From the NCBI GenBank assembly GCA_000993955.1, contig LBZW01000001.1:1-42447 (forward strand): DNA of 42,447 bases. Direction: 5' to 3'. Origin of the DNA: Candidatus Nomurabacteria bacterium GW2011_GWA2_40_9. Lineage in GTDB: Bacteria; Patescibacteriota; Minisyncoccia; Phycocordibacterales; UBA9973. Below the pieces are notes generated by a model. It had not been told where the DNA came from, did no database searches, and was given only the letters and a program-made list of their open reading frames with translations. Positions 1 through 42,447 of the stretch are shown one piece after another. The number at the start of each line of letters is the position of its first letter. The stretch's first letter is position 1. Both the position numbers and the translations under genes were made by a program.

Positions 1-485
1 CAGGCATAGTTGCCTTGTACTCCTTTAGTTACTTTCCATGTGGTTTCATCGTAATGTTGAGCAAATTGTTTCTGGATTCTCACTTTCAGCCTTTCATATT
101 CAGGTCGTAAGCTATTTGCTTCCTTTTCAAGTATTTTCTGTATTTCGCCTTGTGAGATATTGATTTGATAGATGTCTTTGATATTGTCTTCAATTTGTTG
201 GTATGAAAGTCTAAGAATGATGGAAAGGTAGCAGATATATTTCCTGAGCTTTACTCCGATGATGCATCGAATTGATGGTAAAGATATTGCACTTCTCCAT
301 TTGTTACATTTTTCGCAGTAACCCTGCTCAACAGTATGCTTGATTGCTTCCTTTTGATTATCGAGGACTATGTCTTCCTCATAGTAGATGACGATCTTTT
401 TCCTAGTTAGTTTTGTATCACAGGTGGAACAGTTATCAATTGGATGATTTTCAATCCTAGTGATTTCAGCAGGTATTGGTCTTTG
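1..485 (-). pseudogene. IS66-family transposase fragment, N-terminally truncated and running off the left edge
   Basis: Absent from the ORF track (no ATG). The minus-strand frame is open from 485 to 1 and reads ..RPIPAEITRIENHPIDNCSTCDTKL..GYCEKCNKW..LSYQQIEDNIKDIYQINISQGEIQKILEKEANSLRPEYERLKVRIQKQFAQHYDETTWKV. This is a CxxC..CxxC zinc finger, then an HTH-like segment, then the H.DET entry into the DDE core, as in IS66 TnpC. The N-terminal coiled-coil part is missing and the frame abuts the RAYT cassette. Confidence 0.55.
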
Positions 486-491
486 GGATAA

Positions 492-509
492 AAGGGGACA
501 GCCACCATT
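492..509. repeat. Left 18-bp inverted repeat of the Y1-transposase cassette (AAGGGGACAGCCACCATT)
   Basis: Perfect reverse complement of 1226-1243 and 1275-1292. Extends to about 26 bp with 1-2 mismatches (TGGGATAAAAGGGG.. versus TGGGAAATAAGGGG..). Confidence 0.9.
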
Positions 510-542
510 GTTTTTAAAAACACAAAATGATAAAATAAAATC

Positions 543-1217
543 ATGCCACGCAATGCAAGAGTTGACGTAGGAGGAGAAATTTATCATGTAATCAATCGTG
601 CAAACGGTTGTCTTCAGATATTTAACAAAGATGAAGATTATGAACTATTTGAAGAATTACTTTTTGAAACAAAAGAACTTTTTCATATGCGTATATTAGC
701 CTATTGTTTGATGCCAAATCATTTTCATTTAGTCCTATATCCTAAAAATGACGGGGATATGGGTTTATTTATGCATCGATTGAGTAATTCTCATACCAGA
801 AAAGTGCACGCACTCACAAATACAAATGGTAGTGGGCATTTGTATCAAGGTCGCTACAAATCTTTTCTCGTAGATAAAGAAAATTATCTTTCAGCGATTA
901 TTAAATATGTTGAGCGTAATCCAGTGCGAGCTAAGCTCTCTAAACTTTGTGAGGATTGGAAGTGGGGTAGTGCTTGGCTGCGTATCAGTGGAAAACTTGA
1001 GCAACATAAATTACTTGATCAAAAATCTTTTGATCTTCCAGATAATTATATTAAATGGATTAATATTTCTGAAGATGAAGATTTATTGAAAAATATTCGT
1101 GTTTCAGTAAAAAAAGGTGTTCCATATGGTAAAGAAAAATGGGTGGATAATATGGTATTGAAATACAAACTTGAATCAACCCTAAGATCCCAAGGAAGAC
1201 CAAGGAAAGATAGATGA
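543..1217 (+). CDS. IS200/RAYT-like HUH tyrosine (Y1) transposase
   Basis: 224 aa. HUH motif in LMPNHFHLVLYP; conserved YHVINRAN N-terminus; GHLYQGRYKS; catalytic-Tyr helix IIKYVERNPVRAKL. This pattern matches COG1943 / Y1_Tnp REP-associated transposases. The gene is flanked by inverted repeats. Confidence 0.8.
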   Translation: MPRNARVDVGGEIYHVINRANGCLQIFNKDEDYELFEELLFETKELFHMRILAYCLMPNHFHLVLYPKNDGDMGLFMHRLSNSHTRKVHALTNTNGSGHLYQGRYKSFLVDKENYLSAIIKYVERNPVRAKLSKLCEDWKWGSAWLRISGKLEQHKLLDQKSFDLPDNYIKWINISEDEDLLKNIRVSVKKGVPYGKEKWVDNMVLKYKLESTLRSQGRPRKDR

Positions 1218-1295
1218 TAGAAAAGAATGGTGGCTGTCCCCTTATTTCCCAAGGAAAGATAGATGATAGAAAAGAATGGTGGCTGTCCCCTTATT
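1200..1295 (+). repeat. 47-bp perfect direct duplication (1200-1246 and 1249-1295) carrying the right inverted repeat twice
   Basis: CCAAGGAAAGATAGATGATAGAAAAGAATGGTGGCTGTCCCCTTATT occurs twice with period 49. The first copy contains the transposase stop codon (1215-1217). AATGGTGGCTGTCCCCTT at 1226-1243 and 1275-1292 is the reverse complement of 492-509. Confidence 0.9.
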
Positions 1296-1330
1296 CCCCT
1301 TATTCCCTTATTCCTTATTCTCCTTATTCC
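1287..1330 (+). repeat. Degenerate tandem repeat C(2-4)TTATT, about 5.5 units
   Basis: CCCCTTATT CCCCTTATT CCCTTATT CCTTATT CTCCTTATT CC read directly. It starts inside the end of the second 47-bp copy. Confidence 0.85.
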
Positions 1331-1421
1331 TTTTCCCAGGAGAAGGGCTGGGGATGAGGTTATTTGTCGTATTTAGTTATCCACAGGTGGCTATTTTTAT
1401 CTTGTTTGCTATGTGAGAGAG

Positions 1422-1460
1422 AGTGGAGTAGAATGTAAGGCAAGTGGGAAAAAGTGGGAA
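1422..1460 (+). promoter_or_regulatory. Candidate MraZ operator: AGTGGGAA x2 with 10-bp period, plus AGTGGAGT 21 bp upstream
   Basis: AGTGGAGT at 1422-1429, AGTGGGAA at 1443-1450 and 1453-1460, 43-80 bp upstream of the mraZ ATG. MraZ is known to bind direct (G)TGGG-type repeats with helical periodicity upstream of its own gene. Confidence 0.5.
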
Positions 1461-1502
1461 GAAGAGTTTTTGTGTAGCTTTAGTAATAATTATTTTAATC
1501 AT

Positions 1503-1943
1503 ATGTTGATCGGCGAATACATACACACCATAGATGAAAAGAACAGAATGTCTTTGCCTGCAAAGTTCCGCAAGGAACTCGGCAAGAAAATAATAATTAC
1601 TCCAGGGCTCGACCAGTGTTTGTTTATTTTCACAATCAAAGAATGGGCAAAGGTTTCAAAGAAACTTTCAAATTCAGAGTCAGACTTGTCATTTCTCTCG
1701 AGAGATAAGAGAAGTTTCAACAGATTCATGTTTGGTCGTGCAGCAGAAGTGGAGCTAGACAGTATTGGTAGAATTTTAATACCGACATTCTTGAAAGAGA
1801 GGATAAATCTGAAGAATTCTGCAGTGGTAGTGGGCGTAGAAGACAGGGTAGAAGTGTGGAATGAAAAGGTTTGGGAGGTTTACAAAGAAAAGATAGAAAA
1901 AGAATCTGGCGAATTAGCAGAAAAATTGGGGAGTGCGAATTAG
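1503..1943 (+). CDS. mraZ: Transcriptional regulator MraZ
   Basis: MLIGEYIHTIDEKNRMSLPAKFRKELG.. and a second SpoVT/AbrB-like repeat (GRILIPTFLKE). First gene of the dcw cluster. The internal ATG at 1503 is preferred over the track start at 1413. Confidence 0.9.
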   Translation: MLIGEYIHTIDEKNRMSLPAKFRKELGKKIIITPGLDQCLFIFTIKEWAKVSKKLSNSESDLSFLSRDKRSFNRFMFGRAAEVELDSIGRILIPTFLKERINLKNSAVVVGVEDRVEVWNEKVWEVYKEKIEKESGELAEKLGSAN

Positions 1944-1945
1944 GT

Positions 1946-2908
1946 ATGAAGACAGAACAGAAGACAGTACACACAAGTGTTCTTTTAAAAGAAAGTATAG
2001 ACGGGCTGAATCTTAAGAAAAATCCCCAAAGCCTTGCTTCTGGAAATAATCTTGTAGTAATAGACGGTACATTTGGCGGAGGGGGACACAGTAGTGAGAT
2101 ATTAAAAAATTACCAAAATGTAAAAGTCATCGGTATAGATCAAGACAAGAGTGCATGGGAAAAGGCAAAAGATAAATTTGTAGGGTTGGAAGACAGGATT
2201 ACTTTTGTAAATGGAAATTTTCGAGACATAAAAGAAATTGTGGAAACTTCGGGTGTTGGACACCGAGATTCCAGGTGTCCAACACCCGAAGTAGATGGAG
2301 TATTACTTGATTTGGGACTCAGTTCTGATCAATTAGAGAATTCTGGTAGGGGATTTACTTTCATGAAAGATGAGCCGTTGTTTATGACTATGAAAGCAAA
2401 TCCAACATCTTCAGATTTAACGGCACAAGATATAGTAAATAATTGGAGCGAAGAAAATATAGCAAATATTATATATGGTTATGGTGAGGAGAGGTTTAGT
2501 AGAAGAATAGCAAGGCGGATAGTAGAAGCGAGGAAGGCAAAAGAGATAAAAACTACTTTTGAACTCGTAGAGATTATAAAAAATGCAGTGCCAAAAAAGT
2601 TTCAAAAAGGCAAGATAAATCCGGCTACAAAGACTTTTCAGGCATTGCGTATGGCAGTAAATGATGAATTGAATACTCTAGAGTCTGGGCTAAGTGGAGG
2701 GTTTGATATTTTAAAAAGCGGAGGCAGGCTGTCAGTCATATCATTCCACAGTCTCGAAGACCGGATAGTAAAGAATTTTTATAAAAAGAAAGTAGTAGAA
2801 GGCAAGGCAAAATTAATAAATAAGAAAATAATAACAGCAGGAAGTGAAGAATTGAAAACAAATAATAGATCAAGGAGTGCAAAATTAAGAATAATAGAGA
2901 AAATATGA
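1946..2908 (+). CDS. rsmH: 16S rRNA (cytosine1402-N4)-methyltransferase RsmH
   Basis: HTSVLLKESI, DGTFGGGGHS, VDGVLLDLGLSSDQLE, ISFHSLEDRIVK, NNRSRSAKLR. Start at the in-frame ATG 1946. Confidence 0.92.
   Translation: MKTEQKTVHTSVLLKESIDGLNLKKNPQSLASGNNLVVIDGTFGGGGHSSEILKNYQNVKVIGIDQDKSAWEKAKDKFVGLEDRITFVNGNFRDIKEIVETSGVGHRDSRCPTPEVDGVLLDLGLSSDQLENSGRGFTFMKDEPLFMTMKANPTSSDLTAQDIVNNWSEENIANIIYGYGEERFSRRIARRIVEARKAKEIKTTFELVEIIKNAVPKKFQKGKINPATKTFQALRMAVNDELNTLESGLSGGFDILKSGGRLSVISFHSLEDRIVKNFYKKKVVEGKAKLINKKIITAGSEELKTNNRSRSAKLRIIEKI
2024..2043. repeat. Palindromic element family C/G, single unit, in frame in rsmH
   Basis: CCCCAAAGCCTTGCTTCTGG is near-identical to the left arm of the atpG copy at 26613-26632. 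The preceding AAAATCCCCAAAGC also matches 26633-26646. Encodes NPQSLASG. Confidence 0.7.
2246..2292. repeat. Palindromic element family A, inverted dimer, in frame in rsmH
   Basis: ACTTCGGGTGTTGGACACC (2246-2264), 9-nt loop, GGTGTCCAACACCCGAAGT (2274-2292): a perfect 19-bp stem. Encodes ..TSGVGHRDSRCPTPEV.. just before the conserved DGVLLDLG. Confidence 0.9.
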
Positions 2909-3270
2909 ACGAAATAAAATTAAAAATGAAGAGTTATGCAAGTAATGTGAATATTATAGACAACAATGATGTAAAAAAACGCATACTAAATATTTTACTT
3001 GTATCTTTGGGTGGACTAGCACTCTTTTATCTTCTGATATTGAGTAATATGGTACTAAACATCATAGAACGCAGAACCCTAGAAGCTCATTCTCGTGTTA
3101 TATCAAATGAAGTTGCTAATTTAGAATTACAATATATAAATATATCAAGTTCTATTGATCTAAATTTATCTGCTACTTTCGGATTTAATGAAATTAAGCC
3201 AGATTTTGCTACACGAAAACCGCTTGGTTTGAATTCTAATACTGTAAAATTAGCGAAAAATGAAATCTAA
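2905..3270 (+). CDS. FtsL-like small bitopic membrane protein (positional call)
   Basis: 121 aa, one TM (ILNILLVSLGGLALFYLLILSNMV), then a coiled-coil-like segment. Lies between rsmH and ftsI with 4-bp and 11-bp overlaps. Confidence 0.4.
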   Translation: MNEIKLKMKSYASNVNIIDNNDVKKRILNILLVSLGGLALFYLLILSNMVLNIIERRTLEAHSRVISNEVANLELQYINISSSIDLNLSATFGFNEIKPDFATRKPLGLNSNTVKLAKNEI

Positions 3271-4993
3271 TAATTCTAACTTTACAAGTAGAACCAAAAT
3301 TTTCTCTTTGTGCTTGCTTTTTTTTGCTTTTATTTTGATAAGTAAACTTTTTTTAGTTTCTGTGGTGCATGGCAAGAGTTATTCTAGTATTGCAAATCGT
3401 CAATATGTGACCCCCTCTTCAAACATCTCGGAACGAGGGTCAATATTTTTCGAACGCAAAGATGGTGAGTTAGTTTCTGCTGCAATGCAGGCAGTAGGTT
3501 TTAAAGTCACTATAGATCCGAGTCAGATAGTAAATGACATAGAAGCATATGAAAAACTATCTACAATCATAGAGATAGATAGAGATGAATTTTTGATAAA
3601 AGCAGGCAAGAAAAAAGACCCCTATGAAGAGATAATAAATAAAATAACCAAAGAGCAAGCAGACAAAGTGGGAGCCTTAAAAATTTCTGGAGTAAAAATA
3701 TCAGAAGAAAAATGGCGTTTTTATCCAGGGGGAAATTTGGCTTCGCACACTTTGGGATTTGTGGCTTACGAGGGTGATGAACTCGGGGGGCGCTACGGCA
3801 TAGAGAGAGAGTATGAGAATGTTCTGTCACGAGACAAAGACAATCCGTATGTAAATTTCTTTGCAGAAGTGTTTTCCAATTTAAATAAAAGTTTGTTTGA
3901 AAAAGAAATAAAGAAGGGAGATATTATCACCACCATAGAGCCCAATGTAGAAAACTTTTTAGAAAATGAATTGGAACTAGTGAGAGAAAAATATCAAGCA
4001 GATGCGATAGGGGGGATAATCATAAATCCTATGGATGGCTCTATCTACGCTATTTCCAGCAAGCCGGATTTTGATTTAAATAATTTTTCAAAAGTAAAAG
4101 ATGCTTCTAGTTTTTCTAACCCCATGATAGAAAATGTGCTTGAATTTGGTTCTGTGGTAAAGCCTCTAGTGATGGCGGCGGCACTAGACACCGGTGTGGT
4201 GAATGCAAATACGAGCTACAATGACACTGGTTCTGTAATGATAGAGAAAAAAGAAATTTTTAATTTTGACAAAAAAGATCGTGGTCCGGGGACAACTATG
4301 CAGGATGTACTCAGTCAATCTCTAAACACAGGTATGGTATATGTCTATCAACAGTTAGGAAAAAAAAATATGCATGATTATATGTTGTCGTACGGTATCA
4401 AAGAAAAAACTGGCATAGATTTGCCAAATGAGACGAGTGGATTGGTGTCAAACCTCACAGCAAATTTAAATAATAAACGCGAGATAGAATACGCAAATGT
4501 TGCCTTTGGTCAGGGTATAGCACTCACTCCTATAGAGATGGTGCGGGCACTTGCTTCACTTTCAAATGGGGGGAACTTGGTTGTGCCTCATGTAGTAGAT
4601 AGAATAAAATACCAAAGTGGCAAAGAAGAAAAAATAATTTATCCTACATCTAAAACAAAAATAAGTGAACAAACCGCAGAAGAAATAACTCGAATGCTCG
4701 TAACTGTGATGGATAAATCCCTGAAAGGTGGACTTGCAAAATTTGAACACCATAGCGTAGCTGTAAAGACAGGTACGGCACAGGTTGCAGACAATGTAGG
4801 AGGAGGGTATTATGAAGACAGGCACACACATTCGTTTTTCGGATATTTCCCTGCCTATGACCCTAAATTTATAGTTTTCTTGTATGCAGTAAATCCAAAA
4901 GGCGTACCTTATGCTTCTGTTACTTGGGCAGATCCATTTTTAAATATTACTAAATTTCTGCTCAATTATTATGAAGTTCCACCGGATAGATAA
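3260..4993 (+). CDS. ftsI: Penicillin-binding protein 2/3-type transpeptidase (FtsI-like)
   Basis: N-terminal TM; SxxK (GSVVKP), SxN (SQSLNTG), KTG (VKTGTA); dcw context. Confidence 0.9.
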   Translation: MKSNNSNFTSRTKIFSLCLLFFAFILISKLFLVSVVHGKSYSSIANRQYVTPSSNISERGSIFFERKDGELVSAAMQAVGFKVTIDPSQIVNDIEAYEKLSTIIEIDRDEFLIKAGKKKDPYEEIINKITKEQADKVGALKISGVKISEEKWRFYPGGNLASHTLGFVAYEGDELGGRYGIEREYENVLSRDKDNPYVNFFAEVFSNLNKSLFEKEIKKGDIITTIEPNVENFLENELELVREKYQADAIGGIIINPMDGSIYAISSKPDFDLNNFSKVKDASSFSNPMIENVLEFGSVVKPLVMAAALDTGVVNANTSYNDTGSVMIEKKEIFNFDKKDRGPGTTMQDVLSQSLNTGMVYVYQQLGKKNMHDYMLSYGIKEKTGIDLPNETSGLVSNLTANLNNKREIEYANVAFGQGIALTPIEMVRALASLSNGGNLVVPHVVDRIKYQSGKEEKIIYPTSKTKISEQTAEEITRMLVTVMDKSLKGGLAKFEHHSVAVKTGTAQVADNVGGGYYEDRHTHSFFGYFPAYDPKFIVFLYAVNPKGVPYASVTWADPFLNITKFLLNYYEVPPDR

Positions 4994-5026
4994 CATAATT
5001 ACGAATTAAAAATTACGAATTTAAAT

Positions 5027-6397
5027 ATGAAAATTTTTTTTAAAAAAATAATAATTTATATTTTACAATTAGAGTCACGATTAGTACTCAATAAATACAA
5101 GCCCAAAGTAGTGGCTATCACTGGATCTGTGGGCAAGACTTCTACAAAAGACGCAGTGTATGCTGTCCTATCAGAGTTTGCTTATGTTCGTAAAAGTGAA
5201 AAGAGCTACAATAGTCAAATAGGATTGCCACTCACTATACTCGGAGTTCCAAATGCTTGGAATAGTCCGACTATGTGGCTAAAAAACATTTTAAAAGGAT
5301 TATGGCTTGTCATCTGGCCACACAAATACCCCGAGTGGCTGATACTAGAAGTAGGAGTGGGCAAACCAGGAGATATGCAGGAAACTGCTTCGTGGCTTTC
5401 AACAGATGCTGTTATCATGACAGCGATAGGTGAAACTCCAGCACATATAGAATTCTTTAGTTCACGCAAACATTTGATAGAAGAAAAAAGCGGACTTATA
5501 AAAACTTTGAAAAAACCTGCCCGCAATGCTTCAGACATAGCTGATGCAGGCGGGGCTGGATTGCTTATCTTGAATGCAGATGATGAAGTGGTGTTGAGTA
5601 TGAAAAGTAAAACAAAAAATATAACAGTTACTTATGGTTTTCAAAAAGATTCTGACTTCTTGGCTTCCGAGGAGAGTATCTTGTATGTAAAAGAAGACGA
5701 AAATAAAACCAGAAGCAAGAGTATCCCTCAGGGTATAATGTTTCGTATAGATGAAGACGGTAGTAGTCTGCCGGTGGTGATAGAAGGAGTGTTTGGCAGA
5801 AATCATGTGTATGCTGCGCTCGCTGCGCTTGCGCTCGCTCATAATCTAAAGCTAAACATGATTCAAGCTATAAATTCGTTGAAAAATTACAAAGTCCCTC
5901 CTGGCAGGATGAGGCTCCTAACTGGAATAAAAAATACTCTTATCATAGATGATACTTACAATTCTTCGCCGTTTGCTTGCGAGTCTGCTCTCAAGACTAT
6001 AGGAGTTATAAATAAAGAATCAAAATTGAAGAACAGAAAGATAGCAATACTAGGAGATATGTTAGAACTAGGCAAATATACCGAAGAAGCACATAAAAAT
6101 ATAGGCAAATTGGCAAGAGAAAATATAGATGTGCTCGCAGTAGTCGGAGCTCGTGCAAAAGCTATCAAAGCTGGTGCATTGGAGGCAGGCTTTGATGACG
6201 AAAATATTTTTGAATTTATGACTTCGGTTGAGGCAGGAGAGTGGGTAAAAACTTTTATTAAAAAAGGGGATATTGTTTTGTTTAAGGGTTCCCAGGGTAT
6301 GCGTATGGAGCGGGCAGTAGAGGCTATACTAGAAGATCAAGAAAATAAGCACGATCTACTCGTCCGTCAAGACAAAGAGTGGCTGGATAAGAAATAA
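5027..6397 (+). CDS. murF: UDP-N-acetylmuramoyl-tripeptide--D-alanyl-D-alanine ligase MurF
   Basis: P-loop ITGSVGKTSTKD, LNADDE, DDTYNSSP, GDMLELG; dcw context. Confidence 0.85.
   Translation: MKIFFKKIIIYILQLESRLVLNKYKPKVVAITGSVGKTSTKDAVYAVLSEFAYVRKSEKSYNSQIGLPLTILGVPNAWNSPTMWLKNILKGLWLVIWPHKYPEWLILEVGVGKPGDMQETASWLSTDAVIMTAIGETPAHIEFFSSRKHLIEEKSGLIKTLKKPARNASDIADAGGAGLLILNADDEVVLSMKSKTKNITVTYGFQKDSDFLASEESILYVKEDENKTRSKSIPQGIMFRIDEDGSSLPVVIEGVFGRNHVYAALAALALAHNLKLNMIQAINSLKNYKVPPGRMRLLTGIKNTLIIDDTYNSSPFACESALKTIGVINKESKLKNRKIAILGDMLELGKYTEEAHKNIGKLARENIDVLAVVGARAKAIKAGALEAGFDDENIFEFMTSVEAGEWVKTFIKKGDIVLFKGSQGMRMERAVEAILEDQENKHDLLVRQDKEWLDKK
5516..5555. repeat. Palindromic element family D, in frame in murF
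   Basis: CCTGCCCGCAATGCTTCAGACATAGCTGATGCAGGCGGGG. The first 15 nt are identical to the atpG copy (26176-26190) and the 3' part is related (..CATAGC..TGCAGG.GGGG). Encodes PARNASDIADAGGAG. Confidence 0.8.
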
Positions 6398-6404
6398 AAC
6401 GCTG

Positions 6405-6476
6405 TGACTCTACGCGGAATCGAACCGCGATTTAATCCTTGAGAAGGATTCGTCCTAACCGTTAGACGATAGAGCC
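6405..6476 (-). tRNA. tRNA-Glu (anticodon CUC), no encoded CCA
   Basis: Hand-folded cloverleaf: acceptor GGCTCTA/TAGAGTC, D-arm GTCT-AACGGTTA-GGAC, anticodon stem AATCC/GGATT with loop TTCTCAA, 4-nt variable loop, T-arm CGCGG-TTCGATT-CCGCG, discriminator A. Confidence 0.85.
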
Positions 6477-6529
6477 AATAAATATCTGTGTATAAAATAT
6501 AGCATTTTTATAAAAAAATAGAAATTTGT

Positions 6530-7603
6530 CTAGCTGTCTAATTCCGGTTTTATAACTTCAAGCAAATTTAATTCTGGTGAAGAGCCGGCTATGCGGAGCA
6601 CATCTTTGTCTATCTTTTTGAGTTCTTTGTTTGAGGAATTGTAATGATTTACGACAGTAGAGAGTGATGCACCGAGCTTGTTGTGGTATTCATCATAAGA
6701 CTTTAGATGTTTGCCCAGCTCTTCTACTCTCTTTATTATTTCTTTTGCAGATTCTTCTATCTGCAAGGCTTTGAGGCCTTGGAGAACAGTTTGTAAATAT
6801 GCGAGAAAGGAAGTGGGGGAGGTGATGATGACTTTGTATTTACCCGCAGCACGCTGGATTAAGTTATCATTTTCATCGTCTTTCTGACTTCCCATCTTGC
6901 CTCCAATTTTATTTGTAATCAAATCATAATAAATAGCCTCATGAGGTATAAACATAAATGCGAAGTCTGTAGTGCCTTGCGCTGGTTGCACGTATTTTGC
7001 AGTTTCTACTATTCTGTTTTTTAAGTCGTTCACAAATACTACTTCTAGTCTTTTTTTCTCTGCGCTATCTACTGCTTCTATCATCTTGTTATAATTTTCT
7101 AAAGAGAATTTTGAATCTATGGGTATTATTTTATCTTTTACAAATACTACTGCATCCACGATAGTACCATCGGCAAAAGGATATTGCATTTGGTAGCTCC
7201 CCGGAGGGAGGACATTTTTGAGCACAGTCTCTAGATAATACTCTCCAAGTATTCCACGCTGTTTCGGATTCTTTAAAATATTCTCCAGGCTCTGAAGCTG
7301 GTCTGCAAAGGAGATGACTTGTTTGTTTGTCTCATCTAGCCTAGTCAGCCTCTCTGTCACATCTCTGATTATTTTATTAGATTCACTGGAATGAAATTTC
7401 AAGCTTTCATTTACTTGCTTGTGACTTTCGCCAATCTTATTATCCACTGTTCTAGACAGCTCATTGATTTGGGTGAGGATAAGATTGAGGCCTATGTTCT
7501 CTTGATCGTTTTGTGAATTTCCTGCCCCTTTTCTACTAAACAAAAAGTAAGCTATAACCACCCCTCCCACAATCCCAATAATTATAAATAAAATAGTTTG
7601 CAT
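6530..7603 (-). CDS. rmuC: DNA recombination protein RmuC
   Basis: N-terminal TM, coiled coil, RGILGEYYLETVL.., DSKFSLENY.., FMFIPHEAIY: RmuC family pattern. Confidence 0.85.
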   Translation of the reverse strand: MQTILFIIIGIVGGVVIAYFLFSRKGAGNSQNDQENIGLNLILTQINELSRTVDNKIGESHKQVNESLKFHSSESNKIIRDVTERLTRLDETNKQVISFADQLQSLENILKNPKQRGILGEYYLETVLKNVLPPGSYQMQYPFADGTIVDAVVFVKDKIIPIDSKFSLENYNKMIEAVDSAEKKRLEVVFVNDLKNRIVETAKYVQPAQGTTDFAFMFIPHEAIYYDLITNKIGGKMGSQKDDENDNLIQRAAGKYKVIITSPTSFLAYLQTVLQGLKALQIEESAKEIIKRVEELGKHLKSYDEYHNKLGASLSTVVNHYNSSNKELKKIDKDVLRIAGSSPELNLLEVIKPELDS

Positions 7604-7609
7604 ATTTTT

Positions 7610-7618
7610 ATTATAGCA
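7610..7618 (-). promoter_or_regulatory. Extended -10 (TGCTATAAT) 6 nt upstream of the rmuC ATG (leaderless-type)
   Basis: The minus strand reads ..AATGCTATAATAAAAATATG. No Shine-Dalgarno is possible in the 6-nt gap. Confidence 0.5.
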
Positions 7619-7648
7619 TTTTACATAAAATTACACTTTATTTCTCGA

Positions 7649-7690
7649 TTACCTAATCAAAACGGTCGTAAAAGTTAGGTAATTTGTTTT
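7649..7690 (+). repeat. 42-bp hairpin repeat, copy 1
   Basis: TTACCTAATCAAAACGGTCGTAAAAGTTAGGTAATTTGTTTT. An 8-bp stem TTACCTAA/TTAGGTAA with an 18-nt loop, followed by a T-tract. Lies in the divergent rmuC / PaaX-like intergenic region. Confidence 0.9.
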
Positions 7691-7710
7691 TGGTAGTGTA
7701 TAATAATGAT

Positions 7711-8316
7711 ATGGGAATTTTGGAGAAAGAAATAAAAATTAAAGATAAACGCAAAAATATTCAGAAAATAATTTTAAATACTATTTTTGCAGCTGGGATA
7801 CTTGGTGTGATGGTAGTAGCACCAAATGTTTTATCAGTTATAAAACAAATAGAAAAAGGAATAAAAAGAAAAAAGAATTTAAAATATTCTATCAATAGTT
7901 CTTTTGTACGACTCAGAGAGAAAGGGCTTATTGAAATAATAGAAGTAAATGGGAAAAGAGTTGCAAGGATAACACAAAAAGGGGAGTCGAAGTTGGATTT
8001 CTTGGATAGACATAATTTTAAATTAAAAATTCCAAAGAAATGGGATGGTCGTTGGAGAGTGGTGATATTTGATATAAAGGAAAGCAAAAAGAGAATAAGA
8101 GCACTTTTGAGGGTTACGCTTTCGCAGATTGGCTTTATTAGATTGCAAAATAGCGTTTGGGTTTATCCATATGATTGCGAGGACTTGGTCTCATTACTTA
8201 AGGCAGATTTTAAAATAGGTAGTGAGATTTTATATATGATAGTAGAAAAACTTGAAAATGATTGGTCCTTACGTAAAAAATTTAATTTACCTAATTCTGA
8301 CGGTCGTAAAAGTTAG
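7711..8316 (+). CDS. Membrane-anchored wHTH + PaaX-C/Cas2-fold domain protein
   Basis: N-terminal TM (IILNTIFAAGILGVMVVAPNVL); winged-helix-like segment (SFVRLREKGLIEIIEVNGKRVARITQKGESKL); WDGRWRVVIFDIKESKKRIRALLRVTLSQIGFIRLQNSVWVYPYD, which matches the PaaX C-terminal / Cas2-like beta-alpha-beta-beta-alpha-beta signature. Start taken at ATG 7711. The last 10 codons and the stop lie inside repeat copy 2. Confidence 0.5.
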   Translation: MGILEKEIKIKDKRKNIQKIILNTIFAAGILGVMVVAPNVLSVIKQIEKGIKRKKNLKYSINSSFVRLREKGLIEIIEVNGKRVARITQKGESKLDFLDRHNFKLKIPKKWDGRWRVVIFDIKESKKRIRALLRVTLSQIGFIRLQNSVWVYPYDCEDLVSLLKADFKIGSEILYMIVEKLENDWSLRKKFNLPNSDGRKS

Positions 8317-8328
8317 GTAATTTGTTTT
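8287..8328 (+). repeat. 42-bp hairpin repeat, copy 2
   Basis: TTACCTAATTCTGACGGTCGTAAAAGTTAGGTAATTTGTTTT. Differs from copy 1 only at 4 loop positions. Lies between the convergent PaaX-like and exonuclease genes. Confidence 0.9.
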
Positions 8329-8343
8329 AAAATAACTATGTTT

Positions 8344-9072
8344 TTATTTCCCTAAATAATGCTTTAGCGTATAAATCCAATCTTCGTCTATTTCGTCACC
8401 GTCGAGTTTTTGGGAGAGGAGCCATTCTAGGTAGCCACGATCCACACGAGCCACTTCTTCTATAAATTTGCCATTATGTTTGCCGAATTTGAATTTCTTG
8501 AAAAGTGATGGATGGGAAGAAATTTTTATCATTTCATCTATTGCCTCGTGTTCACTTTTGCTATCATGCTCCATTATTTTGTTTTTTAGTCTTTCAAAGA
8601 GCTTTTCAAGCACCATCACATCTCCTAGTGCATCATGCGCCTGAGCGTCTATTTCTATCTCGAGCAGATATCTCAGATACTGTAAATTATAGCGATCAAT
8701 TTTTTCCTCTGGATCTAGAAATCTGACGACTCGGAGTGTACAGATAAAGTTTGCGGGGATTATATCTTCTTTTTTTATTATCATCAGGTCAAAAGGCGCA
8801 TTGTGTGCCACGACTACAGTATTTGCGTCTTCAAAAAGACTTTTTATTTTTTCTTTATCTGGAGTCTCGCCAAAAGCAGGCTTGCCTTCGAGCATTTTGT
8901 TTGAGATATGGTGCACAGCAGAAGCTTCCGGGGGGACTTTGAAAGGGGGTTTATACATAGCAGAAAAATTTTCATCGGTATTTTCTCCTGCTCCCTTGTA
9001 TGCTATCTGACACAAGAAATCTTTTTCAGTATTTCCTGTGGTCTCAGTATCAAAAAATATAATTTTCTTCAT
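8344..9072 (-). CDS. DEDDh 3'-5' exonuclease (DnaQ/epsilon-like) with C-terminal extension
   Basis: ExoI FFDTETTG, ExoII VAHNAPFDL, ExoIII HDALGDV. Confidence 0.85.
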   Translation of the reverse strand: MKKIIFFDTETTGNTEKDFLCQIAYKGAGENTDENFSAMYKPPFKVPPEASAVHHISNKMLEGKPAFGETPDKEKIKSLFEDANTVVVAHNAPFDLMIIKKEDIIPANFICTLRVVRFLDPEEKIDRYNLQYLRYLLEIEIDAQAHDALGDVMVLEKLFERLKNKIMEHDSKSEHEAIDEMIKISSHPSLFKKFKFGKHNGKFIEEVARVDRGYLEWLLSQKLDGDEIDEDWIYTLKHYLGK

Positions 9073-9153
9073 CTTTGTATTCTAACATATTTTAAGGCAA
9101 GAAATAGTAAAATCTTTAATGCTTCTCAAAAACTATACCTGCAAAGATTTTTT

Positions 9154-9162
9154 TGGTATAAT
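9154..9162 (+). promoter_or_regulatory. Extended -10 (TGGTATAAT) 6 nt upstream of ATG 9169 (leaderless-type)
   Basis: TTTTGGTATAATTTCTGTATG read directly. Confidence 0.5.
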
Positions 9163-9168
9163 TTCTGT

Positions 9169-9618
9169 ATGTTACACGAAAAAATAAAAAACAGTATAAA
9201 AGAAGCCATGATAGCAAGGGACACAGTTCGCTTGGAAGTCTTGCGTGGCATGTCTGCTTCATTTATGAATGAACTGGTGGCCAAAGGCAGAAAGCCAAAT
9301 GAACTATTGACTGACGAAGAAGCACTGGTTGTGATCACTCGGTTAGCAAAACAGAGAAAAGATTCTATAGAGCAATTTAAAAAAGGCAACAGAGAAGACT
9401 TGGTGAAAGAAGAATCGGCACAGCTTGCGATACTCGAGACATATTTACCAAAACTCATGGAGCGGGAAGAAGTAGAGAAAATAGTCAAAGCTAAAAAAGA
9501 AGAATTGGGAGTGATAGATGCTACAGGGAAAGGAATCCTGATGGCAGAGACAATGAAGGAACTAAAAGGCAAAGCCGACGGAGCTGTAGTAAAACAAGTA
9601 ATAGATTCTCTTTTCTAA
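9169..9618 (+). CDS. GatB/YqeY domain-containing protein
   Basis: MLHEKIKNSIKEAMIARDTVRLEVLRGM..AKQRKDSIEQFKKGNREDLV..E..YLP is typical of the YqeY family. The track ORF starting at 8908 is an antisense read-through extension. Confidence 0.8.
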   Translation: MLHEKIKNSIKEAMIARDTVRLEVLRGMSASFMNELVAKGRKPNELLTDEEALVVITRLAKQRKDSIEQFKKGNREDLVKEESAQLAILETYLPKLMEREEVEKIVKAKKEELGVIDATGKGILMAETMKELKGKADGAVVKQVIDSLF

Positions 9619-9619
9619 T

Positions 9620-10225
9620 ATGCACACTGTAAAACTCATAACTGGCTTGGTAGAGCATCATCAAATTTTGGCTTATTTTGTTATTTTTCTAGGGCTCATA
9701 TTTGAAGGGGAGTTTATACTGCTCACTACTGGAGTGTTGACATACCTCGGAGGGTTGGATTTTGGTTTCGCTTTGCTTTTTGTTTTTTGCGGTGGAATAT
9801 CTAAAAGTCTGCTCGGATATTATATAGGTAAAGTTATACATAAAAAATGGCGGGATACAAAATTTGTAAAATATTTAGAACACAGGGTAACCGATGTCAT
9901 GCCGAACTTTAGTCACAAACCTTTTTGGTCTATATTTATTTCAAAATTTATCATGGGGGTAAATCATCTTGTTATTATCTTTTCTGGTTTTAAGAAAATA
10001 AATTACAAGACATATATAAAAGCAGAATTTATCTCCACTGCTATCTGGGCACCACTGCTACTGTCGCTCGGATACTTTTTCGGTTATACTGCACTTAATG
10101 TAACTCGTGAAGTGTGGAGGTTCTTATTGGTTGTATTTATCCTGATAATAGGATTTTTGATTTTAGATAAATTATTTGCATTTATTTACAGAGTTTTTGA
10201 AGAATTTTATGATAAGCAGAATTAA
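9620..10225 (+). CDS. DedA/VTT-family membrane protein
   Basis: Multi-TM; LGLIFEGEFILLTTGVL..G motif region typical of DedA. Confidence 0.65.
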   Translation: MHTVKLITGLVEHHQILAYFVIFLGLIFEGEFILLTTGVLTYLGGLDFGFALLFVFCGGISKSLLGYYIGKVIHKKWRDTKFVKYLEHRVTDVMPNFSHKPFWSIFISKFIMGVNHLVIIFSGFKKINYKTYIKAEFISTAIWAPLLLSLGYFFGYTALNVTREVWRFLLVVFILIIGFLILDKLFAFIYRVFEEFYDKQN

Positions 10226-11147
10226 AAAACAAAAAGTTCATAAACTCGTCACACACAATGGGTCATTTCACTCTGATGATCTTTTTGCTTGTGCAGTTCT
10301 GGTCATTATGCTCGAAGATCAGGGGAAAAAGTTTGAGATCATTCGTACTCGAGATGAAGAAGTTTTAAAACAAGGTGATTATGTTTTTGATGTAGGTGGT
10401 ATGTATGTTCCAGAGTTAAATAAATTTGACCATCATCAGCGGGGTGGGGCAGGTGAGAGGGACAATGGAATTCTGTATGCGTCATTTGGTCTCGTGTGGA
10501 AAAATTTCGGACTGGATTTGTGTGATGGAGATGAAGAAGTTTTTAATATGATAGACAGGAAAATAGTTGCACCGATAGACTCTATAGACAATGGTGTGGA
10601 TATAGTAACTCCAAAATTTGATAATATAGTGCCCTATGGCGGAGATCAGCCGTTTCTGATATTTACCCCTACTTGGCAAGAAGACGAATCCGAGACTGAT
10701 AATATTTTTAGAGTTCAAGTCAGGTCTGTGGCTAAAGTATTGCGAAGAGAAATAGAAGTGGCAAAGGCAGATAGTGCAGGCAGGCAGCTCATAGTAGAAG
10801 CATACAAAAATTCAGCAAACAAACAAATCATAGAACTACCAAAATCTGGTTTTCCTAGATACTTATATCAAAAGACCCTTTCTTGTTTTCCAGAGCCTAT
10901 TTATGTAGTATACGAGAGTGCTCATACAGACAATTGGAAAGTAGAGGCTATAACAAAAAGTCCCGATACATTGGAAAGCAGAAAGTATTTTCCTGAAAGC
11001 TGGCGGGGGTTCATGAATAACGATCCAAAATTTGGAGATGTGACAGGAGTGTCGGACGCTATATTTTGCCACAAGAGCGGGTTCCTCCTCACAGTAAAAT
11101 CAAAAGAGGGGGCAATGAAATTAGCAGAATTAGCATTAAAGAGTTAG
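10209..11147 (+). CDS. MYG1/UPF0160 family metal-dependent hydrolase
   Basis: THNGSFHSDDLFACAVL, DVGG..DHHQ are family hallmarks. Start at the in-frame ATG 10209, overlapping the DedA end by 17 nt. Confidence 0.75.
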   Translation: MISRIKKQKVHKLVTHNGSFHSDDLFACAVLVIMLEDQGKKFEIIRTRDEEVLKQGDYVFDVGGMYVPELNKFDHHQRGGAGERDNGILYASFGLVWKNFGLDLCDGDEEVFNMIDRKIVAPIDSIDNGVDIVTPKFDNIVPYGGDQPFLIFTPTWQEDESETDNIFRVQVRSVAKVLRREIEVAKADSAGRQLIVEAYKNSANKQIIELPKSGFPRYLYQKTLSCFPEPIYVVYESAHTDNWKVEAITKSPDTLESRKYFPESWRGFMNNDPKFGDVTGVSDAIFCHKSGFLLTVKSKEGAMKLAELALKS

Positions 11148-11156
11148 ACTCTATGC

Positions 11157-12167
11157 ATGGCATTCATCGATGAAATAACGATATACGCAGAAGCAGGCCG
11201 TGGTGGAGACGGAGTAGTACGCTGGCGTCAAGAAAAATTTATCCCAAAGGGTGGCCCCGCAGGCGGAGATGCAGGCAGGGGTGGGGATTTCTATGTGCAA
11301 GCAGTCCGAGACATAAATATACTTTCAAAATACAAAGCGAAGAAGAAATTCATAGCAGAGCGGGGAGAAGACGGCGGAAACAAGAGTTTTCACGGCAAGA
11401 GCGGAGAAGATTTTGTATTAGATTTACCCATCGGTTCTGTTATCACAAATTCAGAAAGCGGTGAGAAATTTTTCTTGTTAGAAGAAGGGCAAAAGATCAT
11501 GCTCCTAAGGGGTGGCTACGGAGGATTTGGCAATGAACACTTCAAGGGTTCTACAAATACTACTCCGATGGAGTCCAATCCAGGCCAAGAAGGAGAACAT
11601 GCAAACTTTTATATTGAAGTAGAAATCTTTGCGGATTTGGGACTGATAGGGCTTCCAAATGCTGGAAAATCTTCACTTCTCAATTCTCTGACAAATGCAC
11701 AAGCAAAAGTGGCTGACTATGCATTTACCACACTTGATCCAAACCTCGGAGATTTTTATAAATACATTATTGCAGACATTCCGGGACTAATCGAAGGAGC
11801 GTCCGAAGGCAAGGGTCTCGGAGTAAAGTTCTTGCGTCATGTCAAACGGACAAAAATACTCGCCCACCTAGTGTCTTTTGAAGAGTCTGGTGATATGCTG
11901 AAGCGATACAAAGAAATTCGAAAAGAATTAGAAAAGTATGATAAAAAGTTGGGTCTAGGAACAGATGGGCTTGCTTCAAAAGAAGAAATAATAGTTCTGA
12001 CAAAAATAGATGTAATAGGAGATAAAAAAGAAGATAAAAAAATAATAGCAAAACAAATAAAAGCTTTTGAAAAGCTTGATAAAAAAGTCTTCACCATCTC
12101 ACTTTTTGACGATGCCTCTGTAAAAACTTTTGGAGATGCACTCATAAAAATTTTAAAAAAAGCGTAA
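11157..12167 (+). CDS. obg: GTPase Obg/CgtA
   Basis: Gly-rich Obg fold (AGRGGDGVVRWRQEKFIPKGGPAGGDAGRGGD), G1 GLPNAGKSSL, G3 DIPGLIEGAS, G4 TKID. Confidence 0.95.
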   Translation: MAFIDEITIYAEAGRGGDGVVRWRQEKFIPKGGPAGGDAGRGGDFYVQAVRDINILSKYKAKKKFIAERGEDGGNKSFHGKSGEDFVLDLPIGSVITNSESGEKFFLLEEGQKIMLLRGGYGGFGNEHFKGSTNTTPMESNPGQEGEHANFYIEVEIFADLGLIGLPNAGKSSLLNSLTNAQAKVADYAFTTLDPNLGDFYKYIIADIPGLIEGASEGKGLGVKFLRHVKRTKILAHLVSFEESGDMLKRYKEIRKELEKYDKKLGLGTDGLASKEEIIVLTKIDVIGDKKEDKKIIAKQIKAFEKLDKKVFTISLFDDASVKTFGDALIKILKKA

Positions 12168-12188
12168 ATACATATATAATATAAATAT

Positions 12189-13700
12189 ATGCAAGAAAAA
12201 AATTCTGAAAAATATTACACCACCATCGGGCTTGAAATACACGCAGAATTGAAGACAACTACAAAGATGTTTTGTAGTTGTAGAAATAACCCTGATGAAA
12301 CAAAACCAAATACAAATATCTGCCCTGTGTGCATGGCGCACCCTGGGGCATTGCCTGTAATAAATAAAAAAGCAGTTGAGAATGTGATAAGAGTTGGTCT
12401 GGCTATCGGTGCAGAGATTGCAGATTTTTCAGAATTTGATAGAAAGAATTATTTTTATCCCGACATCCCAAAAGGGTACCAGATTTCTCAATATAAATAC
12501 CCAATAGTAAAAGGTGGCAAACTAGCTGGTATGGATATCACTCGTATTCACTTAGAGGAAGATACAGCGAATAACAAACACCTGTCGGGTGTTGGACACC
12601 CGGAAATTCAGGACGAGTATTCACTCATTGACTTCAATCGTGCTGGCGTGCCACTGATGGAGCTTGTGACCGAGGCGCATACTTTTGAGACGAGTGAGGA
12701 GGCAGCAAAAGTTGCGAGTAATTTTGCAAAAGAATATCAGCTCCTCCTGCAGTATATAGATGCCTCAGAAGCGAATATGGAAAAAGGGGAGATGCGAGTG
12801 GAAGCAAATGTATCTGTCTCACCTGATAAAGATAAGAAATGGACTGCCTATGTGGAAGTAAAAAATTTAAACTCTTTCAAGAGCGTAGAAAAAGCTATCA
12901 AATATGAAGTAGAGCGAATGATAGAACTTTTTGAAGAAGGCAAAGAGAGTGAAATAGTAAAAGAAACTCGTGGCTTCGATGAAGCAAAGCAGAGGACTGT
13001 GTCTCAGCGTAAAAAGGAATCCAGTGAAGACTACAGATACTTCCCAGACCCAGACCTACCAAAGATGAAACTTCATGAAGCGTTTGATTTGGAAAAAGTG
13101 AAGCAAGAGTTACCTGAGTTGCCCATGCAAAAGCGCGTGCGATATAAGAATGATTTTGGAATAAAAGATGAAGATATAGAAATTTATATAAATGATAAAG
13201 AGCTTGCAAAATGGTTTGAAGAAGTTGCAAATCTTTTGTTTTCTCCCCCTGCCAGAGGGGGAGTGTCCGAAGGACGAGGGGGTGGGAGTGAAAAAATTAA
13301 AACAGCATCAAATTATATCACATCAGATTATTTGGGTATAAAGAAGTTCCAGCCAGAGGCAAGGCCTCTGGCTGCGACGAATTTTGCCGAGCTTATAAAT
13401 TTGGTTACAGAAAATAAAATCTCTTCTCGCGCTACAAAGGACATACTTGCGATGATAGTGATAGATGATGCGTCTCCATTAAAAATAGCAACAGAGAAAA
13501 ATTTGTTACAAAAAAATGATGAAGGCGAACTAAAAGGTATAGTAGAAAAAATACTTGCAGAAAATCAGCAAGTAGTGGCTACATACAAAGGCGGTAAAGA
13601 AAATGCTCTTATGTCCCTAGTGGGTAAAATAATAAAAGAAACAAATGGCTCTGCCAATCCACAGGTGGTAATTAAATTATTAAAAGAGTTGATAAAATAA
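12189..13700 (+). CDS. gatB: Asp/Glu-tRNA(Asn/Gln) amidotransferase subunit B
   Basis: GLEIHAEL, CPVCMAHPGALPV, RKNYFYPD, HLEEDT, FNRAGVPLMELVTE, and a C-terminal YqeY-like tail. TATAAT at 12175-12180 lies 8 nt before the ATG. Confidence 0.95.
   Translation: MQEKNSEKYYTTIGLEIHAELKTTTKMFCSCRNNPDETKPNTNICPVCMAHPGALPVINKKAVENVIRVGLAIGAEIADFSEFDRKNYFYPDIPKGYQISQYKYPIVKGGKLAGMDITRIHLEEDTANNKHLSGVGHPEIQDEYSLIDFNRAGVPLMELVTEAHTFETSEEAAKVASNFAKEYQLLLQYIDASEANMEKGEMRVEANVSVSPDKDKKWTAYVEVKNLNSFKSVEKAIKYEVERMIELFEEGKESEIVKETRGFDEAKQRTVSQRKKESSEDYRYFPDPDLPKMKLHEAFDLEKVKQELPELPMQKRVRYKNDFGIKDEDIEIYINDKELAKWFEEVANLLFSPPARGGVSEGRGGGSEKIKTASNYITSDYLGIKKFQPEARPLAATNFAELINLVTENKISSRATKDILAMIVIDDASPLKIATEKNLLQKNDEGELKGIVEKILAENQQVVATYKGGKENALMSLVGKIIKETNGSANPQVVIKLLKELIK
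12585..12603. repeat. Palindromic element family A, single unit, in frame in gatB
   Basis: TCGGGTGTTGGACACCCGG: a 7-bp stem. Matches the reverse complement of the intergenic copy 32881-32899 at 18 of 19 positions. Encodes LSGVGHPE between HLEEDT and the conserved YSLIDFNR. Confidence 0.85.
13243..13283. repeat. Palindromic element family E, in frame in gatB
   Basis: CTCCCCC-TGCCAGA-GGGGGAG-TG-TCC-GAA-GGA-CG-AGGGGGT. Same 41-nt architecture as 15025-15065 on the other strand. Encodes SPPARGGVSEGRGGGS. Confidence 0.85.
13350..13374. repeat. Palindromic element family C, single unit, in frame in gatB
   Basis: CAGCCAGAGGC-AAG-GCCTCTGGCTG: an 11-bp perfect stem. Encodes QPEARPLAA. Confidence 0.9.
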
Positions 13701-13707
13701 ATTTTTA

Positions 13708-13737
13708 CCTCCGCCGAAACGGAGGAGTGCCGAAGCA
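13708..13737. repeat. E-like double hairpin just downstream of the gatB stop
   Basis: CCTCCG-CCGAAA-CGGAGG-AG-TGC-CGAA-GCA. Same two-hairpin layout as family E (a pyrimidine/purine stem, then a small GAA-loop hairpin). Confidence 0.6.
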
Positions 13738-13786
13738 ATTGTGATTTTATTATAGCAAAATATAAATCAATGTTATTATTATACTA

Positions 13787-14653
13787 ATGAAAACACTAAG
13801 ACAATATATAAAAGAAGCAAATGAGAAGGGAGTAGCGATAGGGCATTTTAATATTTCAAATTTAGAAGCATTACATGGTATATATAATGCTGCTAAAAAA
13901 TTAAACCTTCCGGTGATCATTGGACTTTCAGAAGGAGAAGAGAAATTTTTGGGCAGAGAGGAAGCAGTAGCTTTGGTTCATACCATAAGAGAACGGGACG
14001 ATTATCCAATTTTTCTAAATGCAGATCATCATGCCAGTTTCAATTCTGTAAAGGCTTGTATAGATGCAGGATTTGATGCGGTGATTATAGACGCAGCAAA
14101 ATTGCCATACGAAGAAAATGTGGCAGTGACAAAGCAGTGTGTAGAGTATGCCCATAAAGTCATGAAAAATACAGGCAGGGATATATTGGTAGAAGCAGAG
14201 ATGGGATACATAGGTTCTGGTTCAGATATGAAAGATAGTATTCCAGAAGGTGCGGGCATACTCACAAATCCAGATGAAGCAAAAAAATTTGTAGAAGAGA
14301 CAGGTATAGACTTGCTTGCTCCATCTGTGGGCTCTATTCACGGGCTTATCAAGTCTGGTAAGCCACACATAAATGCAGAGTTAGTAAAAGAAATAAGAAA
14401 AACTGTAGGTATTCCGCTGGTGCTTCACGGTGGGTCAGGACTACGAGATGAAGATTTTGTCAATGCGATAAAAGCTGGCATTTCTATCGTGCATATAAAC
14501 AGTGAAATTCGTCTAGCTTATAAAGAAGCCGTGGAGAAATTCATCGAAGCTAACCCGAGCGAGATTACTCCGGCGAAAATTTTAACAGGAGCAGTACAAG
14601 CAATAGAGGAAGTAGTAGAAGCACGCTTGAGACTTTTTAATGAAATAAAATAA
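13787..14653 (+). CDS. fba: Class II fructose/tagatose-bisphosphate aldolase
   Basis: GHFNISNLE, NADHHAS, EAEMGYIG, LVLHGGSG: class II aldolase metal-binding and phosphate-binding motifs. Confidence 0.9.
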   Translation: MKTLRQYIKEANEKGVAIGHFNISNLEALHGIYNAAKKLNLPVIIGLSEGEEKFLGREEAVALVHTIRERDDYPIFLNADHHASFNSVKACIDAGFDAVIIDAAKLPYEENVAVTKQCVEYAHKVMKNTGRDILVEAEMGYIGSGSDMKDSIPEGAGILTNPDEAKKFVEETGIDLLAPSVGSIHGLIKSGKPHINAELVKEIRKTVGIPLVLHGGSGLRDEDFVNAIKAGISIVHINSEIRLAYKEAVEKFIEANPSEITPAKILTGAVQAIEEVVEARLRLFNEIK

Positions 14654-14656
14654 TTT

Positions 14657-16528
14657 ATGGAAGAAATTTTAAAAAAAGATTTAAAACAAGAAATACAAAA
14701 ATTTTTTAAAGGGGATGTGGAAGATGGGGAAGAGACTCTCTCAAAGTATTCTAGGGATGCGAGTATTTTTGAAATTCGACCACAGTTGGTGCTTTTTCCA
14801 AAAGATACAGAAGATGTGAAAAGTTTAGTAAAGTGGGTCAGTGAAAATTGCGGTAGGCAAGACCTACCACAATTATCTATTACTTGTAGATGTGCAGGGA
14901 CGGATATGTCAGGCGGTGCTATAGGTGAATCTATTATCTTGGATTTTACGAGGTACATGAATAAGTTGATTGCATTTTCTCCCCTCCTTGTGGAGGAGGG
15001 GGTAGGGGGTGGTGATTCAAAATTACCCCCTCGCCCTTCGGGCACTCCCCCTTATCAAGGGGGAGAGGAAAACACAATCACGGTTGAACCTGGTATGTTT
15101 TATAGAGATTTTGAAAAAATAACTTTATCTAAAGGAATGATTTTGCCTTGTTATACTGCATCGAAAAGTTTAAATGCTATGGGTGGTATGTATGGAAATA
15201 ATTCTGCCGGAGAGCGAACACTCAAATACGGCAAAACTGACAATTATATCTTGGAATCAAAAGTAGTTTTCGGAGACGGGAATGAATATGTGGTGAAGCC
15301 ACTGACGGAAGAAGAATTGAACAAAAAAATATCTCAGAATGATTTTGAGGGAAATATTTATAAAAATATTTATGAGCTTATACAAAATAACCAAGAAGAA
15401 ATAAAAAATGCCAAGCCAAAAGTACACAAAAATTCTGCTGGGTATTATGTATGGAACGTGATGGGAGTAAATACGCAGGATGTGAAAAATTCTGCCGTCT
15501 TTACCCTTCCCGGAGTACCGGGTGGGACCTACGCCGATCAGGATTTTTCACATCCTGCGTATTTTGATTTAAACAAACTTCTCGTCGGCTCTCAGGGCAC
15601 ACTTGGCATAGCGACAGAAATTACTTTTAAATTAGTGCCAAATCCAAAGTACTCAAAACTTGTAGCAGTATTTATGAATGACCTGGCACCACTTGGGAAT
15701 CTCGTAGATGAGATTTTGGAATTAAATCCAGAGACGTTGGAAGCTTATGATGACAAGACTATGAAGCTCGCTGTCAGGTTTTTCCCAGATTTTTTGAAAA
15801 ATAAAGGGTTTATAGGCATGATAAAATTTATGTGGAGCTTCTTACCAGAACTCGGGATGACGATTACGGGAGGATTCCCTAAGCTTATTCTTCTGGCTGA
15901 ATTTGCCGGAGAAAATAATCTCGAAGTGCAGATAAAATGCAAAGCCCTGCAAGAAAAAATAAAACATTTTAACCTAAAAGTTCATATCACACATTCTACT
16001 GCTGAATCAAATAAATATTGGGACATTAGACGGGAGAGTTTTGCATTACTTCGCAAGCATGTAGCCGGCAAGCACACTGCGCCATTCATAGATGACATCA
16101 TAGTTCGTCCGGAATTCTTGCCGAAGTTTATTCCCCAGTTGAATGAGATCTTGAGAAAATATGATCTGACTTATACTATCGCAGGGCATGCAGGAGATGG
16201 AAATTTTCACATCATACCGCTCATGAATTTCTCTAGGCCTGATATGGGGCAGATAATTATGGAGCTATCAGAAAAGGTATATGACTTGGTTTTGAAATAC
16301 GAAGGCTCTATCACAGCAGAGCACAATGACGGCATTATCCGTACGCCATTCTTACAAAAAATGTACGGTGAGAAAATAATAGAAATATTTAAAGAAATAA
16401 AAAACATCTTTGATCTAAAATATATTTTGAACCCTGGCAAAAAAGTCCCCATAGAAGATGGCCAAGGCTCTAAAGAATTTATATTATCTCATATATATAA
16501 GGAGCATACGACGGTACACAAAGTCTAA
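14657..16528 (+). CDS. FAD-binding oxidoreductase (GlcD / D-lactate dehydrogenase family)
   Basis: N-terminal FAD_binding_4-like region (RCAGTDMSGGAIG), LVGSQGTLGIATEITFKL, and C-terminal HAGDGNFHI..GSITAEHNDG motifs. Carries two inserted repeat elements. Confidence 0.8.
   Translation: MEEILKKDLKQEIQKFFKGDVEDGEETLSKYSRDASIFEIRPQLVLFPKDTEDVKSLVKWVSENCGRQDLPQLSITCRCAGTDMSGGAIGESIILDFTRYMNKLIAFSPLLVEEGVGGGDSKLPPRPSGTPPYQGGEENTITVEPGMFYRDFEKITLSKGMILPCYTASKSLNAMGGMYGNNSAGERTLKYGKTDNYILESKVVFGDGNEYVVKPLTEEELNKKISQNDFEGNIYKNIYELIQNNQEEIKNAKPKVHKNSAGYYVWNVMGVNTQDVKNSAVFTLPGVPGGTYADQDFSHPAYFDLNKLLVGSQGTLGIATEITFKLVPNPKYSKLVAVFMNDLAPLGNLVDEILELNPETLEAYDDKTMKLAVRFFPDFLKNKGFIGMIKFMWSFLPELGMTITGGFPKLILLAEFAGENNLEVQIKCKALQEKIKHFNLKVHITHSTAESNKYWDIRRESFALLRKHVAGKHTAPFIDDIIVRPEFLPKFIPQLNEILRKYDLTYTIAGHAGDGNFHIIPLMNFSRPDMGQIIMELSEKVYDLVLKYEGSITAEHNDGIIRTPFLQKMYGEKIIEIFKEIKNIFDLKYILNPGKKVPIEDGQGSKEFILSHIYKEHTTVHKV
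14979..15065. repeat. Composite palindromic insertion: E-prime unit (14979-15012) plus family E unit in reverse orientation (15025-15065), in frame in the FAD oxidase
   Basis: CTCCCCTCC-TTGT-GGAGGAGGGG-GTAGGGGGTGG resembles the atpD copy. The reverse complement of 15025-15065 is CTCCCCC-TTGATAA-GGGGGAG-TG-CCC-GAA-GGG-CG-AGGGGGT. Encodes SPLLVEEGVGGGDSKLPPRPSGTPPYQGGE. Confidence 0.85.
15469..15564. repeat. 96-nt MITE-like element with 22-bp perfect terminal inverted repeats, in frame in the FAD oxidase
   Basis: AAATACGCAGGATGTGAAAAAT (15469-15490) and ATTTTTCACATCCTGCGTATTT (15543-15564) are exact reverse complements. The centre carries the GC hairpin CCCGG-AGTA-CCGGG. 96 nt equals 32 codons. 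Confidence 0.85.
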
Positions 16529-16601
16529 AATACACATTTCAGTCATGGCGTAAATATGTAAACGCCTTGCATTTCAAAGTTTTTCATATATAATGGTTTT
16601 T

Positions 16602-17246
16602 ATGTTTGCAATTAAAGCTAAAACAAGAGAAAAAGGAGTAAAGGGAGACATTTTGAAAAAGACAGGGGAAATTCCTGCAGTGTTTTACGGCATGGGTAAT
16701 GATGCTACCTCAATTTCTGTTCCAGTTGTTGAATTCAAAAAAGTTTGGCAGAAAGCAGGAGAGTCTTCCGCAGTAAAAATAGAAGTCGGTACAAAGAATT
16801 TCGATGTTATGATTCATGAAGTTCAGGTGCACCCAATCACTGGTGAACCTGTGCACATAGACTTCCTCGTGATCGACATGAACAAGAGCATTACAGTTTC
16901 TGTTCCACTTGAGTTTACTGGTGTATCTGGTGCTGTAAAGTCTGGACTTGGAGTATTGGTAAAAGTTTTGCATGAGATAGAAATAGAAGCTCTACCAAAA
17001 GATCTTCCTCAGGTTTTGACTGTTGATATATCAAAGTTGAATACTCTAGAAGATGGTATACTCGTTTCTGATATAGTTCTACCAAAAGGAGTAACTCTAG
17101 TAACCGAGGGGACTGATGTGGTTGCTTCTATCGCAGAGCAAAAAGAAGAAGTGGAAGCAGTAGCGACCCCTGTGGATTTGTCTGCTATTGAAGTAGAAAA
17201 GAAAGGAAAGAAAGAAGAGGAAGCTCCTGTCTCAGAAGATAAATAA
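16602..17246 (+). CDS. rplY: 50S ribosomal protein L25/Ctc
   Basis: L25/Ctc pattern (KAKTREKG..GEIPAVFYG.., HPITGEPVHIDF) with an acidic C-terminal tail. Start at ATG 16602, 7 nt after TATAAT (16589-16594). Confidence 0.9.
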   Translation: MFAIKAKTREKGVKGDILKKTGEIPAVFYGMGNDATSISVPVVEFKKVWQKAGESSAVKIEVGTKNFDVMIHEVQVHPITGEPVHIDFLVIDMNKSITVSVPLEFTGVSGAVKSGLGVLVKVLHEIEIEALPKDLPQVLTVDISKLNTLEDGILVSDIVLPKGVTLVTEGTDVVASIAEQKEEVEAVATPVDLSAIEVEKKGKKEEEAPVSEDK

Positions 17247-17284
17247 TTTTTCTAATTTAGCATTTTTTATGCTACAATAAAGCT

Positions 17285-18625
17285 ATGATCAAACGATTCG
17301 CCATAGCTTTATTTGTAGTTATATTTATATTTGGAAATTCGTCTGTACAGAAAACATACGGAGCTTTTGATTGTTTAAATTTAACAGTCTCTTCGGTTCA
17401 AGCAGACAAGGATTATTGTAAAGTTGAGCTTACAAAAATAGAAGCTGAACTCACTGAATTATTAAATAAACAAAAGGAACAACAGAAAAATACGGGAACG
17501 CTAAAGGGGGATGTGAATTACCTGACCAGTCAGATCAATGCTTTGAAAACAAAAATAAAAAGTAGAGCTCTGGTGATAGCAAGCTTGAAAGTTTCTATTT
17601 CTGAAAAATCTTCAAAAATAGAATCTTTAGAAGAAAAAATTGATAGTCAGTATGAATCCTTGGCACAGCTACTGCGAAATACAAATGATTTTGATAATGA
17701 AAATCTAGTGCACCTACTTCTTTCAGACAATAATCTGTCTTCATTTTATTCTGACATAGAGTCTTATTCTTCTTTGAAGCAAGCCATCAAAACTTCAGTG
17801 GATGATATAAAAGGAGTAAAAACGGAAACAGAAGTTGAAAAAAAAGAACTTGAAATAAAAAGAAATGCAGAGACTGATGCAAAAATAGAACTAGAAACTA
17901 CTCAAAAAAAGGTAGTTAAGACTGAATCTGAAAAGAAGCAACTTCTCTCTATTAGTCAAAAACAAGAAGAAGCTTACAAAAAATTAGCCGCAGAAAAAAA
18001 AGCAAAAGCAGACAAAATTCGTACGGCACTTTTTGCTCTTCGAGATACAAAAGCTATTCCTTTTGGTACAGCGTTTGAATATGCAAAGGCAGCTGGAGCG
18101 AAGACAGGTGTGAGGCCCGCATTTCTTCTCGCAATCTTAACCCAAGAAACAAATCTTGGAGCAAATGTTGGCACTTGTAACCGCACCACTGACCCCGTGT
18201 CTAAAAGCTGGGAAAATATAATGAAACCAGAGCGAGACATTGAGCCTTTCAAGCGGATCACTGATGCCCTCGGTATTCCTCGTGAGGGCACACCACTTTC
18301 TTGCCCGTCCGGTGGTGGCTGGGGTGGAGCCATGGGGCCATCACAATTTATCCCTTCGACTTGGGAACTTTATGCCAAAAAAGTAGCTAGCGGACTCGGA
18401 ATAAGTGGTATGCCGAATCCATGGGATCCAAAGCATGCATTCATGGCTTCTTCTATATATTTAGGAGAATTAGGTGCAAGTAAGGGTGGCTATACAGCAG
18501 AACGAACAGCAGCACTCAAATATTATGCTGGAAGTAATTGGAATAAAAAGACAAATGCTTTTTATGGCAATAATGTTATGAAACATGCCACTCGGATCCA
18601 AGCAGACATAGATTTGCTCCAGTAG
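17285..18625 (+). CDS. Secreted coiled-coil protein with C-terminal lytic transglycosylase (SLT_2/MltB-like) domain
   Basis: Signal or TM N-terminus, a long coiled coil, then LAILTQETNLG (catalytic Glu) and GAMGPSQFIPSTW. Confidence 0.75.
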   Translation: MIKRFAIALFVVIFIFGNSSVQKTYGAFDCLNLTVSSVQADKDYCKVELTKIEAELTELLNKQKEQQKNTGTLKGDVNYLTSQINALKTKIKSRALVIASLKVSISEKSSKIESLEEKIDSQYESLAQLLRNTNDFDNENLVHLLLSDNNLSSFYSDIESYSSLKQAIKTSVDDIKGVKTETEVEKKELEIKRNAETDAKIELETTQKKVVKTESEKKQLLSISQKQEEAYKKLAAEKKAKADKIRTALFALRDTKAIPFGTAFEYAKAAGAKTGVRPAFLLAILTQETNLGANVGTCNRTTDPVSKSWENIMKPERDIEPFKRITDALGIPREGTPLSCPSGGGWGGAMGPSQFIPSTWELYAKKVASGLGISGMPNPWDPKHAFMASSIYLGELGASKGGYTAERTAALKYYAGSNWNKKTNAFYGNNVMKHATRIQADIDLLQ

Positions 18626-18677
18626 TTTACTTTTGAGTTTGCTTTCAATTTAATCTTGTGTTATTCTGACTTAACTT

Positions 18678-18893
18678 ATGAAAAAAGACATACACCCAAA
18701 ATACGATATAAAAGCAAAGGCAACCTGCGCATGTGGAGCAGTTTTTGAGATTGGTTCTACGATGGGAGAGGTACATATGGAAATCTGTAGTCAATGTCAC
18801 CCTTTTTATACTGGAAATGAAAAACTCATGGACACTGCTGGACGCGTAGACAGATTCAATAAACGCAAGGCTGCTTCTCTAAAAGCTCAATAA
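18678..18893 (+). CDS. rpmE: 50S ribosomal protein L31
   Basis: MKKDIHPKY.., CxC...[10 protein letters not shown]. Confidence 0.95.
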
Positions 18894-18896
18894 ATC

Positions 18897-19883
18897 ATGG
18901 ACTTGGAAGAACTTAAAAAAAATCATAACACTAGCTACTTGGCAGGTATTTTGGAGCGTCTAGCTCGTGAAGAAGCGGAGGTGCGAGAGATGATGGGCGG
19001 GGACGATAGTCTGCATGATATGGCGGCCCAAGAATTGAAACTTATCCAAGAACAGCGTGAAAATACAGAAAAGCAAATTCAAGATATTTTAGATAAAGAT
19101 AAAGCTGAAGAAGACAAAAATAACGAATCGCCAAATGAAATAGTGCTAGAAGTGCGGGCCGGTGCTGGCGGAGATGAGGCATCCCTTTTCGCTTGGGAGC
19201 TTGCCCATATGTATGAGCGCTTTGCTGAAGTCCAAGGTTGGCAATGGAAGACAAATTATGAGTCAAAGAGCGATCTGTCTGGCTACAAAGAAGCGAGTTT
19301 TGAAATAAAAGGCAAGGAGAATCAGAATGTGTATAAAATGATGCGTGGGGAGACAGGCGTGCACCGAGTACAGAGAATTCCCGCTACAGAGAAAAACGGT
19401 CGAGTGCATACATCTACTGCGTCTGTTGCCGTGCTACCGATAAAGAAAAAAGTAAATTTTGAAATAAATCCTGCAGAATTCGAGTTAGAATATTCTCGCT
19501 CTGGAGGGAAGGGTGGGCAGAATGTGAACAAGGTTGAGACTGCTGTGCGAATAATTCATTTACCCACAGGGCTCGATGTTCGCTCTACGAACGAACGCAG
19601 TCAGCTCGCAAATAGAGAAAAAGCAATGATGATTTTGACCGCTAAATTACAACTCTTAAAAGAAGAAGAAGAAGCGAGAAAGTACGCAGGCGAACGCAAG
19701 AGCCAGATAGGCACAGGGGACAGAAGTGAGAAAATCCGCACCTACAATTTCCCGCAAGACCGAGTGACAGACCACCGCATCAAAAAATCTTGGCACAATC
19801 TGCCAAAAATAATGGAAGGAGAAATAACAGATATTATAGAGTCGCTAAATTCTGGGGTAGTGGGGGATGAAGAGGAGGAATAA
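18897..19883 (+). CDS. prfA: Peptide chain release factor 1
   Basis: PAT tripeptide (RIPATEKNGRVHTS) and GGQ (SGGKGGQNVNKVETAV). Confidence 0.92.
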   Translation: MDLEELKKNHNTSYLAGILERLAREEAEVREMMGGDDSLHDMAAQELKLIQEQRENTEKQIQDILDKDKAEEDKNNESPNEIVLEVRAGAGGDEASLFAWELAHMYERFAEVQGWQWKTNYESKSDLSGYKEASFEIKGKENQNVYKMMRGETGVHRVQRIPATEKNGRVHTSTASVAVLPIKKKVNFEINPAEFELEYSRSGGKGGQNVNKVETAVRIIHLPTGLDVRSTNERSQLANREKAMMILTAKLQLLKEEEEARKYAGERKSQIGTGDRSEKIRTYNFPQDRVTDHRIKKSWHNLPKIMEGEITDIIESLNSGVVGDEEEE

Positions 19884-19893
19884 AAAATAAAAC

Positions 19894-19922
19894 TTGCTAA
19901 GTAATTTTAATTTTAATATAAT
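19894..19922 (+). promoter_or_regulatory. Sigma70-type promoter TTGCTA-17-TATAAT, 6 nt upstream of ATG 19929 (leaderless-type)
   Basis: TTGCTA 19894-19899, TATAAT 19917-19922, ATG 19929. Confidence 0.55.
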
Positions 19923-19928
19923 ACACAT

Positions 19929-20141
19929 ATGAATAAGAAAGTAGACACAATATCTAATAACTTTAGTAAAATAGTCGATTCTTTTAAGGACAAATGGGTT
20001 GCTGTACCTCTAGATTATTCTGAGGTTGTTGCTAGTGCCGATACATTAAATGGTGTTACAAGTAAAATAAAGAAAAACAGTAATTTAAAAATATTTAAGG
20101 TGATTCCTTTTGATATGATTTATTCCCCATTTAATTTATGA
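19929..20141 (+). CDS. Small hypothetical protein (DUF5678-like by eye)
   Basis: 70 aa. The segment FKDKWVAVPLDYSEVVASADTLNGV..KIFKVIP resembles the short KGKWVAV..VVA..VP pattern of DUF5678. Its stop overlaps the next start (ATGA). Confidence 0.4.
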   Translation: MNKKVDTISNNFSKIVDSFKDKWVAVPLDYSEVVASADTLNGVTSKIKKNSNLKIFKVIPFDMIYSPFNL

Positions 20142-20545
20142 AGTATAGTTATTTAACTTCTTTTAATCCTAGAACTGGTCAGCATTTTCGTAGACCAATT
20201 GTTGATGTTGAAATCTTTGGTCCAACAGGAAATTTTAGTACTATCGCACTACTTGATTCTGGGGCGGATAACTGTCTTTTCAATATTGAATACGCAAAAG
20301 AAATAGGTATTGATTTAAATAAATGTACAAAAACTTCAACTACTGGTGTGGAGGGTGATAGGACAGATGTGTATCTTACTGAAATTTATATTCAAGTTAA
20401 ATTTTTAGATAAAATAAAAATAGAAGTAGGATTTATTGATAGCAGGTCTGTAAATGGCTTACTCGGTCAAATAGGATTTTTTGATTTGAATCGCATCAAA
20501 TTTGAGCGTGACCATGGAACTTTTGAAATAAATCCTGTGAAATAA
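20138..20545 (+). CDS. Retropepsin-like (clan AA) aspartic protease
   Basis: 135 aa. Active-site loop ALLDSGADNCLF (D-S-G-A) and C-terminal GLLGQIGFFD dimerisation-like segment. Confidence 0.7.
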   Translation: MKYSYLTSFNPRTGQHFRRPIVDVEIFGPTGNFSTIALLDSGADNCLFNIEYAKEIGIDLNKCTKTSTTGVEGDRTDVYLTEIYIQVKFLDKIKIEVGFIDSRSVNGLLGQIGFFDLNRIKFERDHGTFEINPVK

Positions 20546-20547
20546 TT

Positions 20548-21156
20548 ATGCACTTTAACCAAGAAAAATATATGTATAATCCGGGAGAGAATATTAAACT
20601 TTGGGATAAAATAGGATTATCTAAACAAGAGCTTGAAAAGATTGCCTTGGATTTTGAAAGACAAACAATAAAAAACCATGAAAATGTTAGGAAAACAGCG
20701 TGCTCTATTGAACAGGAGTTTGGGGAGCGTGGAGTTGATTTTGAGGGAATCATTTTTGCACAACTTTCAAAAGAGTTTAATCCAGAGGATGTTGATTTTA
20801 ATAATGAAATAGAAAAGAGTATGCGTAATATAGTTAGCACTAGTTACAGTCAATATATTGTTGACGGAGTTTATCCACGCACTCATCTAATTGAGCTTAA
20901 AAAGAATGAGGGGGGGGGTTATAGGATTAATTTTGATATTAATTATGAGTATAGAGATGCTCATCAATTGTTCCTTTTTATTGCAAGTAAAATTCCTGAT
21001 TTTTATCGTAAACTAGAAAAAGCTCGAATTGAAAGAAAACCGTTAGAGTTGGCACGTGATATTGAAAAACAATTTGGCCTTGGTATGTATCGTAAGATTA
21101 CTACAGCACAGGTTGCAGATGCACGTAAGTTGTTGTTTAAACTGGGAAAATTTTAG
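20548..21156 (+). CDS. Hypothetical protein, no recognisable domain
   Basis: 202-aa ORF starting 2 nt after the protease stop. Same strand and codon style. Confidence 0.45.
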   Translation: MHFNQEKYMYNPGENIKLWDKIGLSKQELEKIALDFERQTIKNHENVRKTACSIEQEFGERGVDFEGIIFAQLSKEFNPEDVDFNNEIEKSMRNIVSTSYSQYIVDGVYPRTHLIELKKNEGGGYRINFDINYEYRDAHQLFLFIASKIPDFYRKLEKARIERKPLELARDIEKQFGLGMYRKITTAQVADARKLLFKLGKF

Positions 21157-21322
21157 AAAAACAAGGGTGACCTATATTCATTTTTCAAAAAAATCAAGGG
21201 TAACTGTTTTACAATTGCTTTTTATTTATTGGTATGAGATACTGATAATGTAGTTTCTCGATGTTTCTACATATTATAATTAGTTTTTGCCGGAGTTTTT
21301 AAAAACCGGAGAAGTAAAATAT

Positions 21323-21679
21323 ATGGCTACAAAGCTATATGTAGGGGGACTCCCTTACAGTACACAAGAAGATGCTCTACGAGAACTCTTCGCACAAGCA
21401 GGTTCTGTCACATCTGCTGTGATTATCATGGACAAAATGTCTGGTCGCTCAAAAGGTTTCGGATTCGTAGAAATGGCTAATGATGCAGATGCACAAAAAG
21501 CTATCTCTATGTTCAACGACCAAGAATTTGAAGGACGCAAACTCACAGTCAACGAAGCTCGCCCTATGGAAGCTCGCCCACCACGAACAGGTGGAAATGG
21601 CGGTGGATACGGAGGAGGCAATAGTCATGGAGGAGGAGGGTATGGAGGAGGCCGCTCAGGTGGACGCCGAGAATACTAA
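21323..21679 (+). CDS. RRM-type RNA-binding protein with Gly/Arg-rich tail
   Basis: RNP-2 LYVGGL, RNP-1 KGFGFVEM, and a GGNGGGYGGG..RSGGRR tail. Start at ATG 21323, preceded by GGAG. Confidence 0.9.
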   Translation: MATKLYVGGLPYSTQEDALRELFAQAGSVTSAVIIMDKMSGRSKGFGFVEMANDADAQKAISMFNDQEFEGRKLTVNEARPMEARPPRTGGNGGGYGGGNSHGGGGYGGGRSGGRREY

Positions 21680-21708
21680 ATCTTTTTTTTCCAAATTTAA
21701 TTTCGTTA

Positions 21709-21742
21709 AAACAAAAACACCTCGTACGAGGTGTTTTTGTTT
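21709..21742 (+). terminator. Intrinsic terminator after the RRM gene
   Basis: AAACAAAAACACCTCG-TA-CGAGGTGTTTTTGTTT: a 16-bp stem with a GC core, flanked by A and T runs (symmetrical). Confidence 0.8.
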
Positions 21743-21805
21743 GCTTAAAAACATTCTTTTTGTTATATTTTCTATGCGGGATTATTTCTCCTGCTTTTGT
21801 GTTTT

Positions 21806-21880
21806 GAGCATGTAGTTCAGTGGTAGAACGCTGTCCTGATAAGACAGAGGTCGATGGTCCGATTCCATCCATGCTCACCA
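21806..21880 (+). tRNA. tRNA-Ile (anticodon GAU) with encoded CCA and an unusual T-loop (C at position 55)
   Basis: Acceptor GAGCATG/CATGCTC, D-arm GTTC-AGTGGTA-GAAC, anticodon stem CTGTC/GACAG with loop CTGATAA, T-arm GATGG-TCCGATT-CCATC, ACCA. Confidence 0.85.
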
Positions 21881-22000
21881 GGCACAAGAAAAATAAACTG
21901 CTTTATTTTTCTTGCCTTGGTGAGGACCGCAGCGATGTTTTGCCAGCAGGCAAAACCGCGAGGGGCGGGTTGCGAAAATTCCGAGCGATAGCGAGGAATT
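21874..22000 (+). other. GC-rich multi-hairpin spacer between tRNA-Ile and the atp operon
   Basis: A long interrupted hairpin pairs the tRNA 3' end (CTCACCAGG..) with 21902-21924 (..CCTTGGTGAG). GTTTTGCC-AGCA-GGCAAAAC lies at 21937-21956, and AATTCC-N12-GGAATT at 21977-22000. Confidence 0.6.
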
Positions 22001-22038
22001 ATTTGTAGCCACAATGTGCGGGTATTTTATAAAATTTT

Positions 22039-22329
22039 ATGGAAACAGAAAATTCAAAAAACAATAGTGCTATTTGGAGACCTGTGATTCTTTTTTATGC
22101 CAAGACAACATCTTGGATTATATTTCCGTTGATTTTAGGAGTATTGCTTGCAAAATATATCAGCAAAACTACTAGCAGTCAGATTTTATTTTTTGTTATA
22201 ATAATTTTGGGTTTTATGATAACATGTTTTGGTATTTATAAAGAAGTGAAAGTATATAAAAGTACTTTAGATAAACAAGACCCACCTTCGCACAAGGCTA
22301 CGGATGGGCAAGTAAAAAATGGCAAATAA
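22039..22329 (+). CDS. Small 2-TM protein, AtpI/AtpZ-like by position
   Basis: 96 aa, two hydrophobic helices. Lies immediately upstream of and overlapping atpB. Confidence 0.4.
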   Translation: METENSKNNSAIWRPVILFYAKTTSWIIFPLILGVLLAKYISKTTSSQILFFVIIILGFMITCFGIYKEVKVYKSTLDKQDPPSHKATDGQVKNGK

Positions 22330-23221
22330 TTTAGAACATAATGGAGAGGTAGTAGAGGAGACAAGTCACGAAGTGACTATCTATGCAGAGCCGATTTTTC
22401 ATGTGGGTAATTTTGCTATCACAAACTCGCTTTTTACTACTTGGCTTGCAGTGCTTTTGATTGCTATATTTTCTCTCGTTATCCGATTAAATCTCAAAAA
22501 AGTTCCAGGGAAATTACAAAATATTTTTGAAGTTATGCTCGAGGGTGCTATGTCTCTCACTGATCAAGTCACAAATGACAGAAAAATAACGAATAAAATT
22601 TTTCCTTTAGTATTTTCTCTTTTTGTATTTATTTTAATAAATAATTGGATCGGGCTTTTGCCTTTTATTTCTGCTATTGGTTTTACGGTTGTTGAAAGTG
22701 GGCAAAATGTTTTTGTTCCTCTTTTTCGTGCGGGGACTGCGGATATCAACACCACCCTTGCTTTGTCGCTTATGATCATTGTCGCTTCAAATCTATTTGG
22801 CATACTCACTATCGGGCTCTGGAAACTTTTTAATAAATATGTTAATCTAAAAGCACTTGGTGAGATATTTACCAAGTTTAAAAAGGACAAGACTGTGGTC
22901 ATCGTATCTCCAATTTCTGTGTTTGTAGGGTTGCTTGAACTCATAGGAGAAATGGCAAAAATCGCATCGCTTTCTTTTCGTCTTTTTGGTAATGTTTTTG
23001 CAGGAGAAGTATTGCTCGCTTCTATGTCGGCAATATTTTTGTATATTTTACCGGGGCCGTTTTTGTTCCTTGAAGTTTTCATAGGACTCATTCAAGCATT
23101 GATATTTTCTTTGCTTGGGGCTGTGTATTTTACCATCGCAGCGCAGGATCATAATGAACACGAGGAGTATGAAACGGTGAGAGCTTTAGACTCTCATGAG
23201 AGTCTAAAGCTCTCACCGTAA
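22319..23221 (+). CDS. atpB: F0F1 ATP synthase subunit a
   Basis: Multi-TM, with the conserved Arg helix LSFRLFGNVFAGE. The C-terminal 15 aa are encoded by palindrome B. Confidence 0.9.
   Translation: MANNLEHNGEVVEETSHEVTIYAEPIFHVGNFAITNSLFTTWLAVLLIAIFSLVIRLNLKKVPGKLQNIFEVMLEGAMSLTDQVTNDRKITNKIFPLVFSLFVFILINNWIGLLPFISAIGFTVVESGQNVFVPLFRAGTADINTTLALSLMIIVASNLFGILTIGLWKLFNKYVNLKALGEIFTKFKKDKTVVIVSPISVFVGLLELIGEMAKIASLSFRLFGNVFAGEVLLASMSAIFLYILPGPFLFLEVFIGLIQALIFSLLGAVYFTIAAQDHNEHEEYETVRALDSHESLKLSP
23175..23218. repeat. Palindromic element family B forming the 3' end of atpB
   Basis: CGGTGAGAGCTTTAGACTCTC-AT-GAGAGTCTAAAGCTCTCACCG: a 44-nt perfect palindrome ending 0 nt before the TAA stop. 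Encodes TVRALDSHESLKLSP. Confidence 0.92.
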
Positions 23222-23266
23222 AGTTATTATAAGTTAGTCGAAATTATTATTAGTTTTTAATTTTAA

Positions 23267-23521
<255 letters not shown>

Positions 23522-23523
23522 AA

Positions 23524-23973
23524 ATGGATGAATTTATAGCTACATTTCACATAGATTGGAAACTCATGCTTGCCCAAGTGATAAACTTTGGTTTGGTGTT
23601 TTTGGCATTGTATATGCTTGCGGCCAAGCCTTTAAAAAAGTTAGTCGATGAAAGAAGTAATGAGATAAGCAAAGGACTGGATGATGCAAAAAAATCACGT
23701 GAGTTACTTTTGTTGGCTACTGAGGAATATAAACAAAATTCAATTAAACTTCGAAAATTATCTGTAGATACACAAGTAGAATTAAAAAAAGATTTAGAAA
23801 AGTTACGACAAGAAAATATCGAGAAGATGAGACTTAATACTGAAGAGTGGAAAAAAAATAGAATTAAACAAATGGAGATAGATAAAAGGGAGTTAATTGA
23901 ATCAGCAAAGAAAGATGTTATGTCTTTGGCTACATTCGTCGCAGAGAAAATTATGAACGATAAGAATAAATAA
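23524..23973 (+). CDS. atpF: F0F1 ATP synthase subunit b
   Basis: N-terminal TM, then a long charged helix; operon position. Confidence 0.8.
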   Translation: MDEFIATFHIDWKLMLAQVINFGLVFLALYMLAAKPLKKLVDERSNEISKGLDDAKKSRELLLLATEEYKQNSIKLRKLSVDTQVELKKDLEKLRQENIEKMRLNTEEWKKNRIKQMEIDKRELIESAKKDVMSLATFVAEKIMNDKNK

Positions 23974-23975
23974 AT

Positions 23976-24386
23976 ATGCAGAAAATTTCTCCAAAAAATA
24001 TTGCAGAGGCAGTGTATGAAGCTACTGAGGGCAAGAGCACAGCTGAGCAAGAGCTTATATTGAAACGCACGGTGCATATTTTACAGGACAAAAGATTACT
24101 TGGTAAATCAAAATATATTTTGGAAGCCTTGCAAAATATTATCGATAAAAAAACAAATACAGTCAGACTCAAAGTAATTACAGCAAAAATATTGAGTAAA
24201 GAAGATCAAGCAAAGATTGAAAATGAAACAAAAATAAAGTACAAGGGAGATAAAGTAATAAGTGAATTTTTTGTAAAAGGTGAATTATTGGGGGGGGTGC
24301 GGGTCGAAGTGGGGGATGAAGTATTAGACACGACATACAAAAACAAACTTCAAAAGCTAGAAAAGTTTTTAATACAAAGTAAATAA
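23976..24386 (+). CDS. atpH: F0F1 ATP synthase subunit delta (short, OSCP family)
   Basis: C-terminal ..GELLGGVRVEVGDEVLDTTYKNKLQKL matches the delta/OSCP signature. 136 aa is shorter than usual. Confidence 0.78.
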   Translation: MQKISPKNIAEAVYEATEGKSTAEQELILKRTVHILQDKRLLGKSKYILEALQNIIDKKTNTVRLKVITAKILSKEDQAKIENETKIKYKGDKVISEFFVKGELLGGVRVEVGDEVLDTTYKNKLQKLEKFLIQSK

Positions 24387-24388
24387 AG

Positions 24389-24414
24389 TCCCGATGTAAA
24401 GTCGGGATCCCGAC
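24389..24414. repeat. Three-arm palindrome in the atpH-atpA spacer
   Basis: TCCCGA-TGTAAAG-TCGGGA-TCCCGAC. Arm 2 can pair with arm 1 (6 bp) or arm 3 (GTCGGGATCCCGAC is a 14-nt perfect palindrome). Confidence 0.8.
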
Positions 24415-24441
24415 CAAAAGCATTGGGAAAAAATAAAATAT

Positions 24442-25944
24442 ATGTCAAATCATATTGTAGAAAATTTAAGAAAAGAAATAGAAGCTTTCAAAATAGAAAC
24501 AAAGGGAGAGTTGGTGGGCAAGGTAGTAGAAGTCTTCGATGGTATTGCTAAATGTTCTGGACTGTCTGATGTAAAGTCAGGGGAGATGGTGACATTTGCA
24601 GGTGGGGAGACAGGTGTGGTTTTAAACCTCGAAGAAGACACCGTGGGTATTATCATTCTTTCAGATTTTTCAAAGATTAAAGAAGGGGATGAAGTGAAAG
24701 CTACTGACCGTATCCTCGAAGTACCTGTGGGAGAAGCACAGATAGGAAGAGTACTCAATGCGCTCGGTGCGCCGATAGACGGCAAAGGTGATGTAAAAAC
24801 ATCAAGTGCACAGCCTATAGAAAAAGTGGCATCTGGAGTGGTCACACGACAAGGGGTAGATCAGCCAGTTGCTACTGGTATCAAGGCTATCGATGCATTG
24901 ATCCCTATCGGTCGTGGACAGCGCGAACTCATCATCGGAGACAGGCAGACAGGTAAGACTGCCATCGCTATTGACACAATTTTAAATCAAAAAGGTCAAA
25001 ACATGATCTGTGTATATGTATCGATCGGTCAAAAAGACTCTAAACTTCGCAAACTCCAGACTCGCCTCGAAGAAGGGGGTGCGATGGACTACACTATCAT
25101 CGTCTCTGCGGGTAGTTCTGAGCCAGCAGCTCTCTCATACATCGCTCCTTATACTGGAGTCTCTATTGCTGAGTATTTTATGGATCAGGGCAAGGATGTG
25201 TTGATTATTTACGATGATTTGTCCAAGCACGCTGTAGCATATCGAGAAATTTCACTGCTTCTTCGCCGACCACCAGGACGCGAAGCATATCCGGGAGACG
25301 TGTTTTACTTACACTCTAGGCTCCTTGAACGTGCATGCCGAAAAAATGAAAAATACGGCGGAGGATCTATCACTACGCTTCCAATTATTGAAACTCAAGC
25401 AGGAGATATCTCTGCATATATTCCTACAAATGTGATTTCTATTACCGACGGACAGATATTCCTCGAGACTGATTTATTTTATAAAGGTGTTCGTCCTGCA
25501 GTAAATGTCGGATTCTCTGTATCTCGAGTGGGTTCATCTGCGCAGATCAAAGCTATGAAAAAAGTAGCTGGAACTCTCAAGCTCGACCTTGCACAATTTC
25601 GAGAACTCGAAGCTTTTGCACAATTCGGCTCTGACCTAGATGATGCCACAAAGGCACAACTCGAACGCGGGAAGCGTGCAGTGGAAGTTCTAAAACAGCC
25701 ACAATATTCTCCAGTCGTTATCGAACGCCAAGTTGTCACTTTGTATGCACTTACCCGAGGCTACATGGACGATGTGCCACTAAACAAGATAAAAGAATTT
25801 GAATCTGGACTCATAGAATATGCAGAGAGAAATGCAAAAACTTTCTTGAGTGAAGTTATTGAAAAGAAAATGTGGTCTGATGTTGGGGAAGAAGAATTAA
25901 AAAAAGCGATAGCAGACTTTAAAACTAACTTTTTAACTTTATAA
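24442..25944 (+). CDS. atpA: F0F1 ATP synthase subunit alpha
   Basis: Walker [38 protein letters not shown]. Confidence 0.97.
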
Positions 25945-25968
25945 CTTTTGACTTTATAAACTTATTAT

Positions 25969-26916
25969 ATGACCGGAACAAAAGAAATTAAAAGAAGAAT
26001 AAAGAGTGTGAAGAACACAAAGAAGATAACCAAGGCGATGGAGCTAGTGGCTGCTTCGAAGATGAAGCGCGCAGTTTCTAAGACTCTCGCATCTCGTGTG
26101 TATGCAAATTATTCTTGGGAGCTTTTGACTTCTGTTTCAGCAAAACTTGAAGAGGTGACACACCCATTTTTTACTCCTGCCCGCAATGCTACGCATAGCG
26201 TTGCAGGTGGGGAAAATAAAACAGGTAAAACTTTGATAGTTCTCATCACTTCAAACAGAGGTTTGTGCGGAGCGTACAATTCTCAAGTCATCAAGAAAAC
26301 TATTTTAAAACTAAAATCTTTAGAAAATGAAGAAGTTGATTTCATAACCCTTGGCAAAAAAGGCGACGGCACTATGCGCAGAGTAGGGCAGAATATCGTG
26401 GCATCTTTTATTGAATTGCCAGATATTATTTCTTTATCTGATATCACAGCTGTGTCTAACTTTTTAACTAGTGAATATAAAATAGGAAATTATAAAAAAG
26501 TCTATGTGGCATATACAGACTTTGTATCAGCACTGACTCAAAAAGCACAGATCAGAAAGCTCTTGCCAGTGTCTAAAGAAGAATTGAAAGAAGTAATAGA
26601 CGGTCTAGATTCCCCCAAAGCCTTGCTTTTGGAAAATCCCCAAAGCAAGGCTTTGGGGTCAACATATTTGTTCGAAGGTGATATAAATAAACTCATAGAA
26701 ACGCTGGCAGAAAAACTAGTAAAGATGCAGATATATCAGATGTTGTTAGAGTCCAATGCTTCCGAACAGTCAAGCAGAATGCTTTCAATGAAAAATGCCG
26801 GAGACGCAGCAGGAGAGATGATCAATGATTTGACCTTGGTATTCAACAAAGCAAGACAGGCAAATATTACCAGAGAAATAAGTGAGATTAGTGCCGGTAT
26901 GGCAAGTGTGAGTTGA
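25969..26916 (+). CDS. atpG: F0F1 ATP synthase subunit gamma
   Basis: IKRRIKSVKNTKKITKAMELVAASKM N-terminus and NKARQANITREISEI C-terminus. Contains two inserted palindromes. Confidence 0.95.
   Translation: MTGTKEIKRRIKSVKNTKKITKAMELVAASKMKRAVSKTLASRVYANYSWELLTSVSAKLEEVTHPFFTPARNATHSVAGGENKTGKTLIVLITSNRGLCGAYNSQVIKKTILKLKSLENEEVDFITLGKKGDGTMRRVGQNIVASFIELPDIISLSDITAVSNFLTSEYKIGNYKKVYVAYTDFVSALTQKAQIRKLLPVSKEELKEVIDGLDSPKALLLENPQSKALGSTYLFEGDINKLIETLAEKLVKMQIYQMLLESNASEQSSRMLSMKNAGDAAGEMINDLTLVFNKARQANITREISEISAGMASVS
26176..26212. repeat. Palindromic element family D, in frame in atpG
   Basis: CCTGCCCGCAATGCT-ACGCAT-AGCGTTGCAGGTGGGG. Folds on the sense strand with 14 pairs, 3 of them G-U. 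Encodes PARNATHSVAGGE. Confidence 0.8.
26613..26658. repeat. Palindromic element family C/G, inverted dimer, in frame in atpG
   Basis: CCCCAAAGCCTTGCTTTTGG-AAAATCC-CCAAAGCAAGGCTTTGGGG: a 19-bp stem with one bulged T. Encodes SPKALLLENPQSKALG. Confidence 0.88.
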
Positions 26917-26930
26917 TCGCCCGTAGCCTC

Positions 26931-26959
26931 GGGGGAGATGTCCGAAGGGCAGAGGGGGT
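26931..26959. repeat. Family E core, intergenic between atpG and atpD
   Basis: GGGGGAG-ATG-TCC-GAA-GGG-CA-GAGGGGGT, 15 nt after the atpG stop. Compare gatB GGGGGAG-TG-TCC-GAA-GGA-CG-AGGGGGT. Confidence 0.8.
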
Positions 26960-26991
26960 CTGAATAAAATTATTAAAAAATTATCAGTTAA

Positions 26992-28389
<1,398 letters not shown>

Positions 28390-28390
28390 A

Positions 28391-28420
28391 AAAGTCTCTG
28401 CCTGATAGGGCAGAGACTTT
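28391..28420 (+). terminator. Hairpin directly after the atpD stop (weak intrinsic terminator)
   Basis: AAAGTCTCTGCC-TGATAG-GGCAGAGACTTT: a 12-bp stem with only a short T-run. A second hairpin GCTCTCTAT-N18-ATAGAGAGC lies at 28424-28459. Confidence 0.5.
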
Positions 28421-28549
28421 GGAGCTCTCTATAATGAAGTTAACCATACCATAGAGAGCCAGGCGGCTACATACAGTAACCACCTAATAAACTCCCTCAA
28501 ATTTTTCATAAAGTAAGAATTTTTTATATAATAATATAAATACACAAAA

Positions 28550-29029
28550 ATGTCAAAGCAATTAAAACTAAAAATAGTAACTCCAGAAAAATTGGTTCTA
28601 GAAGAGCTTGTTGATGAAGTGATTATCCCTACTACAGAAGGGGAGATTGCTGTGTTGCCTGAACACATACCTATAGTTGCTGGACTCAAATCAGGAGATG
28701 TTGTCGGCATAGTAAACGGCGAGCATATTCCTTTTGCTGTCGTTGGAGGGTTCGTAGAAGTGAAATATTTACCAGAGGCAAGGCCTCTGTCTGCCAGAGG
28801 CCTTGCCTCTGGTATTACTGAAGTAGTGATTCTCGCTGATTTTGCAGAACATGTATCAGAACTTTCTGATGATGCTGTAACAAAAGCAAAAGCTCGTGCC
28901 GAAGAACTACGCAAACAAGCAGAAAACAAAGAAGTAGTAGACTTTGAACACTTTGAGTCCGAACTCGAGCGCGCTCTAACCAGAGTCAAAATCGCTGACA
29001 AGTGGAGAACTAGAAAGTATAGGAAATAA
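28550..29029 (+). CDS. atpC: F0F1 ATP synthase subunit epsilon
   Basis: LKIVTPEKLV..VIIPTTEGEIAVLPEHIPIVAGLKSG.., GGFVEV.., and a C-terminal helical hairpin. Carries a 15-codon palindrome insertion. Confidence 0.88.
   Translation: MSKQLKLKIVTPEKLVLEELVDEVIIPTTEGEIAVLPEHIPIVAGLKSGDVVGIVNGEHIPFAVVGGFVEVKYLPEARPLSARGLASGITEVVILADFAEHVSELSDDAVTKAKARAEELRKQAENKEVVDFEHFESELERALTRVKIADKWRTRKYRK
28770..28814. repeat. Palindromic element family C, inverted dimer, exactly 15 codons, in frame in atpC
   Basis: TACCAGAGGCAAGGCCTCTG-TCTGC-CAGAGGCCTTGCCTCTGGTA: a 20-bp perfect stem. Each arm contains the gatB unit CCAGAGGC-AAG-GCCTCTG. Encodes (Y)LPEARPLSARGLASG(I). Confidence 0.92.
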
Positions 29030-29043
29030 TAAATAATGTTATT

Positions 29044-29745
29044 ATGAAAAAGAGTTTAATTAATATGTCTAAACTATATATAGTAGCCACACCAATAGGA
29101 AATATGACAGATATCACGCTCCGAGCTATTGAGACACTCAAAAATGTAGATTTAATTTTATGTGAAGATACTCGGGTCACGAAAAATCTTTTAAATAAAT
29201 ATGACATAAAAAAGCCTACGATGAGCTACCATGCTCATAGCAAACTTGCAAAAATAGACAAAATTATAGAACTTCTAGAAGAAGGGAAAGATCTCGCTCT
29301 TGTCTCAGACGCAGGCACACCCGGCATATCAGACCCAGGAGCGCTACTAGTATCTAAAATAAAAGAATATTTTAATAATGACAAAGTGCAAGTCGTACCT
29401 ATTCCCGGAGCGACAGCTATCATCACAGCGCTCTCTGCTTCGGGACTGCCGACACATGAATTTACTTTTTTAGGTTTTTTACCACACAAAAAAGGCAGAG
29501 AAACTTTATTTAAAGAAATAGCAGAATCAAAACGCACTGTAGTTTTCTACGAGTCCACACACAGAATTATAAAAACTCTAGAATCTCTGGTGAAATTTTC
29601 TCCAGAAAAGAATATCTGTGTTGCTCGCGAGCTGACAAAAATTTATGAACAATTTAAAACAGGCACGCCATCCGAGGTATTAAATTATTTTAATGAGAAT
29701 AAAGATAAAGTGAGAGGTGAATTTACAGTAATTGTCTCGGTTTAG
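29044..29745 (+). CDS. rsmI: 16S rRNA (cytidine1402-2'-O)-methyltransferase RsmI
   Basis: LYIVATPIGNMTDITLRAIETLKNVDLILCEDTR, SDAGTPGISDPG, PGATA. Confidence 0.9.
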   Translation: MKKSLINMSKLYIVATPIGNMTDITLRAIETLKNVDLILCEDTRVTKNLLNKYDIKKPTMSYHAHSKLAKIDKIIELLEEGKDLALVSDAGTPGISDPGALLVSKIKEYFNNDKVQVVPIPGATAIITALSASGLPTHEFTFLGFLPHKKGRETLFKEIAESKRTVVFYESTHRIIKTLESLVKFSPEKNICVARELTKIYEQFKTGTPSEVLNYFNENKDKVRGEFTVIVSV

Positions 29746-29794
29746 ATTTTGTATTATACTGCATAAATGAATATGAATTTTTATAAAAAAATTT

Positions 29795-31777
29795 TTACAG
29801 CAAATTTTCTGGATCTATCAGCACTCTAAAATTAGAAGATATTTTATTTAAAGACAAAAGTTTTCTATAGAGGTCTTCCTCGATAGAAGCAGATGCAGAG
29901 AGTATAGGCAAAGACCATTTTTTAGGATCTGCTTTTATTAACATATTTACTGTATTTTTGTCTTTACTACTCTTTCTGAAACCACTGTAAAATACAGGGT
30001 TGTAATCTTTGAATATTTCACTCAAATTTTCTTTTGTCTTAGATGAATCTGTGTTGCTTTCTAAATAAGTAACTTTGATAAATCTAGAATATGGGGGATA
30101 GAGCATAGATTTTCTGTCTTCGAGTTCAGTCCTGATAAATTCTAATAGATTACTATTTTTTATGGCAAGCAGTGCCGAGTCTTTGTCGTTCTTTGTTTGG
30201 ATTATCAATTTATTTTTTGTTTTAGAAAGCATCAGGAGTATGAGTTGAATTATTTTTTCACTCATTTTAAAATTTGGGATACTCCAGAGTGAATCAAAAG
30301 AAGCAACGATACAGGTGTCTATTTGGTTTTTCATATAAAAAAGTGCTATCTCTGTGCCTATGAGTATAGTATTTTCTCCTGTCTCATATTCTGTAATTAT
30401 CTTTAGAGCACCCTTGGCTGTCTTTGCTGTGTCTTTGTCTAGTTTTAATATTTTAATGTGATCTAATTTTTCTTTTTTTAATTCTTCATACACTGTATCT
30501 ATACCTATGCCGAGTGGTACCAGATTCCAACTGTCGCATTTTACACATTTAACCTTCGTATTTTTGCTTGTGCCACATCTGTTGCAGACAAATACTCTCT
30601 TTTTTTTGTCTGGAGAGTGGTGCAGGACAACAGGAGTGGAGCATTCATCACAGCTTACTGTTTCTCCGCAATCTCTACATATAGTATAAGTAGCCAGCCC
30701 TTTTCGAAGAGAGAAAATAAAAACTTTCTCTTTTTGTTCTAGAGCACTTTTCAATTCTGCTATAGTTTCAGTCATCAACACCTTAAATTTGTTTTTTCTA
30801 CTCAATATTTCTATTTTTCCATCAAAAGAAATACGAAAAGACATGGGATGAACTTCCCCTAGTCCGTCTATCTCACGCCTAGCTATACTTTCAAAGCGTA
30901 AGAGGCTATCCGCCAAGATAAATTTTGCATTTATTTTAGAAGCAAAAATTTCAGTAAAAATTCGTAAATCAAAGTAGGGTTTGGCTATCATTTTATACCC
31001 ATTTCCGCTCTCGTGTTCTAAAATAATTGTTTCTATATCTCTTCTGTCTATAGATAGGTATGGGGCAGTACCGATAATCAAAATTGGATGCTCTTCTTTT
31101 ATGATATTTTCTATCTTTTCCATTTGTTTCTTTGCACTATACCCTCCATGGATAGAAATAGTAAATTGTTCAATACCCTTGGACAGGTACCCATACCAGT
31201 CGTCTATGTCATTTTTAGTGGGTAGTACTATAAAAACTGATTTTTTTTTAGCAAAATTACTTCTGATTAGGATTTTATAATAATCTATACGTTCTTCCAG
31301 TTTAGCTTGAAACAATAATTTTTCATTTTTTATCAGTGAGAGCTTTAGACTCTCTCTAGAGTCTAAAGCTCTCACTGAAAGTTCTTCTTTGTTTTGTTCA
31401 TTTTTTAATAGCTTGTTTTTAATTAATTCAGCAAATCTATCGTATTCTTCTTTTAAAATATTTGGGATGAGAGATGTGACCCCGTCGCTGTTGTTTTGAA
31501 CAAAATATTTACTACACAAAAACACAGATTCTAGAAATTCAGATTTAAAAATAGAGCCCTCTTTTATACTAAGTATTTTCTTTAGATTAAAATCCATGTC
31601 TTTTATATTTCTCTTTGCGTCAGTTACGTCTTCGGTAAAGACTACTAACCCCAACATGTTTTTATTGCGGAGAGATATAGTAACGATACTCCCATTTGGT
31701 ATGTCTTTTATTGAAAAATAGGTTAAATTTTCTTTCCAAAGTCCTTTTCTGAATGGGATTACCGTAACTATTTTCAT
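29795..31777 (-). CDS. priA: PriA-like primosomal protein N' with degenerate ATPase motifs
   Basis: PriA architecture with the Cys-rich Zn module (CRDCGETVSCDECSTPVV..CNRCG..CVKCDS). The expected Walker A, DExH and motif VI positions read LFQAKLEERIDYY, ILEHESGNGYK and LLMLSKTKNK. Confidence 0.75.
   Translation of the reverse strand: MKIVTVIPFRKGLWKENLTYFSIKDIPNGSIVTISLRNKNMLGLVVFTEDVTDAKRNIKDMDFNLKKILSIKEGSIFKSEFLESVFLCSKYFVQNNSDGVTSLIPNILKEEYDRFAELIKNKLLKNEQNKEELSVRALDSRESLKLSLIKNEKLLFQAKLEERIDYYKILIRSNFAKKKSVFIVLPTKNDIDDWYGYLSKGIEQFTISIHGGYSAKKQMEKIENIIKEEHPILIIGTAPYLSIDRRDIETIILEHESGNGYKMIAKPYFDLRIFTEIFASKINAKFILADSLLRFESIARREIDGLGEVHPMSFRISFDGKIEILSRKNKFKVLMTETIAELKSALEQKEKVFIFSLRKGLATYTICRDCGETVSCDECSTPVVLHHSPDKKKRVFVCNRCGTSKNTKVKCVKCDSWNLVPLGIGIDTVYEELKKEKLDHIKILKLDKDTAKTAKGALKIITEYETGENTILIGTEIALFYMKNQIDTCIVASFDSLWSIPNFKMSEKIIQLILLMLSKTKNKLIIQTKNDKDSALLAIKNSNLLEFIRTELEDRKSMLYPPYSRFIKVTYLESNTDSSKTKENLSEIFKDYNPVFYSGFRKSSKDKNTVNMLIKADPKKWSLPILSASASIEEDLYRKLLSLNKISSNFRVLIDPENLL
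31333..31378. repeat. Palindromic element family B, in frame in priA
   Basis: TCAGTGAGAGCTTTAGACTCT-CTCT-AGAGTCTAAAGCTCTCACTGA: a 21-bp perfect stem. The core GTGAGAGCTTTAGACTCT is identical to the atpB copy. On the minus strand it encodes SVRALDSRESLKLSL. Confidence 0.92.
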
Positions 31778-31861
31778 CTTTTAATTCTACCATATTTGTG
31801 ACCCATTCGATAAAAACTCAGGGTCATGGTGAGAAAGGCCGAACCATGGTATATTTCTTTT

Positions 31862-32875
31862 ATGAGTATATTTTCTAGAAAATTAGGGATAGATTTAGGG
31901 ACTGCAAATACCTTGGTTTTTCTACCTGGAAAGGGGATAGTCCTCAACGAGCCTTCCGTGGTTGCAGTCTCAGAACAAGACAATAAAATACTGGCTATTG
32001 GCTTCGAAGCAAAAGACATGATAGGCAAGACTCCAGAATTTATTATCACATATTGTCCGATGAAAGATGGGGTAATAGCAGATTACAGAGTGACTGAGGC
32101 AATGCTCCGCTATTTTATAAATAAAGCCCTTGGTAAATATAATATTTTCAAACCAGATGTGATGGTGTCTGTGCCAGCGGGGGTTACTTCTACAGAACGT
32201 CGGGCAGTGGTAGAGGCTGCTATTCGTGCTGGAGCAAAGAACGCTTATGTAGTCAAAGAGCCAATTCTCGCAGCTATAGGGGCTGGAATACCGATCTATG
32301 AATCAAAGGGTCACATGGTGGTGGACATCGGTGGAGGGACGACCGACGTGGCCGTGATCGCTCTAGGGGGAATCGTGGCATCTACCTCTGTAAAATGCGC
32401 AGGGACAAAGATAGACCAAGCCATAGCAGACTACATTAAAAAAACATTCAACCTCGCCATCGGTGACAAGACTGCCGAAGAAGTAAAAATAAAAATCGGC
32501 GCAGCTGTGCCACTTGAAGAAGAACTTCGGGTCACGATAAAAGGACGTGATTTTATTCAAGGGCTTCCACGTTCTGCTCAAGTCGGCACAAATGAGATAG
32601 TAAAAGCCATAGACCCTGAATTAAAGCAAATCATAAAAGCTATCAAAGATGTATTGGCCGAAACGCCACCAGAGCTTGCTTCTGACATCATAGACCATGG
32701 CATTATAATGACTGGTGGTTCTTCCTTGTTGCGTAACTTTCCAGATTTAGTTTACAGAAAAACAGGAGTAAAAGCAGTTCTTGCAGAAGACGCACTTTAC
32801 TGTGTAGCCAAGGGTACAGGTATAGCCCTCGAGCATTTGGATGTTTACAAAAAAGCAGTCATAAGTAAAAAATAA
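31862..32875 (+). CDS. mreB: Rod shape-determining protein MreB
   Basis: GIDLGTANTLVF, MVVDIGGGTTDVAV, and the remaining actin-fold motifs. Start probably at ATG 31862 (MSIFSRKLGIDLG). Confidence 0.95.
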   Translation: MSIFSRKLGIDLGTANTLVFLPGKGIVLNEPSVVAVSEQDNKILAIGFEAKDMIGKTPEFIITYCPMKDGVIADYRVTEAMLRYFINKALGKYNIFKPDVMVSVPAGVTSTERRAVVEAAIRAGAKNAYVVKEPILAAIGAGIPIYESKGHMVVDIGGGTTDVAVIALGGIVASTSVKCAGTKIDQAIADYIKKTFNLAIGDKTAEEVKIKIGAAVPLEEELRVTIKGRDFIQGLPRSAQVGTNEIVKAIDPELKQIIKAIKDVLAETPPELASDIIDHGIIMTGGSSLLRNFPDLVYRKTGVKAVLAEDALYCVAKGTGIALEHLDVYKKAVISKK

Positions 32876-32880
32876 GATTG

Positions 32881-32899
32881 TCGGGTGTCCAACACCCGA
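32881..32899. repeat. Palindromic element family A, single unit, intergenic between mreB and holB
   Basis: TCGGGTGTCCAACACCCGA, 5 nt after the mreB stop. Matches the reverse complement of the gatB copy at 18 of 19 positions. Confidence 0.85.
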
Positions 32900-32914
32900 T
32901 GAGCTAATAAATAT

Positions 32915-33649
32915 ATGGATATTTTAGAACATCTAGATATAGACAACCTACATCATGCATATTTGATAGAAGATAGAAGTGCTGAAGCCTTGCCCGTGAT
33001 TCTAGAATTTTTAGCAAACTCTAATATAAACATACTAAATAATCCAGACTTTTTTCATATTTCTGCTGATTCTATAAAAATAGATGATGCACGACGACTC
33101 AAAGCCATGGGAGCTGATAGGGGATTTGATGGAACTGTAGGAAGTAAAAAGATTTTTATAATTTCTACGAACAGTTTTTTATTGGAAGCACAAAATACTT
33201 TACTCAAGATGTTTGAAGAGCCTATAGAACACACACATTTCTTTTTAATTATGCCGGATACAGACAGTCTGCTTGCTACTTTCAAATCCAGATTTTATTT
33301 TATTTCTTCAAATTCAAATATAAATAATATAAATACCGAATTAAAAGAAGCAGAGAAATTTGTGTCTATGACTTTGCCACAGAGAATTGAATTTATAAAA
33401 GAATTGATAACTGAAGTAGAGGATGAAGAAGACTCTATCTCTGTAGACTCTGCTCGCACAAAAGCCCAAAAGTTTTTAAATGCTTTAGAAACAGTACTAC
33501 ACCAACAAATGTCAAAGGCGGGCTTTGACACAAAAAACAACCTGACTTTCTTTCAGCAAATTTTCCAAGTCCGCAAATATCTCCGCCAACCCGGGTCTTC
33601 TACAAAGAGTTTAATGGAGTCTGTGGTGTTATCTGTACCATATTTTTAA
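32915..33649 (+). CDS. holB: DNA polymerase III delta-prime-like clamp-loader subunit
   Basis: HHAYLIE.., KIFIISTNSFLLEAQNTLLKMFEEPIEHTHFFLI matches the AAA+ box VII / sensor region of HolB. No intact P-loop. Confidence 0.7.
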   Translation: MDILEHLDIDNLHHAYLIEDRSAEALPVILEFLANSNINILNNPDFFHISADSIKIDDARRLKAMGADRGFDGTVGSKKIFIISTNSFLLEAQNTLLKMFEEPIEHTHFFLIMPDTDSLLATFKSRFYFISSNSNINNINTELKEAEKFVSMTLPQRIEFIKELITEVEDEEDSISVDSARTKAQKFLNALETVLHQQMSKAGFDTKNNLTFFQQIFQVRKYLRQPGSSTKSLMESVVLSVPYF

Positions 33650-33683
33650 TTATTTATAACATCTGCTATAATACAATCCATAT

Positions 33684-34235
33684 ATGCAATACAATTTTTT
33701 AATTTTTAAAGGTGAGTTAAAGAAGATAGAAGAGTTTTTGAGTAAGGAATACACACAGCTCAATATCGGCAGGGCGTCGCCGATGGTGCTCGACGGTATT
33801 GTAGTTGAATCTTATGGCTCATTTGGTCCTATTAAAAATGTGGCTTCTATTTCAGTTGAAGATCCAAAGACCCTACGGATAGCTCCTTGGGACAAGGGTC
33901 ATATAAAAGACATTGAAAAAGCTATCATGGCTTCAAACCTCGGCCTCTCTACGGCGGTAGATGATTCTGGAATACGAGTTATCTTTCCTCAGCTGACCAC
34001 AGAGTCTAGACAAAGACTCGTAAAACTTCTCAAAGAAAAACTTGAAGAGTCCAGAATAACAGTCCGTCAGGAACGAGAACGCATATGGGATGAAGTTCAA
34101 GCACTCGAGAAAGAAAGTAAAATGACCGAAGATGAAAAATTCCGTGCAAAAGAAGAATTGCAGAAAGTGATAGATGAAGCAAATGTAAACTTAGAGGCGA
34201 TATTTGAAAAGAAAGAGCGTGAAGTTATGAATTAA
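33684..34235 (+). CDS. frr: Ribosome recycling factor
   Basis: ..NIGRASPMVLDGIVVESYG.., IRVIFPQLTTESRQRLVK; RRF family. Confidence 0.95.
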   Translation: MQYNFLIFKGELKKIEEFLSKEYTQLNIGRASPMVLDGIVVESYGSFGPIKNVASISVEDPKTLRIAPWDKGHIKDIEKAIMASNLGLSTAVDDSGIRVIFPQLTTESRQRLVKLLKEKLEESRITVRQERERIWDEVQALEKESKMTEDEKFRAKEELQKVIDEANVNLEAIFEKKEREVMN

Positions 34236-34239
34236 CAAT

Positions 34240-35391
34240 ATGAACATACTTATTTTTGTAATAATTTTATTTGTTTTGGTTGTAGGTCATGAGATGGGGC
34301 ATTTTTCTGCTGCAAAGTTTTTCGGTATACGAGTAGATGAGTTTGGCTTTGGTTGGCCACCAAAGATTTTTGGTATAAAAAAAGGGGAAACAGAATATTC
34401 GTTCAATCTCTTGCCGATAGGCGGATTTGTAAAGATTTTTGGAGAAGACCCAAACGATGAAAACACCCGCGGTCCAGATGCATCACGAAGTTTTGTCAAT
34501 AAACCTAAAAGTAAGCAAGCTGTAGTATTGCTGGCTGGAGTTATCGCAAACTTTCTACTTGCGTGGTTACTGTTTTCTTTCGGTCTTATGTCTGGACTTC
34601 CTATGTCAGCTGGTAGTCAGCCGGCAAATTTTGATTTGCAAAATATAAATTTGACCATAGTGCAAGTAGCAAAAGGTTCTTCTGCAGAAGAAGCAGGACT
34701 AAGAGTTCAAGATAAATTGATTTTTGCAAAAAGTGGATATGATAGTATTTCAGATTTCCCTCCGGAAGTTTTTCAAGATTTCGTATTAAATCATCAAAAC
34801 CAAGAAATAGAAATTGGATATTTACGTGGCAAATCTGAGTTTGAAAAAGGATTGACTATATCTCAAATATTAAATGAACAAAATGATAAAGTGATTTATG
34901 TGACAGTAATACCTTCTATTTATAATCAAACAGATGACAGGCCTTCTATCGGTATCGCAATGGACACGATAGGTTTTATTAAATTGTCTTTCTTTTCTGC
35001 ACTCGTTGAAGGTATGAAAATTGATTGGAATGTTACCAAAGGTACTGTGATAGGGCTTTATACATTGATTGCTGATGGAATAAAAGGTGAAGGGAGCCTC
35101 TCCTCTGTTTCTGGACCAGTCGGAATGGTTGGAATTGTGGGAGATGCTCATAAGTTCGGCTTTGCGTACTTGCTGTCTTTCGCAGCGATTATTTCAGTCA
35201 ATCTCGCTATCATAAACTTGATTCCTTTCCCTGCACTTGACGGTGGACGACTATTATTTCTATTTATTGAAAAAATAAAAGGTTCTCGTATAAATCCAAA
35301 GATAGCAAACACCGCAAATATGATAGGGTTTGTGATTTTAATTTTATTGATGCTCCTCGTAACATATCACGATATCGTAAATTTAATCTAA
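34240..35391 (+). CDS. rseP: RIP metalloprotease RseP (M50 site-2 protease)
   Basis: HEMGHF zinc site, a PDZ-like middle domain, and NLIPFPALDGGRL. Confidence 0.9.
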   Translation: MNILIFVIILFVLVVGHEMGHFSAAKFFGIRVDEFGFGWPPKIFGIKKGETEYSFNLLPIGGFVKIFGEDPNDENTRGPDASRSFVNKPKSKQAVVLLAGVIANFLLAWLLFSFGLMSGLPMSAGSQPANFDLQNINLTIVQVAKGSSAEEAGLRVQDKLIFAKSGYDSISDFPPEVFQDFVLNHQNQEIEIGYLRGKSEFEKGLTISQILNEQNDKVIYVTVIPSIYNQTDDRPSIGIAMDTIGFIKLSFFSALVEGMKIDWNVTKGTVIGLYTLIADGIKGEGSLSSVSGPVGMVGIVGDAHKFGFAYLLSFAAIISVNLAIINLIPFPALDGGRLLFLFIEKIKGSRINPKIANTANMIGFVILILLMLLVTYHDIVNLI

Positions 35392-35417
35392 CAAAATATA
35401 AGTTAAAGATAAATTAG

Positions 35418-36803
35418 CTAAAGTATTTCACTATCTTTTACCTCATAACCTAGGTCGTTTATTTCTTTTCTTAACGCATCTGATTTTTGAAAGTTTTTAT
35501 TTTTGCGTGCGTTTTCTCGTTCTGTTACGAGTAGTTGTATTGCGTTTGGTATAGGCTCGTTTTCCCAGCCCGAGACTGGTCCGCCTTGGGCGGAAAAGTT
35601 GAGGCCGAGCACTCTGTCAAAGTCTAATATAGTAGCTTTTTTATTAGCATTTAAAATATTTTCATCTTTTATTAAATCCCAAAGAAGAGAAAGTGCTCGA
35701 GATGTATCTAAATCATTTTCTATGCGTTCTTTGAATTTTTGTTTATAATTCTCGTCTGTTTTGCCCATCTCTTCTCCTAGTTGATTATAAAGTCTATACA
35801 AGCGTTTCAAGGCTATTTCAGAAGCTTCCAGAGCCTCAAAGCTAAAGTTCATTTTTGTATGGTAGCTCGCCATCAGGAGCCAAAATCTGTAAGTAATAGG
35901 GGATATACCTTTTTCTATCAGTGTGTCTAGTCTCAAAAAATTACCCTCTGACTTTGCCATTTTGTTTCCACCTGTGTCTATGAATTCGTGATGCATCCAA
36001 AAACGCACAAAAGGTTTTTTGCCTGTAGCAGATTCTGATTGAGCTATCTCGTTTGTGTGGTGTATGGGTATGTGGTCTATGCCTCCTGTATGTATGTCAA
36101 ACTGTTCGCCTAGGAATTTTATTCCCATAGCAGAACACTCGATATGCCAGCCCGGGAACCCCTTGCCAAAAGGAGACTCATAGCCAAGTTTTGAATCTAG
36201 TTTCCACAAAGCAAAATCTATAGGTCTTTTTTTCTCACCAGTTTGTGTTATTCGAGCACCTTCTATGTCCCACTCTAATATTTCTTTTCCAATAAGCTTT
36301 CCATAATCCGCACATTTTTCTGTATCAAAATAAATTCCATCACTTGTTTTGTATGTGTAGCCTTTTTCTTCTAGTCTCTGTATTAGTGCTATGTCTTCTG
36401 CTACATAATCACTCGCAAAGTATTGCCCATCGGGCATCTCTATGTTTAACCGTTCTAAATCATGGTTGAATTTTTCTGTATAAAATTCTGCCATCTCACG
36501 CATGTTTTGGAGAGTCAGTTCTTTGCCTTCACGCAGGAGGCCTTTTGTCATCTTGTCATCTCCTGCGTCTGCATCAGATACCAGGTGGCCTATGTCTGTG
36601 ATATTCATGACTTGTTTTACTTCGTATCCAGAGTATTTGATAGTTCGTCTCAAAATATCTGCAAATACATAAGAGCGTAGATTACCTATGTGTGCAAAAT
36701 AATAAACCGTCGGACCGCAGGTATACATTCGCACTTCGTTTGCATCTATTGGTACAAATTCTTCTTTTTCTTTGGTTAATGTATTAAAAAATTTTAAAGG
36801 CAT
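35418..36803 (-). CDS. cysS: Cysteine--tRNA ligase
   Basis: HIGNLRSY (HIGH), KMAKSEGN (KMSKS), and the CGPTVY / WHIECS zinc ligand regions. Confidence 0.95.
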   Translation of the reverse strand: MPLKFFNTLTKEKEEFVPIDANEVRMYTCGPTVYYFAHIGNLRSYVFADILRRTIKYSGYEVKQVMNITDIGHLVSDADAGDDKMTKGLLREGKELTLQNMREMAEFYTEKFNHDLERLNIEMPDGQYFASDYVAEDIALIQRLEEKGYTYKTSDGIYFDTEKCADYGKLIGKEILEWDIEGARITQTGEKKRPIDFALWKLDSKLGYESPFGKGFPGWHIECSAMGIKFLGEQFDIHTGGIDHIPIHHTNEIAQSESATGKKPFVRFWMHHEFIDTGGNKMAKSEGNFLRLDTLIEKGISPITYRFWLLMASYHTKMNFSFEALEASEIALKRLYRLYNQLGEEMGKTDENYKQKFKERIENDLDTSRALSLLWDLIKDENILNANKKATILDFDRVLGLNFSAQGGPVSGWENEPIPNAIQLLVTERENARKNKNFQKSDALRKEINDLGYEVKDSEIL

Positions 36804-36813
36804 AGATTATTGT

Positions 36814-36869
36814 TCCACATGTCGGACATAGGGTCGGTCATTTTTTTTAGTCCCTATGTCCGACATGTG
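36814..36869. repeat. 56-nt palindrome (family F) in the perM-cysS spacer
   Basis: CCACATGTCGGACATAGGG (36814-36832), 18-nt loop, CCCTATGTCCGACATGTGG (36851-36869): a perfect 19-bp stem. Each arm contains the near-palindrome ATGTC(G/C)GACAT. Confidence 0.9.
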
Positions 36870-36876
36870 GTCTTAT

Positions 36877-37890
36877 TTAATTTGCTTGAAATTCATGCTT
36901 GTAAATAGACACAAGTGTATAGAGTAAGCTGATAGCGAGTGGCCCCATCAGCACGCCGATAGGCCCCATGAGAGATATACCCCCGAGGACTGAGAATAAT
37001 ATGAGGAGCGGTGGAATATTTGTTTTCCCAGAGATTACCATAGGGCTCAAGAAATTGTCCACCGTCCCTACCACCACCACAGCCCAGATGAGCATGCCAA
37101 CAGCTGCCCCCGTACTGCCTGTAACAAATAGGAATATTATAGCCGGCACAGAAACAAAAGCAGTGCCAACCATAGGTATGAGGGAACACACCGCTGCCAC
37201 CACTCCCCAGAGTGCTGCATTTTGTACACCAAATATAGACAGCCCCACACCCATGAGTAGCCCTTGGACTACAGCTATGAGCAAGTACCCCTTGATCACA
37301 CCGTTTACAGATAGTTCGAGTCTCTCTAAGATTTTCCTGTCATCAGTATCTACCAGAGGGCTCAACTGCACTATGTCTTTTTTCCATTTTGTACCGTCTT
37401 TCAAAAAGAAAAATATAGCCAAGAGCATAAGTACAAAAGAAAATACTGCAGTAACAGTACTTGTAAATATATTTGCTATGTTGCTGGTGATTAGTTTTAT
37501 GAAGTCGGTTACTTTTTGGTGTGCATCAAAAGAAATTCCATCTGGCAAGATGCGGTTCATGTATGTGTCTATAGAAGTTATAAAAGTATTTATATCGTTT
37601 CCCTCAACAGCTGACTGATACAAATTTTGACTTTGGTTGAATACTATGGCCGCGATGCCGAGTATTGGACCGACGAGTACTATGGTAAATAGTAATACAG
37701 TCAAAAAGCTGGAAAGTCCATTTGGCAAGCCTTTTCTCATCATCCAGTCGTGCATAGGGTGTAGAGCTATGGCAAAACATATACCTAGGACGAGAACTAT
37801 CCAAAAAGGACTAAATATAAAAAATGTTAATATAAAAGTAGCGAGCAATAATCCGAAAAAGAAATACCTCTCTATTATTTTTGTTTGCAT
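36877..37890 (-). CDS. AI-2E family transporter (PerM/UPF0118)
   Basis: 337 aa, about 8 TM, with a C-terminal ..GGISLMGPIGVLMGPL.. pattern typical of the family. Confidence 0.85.
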   Translation of the reverse strand: MQTKIIERYFFFGLLLATFILTFFIFSPFWIVLVLGICFAIALHPMHDWMMRKGLPNGLSSFLTVLLFTIVLVGPILGIAAIVFNQSQNLYQSAVEGNDINTFITSIDTYMNRILPDGISFDAHQKVTDFIKLITSNIANIFTSTVTAVFSFVLMLLAIFFFLKDGTKWKKDIVQLSPLVDTDDRKILERLELSVNGVIKGYLLIAVVQGLLMGVGLSIFGVQNAALWGVVAAVCSLIPMVGTAFVSVPAIIFLFVTGSTGAAVGMLIWAVVVVGTVDNFLSPMVISGKTNIPPLLILFSVLGGISLMGPIGVLMGPLAISLLYTLVSIYKHEFQAN

Positions 37891-37933
37891 GATGATTATA
37901 TTATATCAGAATATTTTTATAAAAAAAGCAAAT

Positions 37934-37967
37934 TTACCCAACTCTGACGGTCGTAAAAGTTAGGTAA
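37934..37967 (+). repeat. 42-bp hairpin repeat, copy 3 (diverged)
   Basis: TTACCCAACTCTGACGGTCGTAAAAGTTAGGTAA, 44 bp upstream of the perM start on the minus strand. This is the same relative position as copy 1 to rmuC. Confidence 0.85.
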
Positions 37968-38019
37968 TATTTTAAATACAAAAATTTGCATAAAAAACAG
38001 TTTTTGCTATACTTTAGTT

Positions 38020-38157
38020 TTGAAAAGTATTATTCAATTCTCTATATCAAAAGGTGAAAATGATTACATAGCTCAAGCTGTGGATTTTCCTATTTTTACT
38101 CAAGCAGAGACACTAGATCAACTTATTGAAAATATAAAGGATGCCACAAAACTGTGA
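38020..38157 (+). pseudogene. HicB-like antitoxin (UPF0150) remnant, TTG start, C-terminally truncated
   Basis: Not in the ORF track. Translation MKSIIQFSISKGENDYIAQAVDFPIFTQAETLDQLIENIKDATKL* matches the HicB N-terminal fold pattern (..DG.Y.A..P.LPG..TQG.TLEE...N.KEA). TGCTATACT lies at 38004-38012. Confidence 0.5.
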
Positions 38158-38422
38158 GTCTTAGTCCCAGAGACTAGAGTATCTCCTTCAGCATGTATGA
38201 GCCCTCTTGTCTTCTTACGCTTGTCTATACTAACCCTATTTGGAATCATAGTCCTTTTGACACTGATTTTATGTTTCTTTTTATGATACCGCTCGGTACA
38301 CAAATACTTACAATATTTTTGCTATGTCTTTCTGTAAATGTCCTTCATTTAACAAAGCTTCTAGCCTATCCCTTTTCTTGTCATTTAAATGACAAAATGC
38401 TTTACGATTTTTTGATTTTTTC
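38158..38422 (-). pseudogene. IS30-family transposase remnant (HTH piece plus short core piece)
   Basis: The minus strand from 38422 reads MKKSKNRKAFCHLNDKKRDRLEALLNEGHLQKDIAKIL* (IS30 N-terminal HTH). A second frame reads ..RTMIPNRVSIDKRKKTRGLIHAEGDTLVSG (IS30 I..RP....R...GHWEGD motif). Most of the approximately 1 kb gene is missing. Confidence 0.6.
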
Positions 38423-38617
38423 ATGAGAGAATTAGAAGAAATCACACAGAAGATTGCCAAAAATAAAACATATTTAAAAGATACTTACGGTGTTGAAGAA
38501 ATAGGTGTTTTTGGGTCTTTCGCACGAGGCGATAATGATCTAAATAATGATGTGGATATACCAAATGCCGAGGCTTTAATTCTTAACAAACCAGTATACA
38601 AAGCAGTGCTTGTATAA
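38423..38617 (+). pseudogene. Nucleotidyltransferase (MNT-type antitoxin) fragment
   Basis: ..LKDTYGVEEIGVFGSFARGDNDLNNDVDI.. is the GS-x9-DxD NTase motif. The sequence diverges and stops right after it. Confidence 0.6.
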
Positions 38618-38666
38618 TTTTACCTTTTAATTTTGCTAAAAATCTATTACAGGGTATAATTACATC

Positions 38667-39833
38667 ATGGCATCGTCGAAAAATAATGGAGAACTCGTTT
38701 TAGTTTTTGATATAGGATCTTCGTCTGTCGGAGGGGCGCTTTTTTACATGGGAAAGAGAGATATACCAAAGATTGTTTTTTCTATGCGTGAACCTATCCC
38801 AATAGAAGAAGAGCTTGATATTGATCGGTTTTTATTTTTAACACTTAAAGCACTGAAACTAGTCGCCGGGACTATATGTATGAAAGGCTATGGTGCACCA
38901 AAACGAATTTTTTGTATTCTATCGTCACCGTGGTATGCATCTCAAATACGGATAGTAAGGTTAGAAAAGGAAACACCCTTTACTTTCACAAATAAACTTG
39001 CCGATGAACTAATTCAAAAAGAAATAATTATCACCGAAGAAGAATATTTAGTAAAAAATGAAAGAACAGAAAATAAAGTCCGACCGATAGAACTTAAAAA
39101 TATGAAGACTATATTAAATGGTTATGCTACACCTACTCCATTGAACCAAAAAGCAAAAGTACTAGAAATGAATATCTTTGTTTCTATGAGTGGAGATAAT
39201 ATTTTGAATAAAATTGAAGAATCTATACAGCAAAATTTTCATGGACCGACCATAAAGTTTTCGTCTTTTATGATGGCGTCTTTTACAGTGGCTCGTGATG
39301 TATTTGTGAACCAAGACAATTTCTTACTTATAAATATTGGGGGAGAAGTGACAGATATAGCAATGATAAAAAAAGATGTCTTGCGAGAATCAGTTTCATA
39401 TCCAGCAGGAAGCAACTTCATCGTACGCGGAGTGGCAAATCAATTAAAATGCAATATCGATGAAGCAAAATCTTATGTTTCTATGTACAAAGAAGGGCAC
39501 ATTGAAGCCAATATTTTAAAGAAAATAGATCCAGTTATGGCAAAATTAAAAACTCAATGGCTCAAAAAATTTCAAGAATCTTTGAGTAATATAACAAATG
39601 ACATATCTATTCCTGCTACTATCTTTATCACTGTTGATCCAAGCTTAGCTGACTTTTTTTCCGACATTATTAAAACAGAAGAATTCAATCAATACTCTCT
39701 GACAGAATCAAAATTCCGAGTTTTCTTTTTGAGCACTCAAGCATTGCACGGCATTGTTGTGTTCGATACAGATACAAATCGCGATGTATTTCTGATCATC
39801 GAAGCCATTTACATTAATAACTTTCTTAGTTAG
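38667..39833 (+). CDS. Actin-fold (ASKHA) ATPase, PilM/FtsA-like
   Basis: Phosphate-1 LVFDIGSSSVGGALF and phosphate-2 LINIGGEVTDIAMI. TATAAT at 38655-38660 lies 6 nt before the ATG. Confidence 0.55.
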   Translation: MASSKNNGELVLVFDIGSSSVGGALFYMGKRDIPKIVFSMREPIPIEEELDIDRFLFLTLKALKLVAGTICMKGYGAPKRIFCILSSPWYASQIRIVRLEKETPFTFTNKLADELIQKEIIITEEEYLVKNERTENKVRPIELKNMKTILNGYATPTPLNQKAKVLEMNIFVSMSGDNILNKIEESIQQNFHGPTIKFSSFMMASFTVARDVFVNQDNFLLINIGGEVTDIAMIKKDVLRESVSYPAGSNFIVRGVANQLKCNIDEAKSYVSMYKEGHIEANILKKIDPVMAKLKTQWLKKFQESLSNITNDISIPATIFITVDPSLADFFSDIIKTEEFNQYSLTESKFRVFFLSTQALHGIVVFDTDTNRDVFLIIEAIYINNFLS

Positions 39834-39842
39834 TATATAATT

Positions 39843-41204
39843 ATGCCAAAAAATTTACTCCAAGATATAAAGCCCATAAGGCGTACTACTAGTAGTAATA
39901 CTGTTCCGCTTACTTTACATAAAAAAGAAATAGTTAAAGAAATAAAAATAGAATCTTTAACAGAACCCAAAGAACAAACAAGAGAGGAAATTAGAAAAGA
40001 ATACGAAGCTGTAAATCAAAAAATTTTACAACAAGATGGTAGAGAAAACAAAAAAGGAGAGAAGGGGTCACATTATGCACTTTGGTTTGTGGCAGTTGTA
40101 GCTCTCACCTTTCTTATTTTTGCTGTGTCTTCTCTGTTCACTAAAGCTCGCGTTACTATAAATCCAAAAGTACAAGATTTTACATTAAATCAGACTTTTT
40201 CTGCCGTAAAAGATTCAAGCACTTCTGGTGTTTTGTCTTTTAATTTTATTTCACTTTCTGGAGAAGAAGAAAAGATTGTAAACACTGAAGAAGAAAAAGA
40301 TTATTCACAAAAAGCCAAAGGTACTATTGTACTTTATAATAATTTTAATACAACTCTTCAAAATCTCGCCATAGATACTCGTCTAGAAGGTTCAAACGGC
40401 AAGATTTACAAGACAGAGAAAGTCGTGACTATCCCAGGCATAAAAGACAGTAAACCAGGCAGTGTAGAAGTAGGGATATATGCAAACGAGCCCGGAGAAG
40501 CTTACAATACCTCACCAATAGATTTTAAAATTCTTGGTTTCAAAGGCTCTGCCAAATACGAAAAATTTTATGGTCGTAGCAAGGGGGATATCTCAGGTGG
40601 ACTAGTGGGCAAACTTCGTTTGGTAGGAGAAGAAAACAAGGCAAAGGCAATAGAAGAATTGAAAATGACTCTTCAAGATAAATTATTTAAAAAAGCAGTA
40701 GATCAGTTACCAGAAGGGTATATCTTATTCAAAGACGCTGTGATCTTCAAAATAGATGATGAGTCAGGAGGGGTAGCTGATGCTTCAAATCAAAATGAAG
40801 TTTCAGTAAAAATAAAAGGTACGCTGTATGGCTTCTTGTTTGAAGAGAAAAATCTAACAAAGAAAATAGTAGAAACAATAATTCCAAAATACGACGGAAG
40901 TGAAGTTTATATTCCAAACATAAAAGATTTTACGATCTCTCTATCTACTGGGAGCACAGTATTTAGTTTTTCAGATATAAAAAACATAAACTTTAATTTA
41001 TTTGGCACATCTTCTATGGTCTGGAATACTGATGAAGAGAAACTCAAGAGTGTTTTAGTCAACAAATCTAAAAAAGATTTTCAGCACATACTCTCACAGT
41101 ACCCAAACATAGATTCTGCTAGTCTGATACTCCGCCCTATCTGGAGGAGAGACATGCCGTCTGACACAGCAGATATAAAAATAATAGTAAATTACCCAGA
41201 ATAA
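39843..41204 (+). CDS. Bitopic membrane protein with a large extracytoplasmic domain
   Basis: 453 aa, charged N-terminus, one TM (YALWFVAVVALTFLIFAVSSLF), beta-rich remainder. Lies 9 nt after the PilM-like gene. Confidence 0.45.
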   Translation: MPKNLLQDIKPIRRTTSSNTVPLTLHKKEIVKEIKIESLTEPKEQTREEIRKEYEAVNQKILQQDGRENKKGEKGSHYALWFVAVVALTFLIFAVSSLFTKARVTINPKVQDFTLNQTFSAVKDSSTSGVLSFNFISLSGEEEKIVNTEEEKDYSQKAKGTIVLYNNFNTTLQNLAIDTRLEGSNGKIYKTEKVVTIPGIKDSKPGSVEVGIYANEPGEAYNTSPIDFKILGFKGSAKYEKFYGRSKGDISGGLVGKLRLVGEENKAKAIEELKMTLQDKLFKKAVDQLPEGYILFKDAVIFKIDDESGGVADASNQNEVSVKIKGTLYGFLFEEKNLTKKIVETIIPKYDGSEVYIPNIKDFTISLSTGSTVFSFSDIKNINFNLFGTSSMVWNTDEEKLKSVLVNKSKKDFQHILSQYPNIDSASLILRPIWRRDMPSDTADIKIIVNYPE

Positions 41205-41216
41205 GCTTTTCTTACC

Positions 41217-41232
41217 TAAAGATAAGTTATAA
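41217..41232 (+). promoter_or_regulatory. Shared 16-nt promoter-like motif TAAAGATAAGTTATAA (copy 1)
   Basis: Identical to 42095-42110. Ends 10 nt before ATG 41243. Confidence 0.5.
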
Positions 41233-41242
41233 ACATAAAGAT

Positions 41243-42064
41243 ATGAGAAAAATCACGACAAAAGGAATACAAATAGCAGTTTTGCAAAAAGATAATGAAG
41301 ATTATATTTCATTGACAGATATGGCAAAATTTAAAGATGCTGAAGCCACTGGCATTGTTATTGCACATTGGTTATCTACAAAGTACACCATACAATTTAT
41401 GGGTTCCTGGGAGCAGATGTATAATTCTAATTTTAATGTTACTGAATTCGGTAACATTAGAAATGAAGCTGGTTCTAATGGTTTTATTCTCTCTTCTTCT
41501 AAATGGATACATAAAACTAATGCGATTGGTATAAAATCTACAACTGGTAGATATGGCGGAACTTTTGCTCACAAAGATATTGCTTTTGAATTTGCAACAT
41601 GGATTTCTCCAGAATTTAAACTCTACTTAATTAAAGAATTTCAAAGACTTAAAATTGAGGAAAACGATAGACTCGTTCTTGGCTGGGACGCAAAAAGAGC
41701 TCTTACTAAAATAAACTACAAAATACACACAGACTCTATAAAAGAAAATATTGTATTACCACAAAAGTTATCTATTAAAGAAGCTACTGTTGTGTATGCA
41801 AACGAAGCTGATGTTTTGAACATTGCTCTTTTTGGTATAACTACACAGAATTGGAAGACTAAAAATAAAAACAAAGAAGGTAATATGAGAGATTATTCTG
41901 ACGTGTATCAGCTTATTTGTCTTGCCAATCTTGAAACTTTAAATTCTGAATTTATAAAAATGGGCATGAGTCAGAAAGATAGACTGCTAAAATTAAACGG
42001 AATTGCAATTAGTCAAATGAAATCACTTTTAGTAAATAACACAGTCAAGAAACTTTTGAAATAA
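41243..42064 (+). CDS. KilA-N domain-containing DNA-binding protein
   Basis: ..EDYISLTDMAKFK.., IAHWLSTKYTIQFMGSWEQMYN, GRYGGTFAHKDIAFEFATWISPEFKLYLIKEFQRLK, INYKIHTDSIKE, VYANEADVLNIALFG: the widespread KilA-N family pattern. Confidence 0.85.
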   Translation: MRKITTKGIQIAVLQKDNEDYISLTDMAKFKDAEATGIVIAHWLSTKYTIQFMGSWEQMYNSNFNVTEFGNIRNEAGSNGFILSSSKWIHKTNAIGIKSTTGRYGGTFAHKDIAFEFATWISPEFKLYLIKEFQRLKIEENDRLVLGWDAKRALTKINYKIHTDSIKENIVLPQKLSIKEATVVYANEADVLNIALFGITTQNWKTKNKNKEGNMRDYSDVYQLICLANLETLNSEFIKMGMSQKDRLLKLNGIAISQMKSLLVNNTVKKLLK

Positions 42065-42094
42065 ATTATCCGGAATAAATTATCTTGCAAAGCT

Positions 42095-42110
42095 TAAAGA
42101 TAAGTTATAA
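42095..42110 (+). promoter_or_regulatory. Shared 16-nt promoter-like motif TAAAGATAAGTTATAA (copy 2)
   Basis: Identical to 41217-41232. Its 3' end forms most of the TATAAT box (42106-42111), which lies 8 nt before ATG 42120. Confidence 0.5.
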
Positions 42111-42119
42111 TATATAGAT

Positions 42120-42344
42120 ATGAAAATAAGCTACGACAAAGAAGCAGATGCATTGAATATAGTCTTAAAAACAGGACAGGTAGACAAAACTGTAGAAATT
42201 TCATCTGAGATTTTTTTAGATTTAGATAAAAAAGGCAATCCACTTTACCTTGAAATCATAGGTGCAAGTGAAAAGACTGGCAAAAAAGATTTTGGCAAAA
42301 TTACAATAGGAAAGAAACTTATTAGCTTACCAGCGTTTGCATAA
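42120..42344 (+). CDS. DUF2283 domain protein
   Basis: MKISYDKEADALNIVLK...VEISSEIFLDLDKKGNPLYLEIIGASEK matches the DUF2283 pattern. Confidence 0.8.
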   Translation: MKISYDKEADALNIVLKTGQVDKTVEISSEIFLDLDKKGNPLYLEIIGASEKTGKKDFGKITIGKKLISLPAFA

Positions 42345-42362
42345 AATATTTGTTTATAATTC

Positions 42363-42447
42363 ATGAATTTAGAAATCAAAGGAGGTACCAATAGTAAAGA
42401 GAAAGTGCCAATTTCTCAGTATAATGGAGAAAAAACTAAACAATTCT
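42363..42447 (+). CDS. Partial ORF running off the right edge, unknown function
   Basis: ATG at 42363, MNLEIKGGTNSKEKVPISQYNGEKTKQF.., open to the window end. Confidence 0.3.
   Translation, partial: MNLEIKGGTNSKEKVPISQYNGEKTKQF

Follow-up and report, generated by a model that had tools for sequence, protein, structure and literature searches.

REP and REPIN–RAYT systems, the closest described relatives of the repeats considered here, were reportedly set out for Proteobacteria by Nunvar in 2010. The REPIN was defined by Bertels & Rainey 2011 (PMC3116915), and the doublet architecture found in the present DNA fits that definition. Structural work has provided the E. coli RAYT in complex with REP (Messing 2012, PMC3479197; PDB 4ER8). 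In some species, intragenic REPs and dimers that code for short peptides have been described as well (Di Nocera et al. 2013, PMC3733652).

The window, i.e., the whole stretch of 42,447 nucleotides analysed here, comes from a Candidatus Nomurabacteria bacterium, one of a group of ultra-small bacteria living in groundwater, and its repeats share many attributes with these systems. They are short GC-rich palindromes of 19–25 nt with an 8–11 bp stem, a 3-nt loop and strong folding, and they are found either singly or as inverted doublets, the latter folding into one longer hairpin. In relatives, although not in the window, the same units flank a Y1/HUH transposase gene. A genome can have several paralogous transposases, which differ in the hairpin family that goes with them, and the transposase neighbours (htrA–RAYT–MFS) are kept in some lineages.

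There are also differences from REP/REPIN–RAYT systems. The units are shorter (19–23 nt), their stems are perfect and their loop is 3 nt long, the doublet spacers are 4–6 nt instead of tens of nucleotides, and the intragenic share of the copies is roughly one half or higher. Single units dominate, whereas classical REPINs are mainly doublets, and the family found in atpC, family C, lacks a GTAG or CGTC tag. Divergence also marks the RAYT clade, with no Pfam match at E ≤ 0.01 and an NCBIfam score under the cut-off, and its genes contain a copy of their own hairpin that lies in-frame past the HUH motif, where its position is conserved. The host, a CPR bacterium, has a small genome. Taken with the evidence below, the atpC palindrome is likely to be an inverted doublet of a 19–23 nt REP-like hairpin, one of a superfamily that partners a lineage-specific RAYT clade in Nomurabacteria and Paceibacteria.

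A palindromic insert in the ATP synthase epsilon subunit

The open reading frame at 28550-29029 on the + strand matches the Pfam families ATP-synt_DE_N and ATP-synt_DE and holds the following element.

28770-28814, + strand: family C doublet in atpC; CCAGAGGC-AAG-GCCTCTG, spacer TCTG, inverted unit CCAGAGGC-CTT-GCCTCTGG

An inverted-repeat search returned two arms of 20 nt (28770-28789 and 28795-28814) that are 100% complementary and have 5 nt between them, in agreement with the perfect palindrome of 20-bp arms and 5-nt loop given in the original prediction. The architecture of the doublet is REPIN-like. Folding energies of the element are -25.7 kcal/mol for DNA (z = -9.2) and -41.6 kcal/mol for RNA (z = -8.7), and its in-frame reading is (L)PEARPLSARGLASG. 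It had been described as an insertion of 15 codons. The insertion itself stands, with an empty site in the closest insert-free ortholog, P0005 (L004/L005), but the 45-nt palindrome is out of codon register, its first nucleotide being base 2 of codon 74, and the net gain over that ortholog is 12 codons. Aligned with solved epsilon structures, the insert comprises 14 residues that face a gap in the latter. Its position rests on this alignment and not on the AlphaFold model of epsilon, which is poor (pLDDT 55) and was used solely to place the insert between two predicted strands.

Without an insert, the epsilon subunit has a baseline length of 147–148 aa. Relatives carry from 0 to 24 extra residues in the same loop, with unrelated sequences, and all of the cases examined have a palindrome as the coding DNA of these residues, with four or more DNA families represented. 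Other Nomurabacteria and Paceibacteria have different palindromes at this loop; in L006 and L008 it is filled by family H (see below). Because the closest insert-free ortholog is empty and relatives have other palindromes in the loop, the atpC palindrome is not a conserved epsilon segment. Ortholog alignment had been chosen beforehand as the comparison that could refute the insertion; with relatives either lacking the insert or carrying other palindromes, it did not do so. A target-site signature or clean insertion boundary was not definable at the atpC site against the orthologs.

A hairpin superfamily within coding sequence

Related units are found in three other genes of the window.

13350-13374, + strand: single family C unit in gatB; stem extended to 11 bp, CAGCCAGAGGC-AAG-GCCTCTGGCTG; codes for QPEARPLAA
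26613-26658, + strand: family G doublet in atpG; CCCCAAAGC-CTT-GCTTTTGG, spacer AAAATC, CCCAAAGC-AAG-GCTTTGGGG; a compensated variant of family C
2024-2043, + strand: single, decayed family G unit in rsmH; CCCCAAAGC-CTT-GCTTCTGG, imperfect stem

The 19-nt unit CCAGAGGCAAGGCCTCTGG is exact at 13353-13371 in gatB, where its single recurrence had been predicted, and at 28794-28812 (- strand), and it has one mismatch at 28772-28790; 0 of 100 shuffles gave any match. The G variant CCAAAGCCTTGCTTTTGG occurs at 26615-26632 and, with one mismatch each, at 26639-26656 (- strand) and at 2026-2043, the last being the expected single unit of rsmH in decayed form (expected number by chance, 0.04). This makes three family C units and three family G units in the 42-kb window, all six of them intragenic. 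The atpG element is a doublet as proposed, but with arms of 20 nt at 95% complementarity and not the 19-bp stem first assigned to it. It corresponds to an 18-residue gap in solved gamma subunits, and the orthologous site in L001, L006 and L074 is occupied by other stem variants or families. A clear length change against solved GatB was not found for the gatB copy of family C.

The core GC-CTT-GC is constant at the atpG site of the window, L001 and L006, and stem transitions are compensated in every arm. Stem covariation is also seen across 16 units picked by orthology, where pairing was not required for selection (bare GCAAGGC cores were counted separately): 94% of cells are paired, compensated cells number 27 versus 8.8 ± 2.5 in shuffles, and double changes are found in five of nine pairs. 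From the constant core and these compensated changes, the C and G forms are one superfamily, as had been suggested, of the form NCRRARGC-AAG/CTT-GCYTYYGN.

Families C, G and H have zero stop codons across all six frames. Family C copies lie in several frames and both orientations, and the coded peptide differs by gene (PEARPL, PEALPL, ARGKASG, ARGLASG and QRQGLW). Because the families are open in six frames and family C is read as differing peptides, the conserved unit is the nucleic acid and not the peptide. In family S only two frames are open, and both coding copies use that reading. If translated, the inserts would yield peptides such as YLPEARPLSAR or GLASGITEVVILADFAEHVSELSDDAVTK.

Further hairpin families in the window

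The window has 11 perfect GC-rich hairpins, compared with 1.6 ± 1.3 in shuffles, and at least five further hairpin families beyond C/G. Features outside C/G are listed here.

2246-2292, + strand: family H doublet in rsmH; ACTTCGGGTGTTGGACACC ... GGTGTCCAACACCCGAAGT; nested architecture like C/G, separate family
12582-12612, + strand: single family H unit in gatB; codes for SGVGHPEIQ
32881-32899, no strand given: single family H unit, intergenic; TCGGGTGT-CCA-ACACCCGA
26177-26212, + strand: separate imperfect hairpin in atpG, 36 nt; codes for PARNATHSVAGG
23174-23219, + strand: family S doublet in atpB (subunit a); last 15 codons, overlapping the stop codon
31333-31378, - strand: family S doublet in a 660-aa helicase-like ORF; VRALDSRESLKLS; stop-free frame the same as in the atpB copy
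13242-13288, + strand: C-run/G-run hairpin in gatB; codes for SPPARGGVSEGRGGGS; related hairpins at 14981-15001 and 15045-15065

Compared with solved homologs, the hairpins of atpG, those of rsmH and two of the gatB three appear as inserts facing gaps. The gap is nine residues for the rsmH family H doublet (solved RsmH), nine for the gatB family H unit and 16 for gatB 13242-13288 (solved GatB), and 11 for atpG 26177-26212 (solved gamma). Presence and absence also vary between orthologs. The imperfect atpG hairpin, which folds at -18.9 kcal/mol, is a clean 36-nt indel against both L001 and L006. In L053, gatB 13242-13288 is absent and the family H unit is rearranged. The family S doublet of atpB is present in L001, with a stop codon inside the spacer, and absent in L006; that of the helicase-like ORF is absent in L008. 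No target-site duplication is visible at the clean indels or at atpC.

Copies in other genomes

Family C is spread across genes and genomes. The exact 19-mer occurs nine times in two other Patescibacteria MAGs (four and five occurrences), on seven contigs of the sister sample, and in low-GC metagenome contigs, several of which share a sample with the window's closest atpC relative. Some matches came from GC-rich genomes, among them Coriobacteriia and Burkholderiales; these were excluded, being taken for chance occurrences or hairpins of unrelated origin. Metagenome contigs, genome-scan loci and the window together give 35 unique sites after deduplication, and 19 of these lie deep within long open frames, so that family C departs from the extragenic location usual for REP. 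Orientation on the sense strand is 10 versus 9. Doublets are found at atpC and atpG of the window, at L072 and at L001 atpG, and single units make up most of the copies elsewhere. Many of the copies in the KR13 and Old_saline MAGs are intergenic, preceded by an A-run and followed by a T-run. Viral contigs scanned for the 19-mer gave 0 matches and thus no sign of a phage vector. A 155-nt "indel" between L006 and L007, which are near-identical, considered as a fresh insertion polymorphism, turned out to be a run of N in L007.

Orthologous copies can differ by an exact reversal of the 3-nt loop, with stems and flanks identical. The gatB unit of the sister genome (L053) matches that of the window save for the reverse-complemented loop, AAG to CTT, and the same is seen in atpC unit 1 between the window and L001. 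The copy internal to the RAYT gene, described below, shows loop reversal too (EARLPS versus EALLPS).

RAYT transposases linked to the hairpin

The hairpin is physically associated with RAYT genes; the exact family C unit is concentrated around and within them. At L035, a 236-aa ORF has TAGCCAGAGGCCTTGCCTCTGGCT on both flanks and one in-frame internal copy. In the homologous ORFs of L037, L051/L027 and L020, the exact unit precedes the ATG by ~25–30 nt, and each ORF also has one in-frame internal copy. A downstream exact unit is found at or immediately past the stop codon in L035, L037 and L051, while L020 is without a downstream copy.

The L035-type ORF matches NCBIfam REP_Tyr_transpos under the cut-off (E = 3.6e-9) and nothing in Pfam at E ≤ 0.01. 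The HUH histidines H83 and H85 and the tyrosine Y155 are invariant in the clade. With an AlphaFold model of pLDDT 76, the top PDB match in Foldseek was 4er8_A (E = 2.3e-5, TM 0.62), the E. coli "REP associated tyrosine transposase bound to a REP hairpin," and the next matches were IS608 and ISDra2 TnpA. A phmmer search of both RAYT-like proteins (the second is that of the window) against solved structures gave nothing meaningful.

Four extra members of the clade (L062-L065) were retrieved by protein alone, and all four have superfamily hairpins flanking and inside the gene. This serves as an independent test of the predicted hairpin–RAYT pairing and supports the link to RAYT. Their stems vary with RAYT lineage, ACGGAAGC being found in three and CCGGACGC in one, and the RAYT paralogs of L063 each have their own hairpin family. 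The gene order htrA–RAYT–MFS is common to L035, L037 and L065, at 68–93% identity, and the neighbourhoods of L063 and L064 differ. Two RAYT clades that are only 38% identical are both flanked by the identical 19-mer, which would be odd under strict co-evolution of specificity. The flanks of family C are (A/T)G...C(A/T), without the GTAG/CGTC tag, and the ACGGAAGC variant ends in CGTC.

The window has a RAYT-like gene of its own.

543-1217, + strand: RAYT-like Y1/HUH transposase gene; distant paralog with 29% identity to the family C-flanked clade
494-509, + strand: left 16-nt inverted repeat, GGGGACAGCCACCATT
1226-1241 and 1275-1290, - strand: right copies of the same 16-nt repeat

Its product matches Pfam Y1_Tnp above the gathering cut-off (E = 4e-14, 53 bits) and NCBIfam REP_Tyr_transpos over the full length (E = 1e-18, 67.6 bits, where the cut-off of 80 is not reached); paralogy to the L035 RAYT comes from tblastn. 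The 16-nt repeats are unrelated to family C, and tyrosine transposase genes flanked by TIRs in this way are an arrangement found in Di Nocera et al. 2013 (PMC3733652). It is unlikely that gene 543-1217 encodes the enzyme cognate to family C. A cognate RAYT with family C flanks was not found within the window, nor beyond it in the public contigs, which end at an IS66 transposase just to the left and shortly past the right end.

Other palindromic and hairpin-recognizing elements

Rickettsia palindromic elements (RPE), reportedly described by Ogata et al. in 2000 and also cited in PMC3733652, resemble the present repeats as palindromes carried in-frame by many unrelated protein genes, housekeeping genes included, at positions tolerated by the fold in a reduced AT-rich genome. 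The classical RPE-1 is ~100–150 bp, whereas the elements here are 19–47 nt. RPE-1 is not known to have a transposase partner, and a RAYT partner is identified here. The sequences are probably unrelated. RPE-4 and RPE-6 have since been placed among the tagged REPs. Fungal mitochondria have GC clusters and double-hairpin elements, which are likewise small GC-rich hairpins spreading in AT-rich compact genomes, sometimes in-frame; they are organellar and without a known transposase.

IS200/IS605 elements and their miniature derivatives (PATEs) share the enzyme superfamily and the recognition of single-stranded-DNA hairpins, and IS608 and ISDra2 TnpA are the best structural matches after 4ER8. Unlike those elements, the transposase genes here have the same hairpin on both flanks and, in some lineages, a kept neighbourhood, and the dispersed units are single hairpins of 19–45 nt without distinct left and right ends. 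A MITE was rejected; the element is one hairpin and not a pair of ends around a core, and target-site duplication is not visible.

Origin of the inserts

Several explanations that do without a transposase were weighed. The hairpins could be RNA or DNA structures selected by the host (terminators, mRNA stabilisers, or processing or pause sites in the atp operon), with RAYT-like genes merely adjacent, and this we regard as unlikely. It would suit the intergenic KR13 and Old_saline copies, whose A- and T-runs resemble those of bidirectional terminators, the S doublet at the 3' end of atpB, and the compensated changes that keep the stems, together with a few G-T pairs. However, a T tail is missing from both the atpC and the atpG palindrome, neither was flagged in the terminator scan, and an intrinsic terminator was rejected for them, although some intergenic MAG copies have T runs. 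Close orthologs differ in presence or absence, the orientations on the sense strand are near equal, and host function does not predict a concentration of units at RAYT genes. Rfam has no match at the hairpin sites, its scan giving two tRNAs and nothing else. Slightly less probable again is local template switching during replication (quasipalindrome correction or inverted duplication) in variable loops, without transposase or movement between loci. The exact 3-nt loop reversals at gatB, atpC unit 1 and the internal RAYT copy are what such switching would produce, as is a doublet made of a unit and its own reverse complement, and stems often run into the flanks. What it leaves unexplained is an identical 19-mer in unrelated genes and different genomes, and the same 19-mer flanking RAYT genes. 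Template switching probably contributes to doublets and loop flips but is not the origin of the family.

Two further readings are given little credence. The insert in epsilon, and two in gamma, had been proposed to affect F1 regulation; the 15 residues would then be an adaptive, lineage-specific extension tuning the enzyme, with the palindrome incidental. Epsilon is known as the regulatory subunit, and the insert is in-frame between two strands of its N domain, but the loop holds 0 to 24 unrelated residues across relatives, which argues for a permissive site and against regulatory adaptation. Extra residues that are palindrome-coded in all cases examined, from at least four DNA families, and an identical DNA unit read in other frames in other proteins make this explanation very improbable, and the regulatory proposal went unsupported. 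We consider it hardly more than conceivable that the repeats serve naturally competent CPR bacteria as DNA uptake sequences and owe their spread to biased uptake and recombination. In Neisseria and Haemophilus, too, inverted pairs of uptake sequences are found within genes as well as at their ends, and the orthologous sites here do look "overwritten" by the locally dominant family. Against this stand the tight association with RAYT genes and the presence of many different families in a genome, all of low density (~3 units in 42 kb versus ~1 per kb).

The best reading is a hairpin repeat, associated with a RAYT and presumably mobilised by it, that persists in a gene-dense CPR genome where protein loops are permissive. 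The RAYT would recognise the hairpin on single-stranded DNA, cut at its foot, and copy or move it elsewhere. Because the genome is ~89% coding, most landing sites would be genic, and only copies that keep the frame, have no stop codon and lie in permissive surface loops would be expected to survive. Such copies would be translated as short passenger peptides, and those in the F1 complex are presumably neutral. Doublets and 3-nt loop reversals may come from a second insertion beside a resident hairpin or from a hairpin-templated strand switch.

A bolder version, that CPR bacteria run a distinct mode of REP/RAYT, is possible but somewhat doubtful when its parts are taken jointly. A copy of the hairpin that the transposase targets would be retained in-frame within the transposase gene itself, past the HUH motif and at a conserved site. 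Hairpins already resident in core-protein loops that are permissive, as in the epsilon loop and near residue ~215 of gamma, would repeatedly be overwritten or flipped by the active family of the lineage, through hairpin-targeted replacement in place of random insertion. The process would be an ongoing major source of lineage-specific peptide inserts in CPR housekeeping proteins.

Implications

A literature search of incomplete coverage brought up no report of REP/RAYT systems in CPR, nor of in-frame palindromic inserts there. Hairpin copies that are associated with a RAYT and translated would offer a molecular explanation for odd GC-rich, lineage-specific inserts in conserved CPR proteins. They would also widen the host range of REP/RAYT, so far mainly Proteobacteria, to ultra-small gene-dense genomes in which repeats are forced into genes. 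Such inserts may be viewed as a natural experiment revealing which loops tolerate insertion. The hairpin inside the RAYT gene, the recurrent loop reversal and the reuse of a loop by different families should make the mechanism of REP spread testable. On the practical side, the inserts can mislead core-gene models, alignments and phylogenies of CPR bacteria, and the hairpins can break or misjoin assemblies.

A hairpin insertion in the ATP synthase epsilon gene

A repeat search finds the perfect palindrome of the original prediction in the epsilon gene (atpC), with 20-nt arms that are 100% complementary and 5 nt between them. Each arm is a small hairpin by itself (CCAGAGGC-AAG-GCCTCTGG), and the 45 nt are therefore a 19-nt unit, a 4-nt spacer, and the unit's reverse complement. 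Folding energies of the element are -25.7 kcal/mol for DNA and -41.6 kcal/mol for RNA, roughly 9 SD under shuffles. The unit, family C, recurs exactly in gatB and has no match across shuffles of the window. A variant, family G (CCAAAGC-CTT-GCTTTGG), builds an equivalent doublet in atpG. The window has 33-43% G+C, is about 89% coding, and contains 11 perfect GC-rich hairpins versus 1.6 +/- 1.3 in shuffles. These belong to several families, the majority are intragenic, and several are doublets with the build of the atpC element.

Hairpin elements in the window
28770-28814, in the + strand ORF 28550-29029 (ATP synthase epsilon; Pfam ATP-synt_DE_N, ATP-synt_DE): family C doublet
13353-13371, gatB: single family C unit
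26613-26658, atpG: family G doublet
2024-2043, rsmH: single family G unit, decayed
rsmH, gatB, and one intergenic spacer: family H, TCGGGTGT-TGGA-ACACCCGA
last codons of atpB and a helicase-like ORF: family S
gatB and an FAD oxidase gene: C-run/G-run hairpins
atpG: 36-nt hairpin
15469-15564, in-frame in an FAD-linked oxidase ORF: 96-nt nested palindrome, 26-nt outer arms, inner CCCGG-AGTA-CCGGG hairpin, -52.6 kcal/mol as RNA
36815-36870, between two - strand genes: intergenic doublet of a further family (CCACATGTCGGACATAGGG ... CCCTATGTCCGACATGTGG) with a T-rich spacer

The atpC palindrome is an insertion, as had been proposed, and not a conserved epsilon segment. Epsilon homologs place the window in Candidatus Nomurabacteria/Paceibacteria, within the Patescibacteria or CPR, where the baseline length is 147-148 aa; window proteins recur exactly on groundwater metagenome contigs. 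In different relatives the loop following GGFVEV has 0 to 24 additional residues of unrelated sequence, and at the DNA level the closest insert-free ortholog (P0005; loci L004/L005) lacks the insert, its empty site being 36 nt shorter. Alignment to solved epsilon subunits leaves a 14-residue gap at the insert, which separates the final two strands of the N-terminal beta domain; an AlphaFold model, although poor (pLDDT 55), has strands 68-75 and 88-95 on either side of it. Gaps relative to solved GatB, gamma, and RsmH likewise mark the other hairpin-coded stretches, except for the gatB PEARPL unit, which causes no length change in the alignment to solved GatB. Two further hairpin inserts of the window are absent from close relatives, as indels of 36 nt and 39+3 nt.

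Different hairpin families in the same loops

Relatives of the window carry other hairpins in the same epsilon loop.

Hairpins in the epsilon loop of related loci
L001 (epsilon 89% identical): family C units, the first loop flipped from AAG to CTT
L072 (P0018): doublet, stems CCAGAAGC/GCTTCTGG; all four arms show the compensated changes G to A and C to T
L006/L008 (P0004): family H hairpin
L073 (P0078): two hairpins, CCCGAC...GTCGGG
L074 (P0056): 40-nt palindrome of yet another family

The L074 family is also found in that relative's rsmI and in its atpG at residue ~215, where the window has its G doublet. This Nomurabacteria relative has three copies of the 40-46 nt palindrome (ACTTGGTAGTCGGAGTACC-AAGT-...) within 12 kb, at 4251-4292 (atpG), 6222-6262 (atpC), and 7271-7316 (rsmI). 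Three genomes share the core GC-CTT-GC at the atpG site, with stems CCCAAAGC in the window, ACGGAGGC in L001, and GCGGAAGC in L006.

Covariation was assessed in 16 units selected by orthology and not by pairing. Paired cells make up 94.4%, both sides change in 5 of 9 stem pairs, and 27 cells are compensated versus 8.8 +/- 2.5 after shuffling (0 of 500 shuffles as high). Families C and G are therefore one diverging superfamily. The original prediction thus stands in part: the compensated stems across orthologs bear out its single superfamily, while its suggestion that the epsilon and gamma inserts affect F1 regulation is unsupported and better dropped. The hypervariable sequence in the epsilon loop contradicts an adaptive extension of epsilon or gamma.

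Spread over genes and genomes

A genome scan finds the exact 19-mer nine times in two Patescibacteria MAGs; the remaining 7 stretches are in unrelated, mostly GC-rich genomes, about the level expected from chance and unrelated hairpins. A metagenome scan returned 38 contigs, and in the low-GC ones the unit occupies many unrelated ORFs. Counting the metagenome, genome-scan, and window copies together, 19 of 35 unique low-GC sites are deep within long open frames. Family C is read as PEARPL, PEALPL, ARGKASG, ARGLASG, and QRQGLW, covering three frames and both orientations, with no orientation bias on the sense strand (10 versus 9). All six frames of families C, G, and H are free of stop codons. 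In family S only two frames are open, and both coding copies are read that way. What is conserved is the nucleic acid, and the peptide is a by-product filtered by selection.

The 19-mer also forms the centre of a conserved block of three hairpins (CAAGGGAC-GAAG-TCCCTTG, 19-mer, CAAGGGGC-AAAG-CCCCTTG) in Coriobacteriia-like contigs of 60% G+C, mostly labelled human gut (L024, L025, L028, L031, L033, L041-L043, L046, L055, L057), and in contigs L009 and L013 it adjoins the apparent end of a tRNA gene. These copies look unrelated to the CPR family.

A transposase clade linked to the hairpins

Contig L035, from the same sample as L001, encodes a 236-aa ORF with TAGCCAGAGGCCTTGCCTCTGGCT on both flanks. 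The left copy overlaps the stop of an upstream htrA-like gene and the right copy that of the ORF itself; a third copy of the 19-mer lies in-frame within the ORF. The protein has the motifs YHIYNRG, LMPNHFHIYL (HUH), and YIHLNP and matches the NCBIfam model for REP-associated tyrosine transposases (RAYTs) at E = 3.6e-9, under the curated cut-off. The best PDB match of its AlphaFold model (pLDDT 76, pTM 0.77) is 4er8_A (E = 2.3e-5), the E. coli RAYT in complex with a REP hairpin, followed by TnpA of ISDra2 and IS608. In the homologs from L037 (93%), L051/L027 (38%), and L020 (33%), an exact 19-mer lies shortly before the start codon and another in-frame within the gene; a further copy lies just past the stop in L037 and L051, with none downstream in L020. 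The clade comprises at least 7942 Patescibacteria proteins at E <= 0.001, some labelled RayT at source.

The association was tested as a prediction on four further members (L062-L065) fetched by protein sequence alone. All four have hairpins of the same superfamily shortly before the start codon, within the gene, and at or overlapping the 3' end. The stems differ by lineage, with AAAGACGGAAGC-CTT-GCTTCCGTCTTT in L062, L063, and L064 and AGCCGGACGC-CTG-GCGTCCGGCT in L065; L063 has two paralogous Y1 genes, each with its own different hairpins. An internal hairpin after the HUH motif is kept across the clade, encoding TEARLPS, TEALLPS, PDAWRPAS, or MPEALPLA, a peptide that is disordered in the L035 model. 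It lies right after HUH at L035 8152-8172, at about 10270-10296 in L062-L064, and at L065 10341-10363, and in these loci its sequence changes together with the flanking hairpins and its position is conserved. In L051 and L020 the internal hairpin is elsewhere, before the HUH motif. The hairpins form a repeat superfamily that varies in presence at orthologous sites, is concentrated around and inside RAYT genes, and has stems that covary with RAYT lineage.

The RAYT-like gene of the window

The window has its own RAYT-like gene.

543-1217: RAYT-like ORF flanked by 16-nt inverted repeats
1196-1335: 49-bp tandem duplication (CCAAGGAAAGATAGATGATAGAAAAGAATGGTGGCTGTCCCCTTATT, twice) doubling the right inverted repeat, then a CCTTATT-like repeat run
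1-500, - strand (L066 135-848): IS66-family DDE transposase gene off the left edge, beside the RAYT-like gene

The ORF passes the Pfam Y1_Tnp cut-off (E = 4e-14). Its NCBIfam REP_Tyr_transpos match is full-length (E = 1e-18) and, at 67.6 bits, falls short of the cut-off of 80. The flanking repeats do not form hairpins and are found nowhere else in the window, an arrangement matching the TIR-flanked tyrosine transposase genes of Di Nocera et al. 2013 (PMC3733652). Because the protein shares only 29% identity with the family C-linked clade and its flanks are unrelated, no cognate enzyme of family C is visible in the 42-kb window, which is the main gap in the argument. The IS66-family gene probably breaks assemblies, since public contigs of the organism end there. 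The hairpin at 33510-33530 (TGTCAAAG-GCGGG-CTTTGACA) resembles one in L063 (TGTCAAAG-CCCGT-CTTTGACA) just upstream of a third Y1 transposase paralog.

Mechanism and alternatives

The RAYT may drive the spread of the hairpin by recognizing it on single-stranded DNA and cutting and joining at its foot. This proposal draws on the established biochemistry of IS200/IS605 TnpA and of E. coli RAYT (for the latter, PMC3479197). With about 89% of the genome coding, most insertions would land in genes, and the surviving copies would be those in loops that keep the frame and add no stops. The 3-nt loop is exactly reverse-complemented between orthologs with identical stems and flanks in gatB (window versus the sister-genome locus L053), atpC unit 1, and the RAYT internal copy. 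This fits either excision and re-insertion or a hairpin-templated strand switch, and the doublets could come from the same processes.

Purely local template switching would account for the loop flips and doublets, but it leaves identical 19-mers in unrelated genes and genomes unexplained and is quite improbable. Slightly less improbable is a host function in RNA or DNA, such as a terminator or stabiliser, which suits the S doublet at the end of atpB and, in two MAGs, the intergenic copies that have A and T runs; it suits neither the atpC and atpG copies, which have no T tail, nor the presence/absence pattern, nor the RAYT association. The many low-density families make DNA uptake sequences unlikely.

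Relation to known systems

Rickettsia palindromic elements are the classic in-frame palindromic inserts. Intragenic REPs and dimers coding 20-30 residues are described in Opitutus terrae, Rickettsia conorii, and others (PMC3733652). The putative CPR system works like REP/REPIN-RAYT and shares most of its defining features, but many of its hairpins are intragenic, not extragenic, and they have no clear GTAG/CGTC tag. A literature search of incomplete coverage found no paper on such hairpin/RAYT inserts in CPR. What seems new is that the host group is CPR, that the perfect hairpins are very short and their spacers tiny, that intragenic copies, in core genes, predominate, that a divergent RAYT clade conserves a copy of its own hairpin in-frame, and that different families reuse the same protein loops.

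Other observations in the atp operon

Relatives, but not the window, have toxin-antitoxin type genes inserted between atpA and atpG.

L001 3958-4416: PemK
L006 6703-7473: nucleotidyltransferase and HepT
L006 4180-4250 and 9929-10000: repeated intergenic block before two atp operon genes

An apparent indel at about 7388-7487 of L007 relative to L006 was rejected as an assembly artefact, an N run (scaffold gap) with duplicated flanks. The repeated block of L006, a Hainich relative, has four CTAAAGC repeats at its end.
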